A DNA stretch of 64,000 nt from the NCBI GenBank assembly GCA_965285935.1, contig OZ260664.1, positions 76,322,001-76,386,000 of the forward strand, in the 5' to 3' direction. This document shows positions 1 through 64,000 of the stretch, piece after piece. The DNA is from Ophelia neglecta. Taxonomy: Eukaryota. How positions within the stretch are numbered: position 1 is the first letter of the stretch; every line of letters begins with the position of its first letter. The notes under the pieces were generated by a model that searched no databases, had not been told where the DNA came from, and saw nothing but the letters and a program-made list of their open reading frames with translations. The translations under genes and the position numbers were made by a program.

Positions 1-12
1 TTGTTCACATAC

Positions 13-3000
13 TTTAGTGTCTAGGAATGTGTCTTTTGGCTTCCCAGCAATGTTAAAAGATCCCTTATAAAGAGCTGGCTGAGATGGCCGACTGGCATCA
101 GACTGGCGTATGGCCTGCCAATATGGGGACTCCTCTGCCCTGTAAACATAAATGTATGTAAATAAATTAGCGATTGGACTACAAATTGGTGCAATTGACC
201 TTTCATACATGCTCATCTCTTGTTTGAATGACATGTGTGTAACAAATTTCTTTAGTCATCACCGCAAATAAAATGCCACAAAGAGGCGGAGCTTATCTGG
301 ATATTTCAAATAATCTAGAATATTCTGGAATAAATGAGACAGATATCTGCATTGGATCAGCTGACATCTACAACAATATTCTTGTTTATTAGTCTGTAGC
401 CATATGAGATTCTATTGCATGCTATTAATCAGTGAAGTATGCAGTTTGTTCATTAGGTGGAATAGTACGGAGCCTATTTTAGGCTGTCCTTTCAATAATG
501 TGTTATGCAGTACTGTTGTTACCCAGAAAAAGCAAAATTTGGCACTATATGCACCAAATTAGATCCTTAAGAACGAAAAACCAGTTCATATAACATTTAG
601 ACAAAGCTGCTAAAATCTAATGTGAGAATTGCTACTGTCAAACATGATATTTTCACTGTATCAATTTTCACAACACAGGCACTTGTGGCATGTTATTTTC
701 TTGAAAAGTAAAAAGAGGTATTGGAAGTAAATGGTGTATGAAATGCGAAAATTAAGTGCATGCAAATGGGTCATGTTCCACAGTTTAATGTAGTGAAGGC
801 CATAATCATGACATTAACCTCTCTACTTAACATAATTAACAGCATGTTTATAATAAACATATGATTTCAGAGGTCAAGCTTATTACCTATTGATAAATTT
901 CTCTTTGAACTGAAGAGAAAATATTTCCCAGTTAGAAATCAGGGAGCCATCTACCATCACAGACTTAGCCTTCAGCCCTGAAAACATACAGCAGTTTAAT
1001 AGAAAAATTCACTGAGAACAGGCTCAATCTTTAAATGACAAGCAGCTGATATATCATCATAAAACTTCTGGATTTTACCTTTTCTTTGTTCATTCAGCAC
1101 ATTGCTACCAAAACCAGCATAGTTGACTCTTCCAAGATTCTCAACAAGTATGTCCAAAACATTTTCTTGCTGGAAAAAAAATAATTTAGTCAATATAAAT
1201 CGTCAAATGCTGCCCGTACAAAAACAAAACACCTATTAATGCTAATGATTTTTAGCCTTTTCATTCAAAAATACCCAGCCAATAAAGACCCCTAAATGCT
1301 TGCAAACTGCTCCTTTTAATCTTTGCATCTGCACTACTGCCTTGATTGGAAGTAGAGTAAAGACAAGATAACAATGCCCGAGGCCCTTTTTTATTGAGGT
1401 TATCAAAATGTGACATATTGTGTTGTCTTGTTCCTAGAGTCATATGTGACATTTACAAGCAATAAACTACATTCCTTTAATTAAATGTGTTTCAAATCTG
1501 CCCACCTTCCAGTTTACATGGCTGTTTTGGTAGGTCAGTGTCCTGTTTACTCCACTCCAGTCAACAGTGTGAGTTTCAACACCATTCACCAAAATCTGAA
1601 ATAGGAAAACACAGTGGAACTCTAAACTTTCCATACACTTGTAAATGGTCCCATTTAATATAATTCTTTTGCACAAGGAAAAATATCATGGCAATGAAAA
1701 TATGCAGCAACGTACCGATGCTCTATCTCTCACAGATCCTATGATTTTGATTTTTTTGAAATGACCTAGTCCTTTCTTTCGGTACAGAATGAAGCCATAG
1801 CCTTGGCCTCCTCCATTGTTGATATCCAGCATTTCCATGGGAAGAAGGTCAGGATAGTTCATTGGCTTAACAGATGAGAATAACACAAACTTATACCGGT
1901 TAAGACAAGAATCAAGCCAACACAAAATACCAGGTAAATTAAGATAAAGCCATGTATTCTAGTTGATGGGAATATTATCTATGGCAGTCTTTTATTTAAG
2001 TTTTTAATATAATATTGTTAACTGACCTTTAAGATTGACAACAAATCTTCAAAATTTAGAAAATGGTTAAACTGAACCATGCCATAGGCAAATGAAGGCA
2101 ATGAAGGCAGTGGATCTGGCAATTCTACAAGTATAAAATATAGTTGGATATCATTCATTCATTATTTTCTATAATTGTCTTCATACATATACATGTGTAT
2201 ATCTTGATACAGAAGCAAGGGATTTTGTTTTGTTAAAAGGTGCCAACTTAAGATTTTAAAAATAGTTGCTGATCTTCATGTACATGCTGTTTTTCACTAG
2301 TACTTGAACTGTTCATCGAATTAAATACCACTACCCCTTGAAAATTTTCATTAGTACAGTCTAATTAGATTCTTATCAGGAAAAAGACCTTAAAAAAAAT
2401 TCAGATAATACAGTCACCAACCTTTTGGCCTTAGCATATAATTTGGAATCATGTTTCGAATGACAGTAAACTTAGCCGTTATTTCTCCACTTTCAGACAG
2501 CGGCGCATTGTAATCTGTATCCAATCACAAAAAAAAAAGTTAAGAGAGCCAATTTATTTGTACACTCATCATAGAAGAATTATTAATCAAATAATGTTAA
2601 TTTTAAATGACTGCTAAGCTGATACACTTTTTAAAACACACATGTACAGCAAACTACTTCTACTGGTCTACTTAATGTACATACATCTGTCTACAGTATT
2701 AAATAGAAGCTAAGTGTATTTAAAGCCCCTCCTATTTATAGTAAAGAACACAATTTAAAGAGTTTGGTCACATTTTATTTTATATGGACTAGGGATTCAG
2801 TATTGTCAATTATCTGTATCTGACCTACCATAGCTGGTTATTGTGGGAGCGTATGGTGCATCATTAGCCCCATTCATAAAGCCAAAGTTAGTTCCTCCAT
2901 GAAACATATAGAAGTTGACAGAAGCATCAGCATCCAATATGAACCTCAGAGATTTCCGGAACTCTGAAACATTCCAACACCTGTGCAACAGTCATTTCCA

Positions 3001-6000
3001 ATATTAAAGTATATTTTGGGAAAGTATCTTTGCATCTGCTCCTCCAGTAGAATTATTTGTTGCCCTCCTCTCAGAAATGCATAGGCTAGCATTTGTAACT
3101 ATAGTATCAAACTTTTTTAGCAGTAGATAAAGATGCAATGCTAGGTGCAAGAGGCACTCCCAAATAGGAAAGAACATTTTTATTTACTAATGTTTTATTT
3201 CCAATATACCTGCTGTAGTGACTGTATTGTGAGCTTCCCCCCAATGATCAAACCATCCAGACCAATACTCCATCACCATGAGGGGTTCAGTCGGCTGCTT
3301 CTCAAGGAGTGCATTAAATATCTCTGTTCCTCCGTCAATTCCTTTGAAATTGCCAGTCATAAGCACTGAAAAAATTCTACATATGTTACACAGGCCTAAA
3401 TACAGATTGCATGAAGCGGTTACCAACAATACTGATATATCAATATATAACTTGAAAACAATTCAAGCGGGGGAACACAATTATAATCTTGTAAATATAT
3501 TACATAAATAATCAATCATACAGTTATCAGACTTTTTATTTGCCTGATCAAACTGAAATGGTTATCAGTGTTTTGATTGATAGTATGAATGTGGCATGTA
3601 GTGCGATAGGGGCGTCTGTTCCCAGACCACTCTTTCAAACAGTTTGTATTAAGACCTGTCTGGTACTGTCAATAGATGAAATGTTACTTCTTGTATAAAA
3701 AATGGTCCAGGGCATCATGGTCCCAGAGATTATGGTCCCAAGAGCTTTTTTTTCAACTTTTCCACTTGGAACTACACAAATTCCATTATAATATAGAGCT
3801 AGTGTTATCTTACCAGCAGGGAGCGATCCTGATTTCAAACCTGATTTGTTGTCAGATGTAAAAAGTAGCTCTTTCACACCATTTTTCTGCATAGTCTGTA
3901 AAAAAAAAAAACACACACACATATAATTTGAAATATATATATAATATAGAGGAAGTTTACAGAAATGATAAGAACATTAGAAGATGTTAATTTTCCTGTA
4001 TTATACTGTTCTCAGTTTAAACGTAGAAAAGGTCAAAAGAGAGAAAAGAGACATTATTTAATTTTCTGCAAAATGTATAAGATATCAGGAATTATTTTCA
4101 CATAAGATATTTTGTCGTTCATGTATATAGTGATGACAGGAAGTTCTCTATAACTCCTATATTGTGCAAGCCCTTTTAGTTAGAGGTTTTTCTAGGAAAA
4201 CCACAAACTTAATTGGCTTGAGAAAAAATAGAAGCTCAATGATAACCTATTATTGATGCCTCCAAAACATAAATTAAAAGGCAGTGAAATAATTGTGCAC
4301 CAAAACCATGTACAACAAGGGGTGTAAAAAGTAAAGGGTTTTTCGATAGAACCTTAATGTCCAAAACCGTCAATTTTAATTCTGGTTGTCAATGAAATGA
4401 TATCTTCATTTTATCAAAGGAATTCTAACATACTTTAAAATAAATTAATAAATGCTATATCTTACATGTCGTAGCCAGCTTAGGTATGCCACTTCATCCC
4501 CATAGCCACCATATTCATTTTCAATCTGGAATGCTATAATAGGTCCTCCATTTTGATACTGAAAATAATTGTTTCAAAGCTATCATATACATATATATAC
4601 TTCTTACTTTTAAAAATCTTATAACCAACCGAGTGACCCTGCAGTTTAACTAGCTATGGGTGAGAACCATTATAGAATTTAAATGTATGGTTGGAATAGA
4701 TAGAGATTTGCTACCTCTTCAAGTAGAAAAAATTGTAGATCTTTGTTAATGGCTGAATCTTCAACATTAAGACTACCTTGGGGACATTTAGTTTGTCTGT
4801 CATTTATAAGAAATAGTGAAGATTCAGTTTTGAAACATTATATATTTTTTTTCAGGCTATTTAAATCTGTTTGACAAAGCATTTTCAAAGAATACCACAT
4901 GAACAGTAGCTGTTTGAGTATTTATAAATTATTCGTTAGTTATGAATACATTACCTGTAAGTCAATAATTTGTGGGAATAATTTTGCAAAGTATGCTTCC
5001 ACTGCATTTAAATATGGCCCATATGTGCTTCGGACTTTCATATTAGGGTCGTGGAGTAGCCAGCTGTTTAACAAGATTCAATAATATATAACAAATGAAA
5101 AAAATATATAATAATATATAATGTTATGGTAAAAGGTTTTGGAAGAATAAAAATTTTCTTTTTTCTTGCAAATGATGACACTTTGTGTGGTATATTTTGT
5201 GGCTAGAGACATGTAGGCACTTTATAGGCATGTGAATATCATATTCGTAAGTTTTAATTTCACAGCCAACTTATCTTTTGCGCATTAAATCTAGCATGAA
5301 TATTTTGAACAATATGTGTTATACTTGATGTACCTATACTTCACATTAAGCCATCAAAAGTTATTGAAAATCCAGTTTGCTTGACTTTTCTTGAAAAGTT
5401 CAAGGACCAATTGAATTCATGACATATACATGTTGATAATAAGCAAATGGCTTCCTTTTTAAGATAGGGGTCAACACAGTTGATATGTCTTTTTTTTATG
5501 TGCAATCTATTAGGATTCATTTAAATCCATCTTTCTCAATTGAACCTTGAAAAAGTGGTCAAGGCCACAAGTTGTTTCCTTGCACGACTAACCATTTGTG
5601 GACAAAACAGTGGCTTTCAAGAAATTGACTATAAAGTTTTATGAATTTGTGACTGGTCAACAGTTAAGTATAGTACACAGAGACCTGCATTTTATAAAAC
5701 TGAGTGAGGTACTTGTACGTGAATAATTCAGGCGTGTGAGCGTATAAAATTAAAGAATCACATTTTTTCAGCTTGACAGAATCAATTGTGGATGCCAGAT
5801 TAACATCTGATGGCAAATTAATAATAATTAGATTAGGCAAACAAACCAAACTTATAACTTGCTTTGAAAAACTCCAAAAGAAAATTTGAGGAACATAACA
5901 GAAAATAACAGACTGAACTATGCTTACCTAGGGAGCCCTCCAAAATCCAATTCTGCACAAATGTATGGCCCAGGTCTGATGATGACATATAGTCCTAATT

Positions 6001-8370
6001 CTTGAGCAAGTCTTACGTAGCTCCTACAACAAACATGCAAAAATCAACCAAGTCAATATAAAGAAACTATGTGATTTCAAAGTCTCAGCCCATTTTTACA
6101 TCCATCCAAATTATATTAAATAATTAAACATGGACAAAATACTACTTATAAACTGGACTGGACAGATACAATAATAATATATATTTATATATGGATGGTC
6201 ATTAAGTACACAAGCAGGGGGCTAAAAGTCTTTAGTTTGGCTAACAAATTCTTGAGGCCCCCACCCCACCCCACCGCCCCACCACTACCCATAAGATAAA
6301 AAATAATTCTAACTGTAATTCACCCCTCCTCCCCCCCCCCTCCCCCCTTACTTCTGTTGCATATCATTGCCACCACTCCAAGGATTTATTGAGGTAACAC
6401 TGCTCCCTTCTGTATTTAAAGACCAAACCCTCATAAATGTTATTTATATTATTGTCCCATTTATAGGTTCATGATTTTCTTCTTCCCATATTTTTTCTAT
6501 GCCTAAAATAGTAAAATGAGTTTAAATTCTGCAAAATTACTTGATATATTACCTGCAATAGGTGAAATGTGTATCCTTAATTAATTATACAAGAAATTAC
6601 TGCCCTAGAACACACATGTACCTTATGCTGAGCATGTCTTCAAAATTTAATTCTCCACGTATTTCTTCATGCAAATTCCATGGAACATACCTGAAAATAC
6701 ATAATTTGGGTTGTGTACCAATAAAGCGATTTCACCTGTGAAACCATGCTGATTTGACCATGGGCCATGATCAAGAGTGGCAGTTCATCTTCTACCACTG
6801 ACAAACCATGAGTTAGAGAGGTCCATATGAATGATGAGACAGTAGTAGAAGAAAGTAAGCCTCTGTTATCAATTTATTCTTTTAATGGCCAGGGTCACAG
6901 CTACCGGTATATCAGTATGTTACTGGGTCACCACCACGAAAAATCATGAATAGTGGCTAGAATCTAGCAGAGGGTATTATATTACTGGGTCAATAGGAAA
7001 ATAAACTTAAAATGAAGGGTTGTACTAAACAACGAAACCGGGCGAAACCCAGCGAAACCGAGCGAAACCGAGCATAAATATATAGAAGTGGGTGCTGAGG
7101 AGGGATTATTTGGTTGTTTTAAAGCTACAGATATACTTCAAATTAAATATCTGTCATTTTATCATTGTTTTTTTGCTAAATTATACGATTGTTGTCTCCC
7201 GTCGATCGTGAGACGATTGCAAGGAGGAAGTAATCAACTGTATAGAGTTGCGCATGCCTGAACTAATTCGGATGCCACAGTTTAGTCACAGTAGGGGGCA
7301 GTACTCGTATCTCGATGGTAGATGTTACGAAAATGTCCAAAATATGGATAAAATCGACAAAATAAGAATCCAAAATGATAAGGAGGCAAATTTATATTAG
7401 TGCGTAATACAAACGACTTGTTATATGCCCCAAATATAACTTGCTTTGGGTTGGTTTTCGGTCGCATGCCCCGTGGATACCCCAATGGCTGACATGACAA
7501 CACGATCGACGGGAGACAACCATCGTATAATTTAGCAAAAAAACAATGATAAAATGACAGATATTTAATTTGAAGTATATCTGTAGCTTTAAAACAACCA
7601 AATAACCCCTCCTCGGCACCCAGTTCTATATATTTATGCTCGGTTTCGCTCGGTTTCGCCAGGTTTCGCCCGGTTTTGTTGTTTAGTACTAGCGAAAATG
7701 AAGGCATTATCTCTTTGCCTGAATTTAGGGAGGTAGTCTTCACAAGGTCAGCAGAAATCTGACTCCACAAGAGATGTCTCTGTGGCAAAAATAAAAAATT
7801 AGGCAATTCAAGTTGGTTCTTGGCTAGGTGTATTGGTGGTAATGGGACTGCGTGTGATGGAACTGATGACAAACGGAGATATTAGCTATGGTTTCTACCC
7901 TTCAACTTTGCAGCCCGGCCTTTTACTAAATAGAAGTGCTCATTTGAAGTTCTATGTCACTTCACCTTTATGGGGAAAATCAAGATTCCTAGATGTGTAA
8001 ATATCCTTTTAATCAGTTAATGTTGACGCTCAACGTTTTAAGAAAGCACTGTCTGTTCAAAGCTCACGTGTTAAACTTACGTTTCCAATGTGTTTAGTCC
8101 AGCGGATTTCATTTTTACCATACGGTCCCTCCAAAAAGATGGCACAACTCGAAAATAATGCATTGCCCCGCTGAATATCTTCATTTTCTTGCCATCGATG
8201 AGGAAATGCCGATCCAATGTAGTGAGCCCCTTCATTTTTTCGCCGAAGTTGGTTCCTTGCTGCATTGCTGAAGTCCAAATCCATATCAAAATCAGCACAA
8301 TAGCTACAAAAAATACGATCATACGCAGGCCATGTTTTCCCCGAAACATGATGATATTTGATACTCTCAT
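13..8370 (-). CDS. GLB1L2: Beta-galactosidase-1-like protein 2/3 (glycoside hydrolase family 35), multi-exon, 3'-partial (continues beyond position 1)
   Basis: GT-AG exons with consistent phases: 8370-8081, 6690-6622, 6023-5928, 5063-4955, 4558-4466, 3895-3814, 3365-3210, 2963-2829, 2514-2422, 2124-2027, 1865-1716, 1595-1506, 1169-1079, 977-887, 139-13. GH35 motifs: [48 protein letters not shown] (acid/base), [14 protein letters not shown] (nucleophile), [27 protein letters not shown]. Hydrophobic N-terminal anchor [19 protein letters not shown]1L2 versus GLB1L3 orthology cannot be resolved here. Confidence 0.95.
7025..7686. mobile_element. MITE with ~190-bp terminal inverted repeats in GLB1L intron 1; probable TA TSD (Tc1/mariner-type)
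   Basis: 7025-~7212 (ctaaacaacgaaaccgggcgaaacc...ctcccgtcgatcgtg) is the near-perfect reverse complement of ~7501-7686. TA flanks both sides (7023-24, 7687-88). Subterminal cgaaacc repeats. ORF 7282..7872 has no recognisable homology. Confidence 0.8.
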
Positions 8371-10613
8371 GAGTATTTCTATTTGTTCCCAGATCTGCAA
8401 TAAATAACTTAAGATTTATGGCATGACAAGTGACTTTGGTATGTCGCGTTACAAAAATGTGTCGGCATTCATCCCCAGATGATGATTTGACACTTGGACG
8501 GAAGTAGATTAAACTGTATATTCCAGAACATGGGTTACCATCATCCATTACCCTTACCGCGAAAATAAATATATACTTCCGCAGCGCCATCTATAGGTAT
8601 AACGCCCGGTGTCGGGGAGGGAAGGGGGAACACAGTCGGTGACATCCTTTTAAGGGTGGGGGGTGGGGCAACTTTCCACCGTATTCCTTGCGGGGAATGG
8701 AAAGGGGGGGGGGGTAAAATACCTTCGACCAGCTGAGCATCCTGTGTCATTGTAGTGCCGGTGCGAGCGGGTGCGCCAGTTTTACCGGATCATTCAACAC
8801 TGAATTCAAGGGGGGGGGGGTTCGGGGGGTCATCGAAAAACATCTGGATGCGGACCAAATATCAGTCCACCTGGCAATAATCAGTCATCGGGGTTGACCC
8901 TAGATTTATAGGATGGTGTATATCATTTGCATCATATTATCGTATTAATAAAACGTTTTCGGAAATTGTTATAGGCCTATCATAATTTGTAATAAATATA
9001 TTATAGGCATTGATCCTTTGTTCCTTAGGGTATTTTTGTTAAATAAATTTAAAATTCTGCAATAAGCTAGGCGGGCTCGATGAGCCAAGTTAATGTCTAA
9101 ATATATCTCTTACTATATTGATAACCTCCATTGATTTCAATAATTGATTAACATATAACTTCATCATTTAATGTTAAGAAAACATTAATTTTCATAATAT
9201 TTTTATTATTATAAATTATTGTGATAGTGTTGAGCATAAGTATTTTCTTAGATAATTTTTATAAAAATATCTTTCTTTGATAAAAGAAATACTTATATAT
9301 TTAGGAAAATTTGCCGAAACATTTCATACTTAGGTTTTAGTAGCCTACCAGCCGTTATAAAACGAGACCTTAAGGCATTTATTAGGCATTTATTAGTTTA
9401 GTTAATTAGTTATTTACATGCTTCGTATGACGAACGGCATAGTGTCAACAATGATTTCAATGATTTTTTAAATTCAATGATTTTTTAAATAAAAAGAAAT
9501 GTTTTTAAATCATGACGTTTATCGTAGAACAGGTGTATATAGTCCCAGGGATCCTCTCCCACTCTGAAAGAAAAAGGATATGGCTAGGGTCGTGCGCCGA
9601 GTTGTCGCAAAGGCCGCTTTTTCGAAGAGTTTGGCTCAATTTCCCCGACCAAATGTTTGCTAAATAAAGCACGTGAAGGAGAATCACTGACCAAATAATA
9701 GCCCTGTTTTCGAGTAACAAGAATGTTAAACATACACGGTGGCCTGGCAGTTTTCTGAAATTCGAGTATATAGTTAATATTAACTTAAATACTTAAGAAG
9801 GCAACACTATAGAAAATTATTACTAATAGGCCCGTCCCGCCCCCCCCCCCTCTTTTGCCAAAAAGAGGGGTGGGGAGGTCTATTTCTGGACCCACGCAAG
9901 GTGCTTTTAGATGGTTGATTCGAACGGGGAAAATCCAGACATTTGCCTTGTCAGCCTTGGAAAATCTTGCCCCCCCCCCCTTCCTGAAATCACCGTGAAC
10001 GAAAAAAAACGGCTCATTTACTTAGTAATAGGGCCTAGGCGGGAAAATTGAAAACTTGTTTATAGGGAATTTTTTTTTAAATAATAGAATAATGGTTTTA
10101 GTTAATTTCGCGGAGGTTAAAATGGAAATACCGTTGTGGCAAAGCATCAATATATCCGTGAAAAGCAGAACGAGCAGATTGCTACCCATTTTACAGAAAT
10201 GTATATATAATTGCTTCTTTTCAAAACCTTCCATCGCCGTTAGTACGGTCCGTGTGTCGTGTCATCATTATAATAAGGATGTGAATTCTTAAGGTATTGA
10301 TCGAACGTTCTCATTGAAATGAGAAAAGAAACAAAACCAGGTCGACGCACAGCGGCGTATCGTCACTGAATAACCCATTGGTGAAATCGTGGCACGATGT
10401 TTATATACATGGTAGTGGGCTACATATGAATGAGGAAGCTAGTTTGCATTTTTAATTCGTTATTAGATCTCGTTAGAGGCATGTAACGCCAAATGTCTCA
10501 TATACAGTGCCAAATTTACCTTCTGGTTTGTGTCAATTTAATCCACATTTCTGACACTTAAAATGGTCACTACGTTGTTGGAATGAATAAACGTGAGTTA
10601 CATCCCTAATAAG

Positions 10614-13600
10614 ATGGAACTGTTCAATGTTCTGTGGGTTTTCGGTATAGTCGCTTCGACAGGTAAGTAAATGTTGATTAACATGCAGTAACACACGTAC
10701 AGCAGGCGATAGTTATAGTCAGCTGGTGTAATGTATACCTTAATTTTATTATATTAGTAAAGATAGTTATAATGATAGTTGTCTCGAACATTCTGAAAAT
10801 TGGTCGAGATGCATGTGTCCGCATGCATAAGACATAAACACGTCTATAGGCCTAGTACCAAATTATGCTCGCTTCAGGTGCCTCCCCCAGGCCCCGTTCA
10901 TGTACTCTTCTAAATCAGTAGTCAGAATATTAATTTCCTTAAAGTTTCCATTTACAATGATTCATTAATTACTTTGTTTTAATAATTACCATCTATAGCC
11001 ATGTGTAATATATTATGTTAAAATGAACGACCTTCAACATATGGAGGGGAATTTTCCTCATATTTAAACAATAATAATGCAATATCAAATATTAAATATA
11101 AAACATTTAATTTGCATTTGAACGCTTTAATAGCAAACTGCTGAAGTCAAGCACGGATTGTGCAGTATGGGATGAGGAATATGGAAAATTGAATTGACGG
11201 AGGAAAACTATAATTGGCAACTGTTAAAATGAAATGGATAACTTTGGTAATAAAGACGTCATATTAAACACGTATCATTGTACCCTAAACCGGACAAATC
11301 AACAGTTCAAAATGAAATTAAAATTAAATATATTAATGGTGATTAACGGTAGGCCTGTACGTATTCCAGATAAAATATTTCAATATCTACATTGGCTCTT
11401 CGAATGAAGAAGCTTTCAATGTCATTTGAAATTACAGTAGAATTCCCTTCCTGTTTTATCATCCAGGCACGAGTAAAGTGTGGCATTTAAAAAAGGCAGC
11501 TATAAACCTGAAACTTTAAAATGTACACGGAATATTAGGCATATATATATTTACGAAAATTTCGACCAATGCACGTCCTCCGCTTGATGAATAGAGCGAG
11601 GTAATTTCCCTAACGAGAGATAACCGATAACTTATTTTACGAGAATAATCAGCCAATTTTTGAAGCTGCCAAGATTTATGTATACCGAATTGTAAAATCA
11701 AGCGGTGACGTTCTATCATATTCTATCTTTATTATCTACTTCGTAACGACACTCCAATGGAGCGCGTTCTGTTGTCATGTGGTCCGACTCCCGGCACTAT
11801 ATAGGCCTAACGAAATTAATGTGTCAAAAGTGCACGCTATTGATGCCGTGATCACATATACGGGTTACAAAAGGTAGGCATATCCTTTCCCACACGCTAT
11901 GAATTTAGCATGCGTTAAGGTTTTTAATTAGTGTATATTTTCCAATTTTGCAGTTACAAATGGCGGACGCGCCTTGGACGAAATTGTCGAACTTGCCTTG
12001 GTCAAAATTTCAAATTATCATACTCGAATATTTTCGGTTTACACACAAGTTTGTTAAAGCTTCATGACGCATGTTTAAATTGCCTGTTTAAAGTCGAGGC
12101 TTTAGAAAGATGGATTATGAAACGTGTTATTACTTTCAAGTGGCCATTGAAAACTACTTTATACTAAGAGCCAAAGCCAATATTGGAATATTTCATCTGG
12201 AGGCGTACCGTCAATCGCCATATAAAAAAGGAATAATATGTTGTATTTTTTCTGGGTTTAAAACTAAATTGAACGTATTTATTCACTCAAGTTATTATAG
12301 TTTTATTTCAAAAAATGGCAATTAATGATTCAACTGTCAATTTAATATACCATATGTTATATTTCATATTATACATTCCATGTTTAATTTCAACAGTTGC
12401 TATTTAAAGCTTTCAAATTTAAATCTAATATTCCATATTTAATATTTCATATTGCATTATTTGTTTAAATATGAGGTAATTTATGATTTCTCGCTGTCAG
12501 TGATCAGTAGTTTGGGAGAAGTGCCCAAGAATACGGCAGCGATCCTGGGCTCTGCGGTACAGTTAAACTGCAGTGGCCCAGCAGTGAAATGGTTTAAGAA
12601 GCGGGACTCCGGGCAGGACTCCCCGTACATCAGCATCTCTGAAAACGGAGTCGTAGCTGCGCAATTTGCATCAGAATTCACCATCGTGTCCACTCATCCC
12701 GACGAGCGACATCTGCTGGTGAGTTCAGCTCAGTTACAACATGATGGAAGTTACAGGTGTGAAATGGGACAAGAAACTGCTGATGCTGAGCTGGTCATAA
12801 TAGGTATTATATTATTTACTAACTGCAAACCCGTGGCAGCAGGAGTTACCTTTTAAACAAATGAATGACCCTCCAACTTCTCTGTCCTCAACTCTTCCAC
12901 TCCTGCCCCCCCCCCTCCTGCCCCACGGGCCCCATTCCTCCCACTCCCCCCTACCGCTCCTGCCCCGCCGGGGTCCTTCCACACTATCCCCCCGGCACCC
13001 TCGATCCCTTCCACTAGTAGCCCCTCCCATCCTGCTCCGACCTATCCCCTCCCCATTGGCCCCCTCTCTTTCACTCCTGCCAACACTGCAGTGCTCTTCA
13101 GCCTTCAGCCTCAGTAGCACAAACTTTAACACGGCACCTGACAATAGGTGCACGATGTATGTAAACCTTCCTTTTGATCTCCATGGCTGGTATTTTCAGA
13201 GAGTGAGATATGTGGTAAGGGCAATTTAACTTAGTCGCTCTACAAATGTGTAGTATTATTTATTTTGATCAATTAATGTGTGAAAGACAAATTCCATGGG
13301 CGAAACCGGTGTCAACACGGGTTATCTTTAAAAGAAATGGATGAAAAATAACAGTGGTTCATTTACCCCCAAGTCCTTTGACTCGCAATTTTCCAAAAGG
13401 ACTCGCAATCTTGCACCGAAGCAATTCAGATGACTCACTCACACGATGGGTTTATAATCACATTGAGGACTCAATCACTGTTCATAAGGACTGAAATTTT
13501 GTATCCCCATCGTGGCCTAACATTCCTACATCCAAATTTCTAAAAGAATTACTGAAATAACCCCCCCCCCCCCGGGCCTCGTAATCCCACTCCTGCATCC

Positions 13601-16600
13601 TTATCCCTCTCCTGCCCCCTCCCATCCTCCCACTCTTGCTTCCCTTCCTCCCACTCTTGCCCCCCCCCCCCCCCCCTACTTACACTCCTGGCCCTCCCCG
13701 TCCCGTCAACTACAGCCCCTCTCGTCCCTCACTCCTGCCACCACCGCAGTCAATACACACTCGGTTGCACAAACATTTACGCTGTATATAGTTACACATA
13801 CAGAGCTTTTTTTTATCTGCTGCCATTATTTATCATATACTATGATTATCTCCTTATTATAAGATATTTAACCTAGTCAACTGGTGATTCTTTTTTGACA
13901 GAACAGCCAAGATGTTTCGACAACTTCTCTGAAAAACTGCAATTCAACGGCGGGTCTGTTTCCCTTTGGTGCATCGTTAGTCTCCAATACAGGGGGTTTA
14001 GGCCTATGTTTAGATGGACCGGTATCGGTGTGCGACACCCCGCAGAGCCTCTTCAAGGTCAGTTCAAGGTCGTTCAATTCAAGAACTAAATTAACTCACT
14101 CTTGTGACTTGCTATACGACTTTCATCCGTATTATACAGTGACCCGATCCATACTTGTGGATCGACACTGGTGGGAAGGCGGGGGGGGGGGGGGGGGGGG
14201 GGGGCTGCCAACTGGCTGGAACCTTTACCTGTCCGCCAATATGAAGCGATCTACAGTAAAGGGGAAGTCAGGGTTATACAATTCCCCTTATAAATGAGTC
14301 CGTTCCTGTAAACATGTATAATGGCAGTAAAGTATATAAAGTATATAGTCTTTAGCATTGTCGTACCATTGTTGCCTCCGAATGCATCCAAGCCAAAATT
14401 ACAATTTCTTTTTTTAATTAGGGGGGGGGGGGGGGTTGCGGGGGCGTTACCGAAAGCTTTCCTAATATATATGTTTGTTCTTTAGATAGAAATATAACCA
14501 TGCCAGCTAGGAAATATCACATCATCTTAGTATCTCATACTTTTCCTTCTTATCTTGTGACCTTTATAAAAGGCGAAATAATAAGTTCCATTATCATTCA
14601 TTCTGTAAACAGGACAGGCGGAGCTGGTTTCTATGTATATGCCTACTCTATATATATATACATATGTTTTAGTGTTATTCGTTTAAACTAGTATTCCAGC
14701 CCTGGTGAATTTGTACATTAAAACTTAGTAAATAGGCCTATATATTTGATATAATTTTCCTTTAGATCATCCTGCATCACAAATGAATCTAAGCCGTTTT
14801 ACCGATCGCGTTGTGGTCAAACTTACGCCGCAACATATGAACAGGAATATCACATGTATGATATTCTTCGAACCCAAAAATCTAGTAGAGGGCGGAATAA
14901 ATAATCCACCGCCATTTACTTTCGAACCCGGCTTCAAGAAAATCTGGAATTTATCAAATAGATCGCTCGTTAAAGAAGGTAAGTACACAGGGTTATATAT
15001 TTGCCCAGTAATGTTTAATGTTTTCAAATAACACATGACCTATGAATAATGGGAAATGTCACATTCGGCATTGCATCAATGGAAGTGGGGAATTCATTAT
15101 TGGAAGACAAAGCCGCATAAAACGTAATTTTCAGTCCTTGTTTACCTTCAAACCTCATGAGTTTCATCTACATTTTATTTAATATATTGTTTTGTTTCAA
15201 TCAATAGACGAAGGCACTAAAGAGGCTGGTCTTCCACTGTATGGAATAATATCATTAGGAATCGTTTGTGGCCTTGCGCTCGCTGCCAGTGTGGTGACAG
15301 TAGTAGTAATCTTAGTGAAATTCCGGCGTAAAGAAGGAACGCGAAATGGCAGCGAGGTTAGTAAGCCTACTTGCTGATACATTCTTCAATTAAAATATTC
15401 ATTTGCTTCAACTTTCAAGATTTGTTGCCTTTGTAATACTATACGTTTTTTGTCTGTTTTTAACGAATGACCTATAGCCTTGGTGATCCAGGGGGTATGA
15501 ACTCTGCAGATTAAAATGGGCATTTTCCAAATTCCCAGATCTGTTTATATTCACGTCCCACCAATTCGATAAGTAGCCTATAATGTAATACAAGTACCCA
15601 CACATTGAAGACTATAGGCCTTTAGAGTTGTAATATATAGATATAATACAAATAATAATAAATTAAATCGGTATACAGTCGATGCCTATCTTTTAGAATG
15701 TTAATATATAGTTCCTATTGTTTTAACACATACGCAGTAAAAGGCTACAATGTCTCTGAGTGACCCATAGCTATTTCGCGTGTGAGCCATGTGCATCTGC
15801 TTGATATACGGCATATTTCATCGTATTCATCTGTAACGTTAGGCTATCAGATTTGCCATTTTATTGCACAATTGAAGATGTATGATACAATTTTCCTCTT
15901 TAGAATGGAAGGACCTTTAATATAATTCTCTTGTATATTGTTTATCGAGACAAATCCATCTTTAGTAATTTAGTAATCATTTATAAGAGAGTTCTGCGCA
16001 TCAGAGACTCGCCTAGGACATTTTTCATCAAAGTCCTACGTTGACCACCGACTAGTTTTGTCCTATGATCCGCATCATGGAAGATTGTTAAAACTTGTCA
16101 TTGCAAGTGGAGTCAAGATTACTTTGGTTTTTAATTTTACTACAAGCTTATTTACGGCTAGGGGTATTGGGTTGATGTTCTTTGGCCTGTATCATATGGT
16201 TCCTGATGATTTTCGGACTGATTTAGTGTAATTTTCTTGATCAACGATTTTCCTTTGCCTGCCGGGTATCCACTTCTGTCTTTACATCAGGCAACTTTCT
16301 CAGATATATAAAGTGTCGTTGATGAAATGTTCCCCCCCTAAAGTAAAATGTCTAGTGTTAAGTGCAACAGTGCGTCTCATTTTTAATGAGCATGCAGATC
16401 CGGCGTTCCTGTTATGACTGGTTGTCGACATGTAGCATATAAAGGAAAGTATTATAGAGTTTAGAATTAAGATGTATTCTTGCAAGTTTATTAGGATTTC
16501 TTGGAAAGATACTTTTCGTTTGTTAGTTGTTTAGTGACACATTCGATATGTGTATTGCTGCACGTCATTATCGTCATTGAAGTAAGCGGCGACGTCGAAT

Positions 16601-17060
16601 TCCTGGCCTGTGACAATTAAGCTCACATATATAACGTTATATGTGTTCTTTCTGTATCTGAAGTATGTTGTCTTTTTAGACTGGCATAGAAAACCCCGCT
16701 ACAGATACATCAGACCCTACTCCTCCGCCACGGCCACCCGTTATTAATGTAAGTGACTTAAAAACTATTACGATATGTCATCAACATGTGAATTCCTTCC
16801 TTGAAAGTTTATTTCACTAGTTGTCATTATAAAATGTATTTGCAATATAGGCAATATTGAACACTTATGACCCGGCTATATTTATGGGATCTGCTCCACC
16901 TCGGCCTCCGAAGAAAGGAACGCCTCCATCAGATCGCTTGATAGGAAAACACGTAAAACAAAAGCCACTTGATGTCCCCAAGCCCCCACCCAGGCCCCTG
17001 AAGAGGGATGAACTAGTGCAAAGGCTTAACCAACTGGTCCAACAATCAGGTGTCAGCTAG
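10614..17060 (+). CDS. Type I transmembrane immunoglobulin-superfamily receptor (~370 aa): signal peptide, two Ig domains, TM helix, proline-rich cytoplasmic tail
   Basis: Exons 10614-10662 (MELFNVLWVFGIVAST, phase 1), 12501-12803 (Ig: VQLNC..VKWFK..DGSYRCEM), 13902-14021 and 14766-14978 (second Ig: VSLWC..FRW..NITC), 15208-15356 (TM YGIISLGIVCGLALAASVVTVVVILV then KFRRK), 16680-16748, 16851-17060. All GT-AG, 1113 nt in one frame. Confidence 0.85.
12861..13745. repeat. Two related C-rich low-complexity blocks (ctcctgcccc / cccactc units) in Ig gene intron 2
   Basis: 12861-13095 and 13561-13750 share motifs (cactcctgccaacactgcagt vs cactcctgccaccaccgcagt; agcccctc). The minus strand is G-rich. 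Confidence 0.6.
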
Positions 17061-18285
17061 ATGGTTAGTTTTTTTAATGACAATTCCGTCGGATAGCCAT
17101 CTGTGGAACGGATATGTAAAAAATCATTCGTCCTCATTCCTGTGTTGTTTGAACGCTGGTGACAACCCAAGATAACAGTTGGACCGCCAATGAAAAACAC
17201 TGAATGACACACCTTAATATCAAAGCCGTAGCTCATGACCCACATGTCAGCAGTGGAAGCAACACATTTATACTTTTGTGCGTGTAGTCAAGGCGACACG
17301 TTATTACTTATCTTTTTCAGCTGTCAAAAAAAGAAACCTAGGCAAATTTTGTGATTAGTTGTAGTCGTTCTAAATCTGCAATCGGTCTCAGTTCGGTGAT
17401 TTAAGGTTTTGTACAGTACTATTATATATAAATATTTACTGATGTTAAATAACAAAGTTTGAATAAAAGCTGCAAGTCTTTTTTGAATCCGCCACTGATA
17501 ATGTATTATGCACACCAAACCCATATATAATAAAAGCTTCTGCAAGAAAATATAATGGCAATTAAAAAAAAACCATATAGCAGACACTAATATTGCATTT
17601 GGTTACCTTGATTGTCATGCATGAGTTAATGTATTGGTAGTTTTAACTCGCGTTTTACCACTTTCTCTACCGAACAGAAATGATAGGTTTTTTCAGCACA
17701 CACAAAAACAACCTTTGAACATGTTGGAGCTAAACTTTATTTGTCTGAATTCACACTGGTTAAGAGAGCCAATAGATGGAATTTGAACGCGAATGTAGAA
17801 CCAATCTATTGTAGGCAATGGACATTTAAAAGTGGCATGTTTTAGTTTGAATAAAGAAGATAAATACAAGAACAAGTTAAACAAAATTGGCACACGTGTA
17901 AGATTTACCTTACATAATACATATTATTAAGAACTCACTGGAACTAACCAGGTTGCAGCGAGATTGGGACTCCAATAGCATAGCAGTTAGTAATAGCTAT
18001 TGGTAGCAGCGCCCCAATTCATGTAAGCAAATAAATAAGTCTATCAGTTCCTGGTTGGGTATATAGCAACAGGGAAGTCGAGCTAGCTGTTACTTTCAAG
18101 TGCAACACCGCATTTGATATTTTTTCGTTTTCAATGTGGCGAGTGACATTTCAAATAAACAACTTACACATGCTACAGGCTATATGCTTCTTAAACTTTC
18201 GACACAATTGCAAAAAAAACCATGCGGCATTAATGACATTCAGAAGAACTTACGATTTGTTATGAAAAGTCCTAACGTAGTGGTT

Positions 18286-18355
18286 CTTTTGAAGTAAAAT
18301 CAGTCTGCCTTCTGTGCAAGTAAGCACTTTTGAGGACAAACATCATCAGCAAAAG
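18286..18355 (-). promoter_or_regulatory. Type II SECIS element in the selenoprotein 3'UTR
   Basis: Minus strand: cttttg-ctg-ATGAt-gtttgtcctc-AAAA-gtgc-ttactt-gcac-a-gaaggcagac-TGAt-tttactt-caaaag. Helix I is cttttg/caaaag; the core is AUGA.../...UGA (non-Watson-Crick); helix II pairs 9 of 10 positions; unpaired AA; apical mini-stem gtgc/gcac. About 575 nt downstream of the TAG stop. Confidence 0.9.
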
Positions 18356-18769
18356 GCCAGCCACATTTCGTTGGTTGAAAATGCCTAATACCAAACGGTT
18401 CATAATGCACCATAAAATGAAAGTACAAATCTACCCTAAATATTGACAAACATATTACCTTGAATCAATTCTAAAATTATTAGTAAAACAAAGGTCGATA
18501 TGGCTAAGAGTTATATAGCTTAATTTATGTTTTATTTAATGGCAGTGATGAATGTTAATTGATAAGTATCTTAATCAATTTAATTTAAAAATAATAGGAA
18601 AAACAAGACCCAGGAAAATAATTTCATACGTATGTGATTTGACGGGTTACAGAAAAATAATGCAACTAACGGTGCCATATAGATGTGAACAGAATCTCCA
18701 GAAATAATTGACACTCGCGAAAAAGATGGCATATGATTACATATCCTAGAGGCAGTTCATTTGTGCTCA

Positions 18770-18800
18770 ATGTAATCATAAGGAATCCTTATGATTACAT
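18770..18800. repeat. Perfect 15-bp inverted repeat (1-nt spacer) in the selenoprotein 3'UTR
   Basis: atgtaatcataagga-a-tccttatgattacat; a third partial copy (tatgattacat) at 18732-18742. Confidence 0.85.
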
Positions 18801-18929
18801 ACACCACATAATATGACTGACGATAGGATGCGTGGGTGTGAACCAATTATGAATATATACTACCAGTGCTTTTTAACAGTGCCTATCACTGGTGTGTTTA
18901 ATGAAGTTGAATCTTTGCTTTAGATGTAA

Positions 18930-20281
18930 CTATAGGATGAGACACAGCCTCGAGGACTTCTGAGGTTTCATTTTGTCCAGTTCTTCTGATACTAAATTAA
19001 CTAACTGAAATGTGAAGGCATAACAAGAATTATGGAGAGTGTATGCTGATAAAAAGACTCTCAGTTCCGAAACAATGTACGAGCAAACACTAACGTGTTC
19101 CAAAATAAACACATAATCCTCACATTGGTTCAAGCTGAAGAAGCTATATTAAAAAAAAAAGAAACTACCAATACTGGTAGATATCGTTTTTATTCCGGAG
19201 AATTAAAATATCCAGAATTTGAAAACAACACTTTTCCCGTGTGCTCGGAAAGATTGTTTTAAATAAATTAAACATATTACACATTCAAATATCAATCACA
19301 ATGTTTCCGAAAACATCATAGATATAAAGCAAATATTTTTACGATTTTAAATCGGGTTTTGGGTGAAAATAGTGATTCCTGTATTCGTACGAATCATGAC
19401 TCTTTTGGTTTATGGAGAAAGTAGAATATGTATGCATTTACCTTATCTTCGGAAGGAAGTTGGCCAAGAAGGTTGCTTTCGAGTTGTGAATAAACCAAGA
19501 TTCCATTAACAAACACTTCAAACGAATCTACGAAGTAATGTACAAAATTAATGAAACAGATTCTGACTTATAGATTGTTAGCTATATTGAAATAAATGGC
19601 CCAAGGTTTAATCTAGTGATGAGAAACTGAGGTGGTATATAATTAGAAAATCATTGAGTATGCTAAAGAAGGTCAAAGTAAGCAAGCTTTTAAACCATTA
19701 CCTCTTTCTCCATATGAACCACTGATATCACCATTGGGAAAATGCTCCATAGAATATATCTTGAAAGCGGTGAACTTCGTCCCGAATGATGGTCATAGAT
19801 ATCTAAAACCAAAGTTAAGATTATTTGCATCAAGTAGCATTCGGCAAACAAGAAGTGTATTGCTTCGCTGTGTAGATATAGCAGAACCCGACAACCCCAT
19901 TATTTCCCATATTCAATTATCAATATTCGCCTTCTCAACATGTTAAGGATTAGGCCTATATGCGCCATCGGGCGACCATCCAGGGTTTGGTTTGATCACC
20001 TGGGCGTGAACAGTGTAAATATAATAACATCTTTCTATAAGTGGTCTCAAACAGTCACTTTTTGCAATAAAGAAAACGTGCTTCAAATAATATATTTCTA
20101 GTTGGCGACATCTGGATCAAAATCAACATATTCATATAGAACAGTACGGCCTAGTCATAATATTCTTGTTTTCGAACATCAACACTTACCAGTATTCAAC
20201 ATGTATCGTGACTTGGCGGATATCCCTGCTACGAACACCTCGCTGACTATGTATACTATGTATGCTCTCTCCGAGCTCCAT
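18930..20281 (-). CDS. MIEN1: MIEN1/SelW2-like Rdx-family selenoprotein, 117 aa, predicted U-Y-L-U motif and C-terminal CaaX (CLIL)
   Basis: Exons 20281-20190 (MELGESIHSIHSQRGVRSRDIRQVTIHVEY+TG|gtaagt), 19802-19702 (ttttag|A TAT CTA TGA CCA...: U-YL-U-PSFGTKFTAFKIYSMEHFPNGDISGSYGER), 19527-19442 (DSFEVFVNGILVYSQLESNLLGQLPSEDK), 19004-18930 (LVNLVSEELDKMKPQKSSRLCLIL*). Matches the Rdx pattern VEYCxxC...P...G..G.FEI.VNG.LV.S.L....P and the MIEN1-type CaaX end. A SECIS lies downstream. Confidence 0.88.
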
Positions 20282-22375
20282 CTTAAGTATTACCGGTATA
20301 ACTAAGACAGTAAATTCTGATTAAATATAACTAATCGAGCTGTATCCCGGAAATAAACAGGGATGATATTTCGCTACGTTAACACGTTTCAGTTACAATT
20401 ACAATGTGAGTGCTGTAGCTAGATCTCCCAGTTTTCACTCAAAATGGCAAGTGACGAATTTCATAGGCTAGCACGCTTTTCCCTATAATTATTAGTACAT
20501 CAACTGCTCAACGTCAGAAGCTAGACACAATTATTGCTATCTGTGTGTTATCAGATACTCATCAAACAAATACCTGTCGTGATTAGCCCTGAAACAGCAA
20601 TGCAGTTACCCAACAGAGATGATAAGGAGCCTGCTGGACTCTTCAGTATACACGGACAACTCATAAGAATTCCAAGTAATTATGCTCTCCGAGCAGCTCT
20701 AAAAGCTTTTCATATACGAAAGAGCCTAATTGCTGGGGGGCCTGTTATCGTGGGGCACCATTTCCCGTTAATGAATATATGCATTGTTACTCCAGGCTTT
20801 GCTTATTGAACTCATACCTGTGTAGGTAAACAAGATTAGCAAAATATTGGTCTGTAAACATAATAAAACCTTTTAGATGCATTATTACATTTGCTACATC
20901 CCGCACTCACACAATAATGTATTATTTTATTCGTCGATATGATTAATTCGTTTTATCATATAAAGTTGAAGATTACTCGCGACTATCCAGAAAAGGAAAG
21001 ATAAATAGATATGACCACCAATTTGGAGGCTTATTCGGTACTTGCATTTCCTCTAAAATTAATGGCATCTGATCAAAGAGCAAAATTCTGTTGCTCAGAA
21101 CGTATTTTACAATGTTAGTTTGTGTTGGCCAACATGGAGACTTATTAATTTACTGCAACAAATAAGAGTGAGTAATGTCCTCGGTTATAAGAGATGTTCT
21201 AGTGGGTTCCGAGGGTTCAGGTTCTTTCTCGGTGAATAAACCAACACATATCGCTTTTTCCGTTTAGGCGTGTTTGTTATTTACTGATGTTCAGTCTAAC
21301 ATTAGTCTGTAACATGAATGTTTCCACTCCACGCTATGTGAAACACCCTGTCTACACTCTCAAGTTATAATGAGTTGATAAAAACCACTTTCCACATTTT
21401 AGCATTAAACCTTCTAAGGCTACAATTAAAACTACAAGTCAGGTTCAAGCGTTTGCTTATAGGCTTGGATATTTTCCATTTCTTCGACGGCATGTTCTTA
21501 TAATTATGTCTTTGCCCGTCCGTCATGACCAAAGGCCTCCTCTTGATAATAATACACCTAGCTACTGCAAATTATTATTATTGTTAAAGGCGATTTGCAC
21601 AATTAGTCCAGGAACAAAGTTATCTGAAATGCACGTAACTTTTGTATCCAACAATAGCGTCTTTTATTAAATTTCGGTTATTGTTATGCCACTATCAAGG
21701 TTCATTTATTGAAGCAACTCTAATTCATCCTAACAGAAAATACCATTAGTTACTTTATTATTAATCAGTATTGTAAGTAAAAGAAACAAAAAATGTCTTG
21801 ACATGAAATTCCTGGAACAAATTCACGTGTAATCGACGTCCATATCTAATATTTAAAATGTGCAAGTACATCAAGTTAAGGTTGTCCAAATACTGTACCC
21901 TTTTTCCATGCCCTAATTCTCCTTTATTGTTTGGATAAATACTGTTGTTTAGCGATATTCATTAGCAAAAGGCAATATCAGGGTCATATACCTACATTAG
22001 AAGTCTTTTATAATACAAATTGCTAGTCGATGTTTGCTCGAAGGTTACAGCGTACAAATCTCCGCCAATCTGCTGCGGTCGTTCGGAAGTCAGTTGTTAG
22101 AAAAAAACAATTTTTTATAATAATAATTCTCAAAGTTTTTTAGACCGTTTTGTACCCCTGTTATTCTTTTACTTACGATAATAGCATCGTCAGCAAACAC
22201 AAATTGTCGAATTATTATTAAACCGATTGACAGCATAATGCATATAAGGGTTTATATAGTAACTAGGCAACATATATACTTCGACTTTGATAGATTCAAA
22301 TAACAAGAAACCGTTAGAAATTGACAGTGTTCTCTCCATCTCGTACGACTTTAGGACGTTACAAGACACCGTTTA

Positions 22376-23460
22376 CTACTCAGGAGGATGTGATTTCAAG
22401 ACAATTACCATTTTCCATCGACACAAGGAAAGTGCCCATGCTGCATCCATCAGTAGTAGTATTTGAGCGCTAACCAATACTGAAGCTCCAATCGTGAGAA
22501 CGCTTTGGCTTAGATACTGAATGGCGACCTGTACCACTGAATTTGACAGAATCCCGATAAAAAAAATTCATTCGCAAGACGCCGAAGAAAAGGAGAAATA
22601 ATGCATGGGTAACATACAGCCCCCACAAACGGGCCAAGAAATGGCGAAGTCTGGATGATAAAAAGGCAGAGAAGATCAAAGAGCACGACGTGAACTGATT
22701 CGTATATAGCAAACATTGCAAATATTGTAAAGCTACAGGTTTATGGTAGTGGGGAAGAGTCTGCATGCATAAGGACGCTCTCATTTTTTTTGATGGAGCT
22801 TGCCAGCGCTGCATTGTTACCACTACTTTGATGAAATCCACAACCTCTTTTAAAACAGAAACGATTGTTACAAGCATCAAGAAACGTAGGAATGCTATGA
22901 GTGTATATTTATGCAAGTTTTTCACGTAACGTTAGTCTTCGCATAAAGGAAACGCCATTGCTATTGCTATTGGACTGATTAATAAGGAAATATTCTTGGT
23001 TTGCGTGATATTGGGAAGATGGTTATCCCCCTATTTGCTTTGCCCACTTGATATCAGCATCGAATAGAACATATATCCCTATATAATGGTGCCCATGGCA
23101 TAAGAGGAAAGCGATGACAGCGTTTCTTAATGTCCAACCAGTGACCGAAAATTCCGTCAGTATTCCGAGCTAGCCTCCTGGCGGCTGGATCTGATAGTTT
23201 GTCTTCGGGAATGGCCATGAAGAACAGGAGAGGGACGAAGCCACCGCGACGTTGCAGACGATTTTCTACGGATTCATAATCGGAAACTTCGTACCCCTTG
23301 TAAACGGCGGCATTGTTCGACTGTGTTTTAATGAGTTTCACATTTCTTGTCTCAAATATGACCTCCACCAGATGAAAACAACCCATAATGGCTGCAAATT
23401 CGATAAGTCTCAGAACATAACTGTTCTCCGAGAAGGAATCTTGGTCTGGCGAATCATCAA
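22376..23460 (-). pseudogene. Intronless, frameshifted TRPV-like cation channel pseudogene fragment
   Basis: Pieces in successive frames follow TRPV order: last ankyrin/linker (LIEFAAIMGCFHLVEVIFETRNV...YEVSDYES), pre-S1/S1 (IFGHWLDIKK...WA / YIGIYVLFDADI), S2 (LMLVTIVSVLKEVVDFIKV), S4 and S4-S5 linker (LLCLFIIQTSPFLGPFV), S6 (HALFLLFFGVLRMNFF / IGILSNSV). Several frameshifts and stops; S5 and pore apparently deleted. Confidence 0.6.
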
Positions 23461-25150
23461 TTTACTTGACGTCGTGTAGATATATAGAATTCTCAAGATT
23501 ACTGAGAGAATGCATATATAGCAACAGTTTTCTAGGTGCTTTAGATGGAACTGCACTAAATTGAATACACTTAATACCTAATACATGTATATCTTTTCGG
23601 CCTGTAATGGGTCACTTGACATATAATGTATTGTACACATACAAAACATTTTAAGCTGTCTGTAACGTAGTGGAGACCGAGGGCTATTGAAGGAAACTCT
23701 TAATTAAACATATCGTCCAACTATAATGCCAAAAAAGCATAAATGACAAATATAATCTATATGGCGATTAATATGTCTCTTAATTTTGTACAAACACAGG
23801 TGATATGGATCTTTAAACTGTATATTTATAGGCCCTACATGTACTATATATCATGTAAGGTCAGAAATAGATCTATATTAAGTTATATAACGAGTCGCTT
23901 ATGGCCTTTTTGGCGATTCAGATAGAGTAAAAACGGAGACGCCCTTTAGGTTTTTGCGAATCTGAATCGCCAAGACCATGAGTAACGTCATTTAGTCGAA
24001 GACTACTAGTATCAGCCGGCGCTCTGAGGTTGTAATATGCCAAGTTATTAGATGTGCGCAATAGGAGTAGTGGACTAAGTAAAGATAAAATGCATTTACT
24101 TAATATCTTACAATCACACGGGATGTTATTTTAGATCAAAACTTTCATCCTCAGTATATAAAAGGGCAATGGTTTAGAACTATGCACCTCATGTATAGAA
24201 TCCCTTGTAACTTTTTGACAACATTTCAAGAAATAGAATGGCATCCGTGGTAGTTGCGAACATGCATGTTTATTTTGTCTTTCATCATTCAATTCCTAAA
24301 GTGCTTACAATATTGCTTTGCCACAGTGAAGAGCAACTAGAACAACATCAATATAGTAGTTAGTATGAACAGAAATTTAAATACGAGCATCTTTGTAAGC
24401 CAAAATTACTGCTTCTCCGTGCCACAATGTACCGAGCGCCGGCACTGCGTTTAAGATTATGCATTGTTACAAATAATATTTTGATGTGATTTTATTCTAC
24501 TAGAAAGAACATACACCCACAATCCATTGTAAACACCTAGAACCTGGGATCGAATCCGTACAGTGGTGTGAAGCACGATTGAGAACGCCAACCCTCAAAG
24601 AATTTTGATATTATAATGCCTAAATTTCTTTTTTAGAGTAAGTCATGCGCTAAAAGGGTTCATCAGCTTATGCTAACTATACTGTGAATGATGGGTAATG
24701 ATAAGAAACTTGGTACTCTTCTCAGGGTTATAACCATTGATAAGTTATGAATTTGAAATGTTGAATTTAAGAAAACTTGGTAATTTTCCGAAAGGTCCTT
24801 CTTTACCACTTGGTCTGATATTAATACCCGCCGCTTACAGCTGCAAAAATGTTCAGATGTTCATTTGTTTTTAAGCAGAAAAAAATAAAAATAAAGGAAT
24901 ATGTTTTGTTGTTTAATTGTTTAAGCGCCGAAGGAAACAAAACCAGTCAAGTTACGCTACAGATGTTGCAACTACTTGCTCCCGACCACATGCACTGCTT
25001 TCAAACGTTCGGTTATATACATGCATCGCTAACTACATAGATTAATTTAGGACAGTAAAAATAAGTCCCGAAAAAAAATATATATACATGTATTTGGTAA
25101 ATCACGTGTGTATATGCTGACATTGCTAATGGAGAAGCTTCTGTTTTCCA

Positions 25151-28100
25151 TTATTCGATTGTTTGAGAATAGAGCTCCACAAATCTTTGGACAAAGGTAA
25201 GATAGTCTGTGACAAAACTATTCAGAATTATCAGTGACCGGATGTCGGTTTGTCTTTTGGTGTCTTCAGAGTAGTATATTACTGAACTTATTCGAGTGTG
25301 ACCTCTGGGGGTGAGAGAAGTCTGTCGCATCAGCCTCGCGTGAAGTTGATTGAATGCGCAAAGCATACGAGCCACGTAAATGTCATGCAATTGGCGGGCT
25401 TCTTCCTCAAATGTAACAGAGTGAGCCTGTTGTGTCGATAGGGAAGGTCTTGTTGCTCGGATTTGTTCATCGATCTTTAAGTAGTTGATGAACATGGAGT
25501 ACACCATCAATTCTTCCCTTAACACGGTCCATGTGAAATTATATGGCTATAAAAGTGTCGACATTGGCTATAACATACTTTTATTAGCCTGTGCTCTTAT
25601 TGAAATACATAACGGTATTAAATATTGATTAAATATTGAGCAATTAAAATTAAATTAAATTTAAAAGTGTTTACCTTGTAAACACATTAGACAGCAATTC
25701 TTTCAAAATCAAATAACTCGATACATGGCCTTAGCCTTATTTTATTGTTTCAAATATGTATCGTTGATGATTGGAGCTCGATTATAAAAGTAAACTTGCC
25801 ATTTCAAGAGCCTGTGACACCGATGTGCTGTTTGGGTTTAACTTATGAACGTACGGCCAATGGCTAGCCAATACCTCTTCCTTTGTCCTTTCATCCGCCT
25901 CGGTAAATCTCGTTTGCAACTGTAAAGATATTTAAAAATATGTTGATCTACTGAGCCTCATCACTTTGCTTAAAACCACATTGTTTACATTATTCTGCAT
26001 TTATTGTTTTTCTGATAAATTTGATTACAAAATGGATGCTATTTGTCACAAGCAAGTATACTATTGATTTGACAAGTATTATATGAAATGGTAAATACGT
26101 GTAATATCTTAAATAACCAAACTACAGAACGCAAAATATCCTGTCACATTGGCAAAGAAAGCTTTTGATACCTTCACAATTTCAGCATAATTATTTACCA
26201 CTAAATAGGTATCTCATGGCAGCCACAACTAATCATGTTATATTCAATGCCATGAGCAATGAGGCAGTCTTGATTTTCTTTCTAAAATAACTCAGCGATA
26301 CCCGCACCCCCCCCCCCCCCCCACACACACACACACACTCTTTCTCATTCCACAATCACTAAGAAGTCTAAACCTTGCCCGCAACAGATGACGTGGTCTT
26401 CAGAAAAAGACCAAGTGGGAAAGGGTTATCCAAGTGAGGCTTTTATTACTAACAGATTCGATCCAAATGAATATGTGCCTTAACATACATAAGCGTTAGA
26501 AAAAGATAGTATTGTCAATTTTATCTCAAACATGACACTTGTTAAAGAGCCCCCCAGTGTACTGTCTGTAAAAAACATTACACAACTTACGATCTTTTTA
26601 TCCGGAGTAAATGTAATTTTATAGGTAAATCCTAAGAGGTTTCCTTACATTGCCGAAAAGGACCTTTTAGTTTAAAATTTGGTCATTTTTTACTACAGAT
26701 ACTAAATAAATTCCATCTCATATTTCAAAAAACTAACATTAGAGTAATGTTTCCATACATTTCATCTGTATATCCTGTAATTTTCGTGTCAATAGCACCG
26801 ACTGTCTCGGGGCTAACTGTGCAACAATCACGTGGGGGTTTAACTCAAGACTATTATTAAGCTTTCATTTTACTAATACATGATCTATCTATATTGAAAA
26901 AAACGTGGCAAAGATAACGGCGCACTTGTCCATTTTGGGATGATTTTTAATGTGCAATTGATATTTCTTTAGCCATCCTCTAATGACGATGTGTGGTCAA
27001 TCCGGATGCTGTTACTAGATAATTGACCTCTCCTGCCCAAATTGGTAATAAATACGTCTAGGTACCCAAAATCGAGAGTTGAATCTTTAACATCTAGTGT
27101 TTAGGCATGAGGCAAATCTACCTATTTTAAATGGTAACCATTTACAACTGCACAAGCAGTGATTGCTTTCTCTAAACCCACTCCTACACAGCCTTGTAGT
27201 TTTTTTCCTGGGGAAATGTCATTTCTTTTATAAAAGCTGTTTAAATCGTTCGTAATATTGCGGATATCTGATTAGACTGAAAAAAAAGTCCACCGTATGA
27301 ATGACTCGAGCCATACATATATAGATTGTCTGAAGATAGACTGAAATGTATTTTCTGTTATATTGACATTTGAGAATCGATGTATAGATTTGTATTGGGG
27401 CTGTGGCTGCTGGGTCCTGATGCTTTCGGACAGATTTAATGGACTATATAAGTTGACTATCCACTCCGATCCATATCCTGTTTTAAACAAATAACACACT
27501 TATCAAAAAGAATAAGCAATTATAAAAAAGCAAAGTTTGAAGTATAAGCCAAAAATTGTTTTTGTGTCCAAATATATATTTGCTTTTGGGACGGGGGTGG
27601 GGTGGGGATTGATTGATATGTTTTTGCTTATTTAGCAAAATAAATCTGAATCTTCTATATATATCTTGCAACTTGTAGTGTTATTAGGATGTGTACATGG
27701 TTTTAACAAGTCTACTCGTTGCTTCTCGATCTTCCAATGTCAAACTTGTGGCCTTCTCTTAATATATGCATTTTCATAAACCATTTAAGGCTTTATTGAT
27801 ACTAACGCTTGGTAGATCAAATTCCTTTCTCTTTTGACTTATGTTAAATTTTTGTCTTTAAATCTGGATAAGTTCTGTGCATTTTATGAAGTGCCTGGTC
27901 ATTTCTGAATGGCATTCACTGACATCGTATATTCCCGATTTCGGAAGAAATTGAAACAGATGTGCTTTATTGTTCTCTTTTTGGCATTTTCGTGTTCTAG
28001 CATCTACATCTAGGGGGATACTACAAGACCTTTTAGGAACGTGACTGTCTCTAATCTCTTCCGGAAATTGCCGGTATTTGTTTCCAATTTCCTGCGCATC

Positions 28101-29950
28101 CGCAGTTTTCTCTATGAAACCCCGCAGCGACGTGCGCTGGCATTTTCGAACAAATTTACTGTTTCGTTCTAACTAATTGCTTATTTGTAGCGGTTCCCTT
28201 GTTCCATATTCATTTGGAATTTATGTGACTGTATGCTGTTTTGTTTATATTTAACATCTTGTATGTTGTTTCCATTTCTTTGTTTATATGCATTACTTTT
28301 GTCAGCGATTTTTTCACAGTTTTACTTTAACAATCTCTATTGTTATATTATCATTGCAATATAACATTTGGATATAAGTATCTAGTACATACCTATTGTT
28401 AGTTTTGTTTGCTGGATACACGGAATCTCTAATGTTTTGGCCTCCTGTAGGCGAAACCTGAACAGAATTTTGGCACTTGGTGTGTGAGTGTAATGTCCTG
28501 GTTGTTGGCATGAGAGGATAGATATCTGGGTTGTTACCAGTTTCTGTTTTTCTATAGGAATATGTCGTGCACATGGCTGCATGGCTTCTTGGTCTTACTG
28601 GCTTATATTTACCAGTGGCCCCATGGCCCTAGTTTCTGCATTGTAGTCTCACCGTCTGAATGGCTTGCTAGAGGATTTGTCCCTTTCTCCGATTTTAATC
28701 TTTGGTCCTGACCCCATATTTAATCCCTTGAATTATTAAATATTAAATATAACCACTATACAATAAATTGACGAAAACATTTTTTTTTCAAAAAGCTTGG
28801 AAGAATCAAGGACTAGCCAAAAGTACCCCAAATTAGCTGAATCACGCCTCATTAGGTATAACCTATTGAAAAAATGGCCTCATGACCCATTTTTATCTTT
28901 AATTGAACCTCATCTAATTGTTGATTGTCAATTATGAACGAAGTTGTACCGTTAATTATTTTGTTTTCAACTTTTATTAACATAGAAAGGTTAAAATGCC
29001 CATTTTGGGGTCATGACCTCGGAGAAACGCCCTTAAGGGGAAATGACTGGTTCAAATAAATTATTCGCAATAAAGGTCTTCCTGTGTTCCGTCTACCTGC
29101 ACAAGGTGAACACCCAGGGAATGTCTTCTGTCTATCTGTAGAAGGTCAACTAAGAATAAACTACTAGTCAAAATGATGCTGCCCCCAAGTCAAACTGAAC
29201 TCGGCAAGTCGTCTTACATTTACCTTCAAGTTGTATGTGAAACAGCTAATCCAATTGAAGTGGCAAATAAATGCAATCTTATCCCCCTATACAGTGGGCC
29301 TATTACTTACACTGCTTCCATCGGCCGGGCCTAAGGATTGTTGTCACCAGTTCTTAGTCAGGGAAGAGCAATGAAGCTACTGTACTTATTATTTTCACTG
29401 GTATGGGGAAGAGGTGGAAAAAAACTTACTAATACATCTCGAAGACTAATTGCTCTGGCCACAACTTCCCTCGTATACAACTGGACATTGGCGAGAAGAC
29501 GAAGTACACCGTGCGATCGACCACGAGCGGTACCGGAAGTGATGGCACAAGGAAACACTGGTGGAGTGTAGTCCGTAATTACCTGGCGCATTGTCGGAAA
29601 CCCATTTGAAAACAACACTGGAATTGTCAGCAAAACTCCTGGAAAATAAATGTGTGGTGCATTGAATAGCATGCTGAAATATGGAAAACATTGAATGTTT
29701 ATCTATATTCATTAATCAATTATCAATTACGTAATGATTAAGGCATCACCAAGGTACCCAAGGATTTTAGCAGATATTGGATATTAAACAAGGACTTATG
29801 CTAAAAGTTTTCTACGCCTATAAAATTTAAGAGTTTTCGTTTTTATTAATAGCTTAAATTATATAAATCCACTTAGACTATTAGTCCGTAACACATACTG
29901 ACTGAAGTTGAAAGAAAATACTTACCATAGAGCGTTAAAGAATAAACCAT
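25151..29950 (-). CDS. Secreted 249-aa putative long-chain four-helix cytokine (IL-6/LIF/OSM/Upd-like)
   Basis: Exons 29950-29926 (MVYSLTLY G|, phase 1), 29638-29430 (phase 0), 25919-25800 (GC donor atg|gcaagt, phase 0), 25546-25151; 750 nt in frame. Signal peptide MVYSLTLYGVLLTIPVLFSNG-. Four amphipathic segments: RLLANVQLYTREVVARAISLRDVLL, VLREELMVYSMFINYLKIDE, FEEEARQLHDIYVARMLCAFNQL, DIRSLIILNSFVTDYLTFVQRF. Only two Cys (39, 181). The gene model is well supported; the family call is inference. Confidence 0.7.
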
Positions 29951-29998
29951 GGCGGGATGTTGAAAGTTGTGCCATTACTTCAGCAGTACTGTATTCCC

Positions 29999-30192
29999 TT
30001 ATATACCCTTAACTTGTATATTGAAAACTGATCTCTGTCATCTCATGGTACTAATTTAGTTGAAATTATAGTAATAATGTACTCATGGATACGAAATTCA
30101 TAGGCTCAGTCGCCTAGAAAATGAGCATGTCTCCTTTTTATTCTTGTCTCCATTGGGAATATTTCTCAGAAATAGTAGGTGGACGGCATTCC
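29999..30192 (-). promoter_or_regulatory. Putative cytokine promoter: TATA box plus STAT (GAS) and kB-like sites
   Basis: TATATAA at 30005-29999 (minus), about 50 nt upstream of the ATG in a good Kozak context (cccgccATGg). TTCTCAGAA (TTCN3GAA) at 30163-30171 overlaps GGGAATATTTC at 30155-30165. CATTCC at 30187-30192. Confidence 0.55.
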
Positions 30193-33100
30193 TTATATTT
30201 TACTATAAAACAAGGTATCTCAATTGGTGTCTAAGTCTCCCCAGCAATAGTAAGGCTAGTAAGTTTACATGAAGCGTGCATTTATCTCTTCTTTTCGTGT
30301 TCATGCATATTGGTGCCAACAGCATCACAATCACAGAGTTTAGACTTATGGCAGGTTTTGTAGGCATCATCCTTTTACCATATAGGCAGCCCATCTGCCC
30401 ATATCAACATCTAATTTGACGACCAATTTCGAATCTAGTAGGCCAAGATCGCACTTGTTTACGTACACAACGAAAAAATAGTTATATGTGTTGTAATTTA
30501 AAAAAAACACAATCAGATGTGTGGCACTGGCTTTATTATTTTGCTAGTGGGCATATCCGACACAACATATTGGGAATGGAGGTGGTAGGATTTGGAATTG
30601 GATGGTCCTTTAGAATAAATCAAGGTGCAAGGAACTCCTCATATTTATAATATACGTCTTAATTACTATAGCGATATTGGACTAGATGTTACATGGAAGC
30701 TGCAATTTGAAAATTGCTTCTTGGTAGGCAGTAGGAGCCTATGTTGTCGAGATATGAAACAAAACGCGGAGACACTTTCAGGCAACCGGTTCAGACGAAG
30801 CGCACGTACGTCATATCTGACCGCATTTTAGCGGTGATCACCATGCACTATCCCTTCCCGTTTTTGCTCCAATTACTAGATAATAAACACCTGGCTCTAA
30901 AATGGCCCTCAGGGTGAACACGTCAGTGGCGCTAACTTTGGACGAATAGCCGCAAATAAAGTTCATCGCTTCGACTAAAACACCAGACAGAATTCTATGA
31001 ATCACACGCATGTATAAATTATTATCAAAGCTGAAAACTGTGTGAAAGGCTTTGCTGCGCAGTTGGATACCCGACCAGGACATATGCCTTATTCTACTCG
31101 TAGGCCTAGTTAGAAAACAAGTGTGTTCGGTTTTAACAATAGAAAAACGGTTTAAAGTTTAGCTCGCATAGCATTAAATCGCTGATAATGTGTACATGTT
31201 TAGATTTAGATTTTTACATCATGCTCTTGTGATCGCTTGTGGTGTATGATTCATTTGATTTTTTGTGGCTACTCAAAGGGCTTAACATGACCCGTTGACC
31301 AGCTTCTTTGTCAGACTGCACATTTACATGATGCATATATATTATTTACAAACAATTATTAGTGGGACATTAAAAGTGATCATCCAAATTAAGACAATAA
31401 ATTAACGCACTTAAAATGGACATACACATTTATTTCTTAAAATATAATTTTTCTTTTTCTGTGTAATTCGTCACTTCCGGTACTCGTCAGGCTCGGTGGC
31501 CAATTTATTCTATGTAGGGGTGGGGTGATGACATTACCTGATATCTCACACCAGAGAAAACTTGAGAGAAAACATGACACTATAGTTTATTATCTTATGC
31601 ATTATTCACGTACCTAAGGCACGTGATTCATAGAAAAGTGTTATCTGACCAATAACGTAGCAACTTAAGTGACATCCTTTAAATGTACATATTAAGACAC
31701 TTAAAAAAATAGAAATTAAAAGTAATCACGCCTTTGCGGAATATTAGTAGACAAGACATCTATAGAAGTACCATATTGAAGGCTTGAAGGCCTGGCTGCC
31801 CACAATTAAAATTCCAGTTATATTCTAAATACAAAGAATATCAGAAGTGCATGCGAATGGAAGAAAAAGTGGATGAACTACTGTCTAATTATTAGACGGG
31901 TACTATAATTAAAACTCTGAGCATAAGTATATATTTAAACAGCATTCTATTACCATATTTTTTGAGTTGTAGATCTAGTACAGGAACGGAAACATCAGCG
32001 AATTATTGGTTCAAATTGTGAAACCTATTTTTTAACTTGTTTATTATCTATCGTGGTTTTAGAAACAGTTATACATGGACCTGGCAACCCAGACGGACTC
32101 TTTATATAAAGATTTTTTCCATGGCAATCATCCAGATTTCTTAGCTATTCAAAATCCACATCTTTCTGCATACATAATTAATCATGGAAACACATTATTC
32201 TAGTATTTATTCATAATTATGTTATCAGGCGTGACATGTTCAATGATGATACAATCAGAGTGATTCAAGTTACATAGTGATATCTTAGGCTTTTGACAAT
32301 GAGTCCAAACATAGAGGCTGATCAGATACTTTTACTTGGAATTGTACCCATACCATGCTGGATAATTGATAACCATTAACCGAACAAGTAGTGCGATATT
32401 CTATTGCACTGAGCTAGGTGAGTAATTTGGATATTTACCATTCGGATCTACATCAATCAGAGATAAATCAATGGTTAACCATAAATTCATATCTATTGAA
32501 GGAACACCCAGTGTGTATACCAAGCGTGAGGCGCTCATTCACATACTAGTATGCCAATTCATCCGCCTCAATTACCCTGTTTATTGGGCTGGCCCATTGG
32601 TGTCCTTTGGTAACATCAGTTGAGACAAACCTATTTACATAGGCTACAGGTTAAATATCAACTGTATTTAAAATAAATTAAAGTATTATAACGACGAATG
32701 AACGCCTTCTAAGTTAACTTGTTAAGCAACGTCTTTCCGCTGCGAAGGTAAGATCTCTAACAAGACGTTTTATCATTAGACTTTACTATGTAAAATATCT
32801 TATATGCGGATTTATAGTTTAAAAGAATGAACTTATGTTTCGTATTAACAAACCGCATGTAACCAGGTAGTTTAATCAATTGCTGGTCATACGTTATTCA
32901 CTGATTAATCGTCCGTATGCCCATTTATTTTCATGAACACGACAGCTTATGGATTACTTCTGTCACGTGAATTGTCAAATGTCATTTTATTCGCCTTACT
33001 GAGAAAACAGGAGTGTTTACTAGGCAGACGATGCAAAATCATTTTAACAGTACAATGCAACTAGTTCTCGCTTTTCAATGAAAGAAAAGGAGAAGGGGAA

Positions 33101-36100
33101 TATTTTAACGCATTAACAAAGTGGGCCTTCGTTAATGCAATTCGATCATGATTTAAGGTAGGATTTTTTCTTAATTTAATAACAAAACACCGTCAATTGA
33201 GGGTTGTGATGCTATAAGGCTGAGCTCGACTTCAGTAGGACTTCGACGGATTTTTCTAACGGTAACGGCTTATAAAACGTATCTACCGAGGTTAAAAGCT
33301 TGGCAGCAACACTTTTCTGAATCTGGAAGCATGCAGAATTATGGTAAAATGGACTAAAATGGGTCCCTTGCTTTAAACCCGAAAGTCACATCTATGGGAC
33401 TCGTAGACTAAGTATTAAATTCGGTTCATGCTTCCCGACAGTGTTCACTTAACCTGCTTAAATGGGAAGATCTTAATATAGTCTTGGACTGTGCAATTAC
33501 TGCCAATAATCATAGATCTAAAGTGATATAAATGGCACAACATGTGGTATACAGATTACCTGCGTCACTGGGAAAGGTAAAACTGGCTACATAAAAGGTT
33601 AATTCTATATATACATGTATTCTCGCCGGTTGGCAAAGCATATATATATTAGAGTTTTAGAACAGAGATGTGGGGAAGCGGGTAATGTTGTAGGCCTGTG
33701 CCCACTCGCATAAAAGGCCGTCGCATACAATAGCACTCTTGATTCTAGGGTTGAATTTTAAGGCACTGGTATTGAGGTTGCATGCATTTCAATAGGGGGC
33801 TCAATTAACCAGTTGCACTGCACAGTAACTAGAAAAATTTGAGATTCTGATTAATAAGTTTATTGCTAATATAAATATATAAATATATTTATATATATAA
33901 ATATATAAATATTATGCACCTGGTGAATTAAAAATTAAGTCATAAATCAACTTTGAGTAATTTTTAGAAATCTATTACACTAGCTTCCATTAAGAGCCTG
34001 GGCCTCTTGTTATTGCATTCAGAGAGACAGACAGGAGTAATACTAGTGCTTTATGTTTTACAAGGCCACTGCCCAAGGCTAGGTTGTGAACAACAAGTAA
34101 GTTACTCATTTACGGACTACAGACAGGTCATTGCATGTTCATCTAAATTTTCTAGCATAAATAAACAAGAATTATGTGGGATTATGAAAATTTGGCTTAT
34201 TTTCTAATTTATCTAATAAGAATTTTTGCAAAATCATTTCTAACTGCGTGCCTACTTACTTGCATGCATTCAAGATCTTGCATACATTGTACATGTAAGA
34301 TGTTCCATATATGCAAGAAAAATGCACATACACATTATAGCTTGCATTGAGGTTATTTACAAGAAAAATGTTCCCAAATAGATCTAGTGACTCTAAATCC
34401 ATCTTATCTTATTCAAGGCATACATCTACCACACGGTTTCTCTTTCAGAGATATTAGACAAAATATTCATGACCCACTTGCAGAGCGAGAACGTGAAAAT
34501 AAAATACCAAACTTACGGAAATAGATCTATATAAGACCAAGAATATTGGATCATAAGTAATAATAATAGTAGATGGACCATCAGGGTAAATTGTGGCTTA
34601 CTCCTAGCACATATGGGACACCCATTTTCCAAAAGTAAAAACAGAGATTATTTTGGAATTATAAATGAATTTATTTCCTATGTTTACATGTGCAATGCAT
34701 AAAAAGTTTTAACAGGTACATTTCAATGTATATCACTCTAGTGCAAAGCAAAACCTTTCTCTTTTCAATGTTTTCAAACAACCTAGTTGCCCTAAGGTCT
34801 TAAGCTCTGCAAAATAAAAGCTAATATGCTAACACTCTACAAGTCAAATAAATGCATAAACACTTTAGCTATATTTGCAGAAAACTTAAACTTATTAAGC
34901 ATATAAATAGTTTTGTTGCCTGGTTTTGGATGATGAAGCTCTGTACAAGGACCCAGTTTAAAAAAAAAACATACAGAAAAAAATTGAGATGGAAATTGGG
35001 TTTTTAATATTAAAGGTATGAAATGTGCACTTGTAGTTTGTATAATTATAGTTTGGCTGATCATGAACCAAATCTAAAATCAATAGACTTTTGGAGTTTT
35101 TACTACTGATTAACATAATTTTGAACTGTGCTGAGTGAGTATGACAAGCTGGGTCTAACTACTTTAATGGCAGCAATACAGGCCACACACAAATAATCTA
35201 CGTTAAAAAGGAACAAGGCCTACATCTGCTATTCTACTAGAGGAGAGCCTAGTCTATGATAGGCAAACTCAGTTTAGTTTGTAGTTATATGCCATGCCAA
35301 ACAGAGACTTGTTTCAGATACCTACAGACACTTGAGCCTTAATCTGACATTGTAATAACCATACATATGTATGCATAGATCTACATAAAAGACTAAATTT
35401 CATAATAAATCATACATAAATCTGTCAACTCCTCAATTAATCACATTAACATAACATACTCCAATTCAAACATCTCATCATCATCTCAAGAAAATAATTA
35501 TTGCTGTATATGTATTTCTGATAGTAACATAAATATTCATTTACTATATTTAATGCTAGAGAAATGTTAAGATTTGAGCTTCATGGTACTTCCCTGCCTA
35601 TTGTATCCTATAGAAAACCATTTTTGAAATATTCATCATATATAAAAATACCATAGCTAATAGGAGATCTTATAGGAACAAAGTATAGTGGGACACAAAA
35701 CATAAAAGATATACCGGTAACTATTATATTGTGACCAATTTACATAAATGTACTTGTAAATAATGTATGTACATGTTTTAACATACAGTTGCAATAAAAA
35801 CTACTTCTTGGTTTGTATCTATAATACATTGTTATTTTAATGTTTATATCTCTTTATCCCAAACTATGAAAATGATATGTAACACCTCTCTAACTATTCA
35901 AATGCTTTCATGCGCAGTACTTATTTATCTAGGTAAACTTTGTCACCCTTCCCTTTCCAAGATTAAGCATCACTTTCTTATTTTGCTGAGGTACACACAA
36001 TATTTAATACTGTATTATTATGTCATATACATATAGGTGGTTTCAATTTTTACCACAGGCATAAACATCTTACTTTTTTCTTGCATAGAAATATCCTGCT

Positions 36101-38978
36101 TACAGTGTTCTTTCTATAGCTAGTGACATATGATCAGCCATTCATAGTGAAGTTTCTCCCTGTGAGCAGGCTAACATAGAAAGAATGATGAAGAAAGATT
36201 CATCCCTAATCTTACACATGGTTTACCTGGCAGGGCTATGGGTCATCTTAAATCTTGCTATGAAATCAAAGTACAAGTATTTTACCAGTTATGTGATTAA
36301 CCTACTATTCAACCACACTTAAAACACCGAAACAAACAGTTAAAAGGATGGCCCTATGACCTGGGTGACCCAAGCCACTGGAAATCACTGTGTGGCATCA
36401 CACACAAGTATGCAACAGAAATTACTCATAAAAAATTTTAAAGCATTAATTTTGGACATTTTATGGTTTCATATTTCTTGCAAAAGAGACAAGGAAAACC
36501 AAAAACTATACCTTATGGTTTTTAATGCGATTTTCATACACATTCAATAATCGTATGATTTGCCTTACCATATTTACAGGAAATGCATTACTGAAACTAA
36601 CAATTTTATCCACTGCACTTTCAGCTCAATTTTTAGTAGAATTTAAAAGATGCTTGTTGTTAACAGGCAAATTTGGCCCTAGAAATAGCAGATGTGGCCT
36701 GTTTGTATGTCAAGACTTTTCCAGCCCACCCACCACCTTTTTCAGTAGATAATGCCCTGGTAGGCTGGTACCCTGCCAGCCAACCACATACAACTCAGGG
36801 TTGTAAAGACTTTGAAAGGCCAAAGAATGAATCATACATTTGACTTGGAAATATAAAACCGATGGAAATATTCAAACCAAAGAAACACTTGGCATTTACA
36901 TGTATCTCAGGAAGGTAAATTGAGGATAATTGTATTATGACGTACCGTCCTTATAACAGTATTTAGGTCCTCCCAGATATTGGACGCAAGGTGATGATAC
37001 AAATCATTGAATAATGAACAGATGTTTGCCGGTAGCACCAAATTAATATCCACCAAACATAAGCCATGGCAGTTGCCATCAGCCACGTGCAGCCATTTCT
37101 TAAACTTCTCTGATGCATCTTAAAGGAATGTGTTGCTCTCAAAACTTACTTAAATATACCCATGTGAACATAAGAGGTGGGTTCAGTATTTTGAAAGGTC
37201 AGACAATGTTACCTTTTTGGGCTAGTTATAAGATCTGTTTGCAGAAACCATTTAATATATGCAGGTACCAGTAAATATTAGTTTTACAGTTCAGGTATAT
37301 ACATTTATAATACACTGTATAATTATGACCATTTTGCTCAATTTACAAATCTTACAGTGTAATAAGATAAACACACACAAAAATGATTCAAAATAATTAG
37401 TTACTTATAATACACACTAAATTTAATTAATGTATTCGATAAAAACACAAGAAAAATAACTAAAAGCTTTCCTTGTGGAACAAGTCTTGTAACTGAATAA
37501 TGAACGGCTGTAAAAATAACTCGCAAAACATATACAAATAAAGCATTTATCTATCACATACTTCTGTAAAGTTGTAATCAATTGCAAAATATAAGTTGAG
37601 TTTACTTTCATGGTAAGTACTTTATACTTAACCATGGCGGTAAGTATTGCACCTAACTTCGAAGTCTTTGTATCAGATCAAACATACTCCCAAATACATT
37701 AATTCCAGAAAATACCCAAGTCCTGGTCCTAATGTTCAAAGAACAACACTGATACCAGCATGAAAAAAGTCATACTAAAATAATCCCCATGTTCAAACTA
37801 TTTTTATTCAAAGCATACTGATGTACATTTTTGAAATATGAAAAAAAGTTTTTTCCCCAGGTTTTTAGCAGGATTTTTAATAGCTTGGCCTAGTTTGACT
37901 TTTCATATGTTTTGATGGTTGATTCTAAATGCATGTTATTAATGTCTTGTCCTAAACTGTGAATGATTTTTACTTAATATTTGGTCAGGCTGGTCAAGTT
38001 CCTATCAGAAAATGGACACTACAATTATTAAAAGCAATCACAGTATCCAGTACACACGTGAAATCTGCTGATTACAAATTGTAACTACAGTATATAATCG
38101 GTATAAATTCAAAATTTTTAAATACAAAATTCATAAATGCACATAACATTTGATTTCACTGCATAGGAATATTTCATATATATGTAAAAATCAGATTAAT
38201 TTCATTTTCTACCACTTGAAAAAAGCAGACGGCTCTAAGATGTAAGGAAGGTAACAGCTTGAACTTAAAACAAGACTTAATCACAAGCCATAACATGAGT
38301 AAATCACAAGTTAACTTTTTTAATAAAGAATGACCATTCCCATGAGCGTAAGCACATATCTACCTGTAGACATTACCTTCACTTTTTGTATTGGGAATTA
38401 CTGAGATGTCACCCATGTTCACTACTTCCTTAATGAATTTCCACCGTGTTTATTGAACTAGCAGCACAATACATGTACCTGCTTGGAACAAGTAATGCAC
38501 ATTATATGTGTAAACATACTATCATAATGTGTACTACTCTCCTGGAAATAGAATCATAAATACCATATATGATTAATTATGATTCTAGATCCTGTCAGTT
38601 CATTAACCAAGTAGTTTATGCAAACCACATTCCTGTCTTCTGGTAAAAAGGCAAGTGGTATGGCAGAGTTAAATCAAACCGACCTGAGGTCAGGGTACTT
38701 ATTGCCGTAGCATGCATGGTAACATTTGTAGTACGCTTTACAAATGACATATTAACCATATTGTCTGCCAAATTCAGCTGCAATCCTTCACAGAAATTCA
38801 AAGAAATGAAAATGTCATTCAATTGGCCATTATTCACTGCAGCGACACTGTTTAGACAAAAGTCAAAAACCATCAATGTGTGTCTGAATAAATAAATGAC
38901 CAAGTGATACATTTTTGTCATTTTCTATGAATACCTTTAATTATGCCCATGGCTGATAGAGAATTTGTCACTTTCTGA

Positions 38979-41900
38979 TCAACTCAACCCAAGTCGAGCT
39001 AAACACATCAACTTACGCAGTCTGATCAGCTCCCAATATATGTCCTTGTCTGGAAAAAAATTGAGATTTTAAATTTCAACAGCAAAAACATATTTTTGGA
39101 GAAAGAAAGTGCATTAACATCCTGCGAGAAATGTGTACCCCACAGGAATTTATAATTATTACCCATGCCAGAATTGAAATTTTAATATGTTAAAAGAAAT
39201 AAGACCGAAATACCAGTTCATAAATGACATTACCTTCACTTTTGACCAGGCCTTGTGTGATATATCTGATATATGTGAAGAAATCACAAACAGATGTAAT
39301 CTGAGGAATATAAAAATATCTGGTTAATAGTTAGTACTTTTGGAAAATACACATGGCATACATGTACATTTACAGAAACAAGTAGATTAGAATCACAGGA
39401 TATTTTGCCATCAGGGAGTCAAATTAAGGATAGTGTGTCTCTTCTGTTCAGGCATGGATGGAGGCAAAATAGGCTTTTCTCATCCAGGCACAAGAAAATT
39501 CCAGTCACTGTCATTCAAACTGGGAGATAGTGAAATTCAGAGGTCAGGGAAGAAACCTCTTCTCAATGTCCCATATATGAGGTCAGAGATATGGCCAGAA
39601 ATGCTTCATGTGAGTAGCTCAAGAACCATGAAATAGCTCGTCTGAATCATTCAAAAACCCTTCGCTACTATATTCTTAATAGAAATCTCTAAAATCTCAT
39701 TTATTCATTAGTGGATAAAAACAGATTAACAAATTTCATTGTACGACAATGGTTTTTCCACAGACACTATTTTAGATAAAATGTAACATATTTTAGTGTG
39801 TTTAGATATTATCTTAAGTATTGCTTTTTGGAATGTAAAGCACTTACATCATAGAATAGGCGCTATAGAAATCAAGTAAATGATAAATAAATGTGATCAT
39901 TGTTCACTTAGCTGTAAGCACTAAAAAATTAGTTCTTACTCGGTTTCTTGCCAGAGTAGTAATGTGGTGGTTAGGCTGAGAATCCTCTAGTCGAATCCTG
40001 TATTTACATGGCCTTGTAGCTTCAGTAAGAGCACATTTCCTTTAAAAAAAACATTTAAACATAAAGCTTTTTCGTTGATAAAGTTGAACGAAACCCCTAC
40101 AGGCCTACATATATAACATGAAAATCTAGAAACAGTAAGTCAGGTCAAAAAACACATGCCACCCTCCCATTAAGAGATAGTAGGCATGTTTGCTAGAAGC
40201 TTCATACCAGACAAGCTCAAAAAAAGGGAGTATTCCATCATCAATAAACTTTGTTGCCTGCTAGTAAAATATTTTAAGTAAATTATTTCTTGTAACACTG
40301 TTGCTATTTCCAGTTCATCATACCATCTATTTTATCTCATCACCGCATGCATGTAATTTATATATACACACATATACTGTACTTGATTTTTTCGGTAATT
40401 ACACCAGATAAGCATCGACTTCTTGTAAAAACCAAAATGTAAATAAAAAAAAGTTTAAACCAAAGAAGGGAGTAAAGCCAGAGAACTCAATAAACTGCAA
40501 AGAATATTGTTTCCTATAGACTCCCAATGTTGTTCCGAGCCCTCGAAGCTAAATTTAGGTCTGTTAACCGAGAATATGATCCACCATTAGCACAAGCCCG
40601 GGGTGCCATGATTTGCGGCGTACAACATAATTCAATCATGGTGTGCCTGTGTATTGTGATAATCATTATATGCCCAGATAGTAGAAGTAGATTGCAAGTC
40701 AATCAGATATATCCACCACAACCTAATAAGTTCATGTCAATGCATATAGAGTCATTGTGGCCCTAATGTTGCCAATTTTTCAGTCAAAAGAATTGGCAAT
40801 GGAAGTGGAAAAGGAAGCCCAATACTTATCCCCCTTTTTGTTCATAAAAAAGGGGGGTTTTAAAATTAATTGTTACACAAAGTTAGGACAAACCTGGGAA
40901 AAGGATTCTTCTCAGGGACTGGCTCTATTGTGAGTGTGTTGTTCAGAATGCAGGCAAACACAGACTTTGACAGCTGCAAAAAATACACAACATGGGATAA
41001 AATAAAGGATTAGAATGTTTTTAAATCAGAATAGAAAATTCTTACATATGAAACTTTATACATGTATATGAGCTTAGTAATGGTACCTGATCATTTGTAA
41101 AGGACAAGCAAGGTGCTATTTCTTCCTTGATAATATGGGCTAGAAATGTTGAAGCCTGGTCTAGACTTGGTTTGGTTTTCCAGGCCTTGAACTGCTCAAA
41201 ATATACTGGGTCCACCTGCACATCAAAAATTTACATGTAAACATAACACTCATGGAAATACACAAACCATCAACTATCTATGTTCATGTCAGTTTATTTA
41301 TTGAATTAATAATGGTTCCATTAATAATATAAGTTCTGCTCCAGCTTTAGTGCTTAATGCATGGTTCAACACTTTCTTGGGTTTGTTCTTTATCCTGGAA
41401 GAAATAGGCTTCTTCCATGGTTTTGGCAAAATACCAGTACTGGGTAGCTACCAAAATATTATTTGAATGTTCCATTTGTTTACAGTATGAATAGAATTTT
41501 CAAGAAAAACCTTTCTTCTGTTAAATGTGCTGTGTGTACCTAATCTCATGGGAGTATTTAATTTTCCTCAGTTGTTTTAAAATATATGAGAACATACTTG
41601 TTAGTTCTAGGATTGCAGTTCTACGTTTGTAGTTTTTCTAATAATCATCAGATTAATTCCAATAGTTTTAAAGTTGAACATACAGTATACTACTGAAATA
41701 ATCATGCAAATAGATTCAATTTTATTTCATTTAATTTGACTTAAGCTTGTCCTATGCTATCATTCTAATTTAACAACCACTACATCCCCAACATCTCATT
41801 CAAACATTAGTGTTTTAACTTTAATTTCTACTTACTCTAGGTTTGATCAAATAAAGGCCATATTTTTTGAACCAATCAGATATATTAACTTTATGAGCAG

Positions 41901-44900
41901 ATATGTCCCTACACCCCATTTCATAGGATATTACTGTACCAAAGATATGTTGATACAACACACTTGCATTTATTATGCATACACATTTCTCATATAAACA
42001 CCATTTATAGTCAGTCTAACTTGTAATGAGACTAACTTGTAATCAGAATAACCTGAACTTACTTCCTTTTCTTCTGTAGGAGGAGGAGGAGTTGGAATGG
42101 CAAATTCCACATCTTGAGCTGAAACTTTGGAGAAGTTGTGGTGGCTAGTCGACCGGCGATGCCCCTTGACAAATTCCTTCTTAGCTGTATGTGAATCGAT
42201 CTGTGGATGAAGGTGCCTATTGGGCATGCTTGGTGTTGATGTTAGCAACATGCTCTTCAGTCCAGTCACTTCAGCTTGAAGAACTTCCACCTGTGTTCGG
42301 CAGTCTTTGAGCACCTTCTCAGATTGCATCCTCCTAACATGCGCATCCTGAACCATTTTATTGGCTTCCTGCATAAACATAGACCCAATCTAAGTTTCAC
42401 TATATGCAACATTGTTTTGCTCAAGAAGTACACTTTGGGGTGTGCCTGCACTAACTCCTTATATTTAAATTAATTTTCCTCCATTGAAAGTTAACATGGG
42501 GGGTGGGGGAGCAACTGTAGCTATTTATTATTGTAGGTGGGTGAGGTGGGGTGAGGTTATCAAGATATACCATGCATATATAACTTAAAGGGTCTATAGA
42601 AAATGTTTTTTGTGGTGGGTGGGAGGTACAAGAAAGTGTACCCAAGCCCTGGTGTTTTTCTAGATAATTCTGATACAAAAAAAAATCTTCGATAGAATAC
42701 ACCTTTTTTTTGACATTTCTTACTTCAAATAAACTTGCAGTCAGCTCTTCCAACTCTTGTCCCATTTGGTCCTGAACTCTAGCCAGTTTTTTGCACTCCT
42801 CATCCTTCAATTTTAAGTCCTGTGGAGATTAGAATCTGTATGCTATAATTCTAACAATGAAACTAGGATTTAAAGCATGCTTTCCATACATACATGTACC
42901 AATTTGTAATTTTCATTCAATAAAATAACATACATTTAATTGATGTGATAAAAACAAGTTTACCTGGATCAAACATTAAGAAACTATATTTGGCCATAAT
43001 AAAAGTTTAATTTTTAAGCCACTTGCCCAACACAAAAATGATTTGGCCAATGCAAAGTTAATTGTAGACATGACTAAACACTTTGTTCTAGGACAAACCA
43101 GGTTTTCTAAAACTAAGGTATAGAAAAATTTAACAACTTAAATTTAACTTGTCCTGCCCTTTTTTTTTACTTGTCCTTGATAATAGGTGATTCTCGTAAG
43201 ATAGAACTTTGTTAATATACCTGTTGTGCACGTAGCAATTCTTCTCTTAACCTGGCATGGGCATGTTCTTTGACCTCTAAGACAGAGGCACTCCTTCTTC
43301 TATAAATTAGCTCCTCTTCTCTCCTTTCTGCAGAGCTGATAGATGTCCCATCTCTGAAAGAGTTGATTGCAACTAATATGGAAACTGTCACGCAAACAGT
43401 GTAAAATCTGAGTGATAACAAAGTAAAAGCAACTAATAATTTGTAAACTGACTTAATAAGGGATATTCCAGGAACACTGCTTTGATATATTGACCCATTG
43501 TTTTCTATATGTCCCATTCACCCACACTGCAAGGGGACAATTTGGCCGATTTGAAATTGACGCACTGAAATGTCATTTGGAAATCTTTGCACATTTCCCA
43601 ACTTTGTCACATAAAGGTCACATTACTGCTGGACTTATGGAAATGCAGTGCAGTACCCTCTCTGTTGTGTAAATACGATATATATTTTCCCTTTAAGCAA
43701 AAAATCTTTGTCACTCGAGGAAACCAATTATGGTGATTGTGCCATCCAACTAAGTGAATCCACCCCCTTCCCCTTCCCTTTAAGTATTTAATCTGCTTGT
43801 TTGAACCACCAATCCCACCCCATCCCCACCCCTGTGTGACCCATGATTTTGCAAAAGTATCAGTTTCCCTCATTTGTTTCCTGGTGGTTGTATTCACAGG
43901 GATCTGAATTACATAAAGTTGTCTCCGATAAACGGTCCAGTATCGACCATCAACCGGCCCAGCGAAGTCAAAGACTTCGCAAGGGAACCAACGATTTTCC
44001 CGGTCAACTGTGAACACGCTCCGAGGCAAAAGTTTCGTGGCTTCTGATTTGTTGGCTGACATTTTGGACCAATCAGAAGCCACTTCTCATTTTGCCCGTT
44101 CAAACGTCCGCCATTAATGACTTTTTATCAGTTAGCAGAAGGAAAAACACTTTGGCTGCGTTTGAAAATTTTGGAGGATTTATCAACTTAAACATGTTGG
44201 ACGATTAGAAGGGAATGTACGAAGGAAGGTATAAAGTCCGGAAAAGCTGGAAGAAAGTGGCATATATTAGGTAAATATCGTGTTCACAGTTGACCGGGAA
44301 AATCGTTGGGTCCCTTGCAAAGTCTTCGACTTCGCCGGGCCGGTTGATGGTCGATACTGGACCGTTTATCGGAGAAAACTTTATGTAATTCAAACCTCTT
44401 TGGTTGTATTCATGTATCCTAATTTCGTTTATAAACTCCTGATCCTCTACCATGATAGGTGTCATGTAACAACTACCAGCTGTAAAAAGTTGACTTATTC
44501 TTAATAGGGTTAAATTTGTTAAAAAATGGGATTCCAGACTTTAACCAATAAAGTGCTGTCTTGCAGTTGAACCACACATTATAGGACAACTACTTCCGTT
44601 AAAATTACATGTATTGCAGTGCATCCTTTTATGGCAGAAATGGCCAGTACCTGATACCTCTTTTGCCTGTTTAAAGACTGAAACAGCGTGTCACCATCTT
44701 TAAACGCCATTGCTGGTAAAAAAATTGTTTGTTTGTTGTTTATTTCTAAATACTTGGGACACACATAGAATCCTATTGTCATTGGCACCTGAGATCGATT
44801 GGTGAAGAGTGAAAACTAGTAAAGTATGTGAAGGGTTTTGCAGATGATGAATCTCCACATCTCCATTACGCCCTGCAGGACGTGATAACACATTGCCTAC

Positions 44901-45212
44901 ACATAGGGATGAGCATTGATAATGTGATATCATGTTGCCCATAGTGCATGAGTGAAACCTGTGTAAATCAACCATTAAACTGTTGTATGCATACCCATTT
45001 TCTGTTCCTTCAGCTAAGTGCCTTGGAGATTTTCTCATTACCACTTGTACATCTTTCAGAGAGTCACTTTCAGAAGCTGAGTTTGATGAATTTGATGATT
45101 CAGATCTATTTCTTCCATTCGAAACATTATCTGACAAATCTTGACAATGACTAGACTCTGAAATATCACAGTGTGTGGCCGAAGATTGAACGTGAATAGC
45201 ATCAGCCATCAT
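38979..45212 (-). CDS. RAB3IP: Rab GEF of the Sec2/Rabin8 family (RAB3IP/RAB3IL1-like), 399 aa
   Basis: Exons 45212-44995, 43353-43221, 42819-42724, 42368-42063, 41215-41087, 40973-40894, 40039-39940, 39300-39234, 39049-38979 (1200 nt). Sec2 coiled coil [50 protein letters not shown]; C-terminal KCALT..CKYRI, ITSVCDFFTYIRYITQGLVK, IYWELIRLRKLMCLARLG. The first coding exon is less certain. Confidence 0.93.
43895..44402. mobile_element. 508-bp non-autonomous DNA transposon (P- or hAT-like; CA...TG ends, 8-bp TSD) in the RAB3IP intron
   Basis: ~125-bp TIRs (cacagggatctgaattacataaag...tgaacacg / cgtgttcaca...ctttatgtaattcaaacctctttg). TSD gttgtatt at 43887-43894 and 44403-44410. Confidence 0.85.
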
Positions 45213-46234
45213 GAATTATTGAAGATCTGCTAATTATCCGATGCGTATCACTTTATTTAGGTACTATGTGACGAAAATCCTGCTTTGCCATTGGTGACAT
45301 TTTGAGCGGTTGGTCATTTTACACTTTTGTCTTGGAACTAAGATATAATGAGCACTGCATCGTCGGGGAATCTGACGACAATATCAAGCTGGCTTTTCAG
45401 TCTACAGACATAGAGGTCCTCTCATTTTCAGGCAGAACCTGGAAGAGAAACTTTGTTCATTATACGAATGTAAACAGAAATGGTTATTTTCTGGATCTGA
45501 GACTTGATATAGATCTATAGCATAGTTTTCATTCCATCGTTCGACAGTGATCGAATTAGGGGGGTGGAGGGCGGAACCATCCACAAACACACTTCCGGTC
45601 ATGGTGTTGGTACTTTTCGAATGTAAACAAACTGGTTTCAAAGCCCCTTATTCGCTACTGGCGGTTGTAATCATTCTTTTCAAGCGAATACGTAATGGAA
45701 AATTGTATTACTTTAAATCAATGATTAATTATAAGATAAAACTTAAGAAATGAGTTTTTACCTGGCCTAAAAGCTGTATTCTTCTCCAGCTGACAGATAT
45801 CGCTTCTACGCGCAGGCGCGAATTTGGCTGTGATTTTTTTTAGCGAATTATTGTTACCCTAGATTATTATTGTAGTCAGTTAATCAATTTATACCCTTTT
45901 TAGCTAATTAAAGTTTCTACAGGATATTTTCAGACAAAAACGATTTTAAAATAATATTAAGTTGATCCCGTTCCAAATCACGCACCCTTCAGACGAGAAA
46001 GTTGTTTGCTTACCAGAACGATTTGTTGAAGTGTGTCGCGGATCAACATCGTATTTTTTGCTTCATTTATCAGTAAGTACAGTCTTGACAGTCAATTATT
46101 GAGGTATGAAATAGAGACAGAAAGCGCGTCTAGCCAAAACTTTTCTTTCTACCTCAAAAGTAATAATCTCTCTTTAAAACGATGTCCCTTTGAACTTTAC
46201 GTAGCGCTCCTGCAGTCTGTACTGTGTACTACTG

Positions 46235-48511
46235 GGTACGTACCGATTGGCGGAAATCGCGGAAATCGCGGAAATCCATTTTCTGACCCTAAAAAGGGTT
46301 TTTAAAGTGCGAAATAACTTTAACTTTCCTCTAACTATGTATCTGCTTCATAATAAACTTGATTTCAACCTATCTGGCTTCTCGGCAAAATAATTCCGTG
46401 AAATATTATTTTTGGTAGTCTCCATTCAGACTTACCACTGGCCGCTTATGCAATGGACAATATTGGCGTGTATTCTATCGGTCTTTAGGGCATTTGTATG
46501 TATGTAATTACTCCTCAGCTTTTACGTTTGTAACTAATGTTTCCTTTGGCATATATATCCCACATTTTAATTACTATGCTTCTTCCGTTTTTACCCTGAA
46601 TTATTATTTCCCTCCCTTATTAAGAGGAAATTTAATTGACAACTGCTGTCACTGTCACTGAATTATTTCTTAAAACCACTGTGACAGCATCTGTCAATGG
46701 CCGTGTCAACTTTCTTTCACTGTGCTTATCATTAACCAGTTTACCCAACTTTAATAATAAATTGTCACCTTCACCTTTAAGGCTTCGTTTACCAAATATT
46801 TCACGACATGAACATGATATTGGACATTTGAAACTGATTTTTCACAAAGGTGCTTTTTATCAAATAGGCTTTCATAAGTTTTGTTTGCCAACTATTTTGT
46901 CGTGGTTTTCGTTATTAGAATATCTTTTTTTGTCTTGGAGAATTGCGATGACAGATTTTTTTAAGGTGATTACAAATTCAACATTCTCAAGCATCTTGAA
47001 TATAACATGAGCACTATTAAATTATACAAGATCAATATGAGAGCTGGGTGCCTAATAATTCTTGCCAAATTTTCCTTGAGTAAGCTAGTTTTTCTAAATA
47101 TATTGCAATCATTTTAATAAATATTATATTGCAATTAGTTTTTCAGTTATCACTGTTTGTACATGATTTGCATTGCCATTCGTGTCTTGTTTTAGATACA
47201 ATAGTATTACAACTCTGAAAAAACCACTTATTGCAAAATTTTTTAGTACATTTTATCATATCATCATAAATTTCTGGCATTTTGCAACAACAATATAATT
47301 CTTTTTTACAGCTACCCTTCCCATAGTTTTGGCTTCCCCTATTTTAGGAAATGGTTCAAATTTCTTTTTTTCTAAACATTTAGCTAAATGATACTTTAAT
47401 TGTTTCCCATCATATTGTGGGGTATTTCTTTCTATGCCATCAACTCCCCTGTGACAATACTCCACTAGATTTGCTATTGCTATGTACCCACAATCATTAG
47501 AATTTTCTTGCCGTTGAATTGGTAGAACTCCAACAGAAAGCTCATCCAAATCTTTGCCAAAAAGTGCACTAATTTGTATTTGCAACCTTGGGTGAATACT
47601 CTTTTGTCAGGTGCTAAATACAAACTGAGCAATTGAGCCCAAATGTGTGAAAATCTTGTTTCTTTTGATGCACCATCTAGACACTGATTAAAGTATAATC
47701 AAAGAAGTAAAACTCTTTGTGCTATATAAACATTGACTTAGTGTTGCTGTAAAAGCCATCACATACTCGCTTTGATGAATAGCATCTCTTTTAAATGTGT
47801 CAATTATTACACATCCAATTCAGTATAAACCACTACACATGAATTGGTGAATGGAAGCCCCCATTCTTGAAATTTTTAACTCTTTTAACTTTTTTACTAA
47901 CATTCTCTGCAAATATATTATATACAGTGAAACCTGTGCTTGTGGAAATTATCTGGAGGACAACACACACACGAACAATAATCGAGCATCAGTTACATAT
48001 TTAGAAATATTTTATTCGACCAAAGAAAACAACCGCGCCAGTCTAGATGACCGTTTGCAACGCCTTTTGCATGATGTATGGGGCCCTGGTCCGCTGTACA
48101 GGTTTAAGTGATGTTCCAGACTGCGAAAATGTCTGTCACGAATGTTAGGTTTTTAGTCGTTTTTGAAGTGATTATGGTAAAAAAAATTACCAAAGTGTTC
48201 TTCAAGGTGCAATTACTTGATAAAAACAATTTGCGAGGTGGAAAACTATAATACAGTAGCAACAAGGAACCTTAACTTAAGTAATAGATGTTTCCAAATT
48301 TCCGCAAATTGCGAGTTGACAGCCCGATTACAATATTTCTTGCTGTAAGCATTACATAGCTTTTTTTAGAACAAAATCATTGGTGACAATTATATATACA
48401 CATATTTATTGACATGTAGCATTAAATTGGCCAAATGTGTCCAGAAATGTGATATATAAGCATTTCCGCGATTTCCGCGTTTTCCGCGTTTTCCGCCAAT
48501 CGGTACGTACC
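46235..48511. mobile_element. 2.3-kb Mutator-like (MULE) element carrying Ulp1 protease and PHD-finger remnants
   Basis: TIRs ggtacgtaccgattggcggaaa(t/a)cgcggaaa... at both ends; exact 9-bp TSD gtactactg (46226-46234, 48512-48520). Internal minus-strand fragment 47585-47256 PIQRQENSNDCGYIAIANL (C48/Ulp1 catalytic Q-x-N-x-x-DCG motif), followed after a frameshift by ELYCCCKMPEIYDDMIKCTKKFCNKWF (PHD-like). Confidence 0.85.
47205..47585 (-). pseudogene. Ulp1-like cysteine protease C-terminus plus PHD finger remnant (transposon cargo)
   Basis: QENSNDCG motif; YDGKQLKYHLAKCLE; downstream Cys-rich YCCCK..MIKC...C.KWF in another frame; N-terminal part absent. Confidence 0.7.
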
Positions 48512-49289
48512 GTACTACTGGTACCATGTGTACACTCCGTGTACTAGCCTGTGACTGGGGAACTGTGGTTGGGCATGTAGGGCTAGGTACAGCCTATTCT
48601 TGCAGTCGGGCTCACATATTGTGACTTCTTCACCTGTTCACTGGATGAAAACGCCACAGGCTCAGCGTTGGTTACATGCTAAAATCTTCAGTTTCATCGC
48701 CCTGTTGACGGTTAAACAATCTGACATAAATAGGGCATGTAATGCGGTGTATGCAAAGTGCGCAACCGCCCTAACTCCTAAACCGCCCTAACCCCACTGG
48801 ACAATTACCTAAACCGAGCGGAAATAGCAAGGATTTTCGGCGAAAATGCATCAGGATTAGTGCTACAGTTGTTTTTGAATAACTTGCTGAGCGCTGGGTA
48901 TACCAATTAGTACCAAAAAACGAGTTAACTTGTTCACCCGTTCTCCCGTGTTTACATCTGATAGTGGCCATGGCACCTGCACATCACACTCCCTCTCGTG
49001 GCGATTGCCCAAATTGAGGCCAATAAAGCATTGTTTTTTGTTCTCAATCTTCCAGAAACGAGTTTGTACCGCACAGTGTCATTCCATGTAGATAGAATTT
49101 GTAGTTGTGCCCTTTCTGACAAAATTATATGGTGACATTTGCTGCCTTGGTACATCCATTTGACGGAGCTACAGAATTTTGTAAATTTAGCAGGTTATTT
49201 CCCCCACATCGCCTAGAATCTAGAGGAATATTAGGCACCTATTTGGCACCTATAGCAAACAGCTTTTTTTAAATTTGCCTATATAACCT

Positions 49290-50290
49290 TGGTGTGTATT
49301 TTATCAAGGTCAAGTTATCAAATGATAATACGTACTATTTTAGCAGTTAGCCCCATATTTTGCATCTTCTTCTTTTGGAGCTTGGTGTTCATTTTCAAGG
49401 TCAGATTACCAGAATGATGATTTTCACCTTTATCTTGGCGGCTACACCCTAGCACTACATTGAGAACCTATATACCGTACCCGACCGGGTTAGCGCCCAT
49501 GTTCGTGTAAACGCCCACCCCCCATTTTGGGCAGAACTAGCTTAAACGCCCACCCCCAACCAGTCCCAGATCGTGATCTGAGCTTTGATTATCCCCTCAT
49601 ATTTTTCATCAAGTACGAGACTACGAGTTCCATGTTACTAATTGAGTGCACAAATTGACAAAACCAGTATTCACTAACTCGCAACTCTGGCAGCAAATTT
49701 TGATAATGAGGGTCCATCATAATAACCTCCACTCCTAATCCATAACAGCTTGACAATCTGCAATAAATCTTGTTTACTTCGTTCATCAAATGGAACAGGT
49801 GGTCTCCGTGATTTTAACTTGTGCGTTTCATCACAATTTATGGCAGAAGCAGTGACGTATTACTCAAGTTGAAACCATGCACACGACACCATTCTATGAC
49901 ATCACTCCGATAGGTGGCGCAATGTGTACAGTAGTACAGTGTTTCCAGAAAATTCTGTCATGGTCAACCCAGTCCATATTATCGCCCACCTGCCGAAGGT
50001 TTTTGGCTCCCTAAACGCCCATGTCTGGGTTAGCGCCCACCCCCCAATTTTGCGTTTCGGCCAATTTTAACGCCCTGGGCGCTAACCCGGTCGGATACGG
50101 TAAAACCACTTTTTGCATCTTATTGAGTTCTCCAATTTGACCTTGTTATTCATTTTCAAGGTCAAATAACTAGAATCATGATTTGCACCTTAATCTTCCA
50201 ACAACAGCCTAGCACTTCATTGAGAACCTATTTGTATATAACACCACATTTTTGCACCTTATAGAATTTCAGAATTTACCTTGTTGTTAA
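49290..50290. repeat. Degenerate ~130-bp tandem repeat (ttcattttcaaggtca...cctagcact.cattgagaaccta) interrupted by the MITE
   Basis: Similar units at ~49381-49472 and ~50141-50232, with partial units on each side. Confidence 0.6.
49475..50100. mobile_element. 626-bp Tc1/mariner (pogo/Tigger-type) MITE, TA TSD
   Basis: TA|ccgtacccgaccgggttagcgccca ... gggcgctaacccggtcggatacgg|TA; internal cgcccacccc repeats. Confidence 0.85.
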
Positions 50291-51610
50291 TTTTATTCCT
50301 TCTGCCATTTCAATAAGTTGTCAAGCAATTAACTTGCTACATAGACATACTTTCTGAACATCCATGCACTCATATAAGATGTCATCAAAATTTTAAATAG
50401 CTTGCAGAGAATTTGGGACCTGTTCATAATCAGATCCTAATTACATGTGCTTAAGTTAGTGTATGAAGGCAAATATCATTGATTACCTCTTGGTAACGAC
50501 TAACAAGTTTGTGCCACCGCTTTCAGGTATGTGTTGTAGACACAGACATACTTTTAAATTTAATATTGCAATTAACTGTTAGTGTTCAAAGATAATTTCC
50601 TTGACATTCTAGACTGATTAGATTGCAATATTAAAATACCAATTATTAATTTTGGGTGTCACTGTAGAAGTTTTACCTGTCCTCTATGTGTGGACTATAC
50701 CCAGTATACCAGGAGATATTAAATGTACATCACATGCAACATAGTCACTGTACATTGTACCTTTGGCTGAGGAAAAAGTGTGTTGTTTTGTGAGTGAATG
50801 CAATTGTGTATCATTTCAGTGCACAATTTATTTGTATCGTAAATCAAGAGGAGTGATATCTGTAGCTGCTGGGAATTTACCTGATCATAATTATTTCACT
50901 GTAGAAATTGATATAGATCTACAATAATGAAGCTTTCAATGTTTGACAAAATGTGATAAATTTAGGACAGTCTGCTTTACATTTTTAAATCCTCTTTTTC
51001 TTCTTTTATGCAACTACTAAACTTAATTTATCTTATCAAAGAAAATAATTGTGCCTTCAGTTTTCCAAATTAATGCATTACAAAAAGAAAACTTGGTGCT
51101 ATGAACCCAAAAAAAGTGTAAGTTTTAATAAAAAAACATGTAATTTTTGGTAATATTGTAGTTAATTTACTATTGTCCAACAAAGATATGCATTTCTTTC
51201 AATATATACTAAATATTGTTGGAAATAAACAGTATCTTGAGAATTTAAAAACTAGGGCTACAGACAGGACAGGGGCTATGGACGGGATATTTGGATATGT
51301 TGACTTGGTGACACTGTATTAACGCAATTTGTCAAAATTTGTATGCAAAATTTGGAGAGGCAATGCTTTAATGTATGAAAATACTATCAAATTGAAGGGC
51401 AACATCAAAAGGATGAAAAATGGGCAAAATTCATCAGAATACTTATCCTATCACATTGAAATTTTTGGACCTTCAACAAATACTTCATGGAAATTTATTA
51501 AACAGCAAAATACGTATTTATTGCTTTTATTTTAGTCACAAAACTGCTATAACAAGGCTAGTTATTAATTTGTAAACCTGATTGTGCTTTGAGCTGAATA
51601 TATAATTTTA

Positions 51611-53510
51611 GGCAGTGGTTACGTTCGCGGACGTTCCACCGACGTAACATGCAGGTTATTTTCGCGGACCTACCGCTGATTTGGGCGGCAGGTTATTTTC
51701 GCGGACCTTCCGCTGAATTTTGCGATGTCAGCTGATAAGGGCGTTAGGTTTTTTTTCGCGGACTGATCTTGGGAGCAAGGTTATATCTGATATAATCTCG
51801 CGGAATCGACAACAGGTTATTCTAAACTGATTGATATTCATAGCGGCAAGGTATCCGAATCCCTTACGACATGTATTGAGTCGCGGCTATGTGTTTCGGT
51901 GCACTTAATAACCCCTTCTCCTCCTCCCTGCCCCATAAGCGTACACTTCTCCTAGTTGTACAGTTATGAGGAGGGACAGCATCAACTTAATTGGTACTTT
52001 CCAGTGTGTACCTGTGTACAGTCCCGAAATAGCAAATGGCGGCTGTTCCATATGCTGTGAGGTCACTCGCTGTCACACTAAACATAGGCCCAGTCATAGG
52101 CCTGCCGGCCTGCCGACCAGCAAAATAAAACCACGGAAAATGTTTTTCCTTGTAAGCTTATGTTAATCATTCTAAATATAGCCACGTAAAAATGAGCTTG
52201 CATATATATTTATGAAGATGAAATGTTTGTCCGTGAATCCTCCGCTGGAGAACGCCCGGTCAAAACACGTGCTCATAAAGCTTCATGAGAACGGCATACT
52301 GGAAAAGCTGATACGAAATACCAGATACGAGACGCAGATACGAGATGCGAGGTGTTTAAAACGTAGCCATATGGACTAGGTTAGGGTTAGGGTGAAGGGT
52401 TAAGTAAGTTATGATTTAGTTAGGTTGCTAGCTTAACCCTACCCCTAACCCTGTCATATAACCCAACTCTATCTTACTTTTTCGTATCTGTGTATCTCGT
52501 ATTTTCTTCGTATTTCGTATCAGGTTTTCCAGTATGCCCATGAGAACTCAGTTGTGGTGGTAAGATCAAAGGGTGAAACTGGAGCACATTGAAATGTATG
52601 GCACCATTGAAAGGCTGATCGCAGTTGATTCTAATGGATTTATCGAAATGGGGGGGGGGGAGGTAGGTTCAAGAACATTGAATGCCAATTTGTATTGATA
52701 CTAAAAAAGCAGAGAATCATTTGACGGGTAAGCCGTTGTGGATTATAGTAGCCTACTTAGACAAGGAAAATGATTTTGTTCGCACAGTTTTTGTTAAACA
52801 ACTTTACGATTGAAATCAATTTGTTGCAAGGATTGTTTTGTACAACGACGTCATTTGCGGCTCTACTTATATGAATCTAATATATTTGCGTTTTGCGCCA
52901 TTTCTTCCTTCCTCCGTGTATTGAATTTACGGCTTAATCATATGTTGTCATGGATGCATTGACGAAATGGCCAAGCATTCATTTCTTAATCATAAACTTC
53001 CACAGCACTTTGCCTTGTGTTTAGATGGGGAGATTAAACATGGAGTTGCTTTAAGTCATTTTTTCTTGGATATACATTCGCCCCCCGAGCTAATATAAAT
53101 AAATTCCACTGTTAAAAAAGTGGACTGCTTTTTATTGATCAAATAATTGCTGATCCCCAGCACATGCCTTGTTATCAAAAAGCTAACCAAATAGCTAGCT
53201 TACGCCTAAATCAGACCCCAGAGCCTACCTTCCTGCTTTTTAGCAAAGATATGATGTTATTGAGGGCAATGTATTTAACCTAATCAGTTCCGATCGTAAC
53301 GACCTACAACTAAAACGAGCCGGCGTGCTATGTGAAGTCCGCATAAATAGTGATAAATGGCTAAATCGGCGGTACCTCAAACACCAGGGTTCTTGGCAGA
53401 AACGAACAACAGTAGTCCGCTTATATAACCGGCGAGTTCCCCACGCGGAAGGTCCGCGAAAATAACCTGCATGTTACGTCGGCGGAACGTCCGCGAACGT
53501 AACCACTGCC
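51611..53510. mobile_element. 1.9-kb non-autonomous Mutator-like element
   Basis: ~60-bp TIRs ggcagtggttacgttcgcggacgttcc.ccgacgtaacatgcaggttattttcgcggacc. 9-bp TSD with one mismatch (ataatttta / ataattata). Subterminal ggttattttcgcggacc repeats. CpG-rich relative to its flanks. Confidence 0.85.
52293..52538. mobile_element. 246-bp MITE with telomere-like TTAGGG/CCCTAA repeats, nested in the 1.9-kb element
   Basis: TIRs ggcatactggaaaa.ctgatacgaaatac; exact 9-bp TSD catgagaac (52284-52292, 52539-52547). Internal ggttagggttagggtgaagggtta and taaccctacccctaaccct in opposite orientations. Confidence 0.85.
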
Positions 53511-56500
53511 ATAATTATATTAACATTTAAAAAAAAATTGTTTAATGCACACAAAGTTTGAGTTTAACATTTAAACTAAGCTTCTTATTTTTGGTCCAAT
53601 AAATTTGATGTGTCTGTTTAAGCCCACACTTAACCTGACCATTGCTCTAGCAATTAATGTAAAGTATGTAACATTATAGGCTAAAACTTGTTGTATTACC
53701 AGTACAGCAGTGATGTCACTGATCACATGCATTTTTATTGCAATACAAGTATTTCGTTTAGTAGAATTGGAATCTGAATAAAACAGAATACAATCCTAAT
53801 TGATAAACATATATGTACATACATTTTATCTGTTTATGCTAATTTATACTATTAGTATGGAAAGAATTACCTTATCCTCTATTAAGTTAATGTGGGATGA
53901 TGCAGGTGCTGGCTATAACTACATGTACACTGTATAACATCATTCATCTGTGCTTTGAGTTTGTTTCCTTGTAATGTTCTACAGTACAACCATACAATCT
54001 TCTTTTGGCTTTCCAAAAACCAGATCCTTGCATTGGTATTTTTTTCCAAAATGTTCCAAGACAAACAAAAGGTGAATTATGAATTGTGCTGTTGTATTTT
54101 CCTATCACAGCTGTAGTGACATATCTGCCAATGTCCCGAATTTTGTGGCAACACCTGTGATGTAGGCGTTTGTTTGAATGCTCCACCATAATTTGGAATG
54201 TGCTGCCTATGCATATAATGCACTGATGATCCGTATGTAGGCATTGTCTTCCCCATCCCATGTACATGTATTGTTATTCTTATGTTATAATTACCACTAC
54301 ACCCTCATGGATGAACAATAAATTTGTATGTCAGGGCTTTTGTGAAAAGATCAGTTACTGTGAGGTCCCACATAAAAGTTGTCATAAATATCTTGGACCT
54401 AAATTATTTGATTTCACTTGGCAGTAATAACTTCATCGTAGAGGTGCAAACATTGATTAAAGTTAAAGAATGAGTTTGGAATCAAGTAACACCAACAAAT
54501 GTTTACTTGGTGTACATATTTCTAAAAAGTATGAGGATGCACATCAAAAGTTAGATAAAACTGAGGAGAGACAATCTCGTCATTATTGTCTCAAGTATCA
54601 ACTGTCCAGGATTATAATGATGACAGTCTTGGCCTTTCCTAGGTAGGTTTTCTTGTATTACAGTATGTTCACCATATTAATAGCATGACATATCCTTGAC
54701 TGTGATGCAGGGGATTTATCTGTCAAACTGTTTTAATGTTCAATCACACCTTAGACTTGACCATGTATAATGGGGGATTTATGTCACAATCTGTACTAGA
54801 ATTCTTAAGTCATGTATGTCTGATTTTTAGTGTGAATGATACTTAAAAAGCATGTACAGGATAGGGGTAATACTACCTTAGGTAAGAAAAGGAGTGCACT
54901 AGAAAGCAAAGTTACAATGGTATTGTGATTATTTCATATTACTGCATTAATACTGATTTGAATTGTGGAAAAGTAAAAATTGTGCTGTTTTTAGAGAATC
55001 CTAGTTTTAGGATCACATGTTTGCATGGGGTGGCAAAGCCACAATATGACATGAACCTAAAGCGATTCATTTTTCATGCATTGGCAAAAAATTAAAATAA
55101 TAAATATGTATGAAACAGCAGATTTCAGACGGGGTATAAGGGGGTGGAGAAAAATTCAGATTTCTGGCAAGATAAAAGGGTGTAGAGTATAATAGAAGTA
55201 GAGCTGAAGACTAGGACAAATTGGAGTGCCAGCTACCATAAAATCAATTTGGTTTGGTTAAATGTAAACCTGGTCAAGAGCAGGTGAATTTGATTTCCAT
55301 TCACTTATTATTTCATTGGTGTCCTTTCACTATGCACGCCTACATATTATAATAATATGGTGTGTAATCATCTGACCAACAGTAGTTCAGTACACAGAGT
55401 GCCTGCATATAAAGTGTATATACCACATGTAGACATGTGCATCTATGTCATGAATAAATTGACCTGTTGTTTATGACACTAGTAAATTCTTATGGATACC
55501 CTCATAACCATACTCATGACAATCTCAGAGTGGGGATTGGTTCATGAATCTTCAGTAATCAATACTAATCATGGTAGTAAAAGCTCCGGCACTTTCCCGA
55601 AAATGATTGGAAGTGAAAGTAATCATTTGATTCTTAGTGATAGTTGTCAATGTAGAAAACAGACCATTAGGGAAAGTTGTCAATGTGGAAAACAAACATT
55701 TTATAACATATGACTGTGTGAGAACCACCAGCACTTCCAAAAGCTTCATCATTAAAACCCATGGCAGAATTACTCTAGAATCCTGATTTCATTAGTTGTC
55801 AGTTGATTCCACCCATAGAAGCACAATTACTTTTTTTACGGTAATGGTGTATTTGTTTATGCCGGCAACGAATGCTTCATTTAACGAGTAATACATTTTT
55901 TCTTTAAAAAGGTTGACATCAGGATTTTGTATTTTTTTTTAAATGTTAAAATGGATTTAGTCAGAGACACATGCATTGTAGCCTTTTTTGAAATAGTATG
56001 TTAAAACAATGTACATGTATGTCATGCTCATAGAGGAATGTTTTGGGTATTGAATGAACCCTTACACACCCTTTCTCCCTGGGTGATGTTAAAAATTTCC
56101 CATCATTCTCAAGTTTTCTTAAACTTAAGAATAATTTCGGTGAAAAATATTATCTGAGATAGGCCCATACTACTTGATATCAGTGGTTGGGGAAGGAGGG
56201 GTGGCATGCAAGTCCACAGACCTAGTGTATTGGTAAACTGGCCATCTAAAACAACATACTGTAGGCAACAGTCCATGGCATTTTTCACAGCAAGGAGGAC
56301 CGGAAAGAATGAGAAGTACAAGAATATTAAAAAATGAATAGCATTGGCTTAATTATATAGTTTTTTAATAAAGGCTAGGGAAATGCAATGTTTATTCTGG
56401 AAAAATCACATGATGCATGCAGCTTGCCCAATGAAAGTACACACAGAGACAATTGCAGACGGTTGAAGTACATGGCCAAATGGCAAATTAATATTGTTAA

Positions 56501-59500
56501 GTACTCCTAAATGGATTTGGACATCGTCATGTTCTTTGATTTTGTTGTCAGAAATTGTCCTGTTGTCAGTACAGACAACAGGAGGACAAGATCTACAAAG
56601 AGTTTCCCTGTAGATTCCTTTTCCATACAGTAGTTGCAAAACTTGGCAAGGGTCCATCTACAGGGCACCTTGCCATGACCTACATGTAAGTACAGGGTTA
56701 TGTAGCTAGTGCGTAAACACCGTCTAACGTCAGAAGTTCCTCTTTGAAGACAGCAACAACATTAGAATCTTTGAGGTGTAAAGTCTCTGCTTGTTATCAC
56801 ACAATCAACTCACTACAGCTTGAAAATTGAAAAATAGTTTTGACTGTACACACTGGATATTAGATAAGAACTACTTCACCTGACTTTCCACTGAGGTAAT
56901 TAAACCGCTTGTTTGTTTGTGTTGGTGAGTACTGCATGTACCATTCATAAGTGACTACCTGACGTAGTGAAGAAGCTGGGAATGCCTAGTTTAAGTATAA
57001 CATGGCAAAGCATGTCATGAAAGAATGGAACTTTTAATCATGTAATGAGTAATTAATTTCTTTTTTCACTATGAAATTGTCATAATCAATTGCATAAAAC
57101 AGCAATGAATACCAATCACACATGAGTTGCATATGAAGAAAATCCTTATCATAATAATAGTTAATTAAGTACAGTGCCAGGATTTAATGTAACCAGGAGT
57201 TGACTATGACATTTTTAGAGGATCCCAAATATATTACTGTGTAAATCAGGAGGTACCACTTAGGAGTGGGGCTGGGGGTGTCATTTACCTCTTCTTATGA
57301 CCAAAGAAAATGCCCACTGCATTCATTGGTGAGATTGACTATCATCGTCACCTTTTAGGCCACAGCAAAAACCATTATTTACATGACACATTTTTCAAAA
57401 CATGGATCATTTAATTTTATACTTCTATGTTAATCTTGAGACATGAAGATCATTTTGGTAGGCCTTTATGATCCATGTTTATAGGCCTATGCTCTTCTCT
57501 CCTAACATTTGTTTGTAGGTTTGACATTTGGAAGTTTGCCAGGCTTGTTTAATAATAAAGATAATAAAAAAGGTTATTGCCCCTTGAAAAAAACAGAGAA
57601 AGTGCAAAAAAAAATACCAACAGTAATGAAATCACATCCCCTCCCTCAGTAACCTGTAATATGGTCATGATATACAAAATGAGTCACCTAAATATCATGT
57701 GACAAGAGAGCTGGATGCCTACTTACATATACACTTATACACTCTCATTGTTTATATAGATAAATAACCTTAAAAATCCAACTGAACTAAGGTTTATAGA
57801 CAAAACCAGCTTTATCATTTTATAACCAAAACAATTTTAAGTTCTATTAATATGTAAAAGTACAACACTTATGCCCTTTCATCCCTTACAGATGATTCAG
57901 CACCAAGACTCCTTTTTATTTAATGGAATTTTGCAAGATTAAAGTTTCTTTTCTGGGTACATGCAACTTTGTGAATATCTGATAGGGTAAGAGTGAACAG
58001 ATAAAGTCAGTGAAAACATTTTGACAAAAACAGAAAGCAAAACGTAATGATGATATAGCTGACATTAAAGATTGGTTGGCAACACCCTTTATTTCTTAAC
58101 AATAATGAATGTGAGGGCACAAAAAGCTATAATAAAAAGTTTACAATGTTGAGTGTTTGAGAAGCTTTTTTGCTTTCAAATAATGCCCATTCTTAGTGAA
58201 ATCTTGCCTTTCATATAAGAAATATCTGTTTTATGTTTAGGGGGTCTTTTTTTGACCCTGTACACAGGGCAGAGGTGAACAAAGCCTTAATGTAGCTACC
58301 TGTAGCTGGTCTTGGAGATTACAACTTAAAACGCATTGAAATACAGTGGAGTGTGACCCTGTGGTTGCCATGGCCCAGGTCACTTTATGACCAATGCATT
58401 ATCCACATAGAACCTGACGTTTTTAAAGTGTGTCGCCTTGTGTTTACTAGCTTTTTAACATGAGGAAGAGACCATTTCTATGTACAGGTACAATACCTGT
58501 ATATTTGTAATGGGTGTGATGTTTTTCCTTGCCAAGCTTTGAATACAGTTTCATGTACAGTACATGTACATTACAGTAGCCACTTTCTTGTATAATAATT
58601 CTTAAATTTAGCCAATTATTTGAATATAATAAAAGCAAGTCTTACAAGAATAAGGCAGAAAAATTTATAGAATTGTATTTATTTGTACCTGTACATGTTT
58701 GTGCTTATAGAAGTGTATTTATTTGTAAATATACATGTTTGTGCTGGATAGAATAGACAATATTCTATAAGTATTAGAATGATGAAGTTGCTGGCCTGGT
58801 AGTATTCAACCCTTTAGGCCCAGCAGGCCTGTACACATTTTGGTAGCACATTTTTATGCCAAAATTTCAGGGGCCTGCGGATTTTGGAAATTACCAGCCC
58901 TGGTCCAATAGAAATATTGTCTTACTACTTTCCTGTACAAGTACATGTACGTATAACTAACACTCACTTGATTCTTTCTGTACAGTTTGACCACATGTCT
59001 CATCACCTAATACAAACCTTTGTTGTGAAAATAGCTTTGTTCAAAGTGAGAGAATTTCACATTCCAAGTTGAATATTTTATTATCTAGGCTTTAGCGAAT
59101 TCAGTTCTATCCTGTTAATCTTGCCAGTTGGCCAGTAGCTTAGGTAGCCAATACAACAGTTGTGTACAGGCAAATCTTTCTGCTTATGACTTTGGTGAAT
59201 TGCCATATACTGTAAACCTGTTGTATTGTGCTTAATCCAGTTGCCAACGCTCAAATCTACGCAGTAATTCAGAGCTCTAGCCTGTACTATGCCAAATGTG
59301 TCACAGATCTATAGTTATTAATGTGTGGAATAAGTCAGAGCTGTAATCAAGCTTATATAATAGATATTTCCTACATTCACTCACAATTATAGACATACAG
59401 TTCATGAACAAGGTCACTACGAGGGTTATAGCTAATCTCAGTTCTATGATTTCAGAATAATAGTATGATCCAAATCCAAAATCACTCCCTGCATGGGTTT

Positions 59501-61141
59501 TCTCCTAAAATGCTTATAGAGGCATAGGGACAATATAATAGTTCAATATAATGTCTAAACCACATTGTGGAATAACACGGGCAGAGGGGGGGGGGAGGGT
59601 TGAGGGGGAGGGGGAGGGGGAGGAAGCAGCAAACCCTATAAGTCATTCATTATGACAGCTATTTCAATGGGAATATCTTAAATTATTAACATTGCTTTCT
59701 GTTAAATTTAACACATAAAATGTAATCTTGTATTGCCAGTCAAAATGAGTGCACTTTGAGTCACATGCTTCTATAGTGCAGGCTGCAATACTTATTTGTG
59801 AAATAATAGTATTTAAATTTGAGTTCCAGATTTTGAATGTGCATAGATCAAATTCTTAAGAAAATATTTCCGCCGGTTTTTTCAATATAAATTTCACATG
59901 GTTTAATGGGTTGACCCGGAATTACTGAACAACCTAATGAAACAATAAAATTTGTATTAATTAAGGCATTAGATAAAGTTGGCCTACCAGTACATGTTTA
60001 CATGGTTGCTTAGGTTTACAGACCGTCAACCTCTAAAGAATATTAATCCGATAATTGTTTTTAAATCTCCCAGGGCTGGCTGATTCCAAATATATAAATT
60101 AATCCAGCTATTGTGAGTCTTAAGATACCCTACAATCACACTTAAGTTTTAGATTAGGACTTACCTTAGTTATGAAAATTATAATCAGCAACTGCCTGAG
60201 CTGAGGTCAATTGGTTAAAACCTCATTTAAGTCACGAGCCACATAGCAACCACCCAGTAACAAAACCATAGAACACCTACCACAGGCAATAGGTAAGTTT
60301 TCATGAGAAGATCTCTTGTCAATGAATTAAGACAGTATGGCCGTGCCTACTTGTATATGAATGAACATAGGTGCTGTTTTTGCCTGTATCTGATGTAGGT
60401 TGCCTCATCAAAGTGCCCTTGATAAGTATGAACTACATTTATATGTATGTCACATTTGGCAGATTGTTAGGAGATAATTATCTCATCTCTTGGCTTAAAG
60501 GCATTTTCTAGTAAAATAATGCCATTGGTTAATGAGGTAAATAAAAAAAATTGACCATATGTAAAAAGTATAATTTTATTAGTTGCACATTAGCTAGACA
60601 AGCATCTAAGTGAAATTTAATACATTTAATCAAGTGCAATGTCACTTGGGCAAATAACAACTCGCTGACCTAGACCCCACGTGACCTCACTAAAAGTGAA
60701 TTATATTTTGTAATTTTGTAGAGGAGATCACTCAGGGAAAATGATTGATGTCTTCATTTAGTCCATTGCTGCTTGTTACTGAGTGAGGGGAGTAAAGTGG
60801 TTGGTGACACTCTGTTGTAGGACATGGGGGGGGGGGGGGGGGGGGGAGAGAGAGGCTGTTTTTTATACCAGTAAAGACCACCTATATCTTGCCTTATTGA
60901 GGTTGAATCTGATAAGATCAATGAGGGAGTACTTTTCCTAGTTCACCTAGATATGACCACCTACCTACCGACCACCTACCTACCAGGCTAGTGTCTTGTG
61001 TGATGTAGGTCTGATCTGATAAGATCAGTGAAGGAGTACAACTTATCATCAAGAGATTAGGATCATTCTTGATCAGATATAAATCTATTTATCATCTCTA
61101 TCACCAGACTTATCTGACAGATCTAAGTGTTCCTCCACATG

Positions 61142-61294
61142 TATAAAAGCAGAATCATCTAACCTATCATTATTTCATTTCTTCACTTTCACCAGGACTT
61201 GTCTATCATAGCTTAGACAAATTTTGACTTTGTTGTTGTATCTGCATCTTACAGTATATTATTTCTTAAAAGCAACCATGGGCTGGAGAGTAAG
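61142..61294 (+). promoter_or_regulatory. Putative alternative TATA promoter and first exon of CPT1 with an in-frame upstream ATG
   Basis: TATAAAA at 61142-61148; aaccATGg at 61278; donor AG|gtaata after 61294. Splicing to the 61927 acceptor is in frame. Confidence 0.45.
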
Positions 61295-61933
61295 GTAATA
61301 TTTGTGATTTCTTTTTGTTCAAAATGTTCTGTTGTAAAAATCCACATGAATTTTTAAGAAAAGAATCCATAATAGTTCATCAAGTTAAACAATGCTTAGT
61401 ATCTCAAGGTATGGTAAGACTTTAAATTTTGCTGCATGTTATATCCTGTTTTTGCAATTTCAGAGCTTCACACACCACTTGCAATTGCAATTTCATATTA
61501 AATTCATGAGAAATTAGTCAAGTTAACTGGCTTGTGCCTATAAATGTACATGTGACATGAAATTCACATGGATGTCTCTACAGTTTGGCCAACTAATGAT
61601 TGTGTGCCTATTATGCCACTAGCTTCTACAAAGACATAGAAAAAAGTAATATTTTATAAAACATGCCAAAATTAAACAGCATACATGATGCTACAGTTGC
61701 TGTGAGTCTTGTCTCAAATAATAAGAAATTAAATTTGACATATGTGTACAGTGAACATGGTCATGGCCCTTACATAACACAAGGAATTAACATTTCTGGT
61801 TATACTTGCAGCATATGTACTTAGGTGGTGAGAAAGAGCGGGCAACTAAAATCTTATATTTTTTCTAGGTAAATATCAACAATACAATTTATAAATCAAA
61901 TATTAATGTTTTTTTGTTTCTTTCAGAATCAGA

Positions 61934-63359
61934 ATGGCTGAGGCCCACGCCGCCGTGGCATTCTCCTTCACAGTGTGTCCAGAAGGGGGGATAGAAGTCA
62001 ACGTTAACCACGAGGCTCTGAGAGCCGTTTGGAGGAGTGGCCTGCGCTCGTGGAAAAAGAGGCTGGGGCGCATGAAGGTTGGTCAATTAACCTAACAACA
62101 TCAATAATTTAAATTTGTGGTACAATGGAGCGAGCAGTTCATTGTTTACTACATGTTTTTCGTGCATCAGGTTTCAATAAACTAATAAAATGAGGTTTAT
62201 AGGGCAACAAATAATTATTACTTTTTGGCAGTTCGGTTATAACAACATTTAACAATAATCTTTGTGATACAATAATTTTTATGATTGGGTTACAATAATT
62301 GGATTGTACCTGTAATGTGAATGACGATCAAAAATCTCTGACTGAGGACCCACAGTGAAGCTGTATTATTTAGCATTGCCACACGCATGTTGAAGAACTC
62401 TCAATACAGACCTGCGTACAATGTATGCCTATTGCCTGGGTGGTATGTTGACATTTTATTTCAAGCAGAAACTGAACTTTGTGGAGAACTTCGAGTGAAG
62501 TACACTTAAGCAGGATTTTGTTTTGAGTAGTAAAGGCGACACTACACAAAAGTTACCTTTGTCCATACATACCTTCATATATATAATATGACAGAGGACA
62601 GTTTTGTACTGACTGAGTATTTATGATAACTCTAGTTTATTGCAATATTAATCTACATCTACTTCTCAACAATAGATTGAGCAAACATGACTTTAGATTG
62701 CATATTGTCAAATTACAGAAAATTACCTCAATAATTTTTGGGTTGCTTTTAAATGAAAAAGAATGATGATTCCATTGATTTCCATTCAGTGCTATTTTAA
62801 TGCTCTAGGTAACTAAGTTCACAAGTATGAAATATTAGAAGATTGAATTCCATGCAATAATCCGGCAATTGAACCGACCATTTTGGGGTTGGGGATATAG
62901 CACAATGACAATGATAGAGTTGCTTGGATCATAAAGCTAGTTGATTGTACCGCAGGGGTTGTGGGTTTGAGTCTCAGCCATCTCAACAAACACCTTTCAA
63001 TTATATAAAAAATAATTTTAAGTTCATAAAAATGTTTTATATCACGGTATAAACAACAAAAAATTTCAAACAGTATTTTCCAATGTCAGAATGACTTATA
63101 CTTATCCATTCTCAAATTGGGCATTTGATTTCTTTCTCTGTTATATGTTAGCCAAGGTGTTGATTATTTTCATAGCCTCTTACCAGTCTTTATTATAAAA
63201 ATGTATATTGTGTTTGTTACAGAACAATTTCAAGAATGGACTTTACCCTGCCAAACCAATCAGTTGGCTGTTCACCGTAAGTCTGATACTAGGCCTGCAG
63301 CTTGTCAATGTGGACCCCTCCATGGGAATGATAGAAAAACTAGAAAACCACTTTCCAGG
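61934..63359 (+). CDS. CPT1: Carnitine O-palmitoyltransferase 1, first two coding exons (3'-partial)
   Basis: 61934-62077 MAEAHAAVAFSFTVCPEGGIEVNVNHEALRAVWRSGLRSWKKRLGRMK; 63223-63359 NNFKNGLYPAKPISWLFTVSLILGLQLVNVDPSMGMIEKLENHFP. Matches the CPT1 N-terminus (MAEAHQAVAFQF...SWKK...NG.YPA.P.SWL...DPS.G); canonical splice sites. Confidence 0.95.
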
Positions 63360-64000
63360 GTAAGAACTGCGTTCTCATCTGATGTATGTTGTAAATGTGT
63401 GACTCTAGGCCGAACTTCGGCCGCTGAAGATATTTCACCAACATTAAACATTTGCATAGTGCAAGGTTAAAAGGTTTATGCTTAATTTTAAGATTGTAAG
63501 ATTGCTTAAAGCGGTTTGAAAGGACAACAATATTTGTGCATGATTAATGACAAGGAAAGTACATTTCAGTACTTGAGCAAGTTATTTGTCAGCTGAATTG
63601 TGTGGTGGACGATTGAGATTGACAGGCAGACTTTTGTTATGACTCATTTGCACCCAAATGGTTAACTCTCCAATCCTGATAAGCTGCATACCTTGGACTA
63701 GGCACAGGTGTATATCCTTGTTCAAGTGCAAAGCAATTGTGTATGCAAATTTACTTAGTGACTGGTGGAGAACTTTGATACTTGAAATCAGCTGGTTGAA
63801 GGCATGTCAGTGTGACCTATCAAGGTTATATGTCTGTGTGTATTTGTGTCGAATGTGACATTACATTTGGACAACAGATATCTGATCTGATATAATGGCA
63901 CAGCAGGTTATGTATATCAGCTGTACAAATTCAGAGAGATATACATGCATTGTGTATACTTAAGTTACAAAGGCACCTCAATAAAAACAGGGGCATTAAC

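What the first reader, a model, noticed from the sequence alone, without database searches (positions are those of the whole stretch)
18286..18355. Canonical type II SECIS supports genuine Sec recoding
The AUGA/UGA core, 10-position helix II, AA bulge, GUGC/GCAC mini-stem and 6-bp helix I are all present on the gene's strand in the last exon's 3'UTR. I found only one SECIS, so a single element would have to serve two UGAs three codons apart, which is mechanistically demanding.
Basis: partly seen in the sequence, partly recalled or inferred. Interest (0 to 1): 0.75.

Follow-up and report, generated by a model that had tools for sequence, protein, structure and literature searches.

The report
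Selenocysteine insertion hairpin behind a two-UGA gene
An RNA hairpin with every hallmark of the signal that lets animal ribosomes read UGA as selenocysteine lies just downstream of a small redox-protein gene with two in-frame UGAs, so the gene is probably a real but fairly ordinary selenoprotein gene.

Summary
On the minus strand at 18355-18286 there is helix I (CUUUUG/CAAAAG), an AUGA...UGA core, a 10-position helix II with one C.A mismatch, unpaired AAAA, a GUGC/GCAC mini-stem and a 6-nt loop. It lies 574 nt after the TAG of a four-exon SelW/MIEN1-like gene with a U-x-x-U motif.

A strict pattern scan finds this one site in the window. Random sequences of the same size give 0.0067 full matches (criteria chosen after seeing it).

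Rfam SECIS_1 gives no hit. It also misses 3 of 10 SECIS-like elements behind other selenoprotein genes of this genome, and only 1 of 10 reaches its cut-off.

A covariance model built from 12 other SECIS cores of this genome ranks the candidate first in the window: 17.4 bits, E 0.15 for the window and 0.0029 for 17700-18930. That is above three held-out elements.

The genome has tRNA-Sec and many UGA-bearing GPx and deiodinase genes.

Not shown: that the mRNA reaches the element (no RNA data), conservation, or activity.

One SECIS serving two nearby UGAs is known from SelL, so it is not unusual. Verdict: a new member of a known kind. The scan had already noted the gene (s1-733617).

The parts
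18286..18355 (-). Whole SECIS-like stem-loop (type II), 70 nt
   Evidence: Sequence read. The fold centroid equals the SECIS shape. It is the only strict-pattern hit in the window and the top hit of own-genome model R2 at 18349-18295, 17.4 bits.
18350..18355 (-). Helix I, 5' strand CUUUUG. It pairs with 18291-18286.
   Evidence: RNAfold extends it outward with more pairs (GUGG/CCAC region).
18343..18346 (-). Core AUGA, followed by U18342. This is the 5' half of the non-Watson-Crick quartet. It overlaps a UGAUGA run.
   Evidence: It fits the UGAN / KGAW core given in PMC3753652 (passage read).
18332..18341 (-). Helix II, 5' strand GUUUGUCCUC
   Evidence: 9 of 10 positions pair with 18312-18303, with one C.A and no bulge.
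18328..18331 (-). Unpaired AAAA, 11 nt after the core
   Evidence: The same distance in the comparison elements of this genome is 10-14 nt.
18314..18327 (-). Helix III mini-stem GUGC/GCAC with the 6-nt apical loop UUACUU
18303..18312 (-). Helix II, 3' strand GAAGGCAGAC
18300..18302 (-). U-GA, the 3' half of the quartet, followed by U18299 (KGAW = UGAU)
18286..18291 (-). Helix I, 3' strand CAAAAG, after an 8-nt internal loop UUUUACUU (18299-18292)
18356..18929 (-). Presumed 3'UTR between the stop codon and the element (574 nt). It holds AUUAAA/AAUAAA hexamers at 18902, 18584, 18540 and 18536.
   Evidence: Transcript extent is not shown by any data.
18930..19004 (-). Exon 4, ending ...SRLCLIL then TAG (18932-18930)
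19442..19527 (-). Exon 3
   Evidence: Canonical AG/GU borders. Weak Pfam Rdx match, E 0.061, 14 bits against a cut-off of 22.6.
19702..19802 (-). Exon 2. Its first base completes UGA no. 1 (UG|A across intron 1). UGA no. 2 is at 19795-19793.
   Evidence: The codons read UG|A UAU CUA UGA CCA.
20190..20281 (-). Exon 1, from ATG at 20281 to ...VEY plus UG, with donor GUAAGU
17736..17741 (-). First AAUAAA hexamer downstream of the element (545 nt after it). It is a possible poly(A) signal of a transcript that includes the element.
   Evidence: sequence only

Best explanation
The 70-nt hairpin at 18355-18286 (minus strand) is most likely a working type II SECIS element in the 3'UTR of the four-exon SelW2/MIEN1-like gene at 20281-18930.

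Inferred mechanism, by analogy with established eukaryotic Sec decoding:
- The AUGA/UGA sheared G.A pairs form a kink-turn that binds SBP2.
- SBP2 recruits eEFSec carrying Sec-tRNA(Sec).
- This complex lets ribosomes read both in-frame UGAs as selenocysteine. They are codons 31 and 34, about 844 and 835 nt upstream in the spliced mRNA.
- The product has a U-x-x-U redox motif.
- One element serves both codons because a SECIS acts repeatedly in cis.

Shown here: the sequence and the fold, its rarity by chance, its position and strand, its recognition by a model of this genome's other SECIS elements, and the presence of tRNA-Sec and of many other UGA-plus-SECIS genes.

Inferred, not shown: inclusion in the mature mRNA, protein binding, and actual Sec insertion.
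For: - Anatomy is complete and in register. The core fits UGAN/KGAW as defined in PMC3753652.
- The strict pattern hits once in 128 kb searched, against 0.0067 expected for the full pattern.
- Model R2 was built from 12 SECIS cores of other genes of this genome, with the candidate left out. The candidate is R2's best hit in the window at 17.4 bits, with the next hit at 12.2.
- Three held-out elements score lower: 15.2, 14.6 and 14.3 bits.
- In 28 further loci (92,031 bases), all 10 hits of 14 bits or more lie downstream and on the strand of a selenoprotein-family exon (with coordinates).
- Geometry and energies fall inside the range of 15 comparison elements.
- The upstream gene has canonical splice sites, an open frame apart from the two UGAs, and no other stop.
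- The genome has tRNA-Sec(TCA) at 77.9 bits, 16 of 17 deiodinase matches with exactly one in-frame TGA (one of the 16 also has a TAG), and 4 GPx exons with one TGA.
- Precedents: a single SECIS serves the two close Sec of SelL (PMC3316567), and two-Sec SelW proteins have been predicted.
Against: - Rfam SECIS_1 gives no hit: not at the gathering score, and not at E up to 10 on 1,231 nt or on 130 nt. Meanwhile 7 of 10 comparison elements score 19.3-35.7 bits with it.
- The R2 E-value for the whole window is only 0.15, and R2's calibration is short, so E-values are rough.
- No RNA evidence. No listed run is on record as RNA and the laid runs are genomic contigs.
- Four poly(A)-like hexamers precede the element.
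- No orthologue or paralogue was available to test conservation or covariation.
- Gene family membership is weak when tested exon by exon. Only exon 3 touches Pfam Rdx, below its cut-off, and there are no PDB matches.
- Helix II is rich in A-U and G.U pairs and has a C.A mismatch.
Confidence: 0.78

Rival explanations
1. It is a genuine SECIS, but only part of the transcripts carry it. Cleavage at one of the upstream poly(A)-like hexamers (18902, 18584, 18540/18536) would give short mRNAs that terminate at the first UGA. Only a long 3'UTR isoform, perhaps ending after the AAUAAA at 17741, would make the selenoprotein.
For: Four hexamers lie between the stop codon and the element, and the first one downstream is 545 nt after it. 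No transcript data exist to exclude this.
Against: The window is 64% A+T, so such hexamers are expected by chance at about this density (my estimate, not a computed control). No cleavage-site evidence of any kind was found.
Confidence: 0.1
2. It is a chance hairpin. The SECIS-like motifs are fortuitous, the element has no recoding activity, and the upstream gene is truncated at its first UGA or is a decaying pseudogene.
For: There is no Rfam SECIS_1 hit. The R2 E-value for the window is 0.15. The fold z-score is only -2.0. No expression or conservation data exist.
Against: The full pattern is expected 0.0067 times per window, and about a hundredfold less in the 1.2 kb behind the one gene that needs it. 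The R2 score is above all non-SECIS hits seen in 156 kb searched on both strands. The three exons after the UGAs keep frame, splice sites and an open reading frame to a CaaX-like end, which a gene truncated at codon 31 would not be expected to keep.
Confidence: 0.09
3. It is a box C/D-type small RNA or other kink-turn RNA. UGAUGA (18348-18343) and CUGA (18303-18300) would act as boxes C and D closed by the terminal stem, binding a 15.5K/SNU13-type protein rather than SBP2.
For: Weak Rfam matches to SNORD35 (14.6 bits) and snR79 (14.1 bits) use exactly these boxes. Both RNA classes share tandem G.A pairs (my own knowledge).
Against: The scores are far below the families' cut-offs of 36 and 55 bits. 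The base before UGAUGA is C, not a purine. Eight unpaired nucleotides separate CUGA from the terminal stem, whereas the box C/D kink-turn has the stem directly beside box D (my own knowledge). The space between the boxes is filled by a continuous 10-position helix plus mini-stem, in the register of the second UGA, which leaves no single-stranded guide region.
Confidence: 0.03

Closest known systems
Eukaryotic SECIS element, type II (form 2), as modelled by Rfam RF00031 SECIS_1 and SECISearch3
   Same: It has helix I, an internal loop, an AUGA/GA quartet (UGAN/KGAW), a helix II of about 10 bp, unpaired A's 11 nt after the core, and an extra mini-helix with a small apical loop. It lies in the 3' region of a gene with in-frame UGA.
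   Different: It does not score with Rfam SECIS_1 at E up to 10. Helix I and helix II are unusually rich in A-U and G.U pairs. The core sits in a UGAUGA run. The 3' internal loop is 8 nt.
SECIS of a deiodinase gene of the same genome (L060, G000:C9:51290248-51290378)
   Same: The geometry is nearly identical: AUGA, 11 nt, AAAA, a mini-stem (4 bp in the ungapped read; up to 6 bp in the RNAfold fold), a small loop, then UGA. The upper-stem energy is -12.7 against -12.0 kcal/mol.
   Different: That element scores 28.1 bits with Rfam SECIS_1 but 14.3 with R2. The candidate gets no Rfam hit but 17.4 with R2. There is no sequence similarity beyond the motifs.
Selenoprotein L (U-x-x-U, single SECIS)
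   Same: Two Sec residues two positions apart are decoded with one SECIS (PMC3316567, passage read).
   Different: It is a different protein family (peroxiredoxin-like, my own knowledge). Here the fold is SelW/Rdx-like. The primary SelL paper was not held.
SELENOW2 / MIEN1 (Rdx12) subfamily; two-Sec SelW of amphioxus and Ostreococcus
   Same: It is a small Rdx-type protein with the redox motif straight after the first strand. A U-x-x-U form was reported in amphioxus and in an alga (PMC7539508 and PMC3473315, passages read). Invertebrate members fall in the SELENOW2 branch (PMC13134290, passage read).
   Different: Family membership could only be tested exon by exon (exon 3: Rdx E 0.061). The C-terminal CLIL box recalls MIEN1 (my own knowledge), which that paper dates to jawed vertebrates.

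Membership tests
Eukaryotic SECIS element | Core quartet with tandem G.A/A.G pairs, sequence UGAN on the 5' side and KGAW on the 3' side (PMC3753652) | tested here: met
   5' A-UGA-U at 18346-18342 and 3' U-GA-U at 18302-18299. The definition was read.
Eukaryotic SECIS element | Conserved unpaired adenines in the apical loop or bulge at a fixed distance from the core | tested here: met
   AAAA at 18331-18328 is unpaired in the MFE and the centroid, 11 nt after AUGA. In 14 of the 15 comparison elements of this genome the distance is 10-14 nt; the script found none for the remaining one.
Eukaryotic SECIS element | Helix II of constrained length with little bending | tested here: met
   10 positions, 9 paired, no bulge on either strand. 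SECISearch3's numeric limits are in a supplement that I could not see.
Eukaryotic SECIS element | Helix I closing an internal loop below the core | tested here: met
   6 bp CUUUUG/CAAAAG with loops of 3 and 8 nt, extended by further pairs in the 90-nt fold.
Eukaryotic SECIS element | Type II: an additional helix (helix III) after the conserved A's | tested here: met
   GUGC/GCAC with the 6-nt loop.
Eukaryotic SECIS element | Match to the curated covariance model (Rfam RF00031, gathering score 35 bits) | tested here: not met
   No SECIS_1 hit at gathering or at E up to 10. Control: 7 of 10 comparison elements hit, and only 1 of 10 reaches 35 bits. Three of those 10 had themselves been picked by this model. 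The whole genome gave 3 hits from 129 scored candidates.
Eukaryotic SECIS element | Match to a model of undoubted SECIS elements of the same organism | tested here: met
   R2 has 12 training cores without the candidate, 13 base pairs, and does not model helix I. The candidate scores 17.4 bits and ranks first in the window: E 0.15, or 0.0029 on 17700-18930. Held-out elements score 14.3-15.2. The E-values are rough because calibration was short.
Eukaryotic SECIS element | Located in the 3'UTR of an mRNA with in-frame UGA, beyond the minimal spacing (51-111 nt, PMC3753652) | tested here: inconclusive
   By coordinates it is 574 nt after the stop codon on the coding strand, and 844 and 835 nt from the two UGAs.
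Eukaryotic SECIS element | Conservation with compensatory changes in orthologues | not testable with these tools
   The genome has no relatives in the collection (text). There is no paralogue of the gene or the element and no protein homologue in the length range.
Eukaryotic SECIS element | Binds SBP2 and supports Sec insertion | not testable with these tools
   This needs a bench assay.
Rdx family (SelW / SELENOW2 / MIEN1), host gene | Match to Pfam PF10262 above its cut-off, with the redox motif after the first beta strand | tested here: inconclusive
The exons were searched apart. Exon 3 gives E 0.061 and 14 bits against a cut-off of 22.6; exons 1, 2 and 4 give no hit. The motif VEY-U-YL-U-PSFG is read from the sequence.
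Box C/D small nucleolar RNA | Box C RUGAUGA and box D CUGA directly flanked by a short terminal stem, and a match to a family model | tested here: not met
   UGAUGA and CUGA are present, but they are preceded by C, 8 nt separate box D from the stem, and the interior is fully helical. The best Rfam snoRNA scores are 14.6 and 14.1 bits against cut-offs of 36 and 55.

The most novel reading that the evidence does not exclude
A lophotrochozoan-type invertebrate independently turned the Cys of the SELENOW2/MIEN1 C-x-x-U motif into a second Sec. It decodes both UGAs with one A-U-rich type II SECIS about 840 nt downstream. The first UGA is split by an intron (UG|A) and both lie far upstream of the last exon junction. 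The result would be a diselenide-forming, CaaX-tailed (possibly prenylated) Rdx protein whose mRNA should be unusually sensitive to selenium supply through nonsense-mediated decay.
Probability: 0.4. Interest if true: 0.4.

Novelty: new member of a known kind. Interest (0 to 1): 0.3.

Why it matters
The hairpin is the one piece of sequence evidence that turns 'a small gene with two premature stops' into 'a selenoprotein gene'. With it, standard annotation, which would truncate or drop this gene, can be corrected.

It adds one more case of two closely spaced Sec codons served by a single SECIS, this time in the SelW/MIEN1 group. Such cases are useful for studying how efficiently consecutive UGAs are redefined. 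It does not change the known mechanism.

The work also shows in practice that Rfam SECIS_1 at its curated cut-off recovers only a small part of this genome's SECIS elements (1 of 10 tested). A blank from that model should therefore not be read as absence.

Tried and rejected
1. Rfam on the window at gathering, on 17700-18930 and on 130 nt: no SECIS hit. Only weak miRNA, snoRNA and other matches far below their cut-offs, which I rejected as identifications.

2. Rfam RF00031 on the whole genome: 3 hits. This was too insensitive to serve as a census.

3. A contiguous TGA-x-x-TGA scan missed the gene, because the first UGA is split by intron 1. The exon model was then read by eye and fixed by coordinates.

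4. RNA evidence: the look-up of sequencing runs listed 3 runs of one sample and one study, none on record as RNA. Read laying showed single genomic contigs spanning the introns, no joints, and no difference inside 18286-18355. The three substitutions (17720, 18152, 18822) and three indels (17742, 19232, 20072) nearby are too few to say anything about constraint. These runs may be the assembly's own source.

5. Homologues:
- The search for homologous proteins with the 57-aa open frame around exon 3: no candidate.
- PDB phmmer with exons 2 and 3: nothing.
- Own-genome searches with exon 3, exon 2 and the element's DNA: self only.
- So no conservation or covariation test was possible.

6. MAFFT alignments A1, A2, A4 and A5 of SECIS elements were structurally inconsistent and were not used. 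A3 served only to work out the columns.

7. Model R1, from 4 elements (A6), was overfitted. Its seeds scored 52-62 bits and other real elements 8-20. I used it only to make the structure-aware alignment A9 for R2. Alignment A8 held 5 spurious rows and was dropped.

8. My two home-made scanners gave many doubtful hits on the comparison loci. Only hits that also lay downstream of a family exon were kept. In one search the automatic choice of the 3' GA was wrong for at least L056, L057 and L059, so their energies there are not comparable.

9. A look for C/U-x-x-U exons in the chromosome-5 Rdx cluster loci found nothing convincing.

10. Papers: the primary SelL paper and the mollusc SELENOP paper were not held, so I cite them only through passages of papers that I read. 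Three supplements could bear on the numeric limits and on prior two-Sec SelW cases, and I did not see them: the SECISearch3 filter limits, the amphioxus SelW figure of PMC3473315, and figure S7 of PMC7539508. SECISearch3 itself is not available here.

11. The spliced protein was never joined, searched or folded. Exons were searched apart.

Full report
WHAT IS THERE. On the minus strand at 18355-18286 the sequence reads, 5' to 3':
- CUUUUG (helix I)
- CUG
- AUGA
- U
- GUUUGUCCUC (helix II)
- AAAA
- GUGC, UUACUU, GCAC (mini-stem and apical loop)
- A
- GAAGGCAGAC (helix II return)
- U, GA
- UUUUACUU
- CAAAAG (helix I return)

These were read. RNAfold of a 90-nt stretch gives -24 kcal/mol. Its centroid is exactly this shape, with helix I extended outward. 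The z-score is -2.0, and 5 of 200 shuffles fold as well.

THE GENE IT FOLLOWS. I rebuilt the gene from the sequence.
- Exon 1 runs from 20281 to 20190 and ends ...VEY plus UG, with donor GUAAGU.
- Exon 2 runs from 19802 to 19702. Its first base completes UGA no. 1, and UGA no. 2 follows at 19795-19793, so the frame reads VEY-U-YL-U-PSFG.
- Exon 3 runs from 19527 to 19442.
- Exon 4 runs from 19004 to 18930 and ends SRLCLIL before TAG.
- All borders are GU..AG. The coding length is 354 nt (117 codons plus the stop). No stop other than the two UGAs interrupts the frame.

The exons were searched apart. Only exon 3 touches Pfam Rdx, at E 0.061 and 14 bits, below the 22.6-bit cut-off. PDB searches with exons 2 and 3 gave nothing. 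The gene and the hairpin are each single-copy in the 762-Mb assembly.

The hairpin starts 574 nt after the stop codon. Its core lies 844 and 835 nt from the two UGAs in the spliced message. That is well beyond the 51-111 nt minimal spacing quoted in PMC3753652 (passage read).

IS IT MORE THAN CHANCE. I scanned for a strict ungapped pattern: ATGA, then 10-13 nt, then AA, then a GA placed so that helix II has at most one mismatch. It hits once on both strands of the window, at this site. In 300 first-order Markov sequences of the same size and dinucleotide make-up, the mean number of hits was:
- 0.33 for core plus helix II
- 0.03 with a mini-stem as well
- 0.0067 with helix I too (2 of 300 sequences had a full match)

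I wrote the criteria after seeing the candidate, so they flatter it. Restricting the space to the 1.2 kb behind the one gene that needs a SECIS lowers the expectation about a hundredfold.

MODEL TESTS. The curated Rfam model SECIS_1 gives no hit:
- at the gathering score on the whole window
- at E up to 10 on 17700-18930
- at E up to 10 on 130 nt

To judge its weight I collected SECIS-like elements that lie downstream, on the coding strand, of exons of known selenoprotein families in the same genome. These were GPx exons with an in-frame TGA, deiodinase ORFs with one TGA, Sep15/SelM and Rdx-family exons. They were found by Rfam or by my scanners.

On 131-nt pieces of 10 such elements plus the candidate, SECIS_1 scored 7 of 10, at 19.3 to 35.7 bits. 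It reached its 35-bit cut-off for 1 of 10. It missed three, all from the chromosome-5 Rdx cluster. Three of the 10 had themselves been picked by this model, so among the 7 independent ones it found 4. On the whole genome it reported 3 hits. A blank from this model is therefore weak evidence here, though the candidate does score lower with it than most comparison elements.

I then built a model from this genome's own elements. Four elements of equal geometry gave R1, which was overfitted. I used R1 only to align 12 elements structurally (A9). From A9 I built R2, with 52 positions and 13 base pairs, covering the core, helix II and the mini-stem. Helix I is not modelled and the candidate is not included.

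With filters off, R2 puts the candidate first in the window at 17.4 bits and E 0.15. The next hit scores 12.2 bits. R2's calibration is short, so these E-values may be off several-fold.

Held-out elements score 15.2 (Rdx cluster), 14.6 (deiodinase, chromosome 7) and 14.3 (deiodinase, chromosome 9). Training members score 23.8-51.7. In 28 further loci (92,031 bases), all 10 hits of 14 bits or more lie downstream and on the strand of the family exon. The rest score 13.1 bits or less (with positions checked). Six of those 10 are paralogues of training members, so they are not fully independent. The four deiodinase hits are independent except for one related training element.

A feature table places the candidate inside the range of the 15 comparison elements:
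- Core-to-AA distance: 11 nt, range 10-14.
- Upper-stem energy: -12.0 kcal/mol, range -4.2 to -14.5.
- Whole-element energy: -15.7 kcal/mol, range -8.4 to -22.3.
- Helix I: 6 bp.

For at least three rows of that table my script chose the wrong 3' GA. Taken together, the element behaves like this organism's other SECIS elements.

DOES THE ORGANISM DECODE SEC. Yes.
- A tRNA-Sec gene scores 77.9 bits against a cut-off of 47, and ARAGORN calls it tRNA-SeC with anticodon TCA.
- 16 of 17 deiodinase-like matches carry exactly one in-frame TGA; one of the 16 also has a TAG inside the match.
- 4 GPx exons carry one TGA.
- Many of these genes have a SECIS-like element behind them.

WHAT IS NOT SHOWN. 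No RNA data were available. The three runs found are one sample of one study, none on record as RNA. When laid, they are single genomic contigs that cover the introns, with no joints. They may be the assembly's own source. They show no difference inside the element, but with only six differences in 2.7 kb that says nothing.

Four AAUAAA/AUUAAA hexamers lie between the stop codon and the element (18902, 18584, 18540, 18536). The first one downstream is at 17741. In 64% A+T sequence such hexamers are common, so this neither supports nor excludes short isoforms that lack the SECIS.

No orthologue could be reached (the collection holds no related genome), so covariation is untested.

THE 'DEMANDING' POINT. 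A SECIS acts in cis on any in-frame UGA far enough upstream, and several precedents exist.
- PMC3316567 states that the two Sec of SelL, two residues apart, are inserted with a single SECIS (passage read).
- PMC13134290 summarises evidence that SELENOP SECIS elements support processive insertion at many UGAs (passage read).
- Two-Sec (U-x-x-U) SelW proteins were predicted in amphioxus and Ostreococcus (PMC7539508 and PMC3473315, passages read).
- PMC13134290 also places all invertebrate members of the SELENOW2/MIEN1 group in the SELENOW2 branch.

So neither the arrangement nor the protein type is new. What is new is this member and its SECIS. My searches for the exact combination found no paper describing a U-x-x-U member with a CaaX-like tail. 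They cover only the held open-access library.

RIVALS. There are three.
- A chance hairpin (about 0.09). This fits the Rfam blank and the modest z-score. It fits poorly with the pattern statistics, the R2 rank, and the intact downstream exons.
- A genuine SECIS carried by only some transcripts (about 0.1). This cannot be tested here.
- A box C/D-type kink-turn RNA (about 0.03). It is suggested by the UGAUGA and CUGA runs and by weak SNORD35 and snR79 matches at 14.6 and 14.1 bits against cut-offs of 36 and 55. Against it: the long helix is in the register of the second UGA, 8 nt separate CUGA from the stem, and there is no single-stranded guide region. What I know of the box C/D fold is from my own knowledge, not from a call.

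VERDICT. It is a new member of a known kind and of modest interest. It is useful mainly for correct annotation and as another natural two-UGA, one-SECIS case.

Noticed in passing
G000:C5:16.6-19.0 Mb (loci L004-L013, L015): Eleven of the 12 Pfam Rdx exon matches in the genome lie in one stretch of chromosome 5. Nine of these loci carry a similar SECIS-like element with AAA(A) in an open apical loop, about 1.2-1.4 kb downstream on the same strand. This looks like a tandem expansion of SelW-like selenoprotein genes. Rfam SECIS_1 misses the three tested. I did not find the Sec-bearing exons.
   Followed up: partly
G000: C9:51.29-51.31 Mb, C7:11.1-14.7 Mb, C2:82.36 Mb, C12:25.49-25.52 and 48.17 Mb, C8:44.43 Mb, C1:141.35 Mb, C5:79.42 Mb, C17:0.24 Mb: There are 17 deiodinase-like matches, mostly single open frames, and 16 of them have exactly one in-frame TGA. 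This is a large, partly tandem deiodinase expansion. Several have SECIS-like elements downstream.
   Followed up: partly
G000:C12:32.66-32.69 Mb (L017, L020, L021, L022): Four clustered GPx genes have a C-terminal exon without a TGA. Each is followed by a closely similar type II SECIS-like element. The Sec exon must lie outside the pieces fetched.
   Followed up: partly
window 18743-18829: An inverted repeat of about 87 nt lies in the presumed 3'UTR upstream of the SECIS, with near-perfect arms around GUAAUCAUAAGGA/UCCUUAUGAUUAC. It gave a weak, meaningless miRNA-family match (20.9 bits against a cut-off of 96.2). It could be a transposon remnant or a regulatory hairpin.
   Followed up: no
window 17742: Two of the three DNA runs carry a 7-base insertion right beside the AAUAAA hexamer at 17741-17736 (minus strand). 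That hexamer is the first poly(A)-like signal downstream of the SECIS.
   Followed up: no
G000:C2:9.29-9.60 Mb: More than 40 hits of about 81 nt to the tRNA-Sec model, at 39-44 bits and below its cut-off, lie in a dense array. This is probably a tandem array of a long-variable-arm tRNA, not tRNA-Sec. The true tRNA-Sec is at C9:47360617-47360702.
   Followed up: no
window 2758-2991 (minus strand): An open stretch reads ...[13 protein letters not shown]..., which looks like an exon of a glycoside hydrolase or beta-galactosidase-type gene (my recollection of the motif, untested). Its TGA-x-x-TGA further on is probably intron sequence.
   Followed up: no

What the first reader, a model, noticed from the sequence alone, without database searches (positions are those of the whole stretch)
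19702..20281. Rdx-family (MIEN1/SelW-like) selenoprotein with two in-frame UGAs forming a UxxU motif
Seen in sequence: splicing 20190 to 19802 gives GAA TAC TG|A TAT CTA TGA, so both positions of the CxxC/CxxU redox motif are UGA. The rest of the ORF, all splice sites and the SECIS are intact. Established: Rdx proteins (SelW, SelT, SelH, SelV, MIEN1) use CxxU or CxxC. UxxU forming a diselenide is the hallmark of SelL, a different thioredoxin-like family. Inference: this may be a di-Sec Rdx protein able to form a diselenide bond. I do not know of a described Rdx UxxU protein but cannot exclude one. Standard gene finders would miss or mis-frame it.
Basis: partly seen in the sequence, partly recalled or inferred. 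Interest (0 to 1): 0.95.

Follow-up and report, generated by a model that had tools for sequence, protein, structure and literature searches.

The report
SelW/MIEN1-like selenoprotein gene with UxxU
A small four-exon gene for a selenoprotein W/MIEN1-like redox protein really does carry two in-frame UGA codons where its relatives have Cys-x-x-Sec. It probably makes a rare two-selenocysteine (UxxU) active site, but such SelW-family proteins have been predicted before, and expression and conservation could not be tested here.

Summary
On the minus strand a GT-AG gene (exons 20281-20190, 19802-19702, 19527-19442, 19004-18930) splices to ...VEY-TG|A-TAT-CTA-TGA-CCA.... Contigs from three DNA runs of one sample show no base difference in any exon.

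- **Homology of the first UGA.** Ten SelW-family paralogues on another chromosome share all three intron positions and phases. All ten start exon 2 with T or C (Cys); only this gene has A.
- **Sec decoding signals.** A textbook type II SECIS lies 575-645 nt after the stop. The genome has tRNA-Sec and SepSecS.
- **Subtype.** The protein ends in CLIL, a CaaX box as in MIEN1.

So this is an Rdx selenoprotein gene whose CxxU Cys codon has become UGA. With a SECIS present it is most likely read as Sec, giving UxxU.

A two-Sec SelW-like protein was predicted in Ostreococcus lucimarinus in 2007. A UxxU SelW was reported in amphioxus in 2012 and 2020.

No RNA run exists for this DNA, and no orthologue could be retrieved. 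A private or recent nonsense allele therefore cannot be excluded.

Earlier notes of this scan cover this window's SECIS and CaaX box, and a SelL UxxU gene elsewhere in the genome. Verdict: a real feature, a new member of a known rare kind, of moderate interest.

The parts
20190..20281 (-). Coding exon 1: ATG, a 23-residue N-terminal extension, then the beta-1 strand QVTIHVEY plus TG, the first two bases of the split first UGA. Donor is ctg|gtaagt at 20189.
   Evidence: Paralogue exon 1 ends the same way...VQVSVEY+TG|gt.
19803..20189 (-). Intron 1 (387 nt, GT..AG, phase 2), splitting the first redox codon.
   Evidence: The same intron position occurs in 10 of 10 paralogues.
19802..19802 (-). 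First base of exon 2: A, which completes TG|A (UGA1). All ten paralogues have T or C here, giving Cys.
   Evidence: No variant appears in the contigs of 3 DNA runs.
19793..19795 (-). UGA2, the canonical Sec codon of the CxxU motif.
   Evidence: It aligns with the TGA of the paralogues (CAG-U-GY or CGK-U-GY).
19702..19802 (-). Coding exon 2: A-YL-UGA-PSFGTKFTAFKIYSMEHFPNGDISGSYGER-G. It ends in phase 1 with donor gag|gtaatg.
   Evidence: The paralogues' exon 2 ends in the same phase and is one codon shorter.
19442..19527 (-). Coding exon 3: (D)SFEVFVNGILVYSQLESNLLGQLPSEDK, the most conserved Rdx segment.
   Evidence: PF10262, 14 bits, E 0.061; 40-48% identity to paralogues; exon-3 profile hits MIEN1 2LJK at E 3.3e-10.
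18930..19004 (-). Coding exon 4: LVNLVSEELDKMKPQKSSRLCLIL plus TAG. CLIL (18933-18944) is a CaaX box with X = Leu.
18286..18355 (-). Type II SECIS. AUGA is at 18346-18343, followed by 11 nt, an unpaired AAAA, the mini-stem GUGC/GCAC, and UGAU with GA at 18301-18300. Helix I pairs CCUUUUG with CAAAAG. It lies 575-645 nt downstream of the stop.
   Evidence: Rfam does not report it, but it also misses the paralogues' SECIS.

Best explanation
This is a single-copy, four-exon gene for a divergent SelW2/MIEN1-like member of the Rdx family of thioredoxin-fold oxidoreductases. In its relatives the active site after strand beta-1 reads VEY-Cys-x-x-Sec. Here the Cys codon, which is split by a conserved phase-2 intron, has become TG|A, so the mature mRNA reads UGA-UAU-CUA-UGA. 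One type II SECIS in the 3'UTR can recode any in-frame UGA upstream of it. Both codons are therefore most likely read as selenocysteine, giving a U-Y-L-U site that would cycle between two selenols and an intramolecular diselenide. That is the chemistry shown for SelL, in a different fold. The C-terminal CLIL would be geranylgeranylated, tethering the protein to membranes as the CVIL box does for human MIEN1. What is shown: the gene structure, both UGAs, their homology to CxxU, the SECIS, and the Sec machinery in the genome. What is inferred: that UGA1 is decoded, that a diselenide forms, that the protein is prenylated, and that the allele is fixed.
For: The splice model and both UGAs were read directly. 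There is no base difference in the exons in contigs of three DNA runs. Ten paralogues on contig C5 share the exon-1 end VEY+TG|gt, the exon-2 start [T/C]-xx-xx-TGA, intron 2 in phase 1 and intron 3 in phase 0; only this gene has A. Exon 3 is 40-48% identical to the paralogues, which pass the PF10262 cut-off. The exon-3 profile hits MIEN1 2LJK at E 3.3e-10. The SECIS fold is canonical. A simple SECIS scan gives 2 hits in 128 kb of window sequence, about 1 is expected by chance, and one of them lies on the right strand 0.6 kb after the stop. tRNA-Sec with anticodon tca and a SepSecS gene are present. The paralogues have their own conserved SECIS, so the organism uses Sec widely. There is literature precedent for two-Sec SelW-family proteins. 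The start context a-g-a-ATG-G is good, and the ORF has no other defect.
Against: No RNA run holds this DNA, so the splice junction, the 3'UTR extent and expression are unverified. No orthologue was retrievable, so conservation of TG|A is unknown. The DNA runs are one sample, and contigs drop minor alleles, so heterozygosity is not excluded. ATTAAA/AATAAA hexamers lie between the stop and the SECIS at 18902, 18584 and 18540-18531 (and read directly); a transcript ending there would lack the SECIS. The active-site loop is divergent (U-P-S-F instead of U-G-Y/F, with one extra codon), and exon 2 is only 14-18% identical to the paralogues, which could also reflect relaxed constraint. Rfam reports no SECIS.
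Confidence: 0.55

Rival explanations
1. The A at 19802 is a nonsense change, private, polymorphic or recently fixed, in what is otherwise a CxxU SelW2/MIEN1-like gene. UGA1 mostly terminates translation after 30 residues or triggers NMD. The locus is then a null or hypomorphic allele, or a young pseudogene, rather than a functional UxxU protein.
For: A single transversion from TGT or TGC suffices. Only one individual was sequenced. No orthologue or transcript supports conservation. Exon 2 and the active-site loop are unusually divergent. Mariotti et al. 2012 found no Cys-to-Sec conversion in the vertebrates they surveyed, so such events are rare.
Against: Everything else is intact: the start codon, three introns with canonical sites, the frame, the CaaX box and the SECIS. 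A UGA three codons before a decoded Sec UGA and served by the same SECIS is expected to be recoded at least partly, as in SelL. No alternative allele appears in contigs of three runs. UxxU SelW-family genes have been predicted in two other lineages.
Confidence: 0.3
2. The mature mRNA does not contain UGA1. Another first exon, a micro-exon, a shifted splice site or A-to-I editing (UGA to UGG) replaces it.
For: No transcript data exist to exclude it.
Against: Exon 2 begins with A at the only usable acceptor, so no upstream exon can make Cys there. No second exon-2-like copy and no in-phase alternative donor exists in 17-24 kb. The exon-1 end VEY+TG|gtaagt and the intron position match the paralogues exactly. 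Editing would give Trp, which is useless in a redox motif.
Confidence: 0.08
3. The A is a sequencing or assembly error, and the true base is T or C.
For: All the data derive from one sample.
Against: Three separate runs each give one contig across the gene, at depth 27, 24 and 11, with zero mismatches in the exons.
Confidence: 0.03

Closest known systems
UxxU-type selenoprotein W of amphioxus (Jiang et al. 2012, PMC3473315; Jiang et al. 2020, PMC7539508) and the two-Sec SelW-like protein of Ostreococcus lucimarinus (Lobanov et al. 2007, PMC2375036)
   Same: An Rdx/SelW-family protein in which the Cys of CxxU is also encoded by UGA. All are predicted from genome sequence plus a SECIS.
   Different: The organism differs: chromosomes here exceed 100 Mb in a 762 Mb genome. 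This gene is a divergent paralogue with an N-terminal extension and a CaaX box. I could not see those sequences (the figures are images), so I cannot say whether they are the same subtype. None of the three, as far as the papers read here show, has been confirmed at the protein level.
MIEN1 (C17orf37, Rdx12) and SELENOW2
   Same: They share the VEY-C/U-x-x-C/U motif after beta-1, the FE-x-x-x-NG-x-LV-x-S-x-LE segment (the exon-3 profile hits 2LJK at E 3.3e-10), an N-terminal extension before beta-1, and a C-terminal CaaX with Leu at X (CLIL here, CVIL in human MIEN1 from my own knowledge). Sec forms exist in fishes, and invertebrate genes fall in the SELENOW2 branch (PMC13134290).
   Different: The known forms are CxxC or CxxU. 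Here both positions are UGA. The residue after the second position is Pro-Ser-Phe rather than Gly-Phe/Tyr. No phylogenetic placement was done, because that needs the joined sequence.
Selenoprotein L (Shchedrina et al. 2007, PNAS 104:13919, cited)
   Same: Two Sec separated by two residues (UxxU), decoded by one SECIS. A diselenide has been demonstrated experimentally for SelL.
   Different: SelL has a peroxiredoxin-like fold, not an Rdx fold. There is no sequence relationship and no CaaX box. The resemblance is in mechanism only.
The genome's own SelW-family array on contig C5 (16.6-19.0 Mb)
   Same: Identical intron positions and phases, the same VEY+TG| exon-1 end, the Sec UGA at the same codon, and a SECIS downstream.
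   Different: All have Cys (TG|T or TG|C) at the first position, a short N-terminus (MANMVQVSVEY...), a different SECIS (without the AAAA-bulge and mini-stem arrangement), and many copies. The target is single copy.

Membership tests
Rdx family (PF10262: SelW, SelV, SelT, SelH, MIEN1) | Sequence match to the Rdx domain model | tested here: inconclusive
   Only single exons could be scored. Exon 3 gives 14 bits, E 0.061, against a cut-off of 22.6; the other exons give nothing. Indirectly, exon 3 is 40-48% identical to paralogues that pass the cut-off, and the joint profile hits MIEN1 2LJK at E 3.3e-10.
Rdx family (PF10262: SelW, SelV, SelT, SelH, MIEN1) | CxxC/CxxU-type redox motif directly after the first beta strand (h-x-h-x-Y-C-x-x-U) | tested here: met
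   QVTIHVEY-UGA-Y-L-UGA. Position and spacing are identical to VQVSVEY-C-A-G-U in the paralogues. The first position is UGA instead of Cys.
Rdx family (PF10262: SelW, SelV, SelT, SelH, MIEN1) | Shared gene structure with bona fide family members | tested here: met
   All three introns are at the same positions and phases as in 10 paralogues.
Rdx family (PF10262: SelW, SelV, SelT, SelH, MIEN1) | Thioredoxin-like beta-alpha-beta-beta-beta-alpha fold | not tested
Eukaryotic selenoprotein gene | In-frame UGA aligned with Sec or Cys of homologues | tested here: met
   UGA2 aligns with the paralogues' TGA, and UGA1 with their split Cys codon.
Eukaryotic selenoprotein gene | SECIS element in the 3'UTR | tested here: met
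   The AUGA / AAAA / mini-stem / UGAU structure appears in the minimum-free-energy fold, and a pattern scan finds it. Rfam is negative, but it is also negative on the paralogues' conserved SECIS. That the SECIS lies inside the transcript is unverified.
Eukaryotic selenoprotein gene | Sec machinery in the genome | tested here: met
   tRNA-Sec scores 77.9 bits with anticodon tca, and there is a multi-exon SepSecS gene.
Eukaryotic selenoprotein gene | Selenium actually incorporated at the UGA(s) | not testable with these tools
   It needs 75Se labelling, mass spectrometry or ribosome profiling.
MIEN1 / SELENOW2 subgroup | C-terminal CaaX prenylation box | tested here: met
   ...SRLCLIL followed by TAG. 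Prenylation itself was not tested.
MIEN1 / SELENOW2 subgroup | Phylogenetic placement with SELENOW2/MIEN1 rather than SELENOW1 | not tested
   It requires the joined protein and orthologues, and none were retrievable.
Selenoprotein L | UxxU motif | tested here: met
   UGA-UAU-CUA-UGA after splicing.
Selenoprotein L | Peroxiredoxin-like domain | tested here: not met
   The exons match Rdx/SelW/MIEN1, not Prx. This is not a SelL member; it may only work like one.

The most novel reading that the evidence does not exclude
The TG|A is fixed in this lineage and both UGAs are decoded. That would give a geranylgeranylated, membrane-anchored MIEN1/SELENOW2-like oxidoreductase with a diselenide (U-Y-L-U) active site. 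It would be a natural Cys-to-Sec conversion in a metazoan Rdx protein, and a second fold besides SelL that uses a diselenide redox couple.
Probability: 0.5. Interest if true: 0.6.

Novelty: new member of a known kind. Interest (0 to 1): 0.42.

Why it matters
Cys-to-Sec conversions are rare; Mariotti et al. 2012 found none in the vertebrates they surveyed. Natural diselenide active sites have been shown experimentally only for SelL. A UxxU Rdx protein with a prenylation box would offer a natural test of what a second Sec adds to a CxxU oxidoreductase: redox potential, resistance to over-oxidation, and the cost of decoding two UGAs 9 nt apart. The locus also shows a Sec codon that exists only after splicing (TG|A). 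Neither ORF-based nor exon-based gene finders can see such a codon, and the locus could serve as a test case for selenoprotein annotation pipelines. The value is limited because the idea is already in the literature for SelW, and nothing here shows expression.

Tried and rejected
- **Rfam** on 16.0-21.5 kb and on the 3'UTR found no SECIS. This is uninformative, because Rfam also missed the conserved SECIS of the paralogues.
- **Sequencing runs**: only three DNA runs of one sample, kept as contigs, and no RNA. Reads were laid once.
- **The search for homologous proteins** with the natural open frames around exon 3 (57 aa) and exon 4 (72 aa) found no relatives.
- **The search of protein representatives** with the 30-aa exon-3 piece gave one hit, P0001, an 837-aa repeat protein matched through a reiterated 17-residue stretch. 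It is spurious.
The 57-aa open frame gave 517 pattern matches, none confirmed.
- **PDB phmmer** with exon 3 alone found nothing.
- **ESM Atlas** with exon 3 gave only a weak lead: a SelW-like cluster at rank 4, score 0.85.
- **Pfam** on exons 1, 2 and 4 found nothing.
- **Long ORFs** in the window were tried as a way to identify the organism or use synteny; only an Ig-like exon turned up.
- **Earlier scan notes** searched by taxon words gave nothing.
- **A second SECIS-like hit** at 34402-34470 (-) has no coding-looking sequence upstream, and about one hit per window is expected by chance. I treat it as chance.
- **A first attempt to find the paralogues' exon 1** within 1.5-kb flanks failed. 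It was solved by fetching more sequence.
- **Left out by rule**: joining the exons into one protein for Pfam, homology search, phylogeny or structure prediction, and any read-through of the two UGAs.

Full report
**What is in the sequence.**
The minus strand of 18.2-20.3 kb holds a compact four-exon gene.
- Exon 1 (20281-20190) starts with ATG in a good context (a at -3, G at +4). It encodes 30 residues ending QVTIHVEY, then the two bases TG, followed by the donor gtaagt.
- Exon 2 (19802-19702) follows the acceptor ttggttttag. It reads A TAT CTA TGA CCA... and ends in phase 1 at gag|gtaatg.
- Exon 3 (19527-19442) encodes (D)SFEVFVNGILVYSQLESNLLGQLPSEDK and ends in phase 0 at aag|gtaaat.
- Exon 4 (19004-18930) encodes LVNLVSEELDKMKPQKSSRLCLIL and then TAG.

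The CDS is 354 nt. A scan of 17-24 kb found no second exon-2-like acceptor and no in-phase alternative donor. Because exon 2 begins with A, no upstream exon could make a Cys codon at this acceptor.

**Is the A real?**
Only three public runs hold this DNA. All come from one sample and study, are kept as contigs, and none is RNA. Laid on 18200-20400, each run gives one contig across the whole gene, at depth 27.5, 24.3 and 11.1, with no base difference in any exon. The only differences are a G>T at 18822 inside a repeated palindrome and small intronic indels. An assembly error is therefore unlikely. The runs are probably the assembly's own source, and contigs drop minor alleles, so heterozygosity is not excluded.

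**Homology of the first UGA.**
A whole-genome scan with PF10262 (Rdx) found eleven exon hits clustered on contig C5 at 16.6-19.0 Mb, plus a SelT-like exon on C2. These C5 genes serve as an internal control.
- Their exon 1 ends ...MANMVQVSVEY+TG|gtgagt or ...MASKVQVSVEY+TG|gtaagt.
- Their exon 2 starts, after a pyrimidine-rich acceptor, with T or C and then GCC GGA TGA GGn TAT or GGn AAA TGA GGn TAT. That gives C-A-G-U-G-Y or C-G-K-U-G-Y.
- Their intron 2 is in phase 1 after ...GR. Their intron 3 is in phase 0 after ...DTDE...VEE or ...ITDE.

The target has the same three intron positions and phases. The split codon TG|N is therefore positionally homologous to the Cys of CxxU. Ten of ten paralogues have T or C there; the target alone has A.

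Other comparisons with the paralogues:
- Exon 3 is 40-48% identical to them.
- Exon 2 is only 14-18% identical, with the Pro and Gly landmarks conserved and one extra codon.
- A profile of the exon-3 alignment hits human MIEN1 (2LJK) at E 3.3e-10 and mouse SelW (2NPB) weakly.
- On its own, the target's exon 3 scores 14 bits against PF10262, below the cut-off. This is expected for a 28-residue piece.

The target is single copy.

**SECIS and Sec machinery.**
The minimum-free-energy fold of that stretch shows:
- helix I;
- an internal loop with AUGA opposite UGAU;
- a helix II of about 10 bp;
- an unpaired AAAA 11 nt after AUGA;
- a GUGC/GCAC mini-stem.

This is a form 2 SECIS. A simple motif-plus-pairing scan finds two hits on both strands of the 64-kb window, against about one in shuffles. 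One of the two lies on the correct strand 0.6 kb after the stop.

Rfam reports no SECIS. It also reports none for the paralogues, although four of six of them carry a conserved SECIS-like element...CCAATGACTGAGCGGCCTGCAAATTTCAAATGGACTGCCTATGATGAAACC..., downstream. The Rfam negative therefore carries no weight. The genome has a tRNA-Sec with anticodon tca and a multi-exon SepSecS gene.

One caveat remains. ATTAAA/AATAAA hexamers occur between the stop and the SECIS at 18902, 18584 and 18540-18531. The next AATAAA after the SECIS is at 17741 (and read directly). Without RNA data I cannot show that the SECIS lies inside the transcript.

**Mechanism proposed.**
In eukaryotes a 3'UTR SECIS recodes in-frame UGAs upstream of it. 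This is established knowledge; SelL and SelP decode several UGAs. A UGA three codons before the canonical Sec codon should therefore be read as Sec at least partly, giving VEY-U-Y-L-U-PSF.
- By analogy with CxxU Rdx proteins and with SelL, the two selenols would form an intramolecular diselenide during turnover.
- CLIL, a CaaX box with Leu at X, predicts geranylgeranylation and membrane anchoring, as for the CVIL box of human MIEN1 (my own knowledge).
- The N-terminal extension of 23 residues before beta-1 also resembles MIEN1 rather than the short SelW N-terminus seen in the paralogues.
- Decoding, the diselenide and prenylation are all inferences.

**What is known.**
The literature has two.
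- Lobanov et al. 2007 (PMC2375036) predicted a SelW-like protein with two Sec in Ostreococcus lucimarinus.
- Jiang et al. 2012 (PMC3473315) found a SelW with two Sec in amphioxus.
- Jiang et al. 2020 (PMC7539508) state that the amphioxus protein carries UxxU and call the O. lucimarinus protein another UxxU-type SELENOW.

Ticó et al. 2026 (PMC13134290) place invertebrate genes of the SELENOW2/MIEN1 group in the SELENOW2 branch and describe Sec-containing MIEN1 in fishes. Mariotti et al. 2012 (PMC3316567) found CxxU in all vertebrate SelW, SelW2 and SelV proteins and no Cys-to-Sec conversions. Prokaryotic SelW-like proteins are listed as CxxU. The present gene is therefore a further instance of a rare, already predicted variant. 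The combination with a CaaX box may be new. I could not see the published sequences, because the figures are held as images.

**What could not be done.**
- No RNA run was available.
- No orthologue was found by any route.
- The organism is not identified. The genome is 762 Mb with contigs above 100 Mb, and it has a rich selenoprotein complement.
Whole-protein Pfam scoring, phylogenetic placement and structure prediction were therefore left out.

**Verdict.**
The identification as an Rdx selenoprotein gene with two in-frame UGAs at the CxxU positions is well supported.

| Reading | Probability |
|---|---|
| Both UGAs are Sec in a functional, fixed UxxU protein (the best explanation) | about 0.55 |
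| Private or recent nonsense allele | about 0.3 |
| Alternative processing of the mRNA | about 0.08 |
| Sequencing or assembly error | about 0.03 |

Novelty: a new member of a known, rare and so far only predicted kind. Interest: moderate.

Noticed in passing
G000 contig C5, 16.6-19.0 Mb (loci L001-L010, L012, L015-L024): There is a large array of at least ten SelW-family selenoprotein gene copies (MANMVQVSVEY-C-A-G-U-GY... and MASKVQVSVEY-C-G-K-U-GY...). Each has an in-frame TGA, and most have a conserved SECIS 1.2-2.4 kb after exon 3. Several copies sit in near-identical repeat units. This is an unusual expansion of one selenoprotein family.
   Followed up: partly
window 34402-34470 (-): A second SECIS-like motif turned up: ATGA, AA at +11, GA, with 8 of 9 helix II pairs. 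No coding-looking sequence lies upstream, and about one such hit per window is expected by chance.
   Followed up: partly
window 18770-18800: A perfect 15-bp inverted repeat with a 1-nt loop (ATGTAATCATAAGGA T TCCTTATGATTACAT) sits in the 3'UTR. Extra short contigs with unrelated flanks map to 18789-18827 in two runs, so it belongs to a repeat found elsewhere in the genome. Rfam gives only sub-threshold miRNA and snoRNA look-alikes.
   Followed up: no
window 19232 and 20072: Contigs of all three runs lack 3 bases at 19232 (intron 3) relative to the assembly, and one run lacks 1 base at 20072 (intron 1). These are small assembly or allelic indels outside the coding sequence.
   Followed up: no
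G000 contig C2, 9.28-9.60 Mb: More than 40 tandem tRNA-like genes score just under the tRNA-Sec gathering threshold (about 43.6 bits). They are a large tRNA gene array of some other isotype. The true tRNA-Sec is on C9 at 47,360,617-47,360,702.
   Followed up: no
G000 contig C2, 82,595,501-82,595,575 (L011): This exon encodes ...VPVWSKLESGRIPSPQEMFQIIDNHM. It looks like selenoprotein T, another Rdx member.
   Followed up: no
window 12452-12856 (+): This open frame has an immunoglobulin-like domain (Ig_3, V-set and I-set at E 1e-5 to 1e-3). It is probably an exon of a neighbouring gene.
   Followed up: no

Follow-up and report, generated by a model that had tools for sequence, protein, structure and literature searches.

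Apart from the Unpaired proteins (Upd) of Drosophila, little is known about the ligands of JAK/STAT signalling in invertebrates. IL-6-family ligands are found in vertebrates only, according to current surveys, and their reach was extended to lampreys only in 2026 (PMC13081863); in molluscs and other invertebrates, receptor, JAK and STAT have been reported, but no IL-6-type ligand (PMC13203501). A locus in the genome of Ophelia neglecta, contained in a stretch of 64,000 nucleotides that we analysed as a whole (the window), raises the question of whether such a ligand is encoded in an annelid-type animal, since a preliminary description had proposed it as an IL-6/LIF/OSM-family cytokine. Here we ask what kind of gene this is, whether it belongs to a conserved family, and which known class of protein its product most resembles.

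Structure of the gene

As read from the sequence, the window gene comprises four exons and 249 codons on the minus strand, with the following features:

29999..30005, minus strand: TATA-like box (TATATAA), 49-55 nt 5' of the start codon, a putative promoter element read from the sequence
29926..29950, minus strand: predicted coding part of exon 1, 25 nt, made up of the ATG at 29950 and a further 22 nt (MVYSLTLY + 1 nt)
29430..29638, minus strand: exon 2, 209 nt, beginning after a ttttccAG acceptor and ending at a phase-0 GTAAGT donor, from translation
25800..25919, minus strand: exon 3, 120 nt (40 aa), the AB-loop segment with a conserved HWPYVHKL-PN motif
25151..25546, minus strand: exon 4, 131 codons plus TAA, from translation
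24912..24917, minus strand: putative poly(A)-signal-like ATTAAA, the first after the stop codon and ~235 nt 3' of it, from a pattern search

Exon 1, whose phase-1 donor reads GTAAGT, would encode the start of a putative signal peptide. Exon 2 supplies the remainder of this peptide (VLLTIPVLFSNG), a conserved Pro-Cys pair (FPC) within the N-terminal segment, and an amphipathic helix A. Exon 4 encodes, in order, helix B, the BC loop, helix C with an invariant Cys, a CD crossover that contains a mini-helix, and helix D, which carries an LNSF..D[FY]L motif. The coding sequence is interrupted by a phase-1 intron after 25 coding nt and then by two phase-0 introns, the first of them 3.5 kb long and the second a predicted GC-AG intron. 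The signal peptide, the tiny phase-1 first exon and the succeeding phase-0 introns of the preliminary description are thus all present at these positions on the minus strand, and the two peptides that it had quoted as helix B and helix D (LREELMVYSMFINYLK and DIRSLIILNSFVTDYL) both lie in exon 4. An upstream ATG at 29975, out of frame, is located about where transcription would begin.

Support for the phase-1 acceptor of exon 2 comes from a paralog (L003), which has no in-frame ATG at this point and uses a phase-1 ttttcAG, and from the gene of the tubeworm Lamellibrachia, in which an acceptor lies 2 nt before the annotated ATG. An alternative start codon within exon 2 (ATG 29672, reached via an upstream acceptor) is less likely, because the paralog lacks an in-frame ATG at that position and would require an upstream exon of phase 1. 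For exon 3, we rejected a shorter form of 15 aa ending at an in-frame GT at 25875, since this would cut out the conserved HWPYVHKL motif and conservation runs on to 25800; the extent of the exon follows from 47% identity to the paralog over 40 aa, and other family members agree. The predicted donor of exon 3 is of GC type (ATG before the junction and GCAAGT after it, at 25799-25794). The sequencing runs that contain this stretch are all genomic DNA from one sample; their contigs span the introns and show no joints.

The predicted signal peptide, MVYSLTLYGVLLTIPVLFSNG, forms a hydrophobic N-terminus with Kyte-Doolittle means of 1.2-1.3, and equivalent hydrophobic N-termini are found in the paralogs and in the Lamellibrachia copies. 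With 249 aa and this N-terminus, the predicted product fits the definition applied to long-chain class-I helical cytokines, a secreted protein of ~150-280 aa with an N-terminal signal peptide (PMC13081863).

An orphan family under purifying selection

Using single exons of the window gene as queries, we identified a family with three copies in the O. neglecta genome, namely the window gene and paralogs at C12:32.81 Mb and C7:41.46 Mb, together with a tandem trio of copies in Lamellibrachia satsuma and more copies on eukaryotic contigs of marine metagenomes. One annotated full-length relative was found (P0012, from Lamellibrachia), the other matches being exon-4-only ORFs from unannotated contigs. 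A layout of three coding exons with phase-0 introns is common to paralog L003 and P0012; exon 3 of the Lamellibrachia gene has 38 codons and is likewise of phase 0, and the exon-3 motif was also found just upstream of exon 4 in L003 and in two marine contigs (L008 and L009). When exon 2 of the window gene is aligned with its counterparts in the two paralogs and the three copies from Lamellibrachia, P, C, G and R-L are invariant, while the conserved columns of exon 4 in the family alignment are E27, T45, C63, L108, N109 and D114. The Cys of helix C is invariant throughout the family, as is the one before helix A, in keeping with the cysteine pair that had been pointed out beforehand.

If the locus consisted of ORFs that arose by chance, or were a pseudogene in decay, the merely predicted status of exon 1 and of the GC donor would fit well enough. 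Against this, exon 4 has a dN/dS of 0.13 over 131 codons when compared with a related species' contig (at a dS of 1.4, which is saturated), the reading frame is intact throughout all exons, exons 2-4 are conserved across paralogs and across phyla, and the independently annotated Lamellibrachia homologue has an identical structure. Such a reading is strongly disfavoured, and we give it hardly any weight. Nucleotide similarity to the same contig is limited to 25558-25212 and stops at the exon edge. Within the species, exon 4 carries three synonymous variants and one Met-to-Leu change, and all indels in the 5 kb (9/9) are intronic. On sequence evidence, then, the locus is a real and intact four-exon gene with predicted splicing, exon 4 is under purifying selection, and the family to which it belongs is a previously unnamed, fast-evolving orphan.

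Profile searches and receptor components

The family is invisible to BLAST and Pfam. An hmmscan against Pfam, run at E up to 10 on exons 2 and 4 as well as on 16 family members, returned noise only: no match to IL-6/G-CSF (PF00489), LIF/OSM (PF01291) or CNTF (PF01110) was found among these sequences, and none to ferritin or rubrerythrin models. When the IL6, LIF_OSM and CNTF models were run against the whole genome, they gave nothing at the window locus, and Unpaired (PF15972) had no match in the genome at E up to 10 and none in the family members. A sequence-profile search of the PDB yielded no cytokine; its sole return, the globin-type match DosC at E 0.23, we judged to be due to chance.

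As regards the pathway, the O. neglecta genome contains a STAT (STAT_bind match) and a match to FERM_F2, which we take to be the JAK-type FERM lobe. An exon-by-exon Pfam search of the genome, which is insensitive and does not show absence, did not find IL6Ra-bind or Lep_receptor_Ig.

Predicted structure

AlphaFold modelled exon 4 of the window gene with a pLDDT of 79.8 and a pTM of 0.74, placing helices at residues 2-32, 47-72, 80-87 and 97-130. In this model, helices B, C and D together with the CD crossover superpose best on IL-11, CLCF1, CNTF, IL-6 and LIF, and IL-6-family members take ranks 1, 3, 4, 6 and 7 among the structural neighbours. Foldseek gave no significant match for either the window model or P0012, with all E-values > 0.1; among these non-significant rows, the top probabilities were 0.69 for human IL-6 (window model) and 0.89 for IL-11 (P0012). 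Judged from the models, the shape is most likely closest to those of IL-11, CNTF, CLCF1, IL-6 and LIF.

The full-length model of P0012 has a pLDDT of 65 and a pTM of 0.53. Helix A, at residues 49-75, lies outside the matched core with low-confidence packing and an alignment depth of 1, and a closed up-up-down-down bundle was not obtained in this model. When exons 2 and 3 of the relatives were supplied as separate rows, MAFFT wrongly put the fragments on the C-terminal block in each of three alignments. The four amphipathic helices with long AB and CD loops that had been anticipated are thus recovered in part: helices B, C and D appear at a pLDDT of ~80 with their CD crossover, and helix A is present in exon 2, its packing being of low confidence. 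The proposed check by AlphaFold and Foldseek likewise produced the B-C-D sub-fold rather than the complete four-helix bundle.

In a feature search of the ESM-Atlas, the nearest neighbours of P0012 were LIF_OSM (0.91), Hormone_1, CT-1/CNTF, an IL6-tagged molluscan cluster, LIF, Unpaired (0.88) and IL-12a. All are clusters of long-chain helical cytokines, with a low "recognition" value (1801). The same search with exon 4 of the window gene alone gave no usable match, and a structure search of the ESM-Atlas with the P0012 model gave nothing meaningful.

Comparison with known ligands

The IL-6 gene has exons of 19/191/114/147 nt with phases 1,0,0,0, and in LIF and OSM a disulfide links the N-terminal segment to helix C. 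What the window family shares with the IL-6 family is an intron in the signal-peptide region and, further on, in-phase introns where helix A ends and ahead of helix B. Both also have helices 25-34 residues long, a long AB segment, a long crossover between helices C and D that bears a mini-helix, and a secreted product (here predicted) of 200-250 aa. With LIF and OSM it shares one Cys before helix A and another in helix C, and these two invariant cysteines are compatible with an N-terminus-helix C disulfide of the LIF/OSM kind. The window gene differs from IL-6 in having one intron fewer, the last being absent, so that one exon holds all of helices B to D. The family also lacks the Cys44-50/Cys73-83 pair of the IL-6 type and the FxxK LIFR motif, and has no detectable sequence-profile similarity to the IL-6 family. 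That IL-6 genes have an intron in the region of the signal peptide, and that their phases are conserved, is documented (PMC13081863). In annelid-type invertebrates, to which the carriers of the window family belong, such a ligand has not been described (PMC13203501).

Among invertebrate ligands, Unpaired (Upd1-3, the Domeless ligands of Drosophila) offers a parallel as a set of secreted, predicted helical JAK/STAT ligands that lack sequence similarity to vertebrate cytokines. The Unpaired cluster among the language-model neighbours of P0012 is the sole link between the two; Upd proteins are ~400 aa long, and the Pfam Unpaired model finds nothing in the genome. For lophotrochozoans, the helical cytokine-like protein on record so far is oyster CgIFNLP, which is said to act via a cytokine receptor and JAK/STAT (PMC9756803) and is described as a class-II (interferon)-like protein of ~15 kDa (PMC8218723). 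On this published description, the window protein, with 249 aa and long-chain class-I-like helices, differs from CgIFNLP, and identity of the two is unlikely on size (15 kDa vs 249 aa).

Weighing the alternatives

Two other identities for the protein deserve consideration. It may be secreted and helical, a ligand or hormone whose core is cytokine-like, without being an IL-6/gp130-type JAK/STAT ligand; it would then be GH/prolactin/leptin-like or addressed to another receptor class, and its likeness to IL-6-family members would be convergent or reflect the generic long-chain helical-cytokine shape. The Hormone_1 clusters, which in the P0012 feature search stand as near as those of LIF/CNTF, fit this reading, as does the failure of the insensitive exon-by-exon Pfam search to find a gp130/IL6R-type exon. 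Also in its favour, the FxxK motif at the start of helix D, the signature of LIFR-type ligands, is not visible in the family alignment. What speaks for the IL-6 family instead is its hold on five of the first seven ranks for the window model, the agreement of exon and phase layout with IL-6/LIF-type genes, and the LIF/OSM pattern of cysteines from N-terminus to helix C. We regard a hormone-like identity as unlikely, if far from negligible.

A helical bundle unrelated to cytokines (structural, carrier, ferritin-like or an extended coiled hairpin) would explain the structural matches by the common arrangement of two antiparallel helices, a long crossover and a third helix, and this we also think unlikely. 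Its appeal comes from the structural scores, all of which fall under the tool's caution line for helical proteins, from the fact that ferritin-like bundles fit the same three helices equally well, and from the P0012 model, in which residues 77-140, including the AB segment, are drawn as a single 64-residue helix (pLDDT 51-59) and helix A stays outside the matched core. The conserved prolines of the exon-3 segment (HWPY, PN), however, argue against a continuous helix drawn at such confidence. Superposition identities were 4-11% for ferritin-like proteins vs 12-22% for IL-11, IL-6 and CNTF. Furthermore, ferritin-like proteins (ferritin, Dps, COQ7) are matched through their N-terminal helices A-B-C, leaving the fourth helix C-terminal, whereas here the extra helix sits at the opposite, N-terminal side of the chain, as in cytokines, and of the ferritin-like fold, a four-helix bundle whose crossover runs between helices B and C, only three helices superpose. 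Nor does the family have conserved metal ligands: there is no ExxH or di-iron Glu/His pattern, the (near-)invariant residues being E, T, C, L, N and D. Finally, the family resembles typical secreted ligands in having a signal peptide and a conserved Cys pair, in diverging rapidly and in its tandem duplication; the signal peptide and the Cys pair also distinguish it from ferritin-like proteins.

Discussion

We consider it probable, at slightly better than even odds (about 0.55), that the mature protein is a cytokine-like ligand of the class-I helical type with a long-chain four-helix bundle. Among the known classes of protein, long-chain helical cytokines are the one that the evidence suits best. 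The proposed assignment to the IL-6/LIF/OSM family is partly supported: the gene layout, the Cys pair, the proline-rich AB segment and the language-model neighbours speak for it, while the profile searches gave no link and Foldseek no significant match; homology to the IL-6 family is plausible but unproven.

In a cytokine-like protein of this type, helix A would be encoded in exon 2, and a proline-rich AB crossover of 35-40 residues in exon 3. Exon 4 would provide helices B, C and D along with the long CD crossover and its mini-helix, and a disulfide would join helix C to the segment that precedes helix A. The protein would be secreted and would then bind a class-I cytokine receptor, either gp130/Domeless-like or the orphan CRLF3, from which JAK/STAT activation may follow.

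A more far-reaching proposal, which we put forward tentatively and with the odds against it, is that the family is a true homologue of IL-6/LIF/CNTF rather than a convergent look-alike, keeps an ancestral bilaterian gene structure, and provides the long-sought endogenous ligand of gp130/Domeless-like or CRLF3 receptors in annelids, molluscs and their relatives. The ancestral structure would consist of a phase-1 intron in the signal peptide and two of phase 0, one following helix A and one ahead of helix B. Were this true, gp130-class cytokines would be older than the protostome-deuterostome split.

The window family may supply the JAK/STAT ligand that has so far been missing in animals of the annelid and mollusc type. 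A conserved family with an IL-6-type shape and predicted secretion, found in at least one annelid in addition to O. neglecta, makes the question of the ligand directly testable, and even if its members should prove not to be JAK/STAT ligands, they would constitute an unannotated, multi-copy family of predicted secreted proteins under purifying selection.

Exon structure of the gene

Reading the reverse complement and translating it exon by exon gives a minus-strand gene of 249 codons, whose start and stop codons fall exactly on the bounds of the candidate IL-6/LIF/OSM-family cytokine proposed in the preliminary description (25151-29950); the sequence features described there are confirmed here and the exon model refined.

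Exons of the gene (window coordinates)
29950-29926, minus strand: exon 1, ATG plus 22 nt, then a phase-1 GTAAGT donor
29638-29430, minus strand: exon 2, 209 nt, ttttccAG acceptor, phase-0 GTAAGT donor
25919-25800, minus strand: exon 3, 120 nt, GC donor (ATG/GCAAGT, slash at the splice site)
25546-25151, minus strand: exon 4, ttttatAG acceptor, 131 codons plus TAA

The coding exons of 25, 209, 120 and 396 nt, with intron phases 1, 0 and 0, reproduce the very short phase-1 first exon and subsequent phase-0 introns noticed initially, and the translation contains both cysteines and the two peptides quoted then. The proposed signal peptide is a plausible reading of the N-terminus, MVYSLTLY/G VLLTIPVLFSNG, which the phase-1 intron splits. 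A TATATAA box lies 49-55 nt 5' of the ATG. An out-of-frame ATG (29973-29975, minus strand), 25 nt upstream of the main start codon, sits near the transcription start expected downstream of this TATA-like box, and the mRNA may or may not contain it.

An exon 3 ending at the first in-frame GT (25875) was ruled out, as conservation extends to 25800; we moved the end from 25875 to 25800 because conservation in the exon is highest over the 25 residues gained (VLASHWPYVHKLNPNSTSVSQALEM). A paralog on sequence C12 of the same genome is 47% identical across all 40 residues of exon 3 and ends at the same position (IDM/GTAAGT), and two contigs from marine metagenomes carry the motif HWP[YP][VI] directly ahead of exon 4, which the annelid homologue P0012 has as RWAPV. 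The intron that follows has a non-canonical GC donor (25794-25799, minus strand), a position at which GT stands in the paralog and in other members of the family. In the DNA runs, contig depth rises about ten-fold (222 vs 19) and about two-fold over two short segments of the 3.5-kb intron 2 (26720-26886 and 27388-27554), which are probably dispersed repeats, and contigs break at a (C)n(CA)n microsatellite at about 26300-26340. About 12 kb past the 3' end of the gene, at lower coordinates, an open frame on the plus strand (12452-12856) carries an immunoglobulin-domain signature (LNCSG ... DGSYRCE) and is probably an Ig-superfamily exon.

Family members and selection

Two further members lie in the same genome, at C12:32.81 Mb and C7:41.46 Mb. 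In a genome search the C12 paralog was 38% identical across exon 4. It has the same layout, with exons of 75, 38 and 126 codons, all phase 0; its phase-1 acceptor lacks an in-frame ATG and therefore needs a tiny upstream exon. Relatives were sought among 1.8 billion representative proteins with a profile, and also by two word-indexed searches; nearly all of those recovered were ORFs covering exon 4 alone, called on eukaryotic contigs that lack annotation. The closest annotated relative is from an annelid, and nothing of vertebrate type was noticed. It is the only annotated relative of full length: P0012 ('hypothetical protein LSAT2_029417', 236 aa) of the tubeworm Lamellibrachia satsuma. Mapped on its own contig, P0012 divides into phase-0 exons of 70, 38 and 128 codons, with an acceptor 2 nt 5' of the annotated ATG, so that this model too lacks the tiny phase-1 first exon. 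P0012 has two adjacent tandem copies, the cluster spanning about 10 kb of contig L007 (12552-14171, minus strand, and 17070-17465, plus strand, beside 8001-10387); the gene model of one neighbour, annotated at only 150 aa, is probably incomplete.

Invariant or near-invariant across the family are a Pro-Cys before helix A and an Arg-Leu at its start (exon 2), the Trp of the HWP motif (exon 3), and E27, T45, Cys63 in helix C and L108-N109...D114 in helix D (exon 4). In MAFFT alignments, helix-A fragments (GVLRLLANVQLY, IMRLVNNMIIY, FRRLLNRLLEL) were repeatedly placed onto family helix B (TLRRLLEALMTY); helices A (29430-29519) and B (25475-25546) have in common the pattern x-L-R-x-L-L-x-x-L-x-x-Y, a likeness that an old internal duplication could explain, as could amphipathicity arising by chance.

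Over exon 4 the protein is 71% identical to P0001, from another species (contig L001), with dN/dS of 0.13 and dS of 1.39. Nucleotide similarity to that contig is confined to 25558-25212, with none in the intron or 3' flank. Across three DNA runs from the same organism, exon 4 carries four SNPs, three synonymous and one Met61Leu (P0001 also has Leu at 61), and all nine indels in the 5-kb gene region are intronic. Because of the dN/dS, this variant pattern, the paralogs and an annotated relative with matching exon layout, we regard the locus as a real gene with high confidence.

Searches by sequence and by language model

Pfam gave no match for the exons of the gene or for any of 16 family members, the family profile found only chance-level matches among all PDB sequences, and searches of the whole genome with the Pfam IL6, LIF_OSM, CNTF and Unpaired models left the locus unmatched. 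Judged by sequence, the gene belongs to an orphan family. With P0012 as query, the named neighbours in an ESM-Atlas feature search were long-chain helical cytokine clusters only: LIF_OSM (0.91), Hormone_1 (0.90), cardiotrophin-1/CNTF (0.90), a mainly molluscan cluster of about 229 aa with Pfam IL6 in 11% of members (0.89) and, further, LIF, Unpaired and IL-12 alpha, each having 182-201 of 256 features in common with P0012. As the 'recognition' figure was low (1801), these neighbours are a lead and no proof; exon 4 alone had no match in this search.

Predicted structure and structural neighbours

Structures were predicted for two stand-ins, full-length P0012 (16-row alignment, covering only the exon-4 part; mean pLDDT 65, pTM 0.53) and exon 4 of the window gene alone (17-row alignment; mean pLDDT 79.8, pTM 0.74). 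The P0012 model has helices at 49-75 (A), 77-140, 153-177 (C), 184-192 (a mini-helix) and 201-232 (D), and the exon 4 model at 2-32, 47-72, 80-87 and 97-130. In the P0012 model B-C-D are predicted fairly confidently (pLDDT 77-86), and confidence is low for helix A (~60) and for the exon-3 segment (51-59), which is drawn as an extension of helix B despite its conserved prolines.

We compared the exon 4 model with 48,161 PDB representatives in an exhaustive VIA-align search.

Highest-ranking VIA-align neighbours of the exon 4 model (rank, protein, score)
1, IL-11, 10.4 (rmsd 2.3, 111 residues, 18% identity)
2, COQ7, 10.2
3, CLCF1, 10.1
4, CNTF, 10.1
5, a ferritin, 9.6
6, IL-6, 9.1
7, LIF, 9.0
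8, placental lactogen, 8.9

COQ7 and a ferritin stand among the cytokines in this ranking. The cytokine and ferritin-like folds have in common three helices that run up, down and, after a long crossover, down again, and differ in the position of the fourth helix. All cytokine superpositions place the model on the C-terminal B-C-D helices and reach both C-termini, whereas all ferritin-like ones place it on the N-terminal helices A-B-C. The family of the window gene has its predicted fourth helix at the N-terminal side, connected through a segment of 35-40 residues that contains prolines, as in the cytokine arrangement. Its members also carry a predicted signal peptide and two conserved cysteines but no conserved metal ligands, and identity over the superpositions is 12-22% with IL-11, IL-6 and CNTF against 4-11% with ferritins. 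The earlier pairing of helix B with IL-6 fits the superposition only if the alignment is gapless and the IL-6 numbering is such that model residue 1 pairs with IL-6 residue 79, in which case L9 would pair with I87; that of helix D may be one residue off.

Comparison with IL-6 and pathway context

Human IL-6 has coding exons of 19, 191, 114, 147 and 168 nt with phases 1, 0, 0 and 0, and LIF and OSM also begin with a tiny phase-1 exon. Exon 3 measures 114 nt in both the C12 paralog and P0012. By size and phase, the first three introns of the window gene are equivalent to those of IL-6 (the first interrupts the signal peptide, the second lies where helix A ends and the third precedes helix B), and the gene lacks the last intron of IL-6; this purely qualitative correspondence is suggestive of common descent. 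Three loci in the same genome encode STAT DNA-binding domains, and one exon matches Pfam FERM_F2, which we take to be the JAK-type FERM lobe. The best STAT_bind match (G000:C7:30119457-30119861, E 1.4e-45) lies inside a stop-free 795-aa open frame, and this locus may be an intronless, retrogene-like STAT, beside two exon-sized STAT matches on C2. Exon-by-exon Pfam searches of the genome, a method too insensitive to establish absence, did not find IL6Ra-bind or Lep_receptor_Ig.

The gene almost certainly belongs to a real, conserved family of secreted helical proteins, for which the cytokine interpretation is the best available reading, if an unproven one: we put at roughly 0.55 the probability that its product is a cytokine-like ligand of the long-chain four-helix type which signals via a class-I cytokine receptor and JAK/STAT. 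That the family is truly homologous to vertebrate IL-6/LIF/CNTF, a narrower form of that reading, we consider possible but doubtful. Molluscs have the receptor, JAK and STAT, and an IL-6-type ligand has been reported from no invertebrate (PMC13203501); the oyster interferon-like CgIFNLP (PMC8218723) differs from the window protein in being 15 kDa and class-II-like. The molluscan ESM-Atlas cluster (rank 12 for P0012) comprises 114 mostly molluscan hypothetical proteins, and may be either the form that this family takes in molluscs or a further, separate IL-6-like family of invertebrates.
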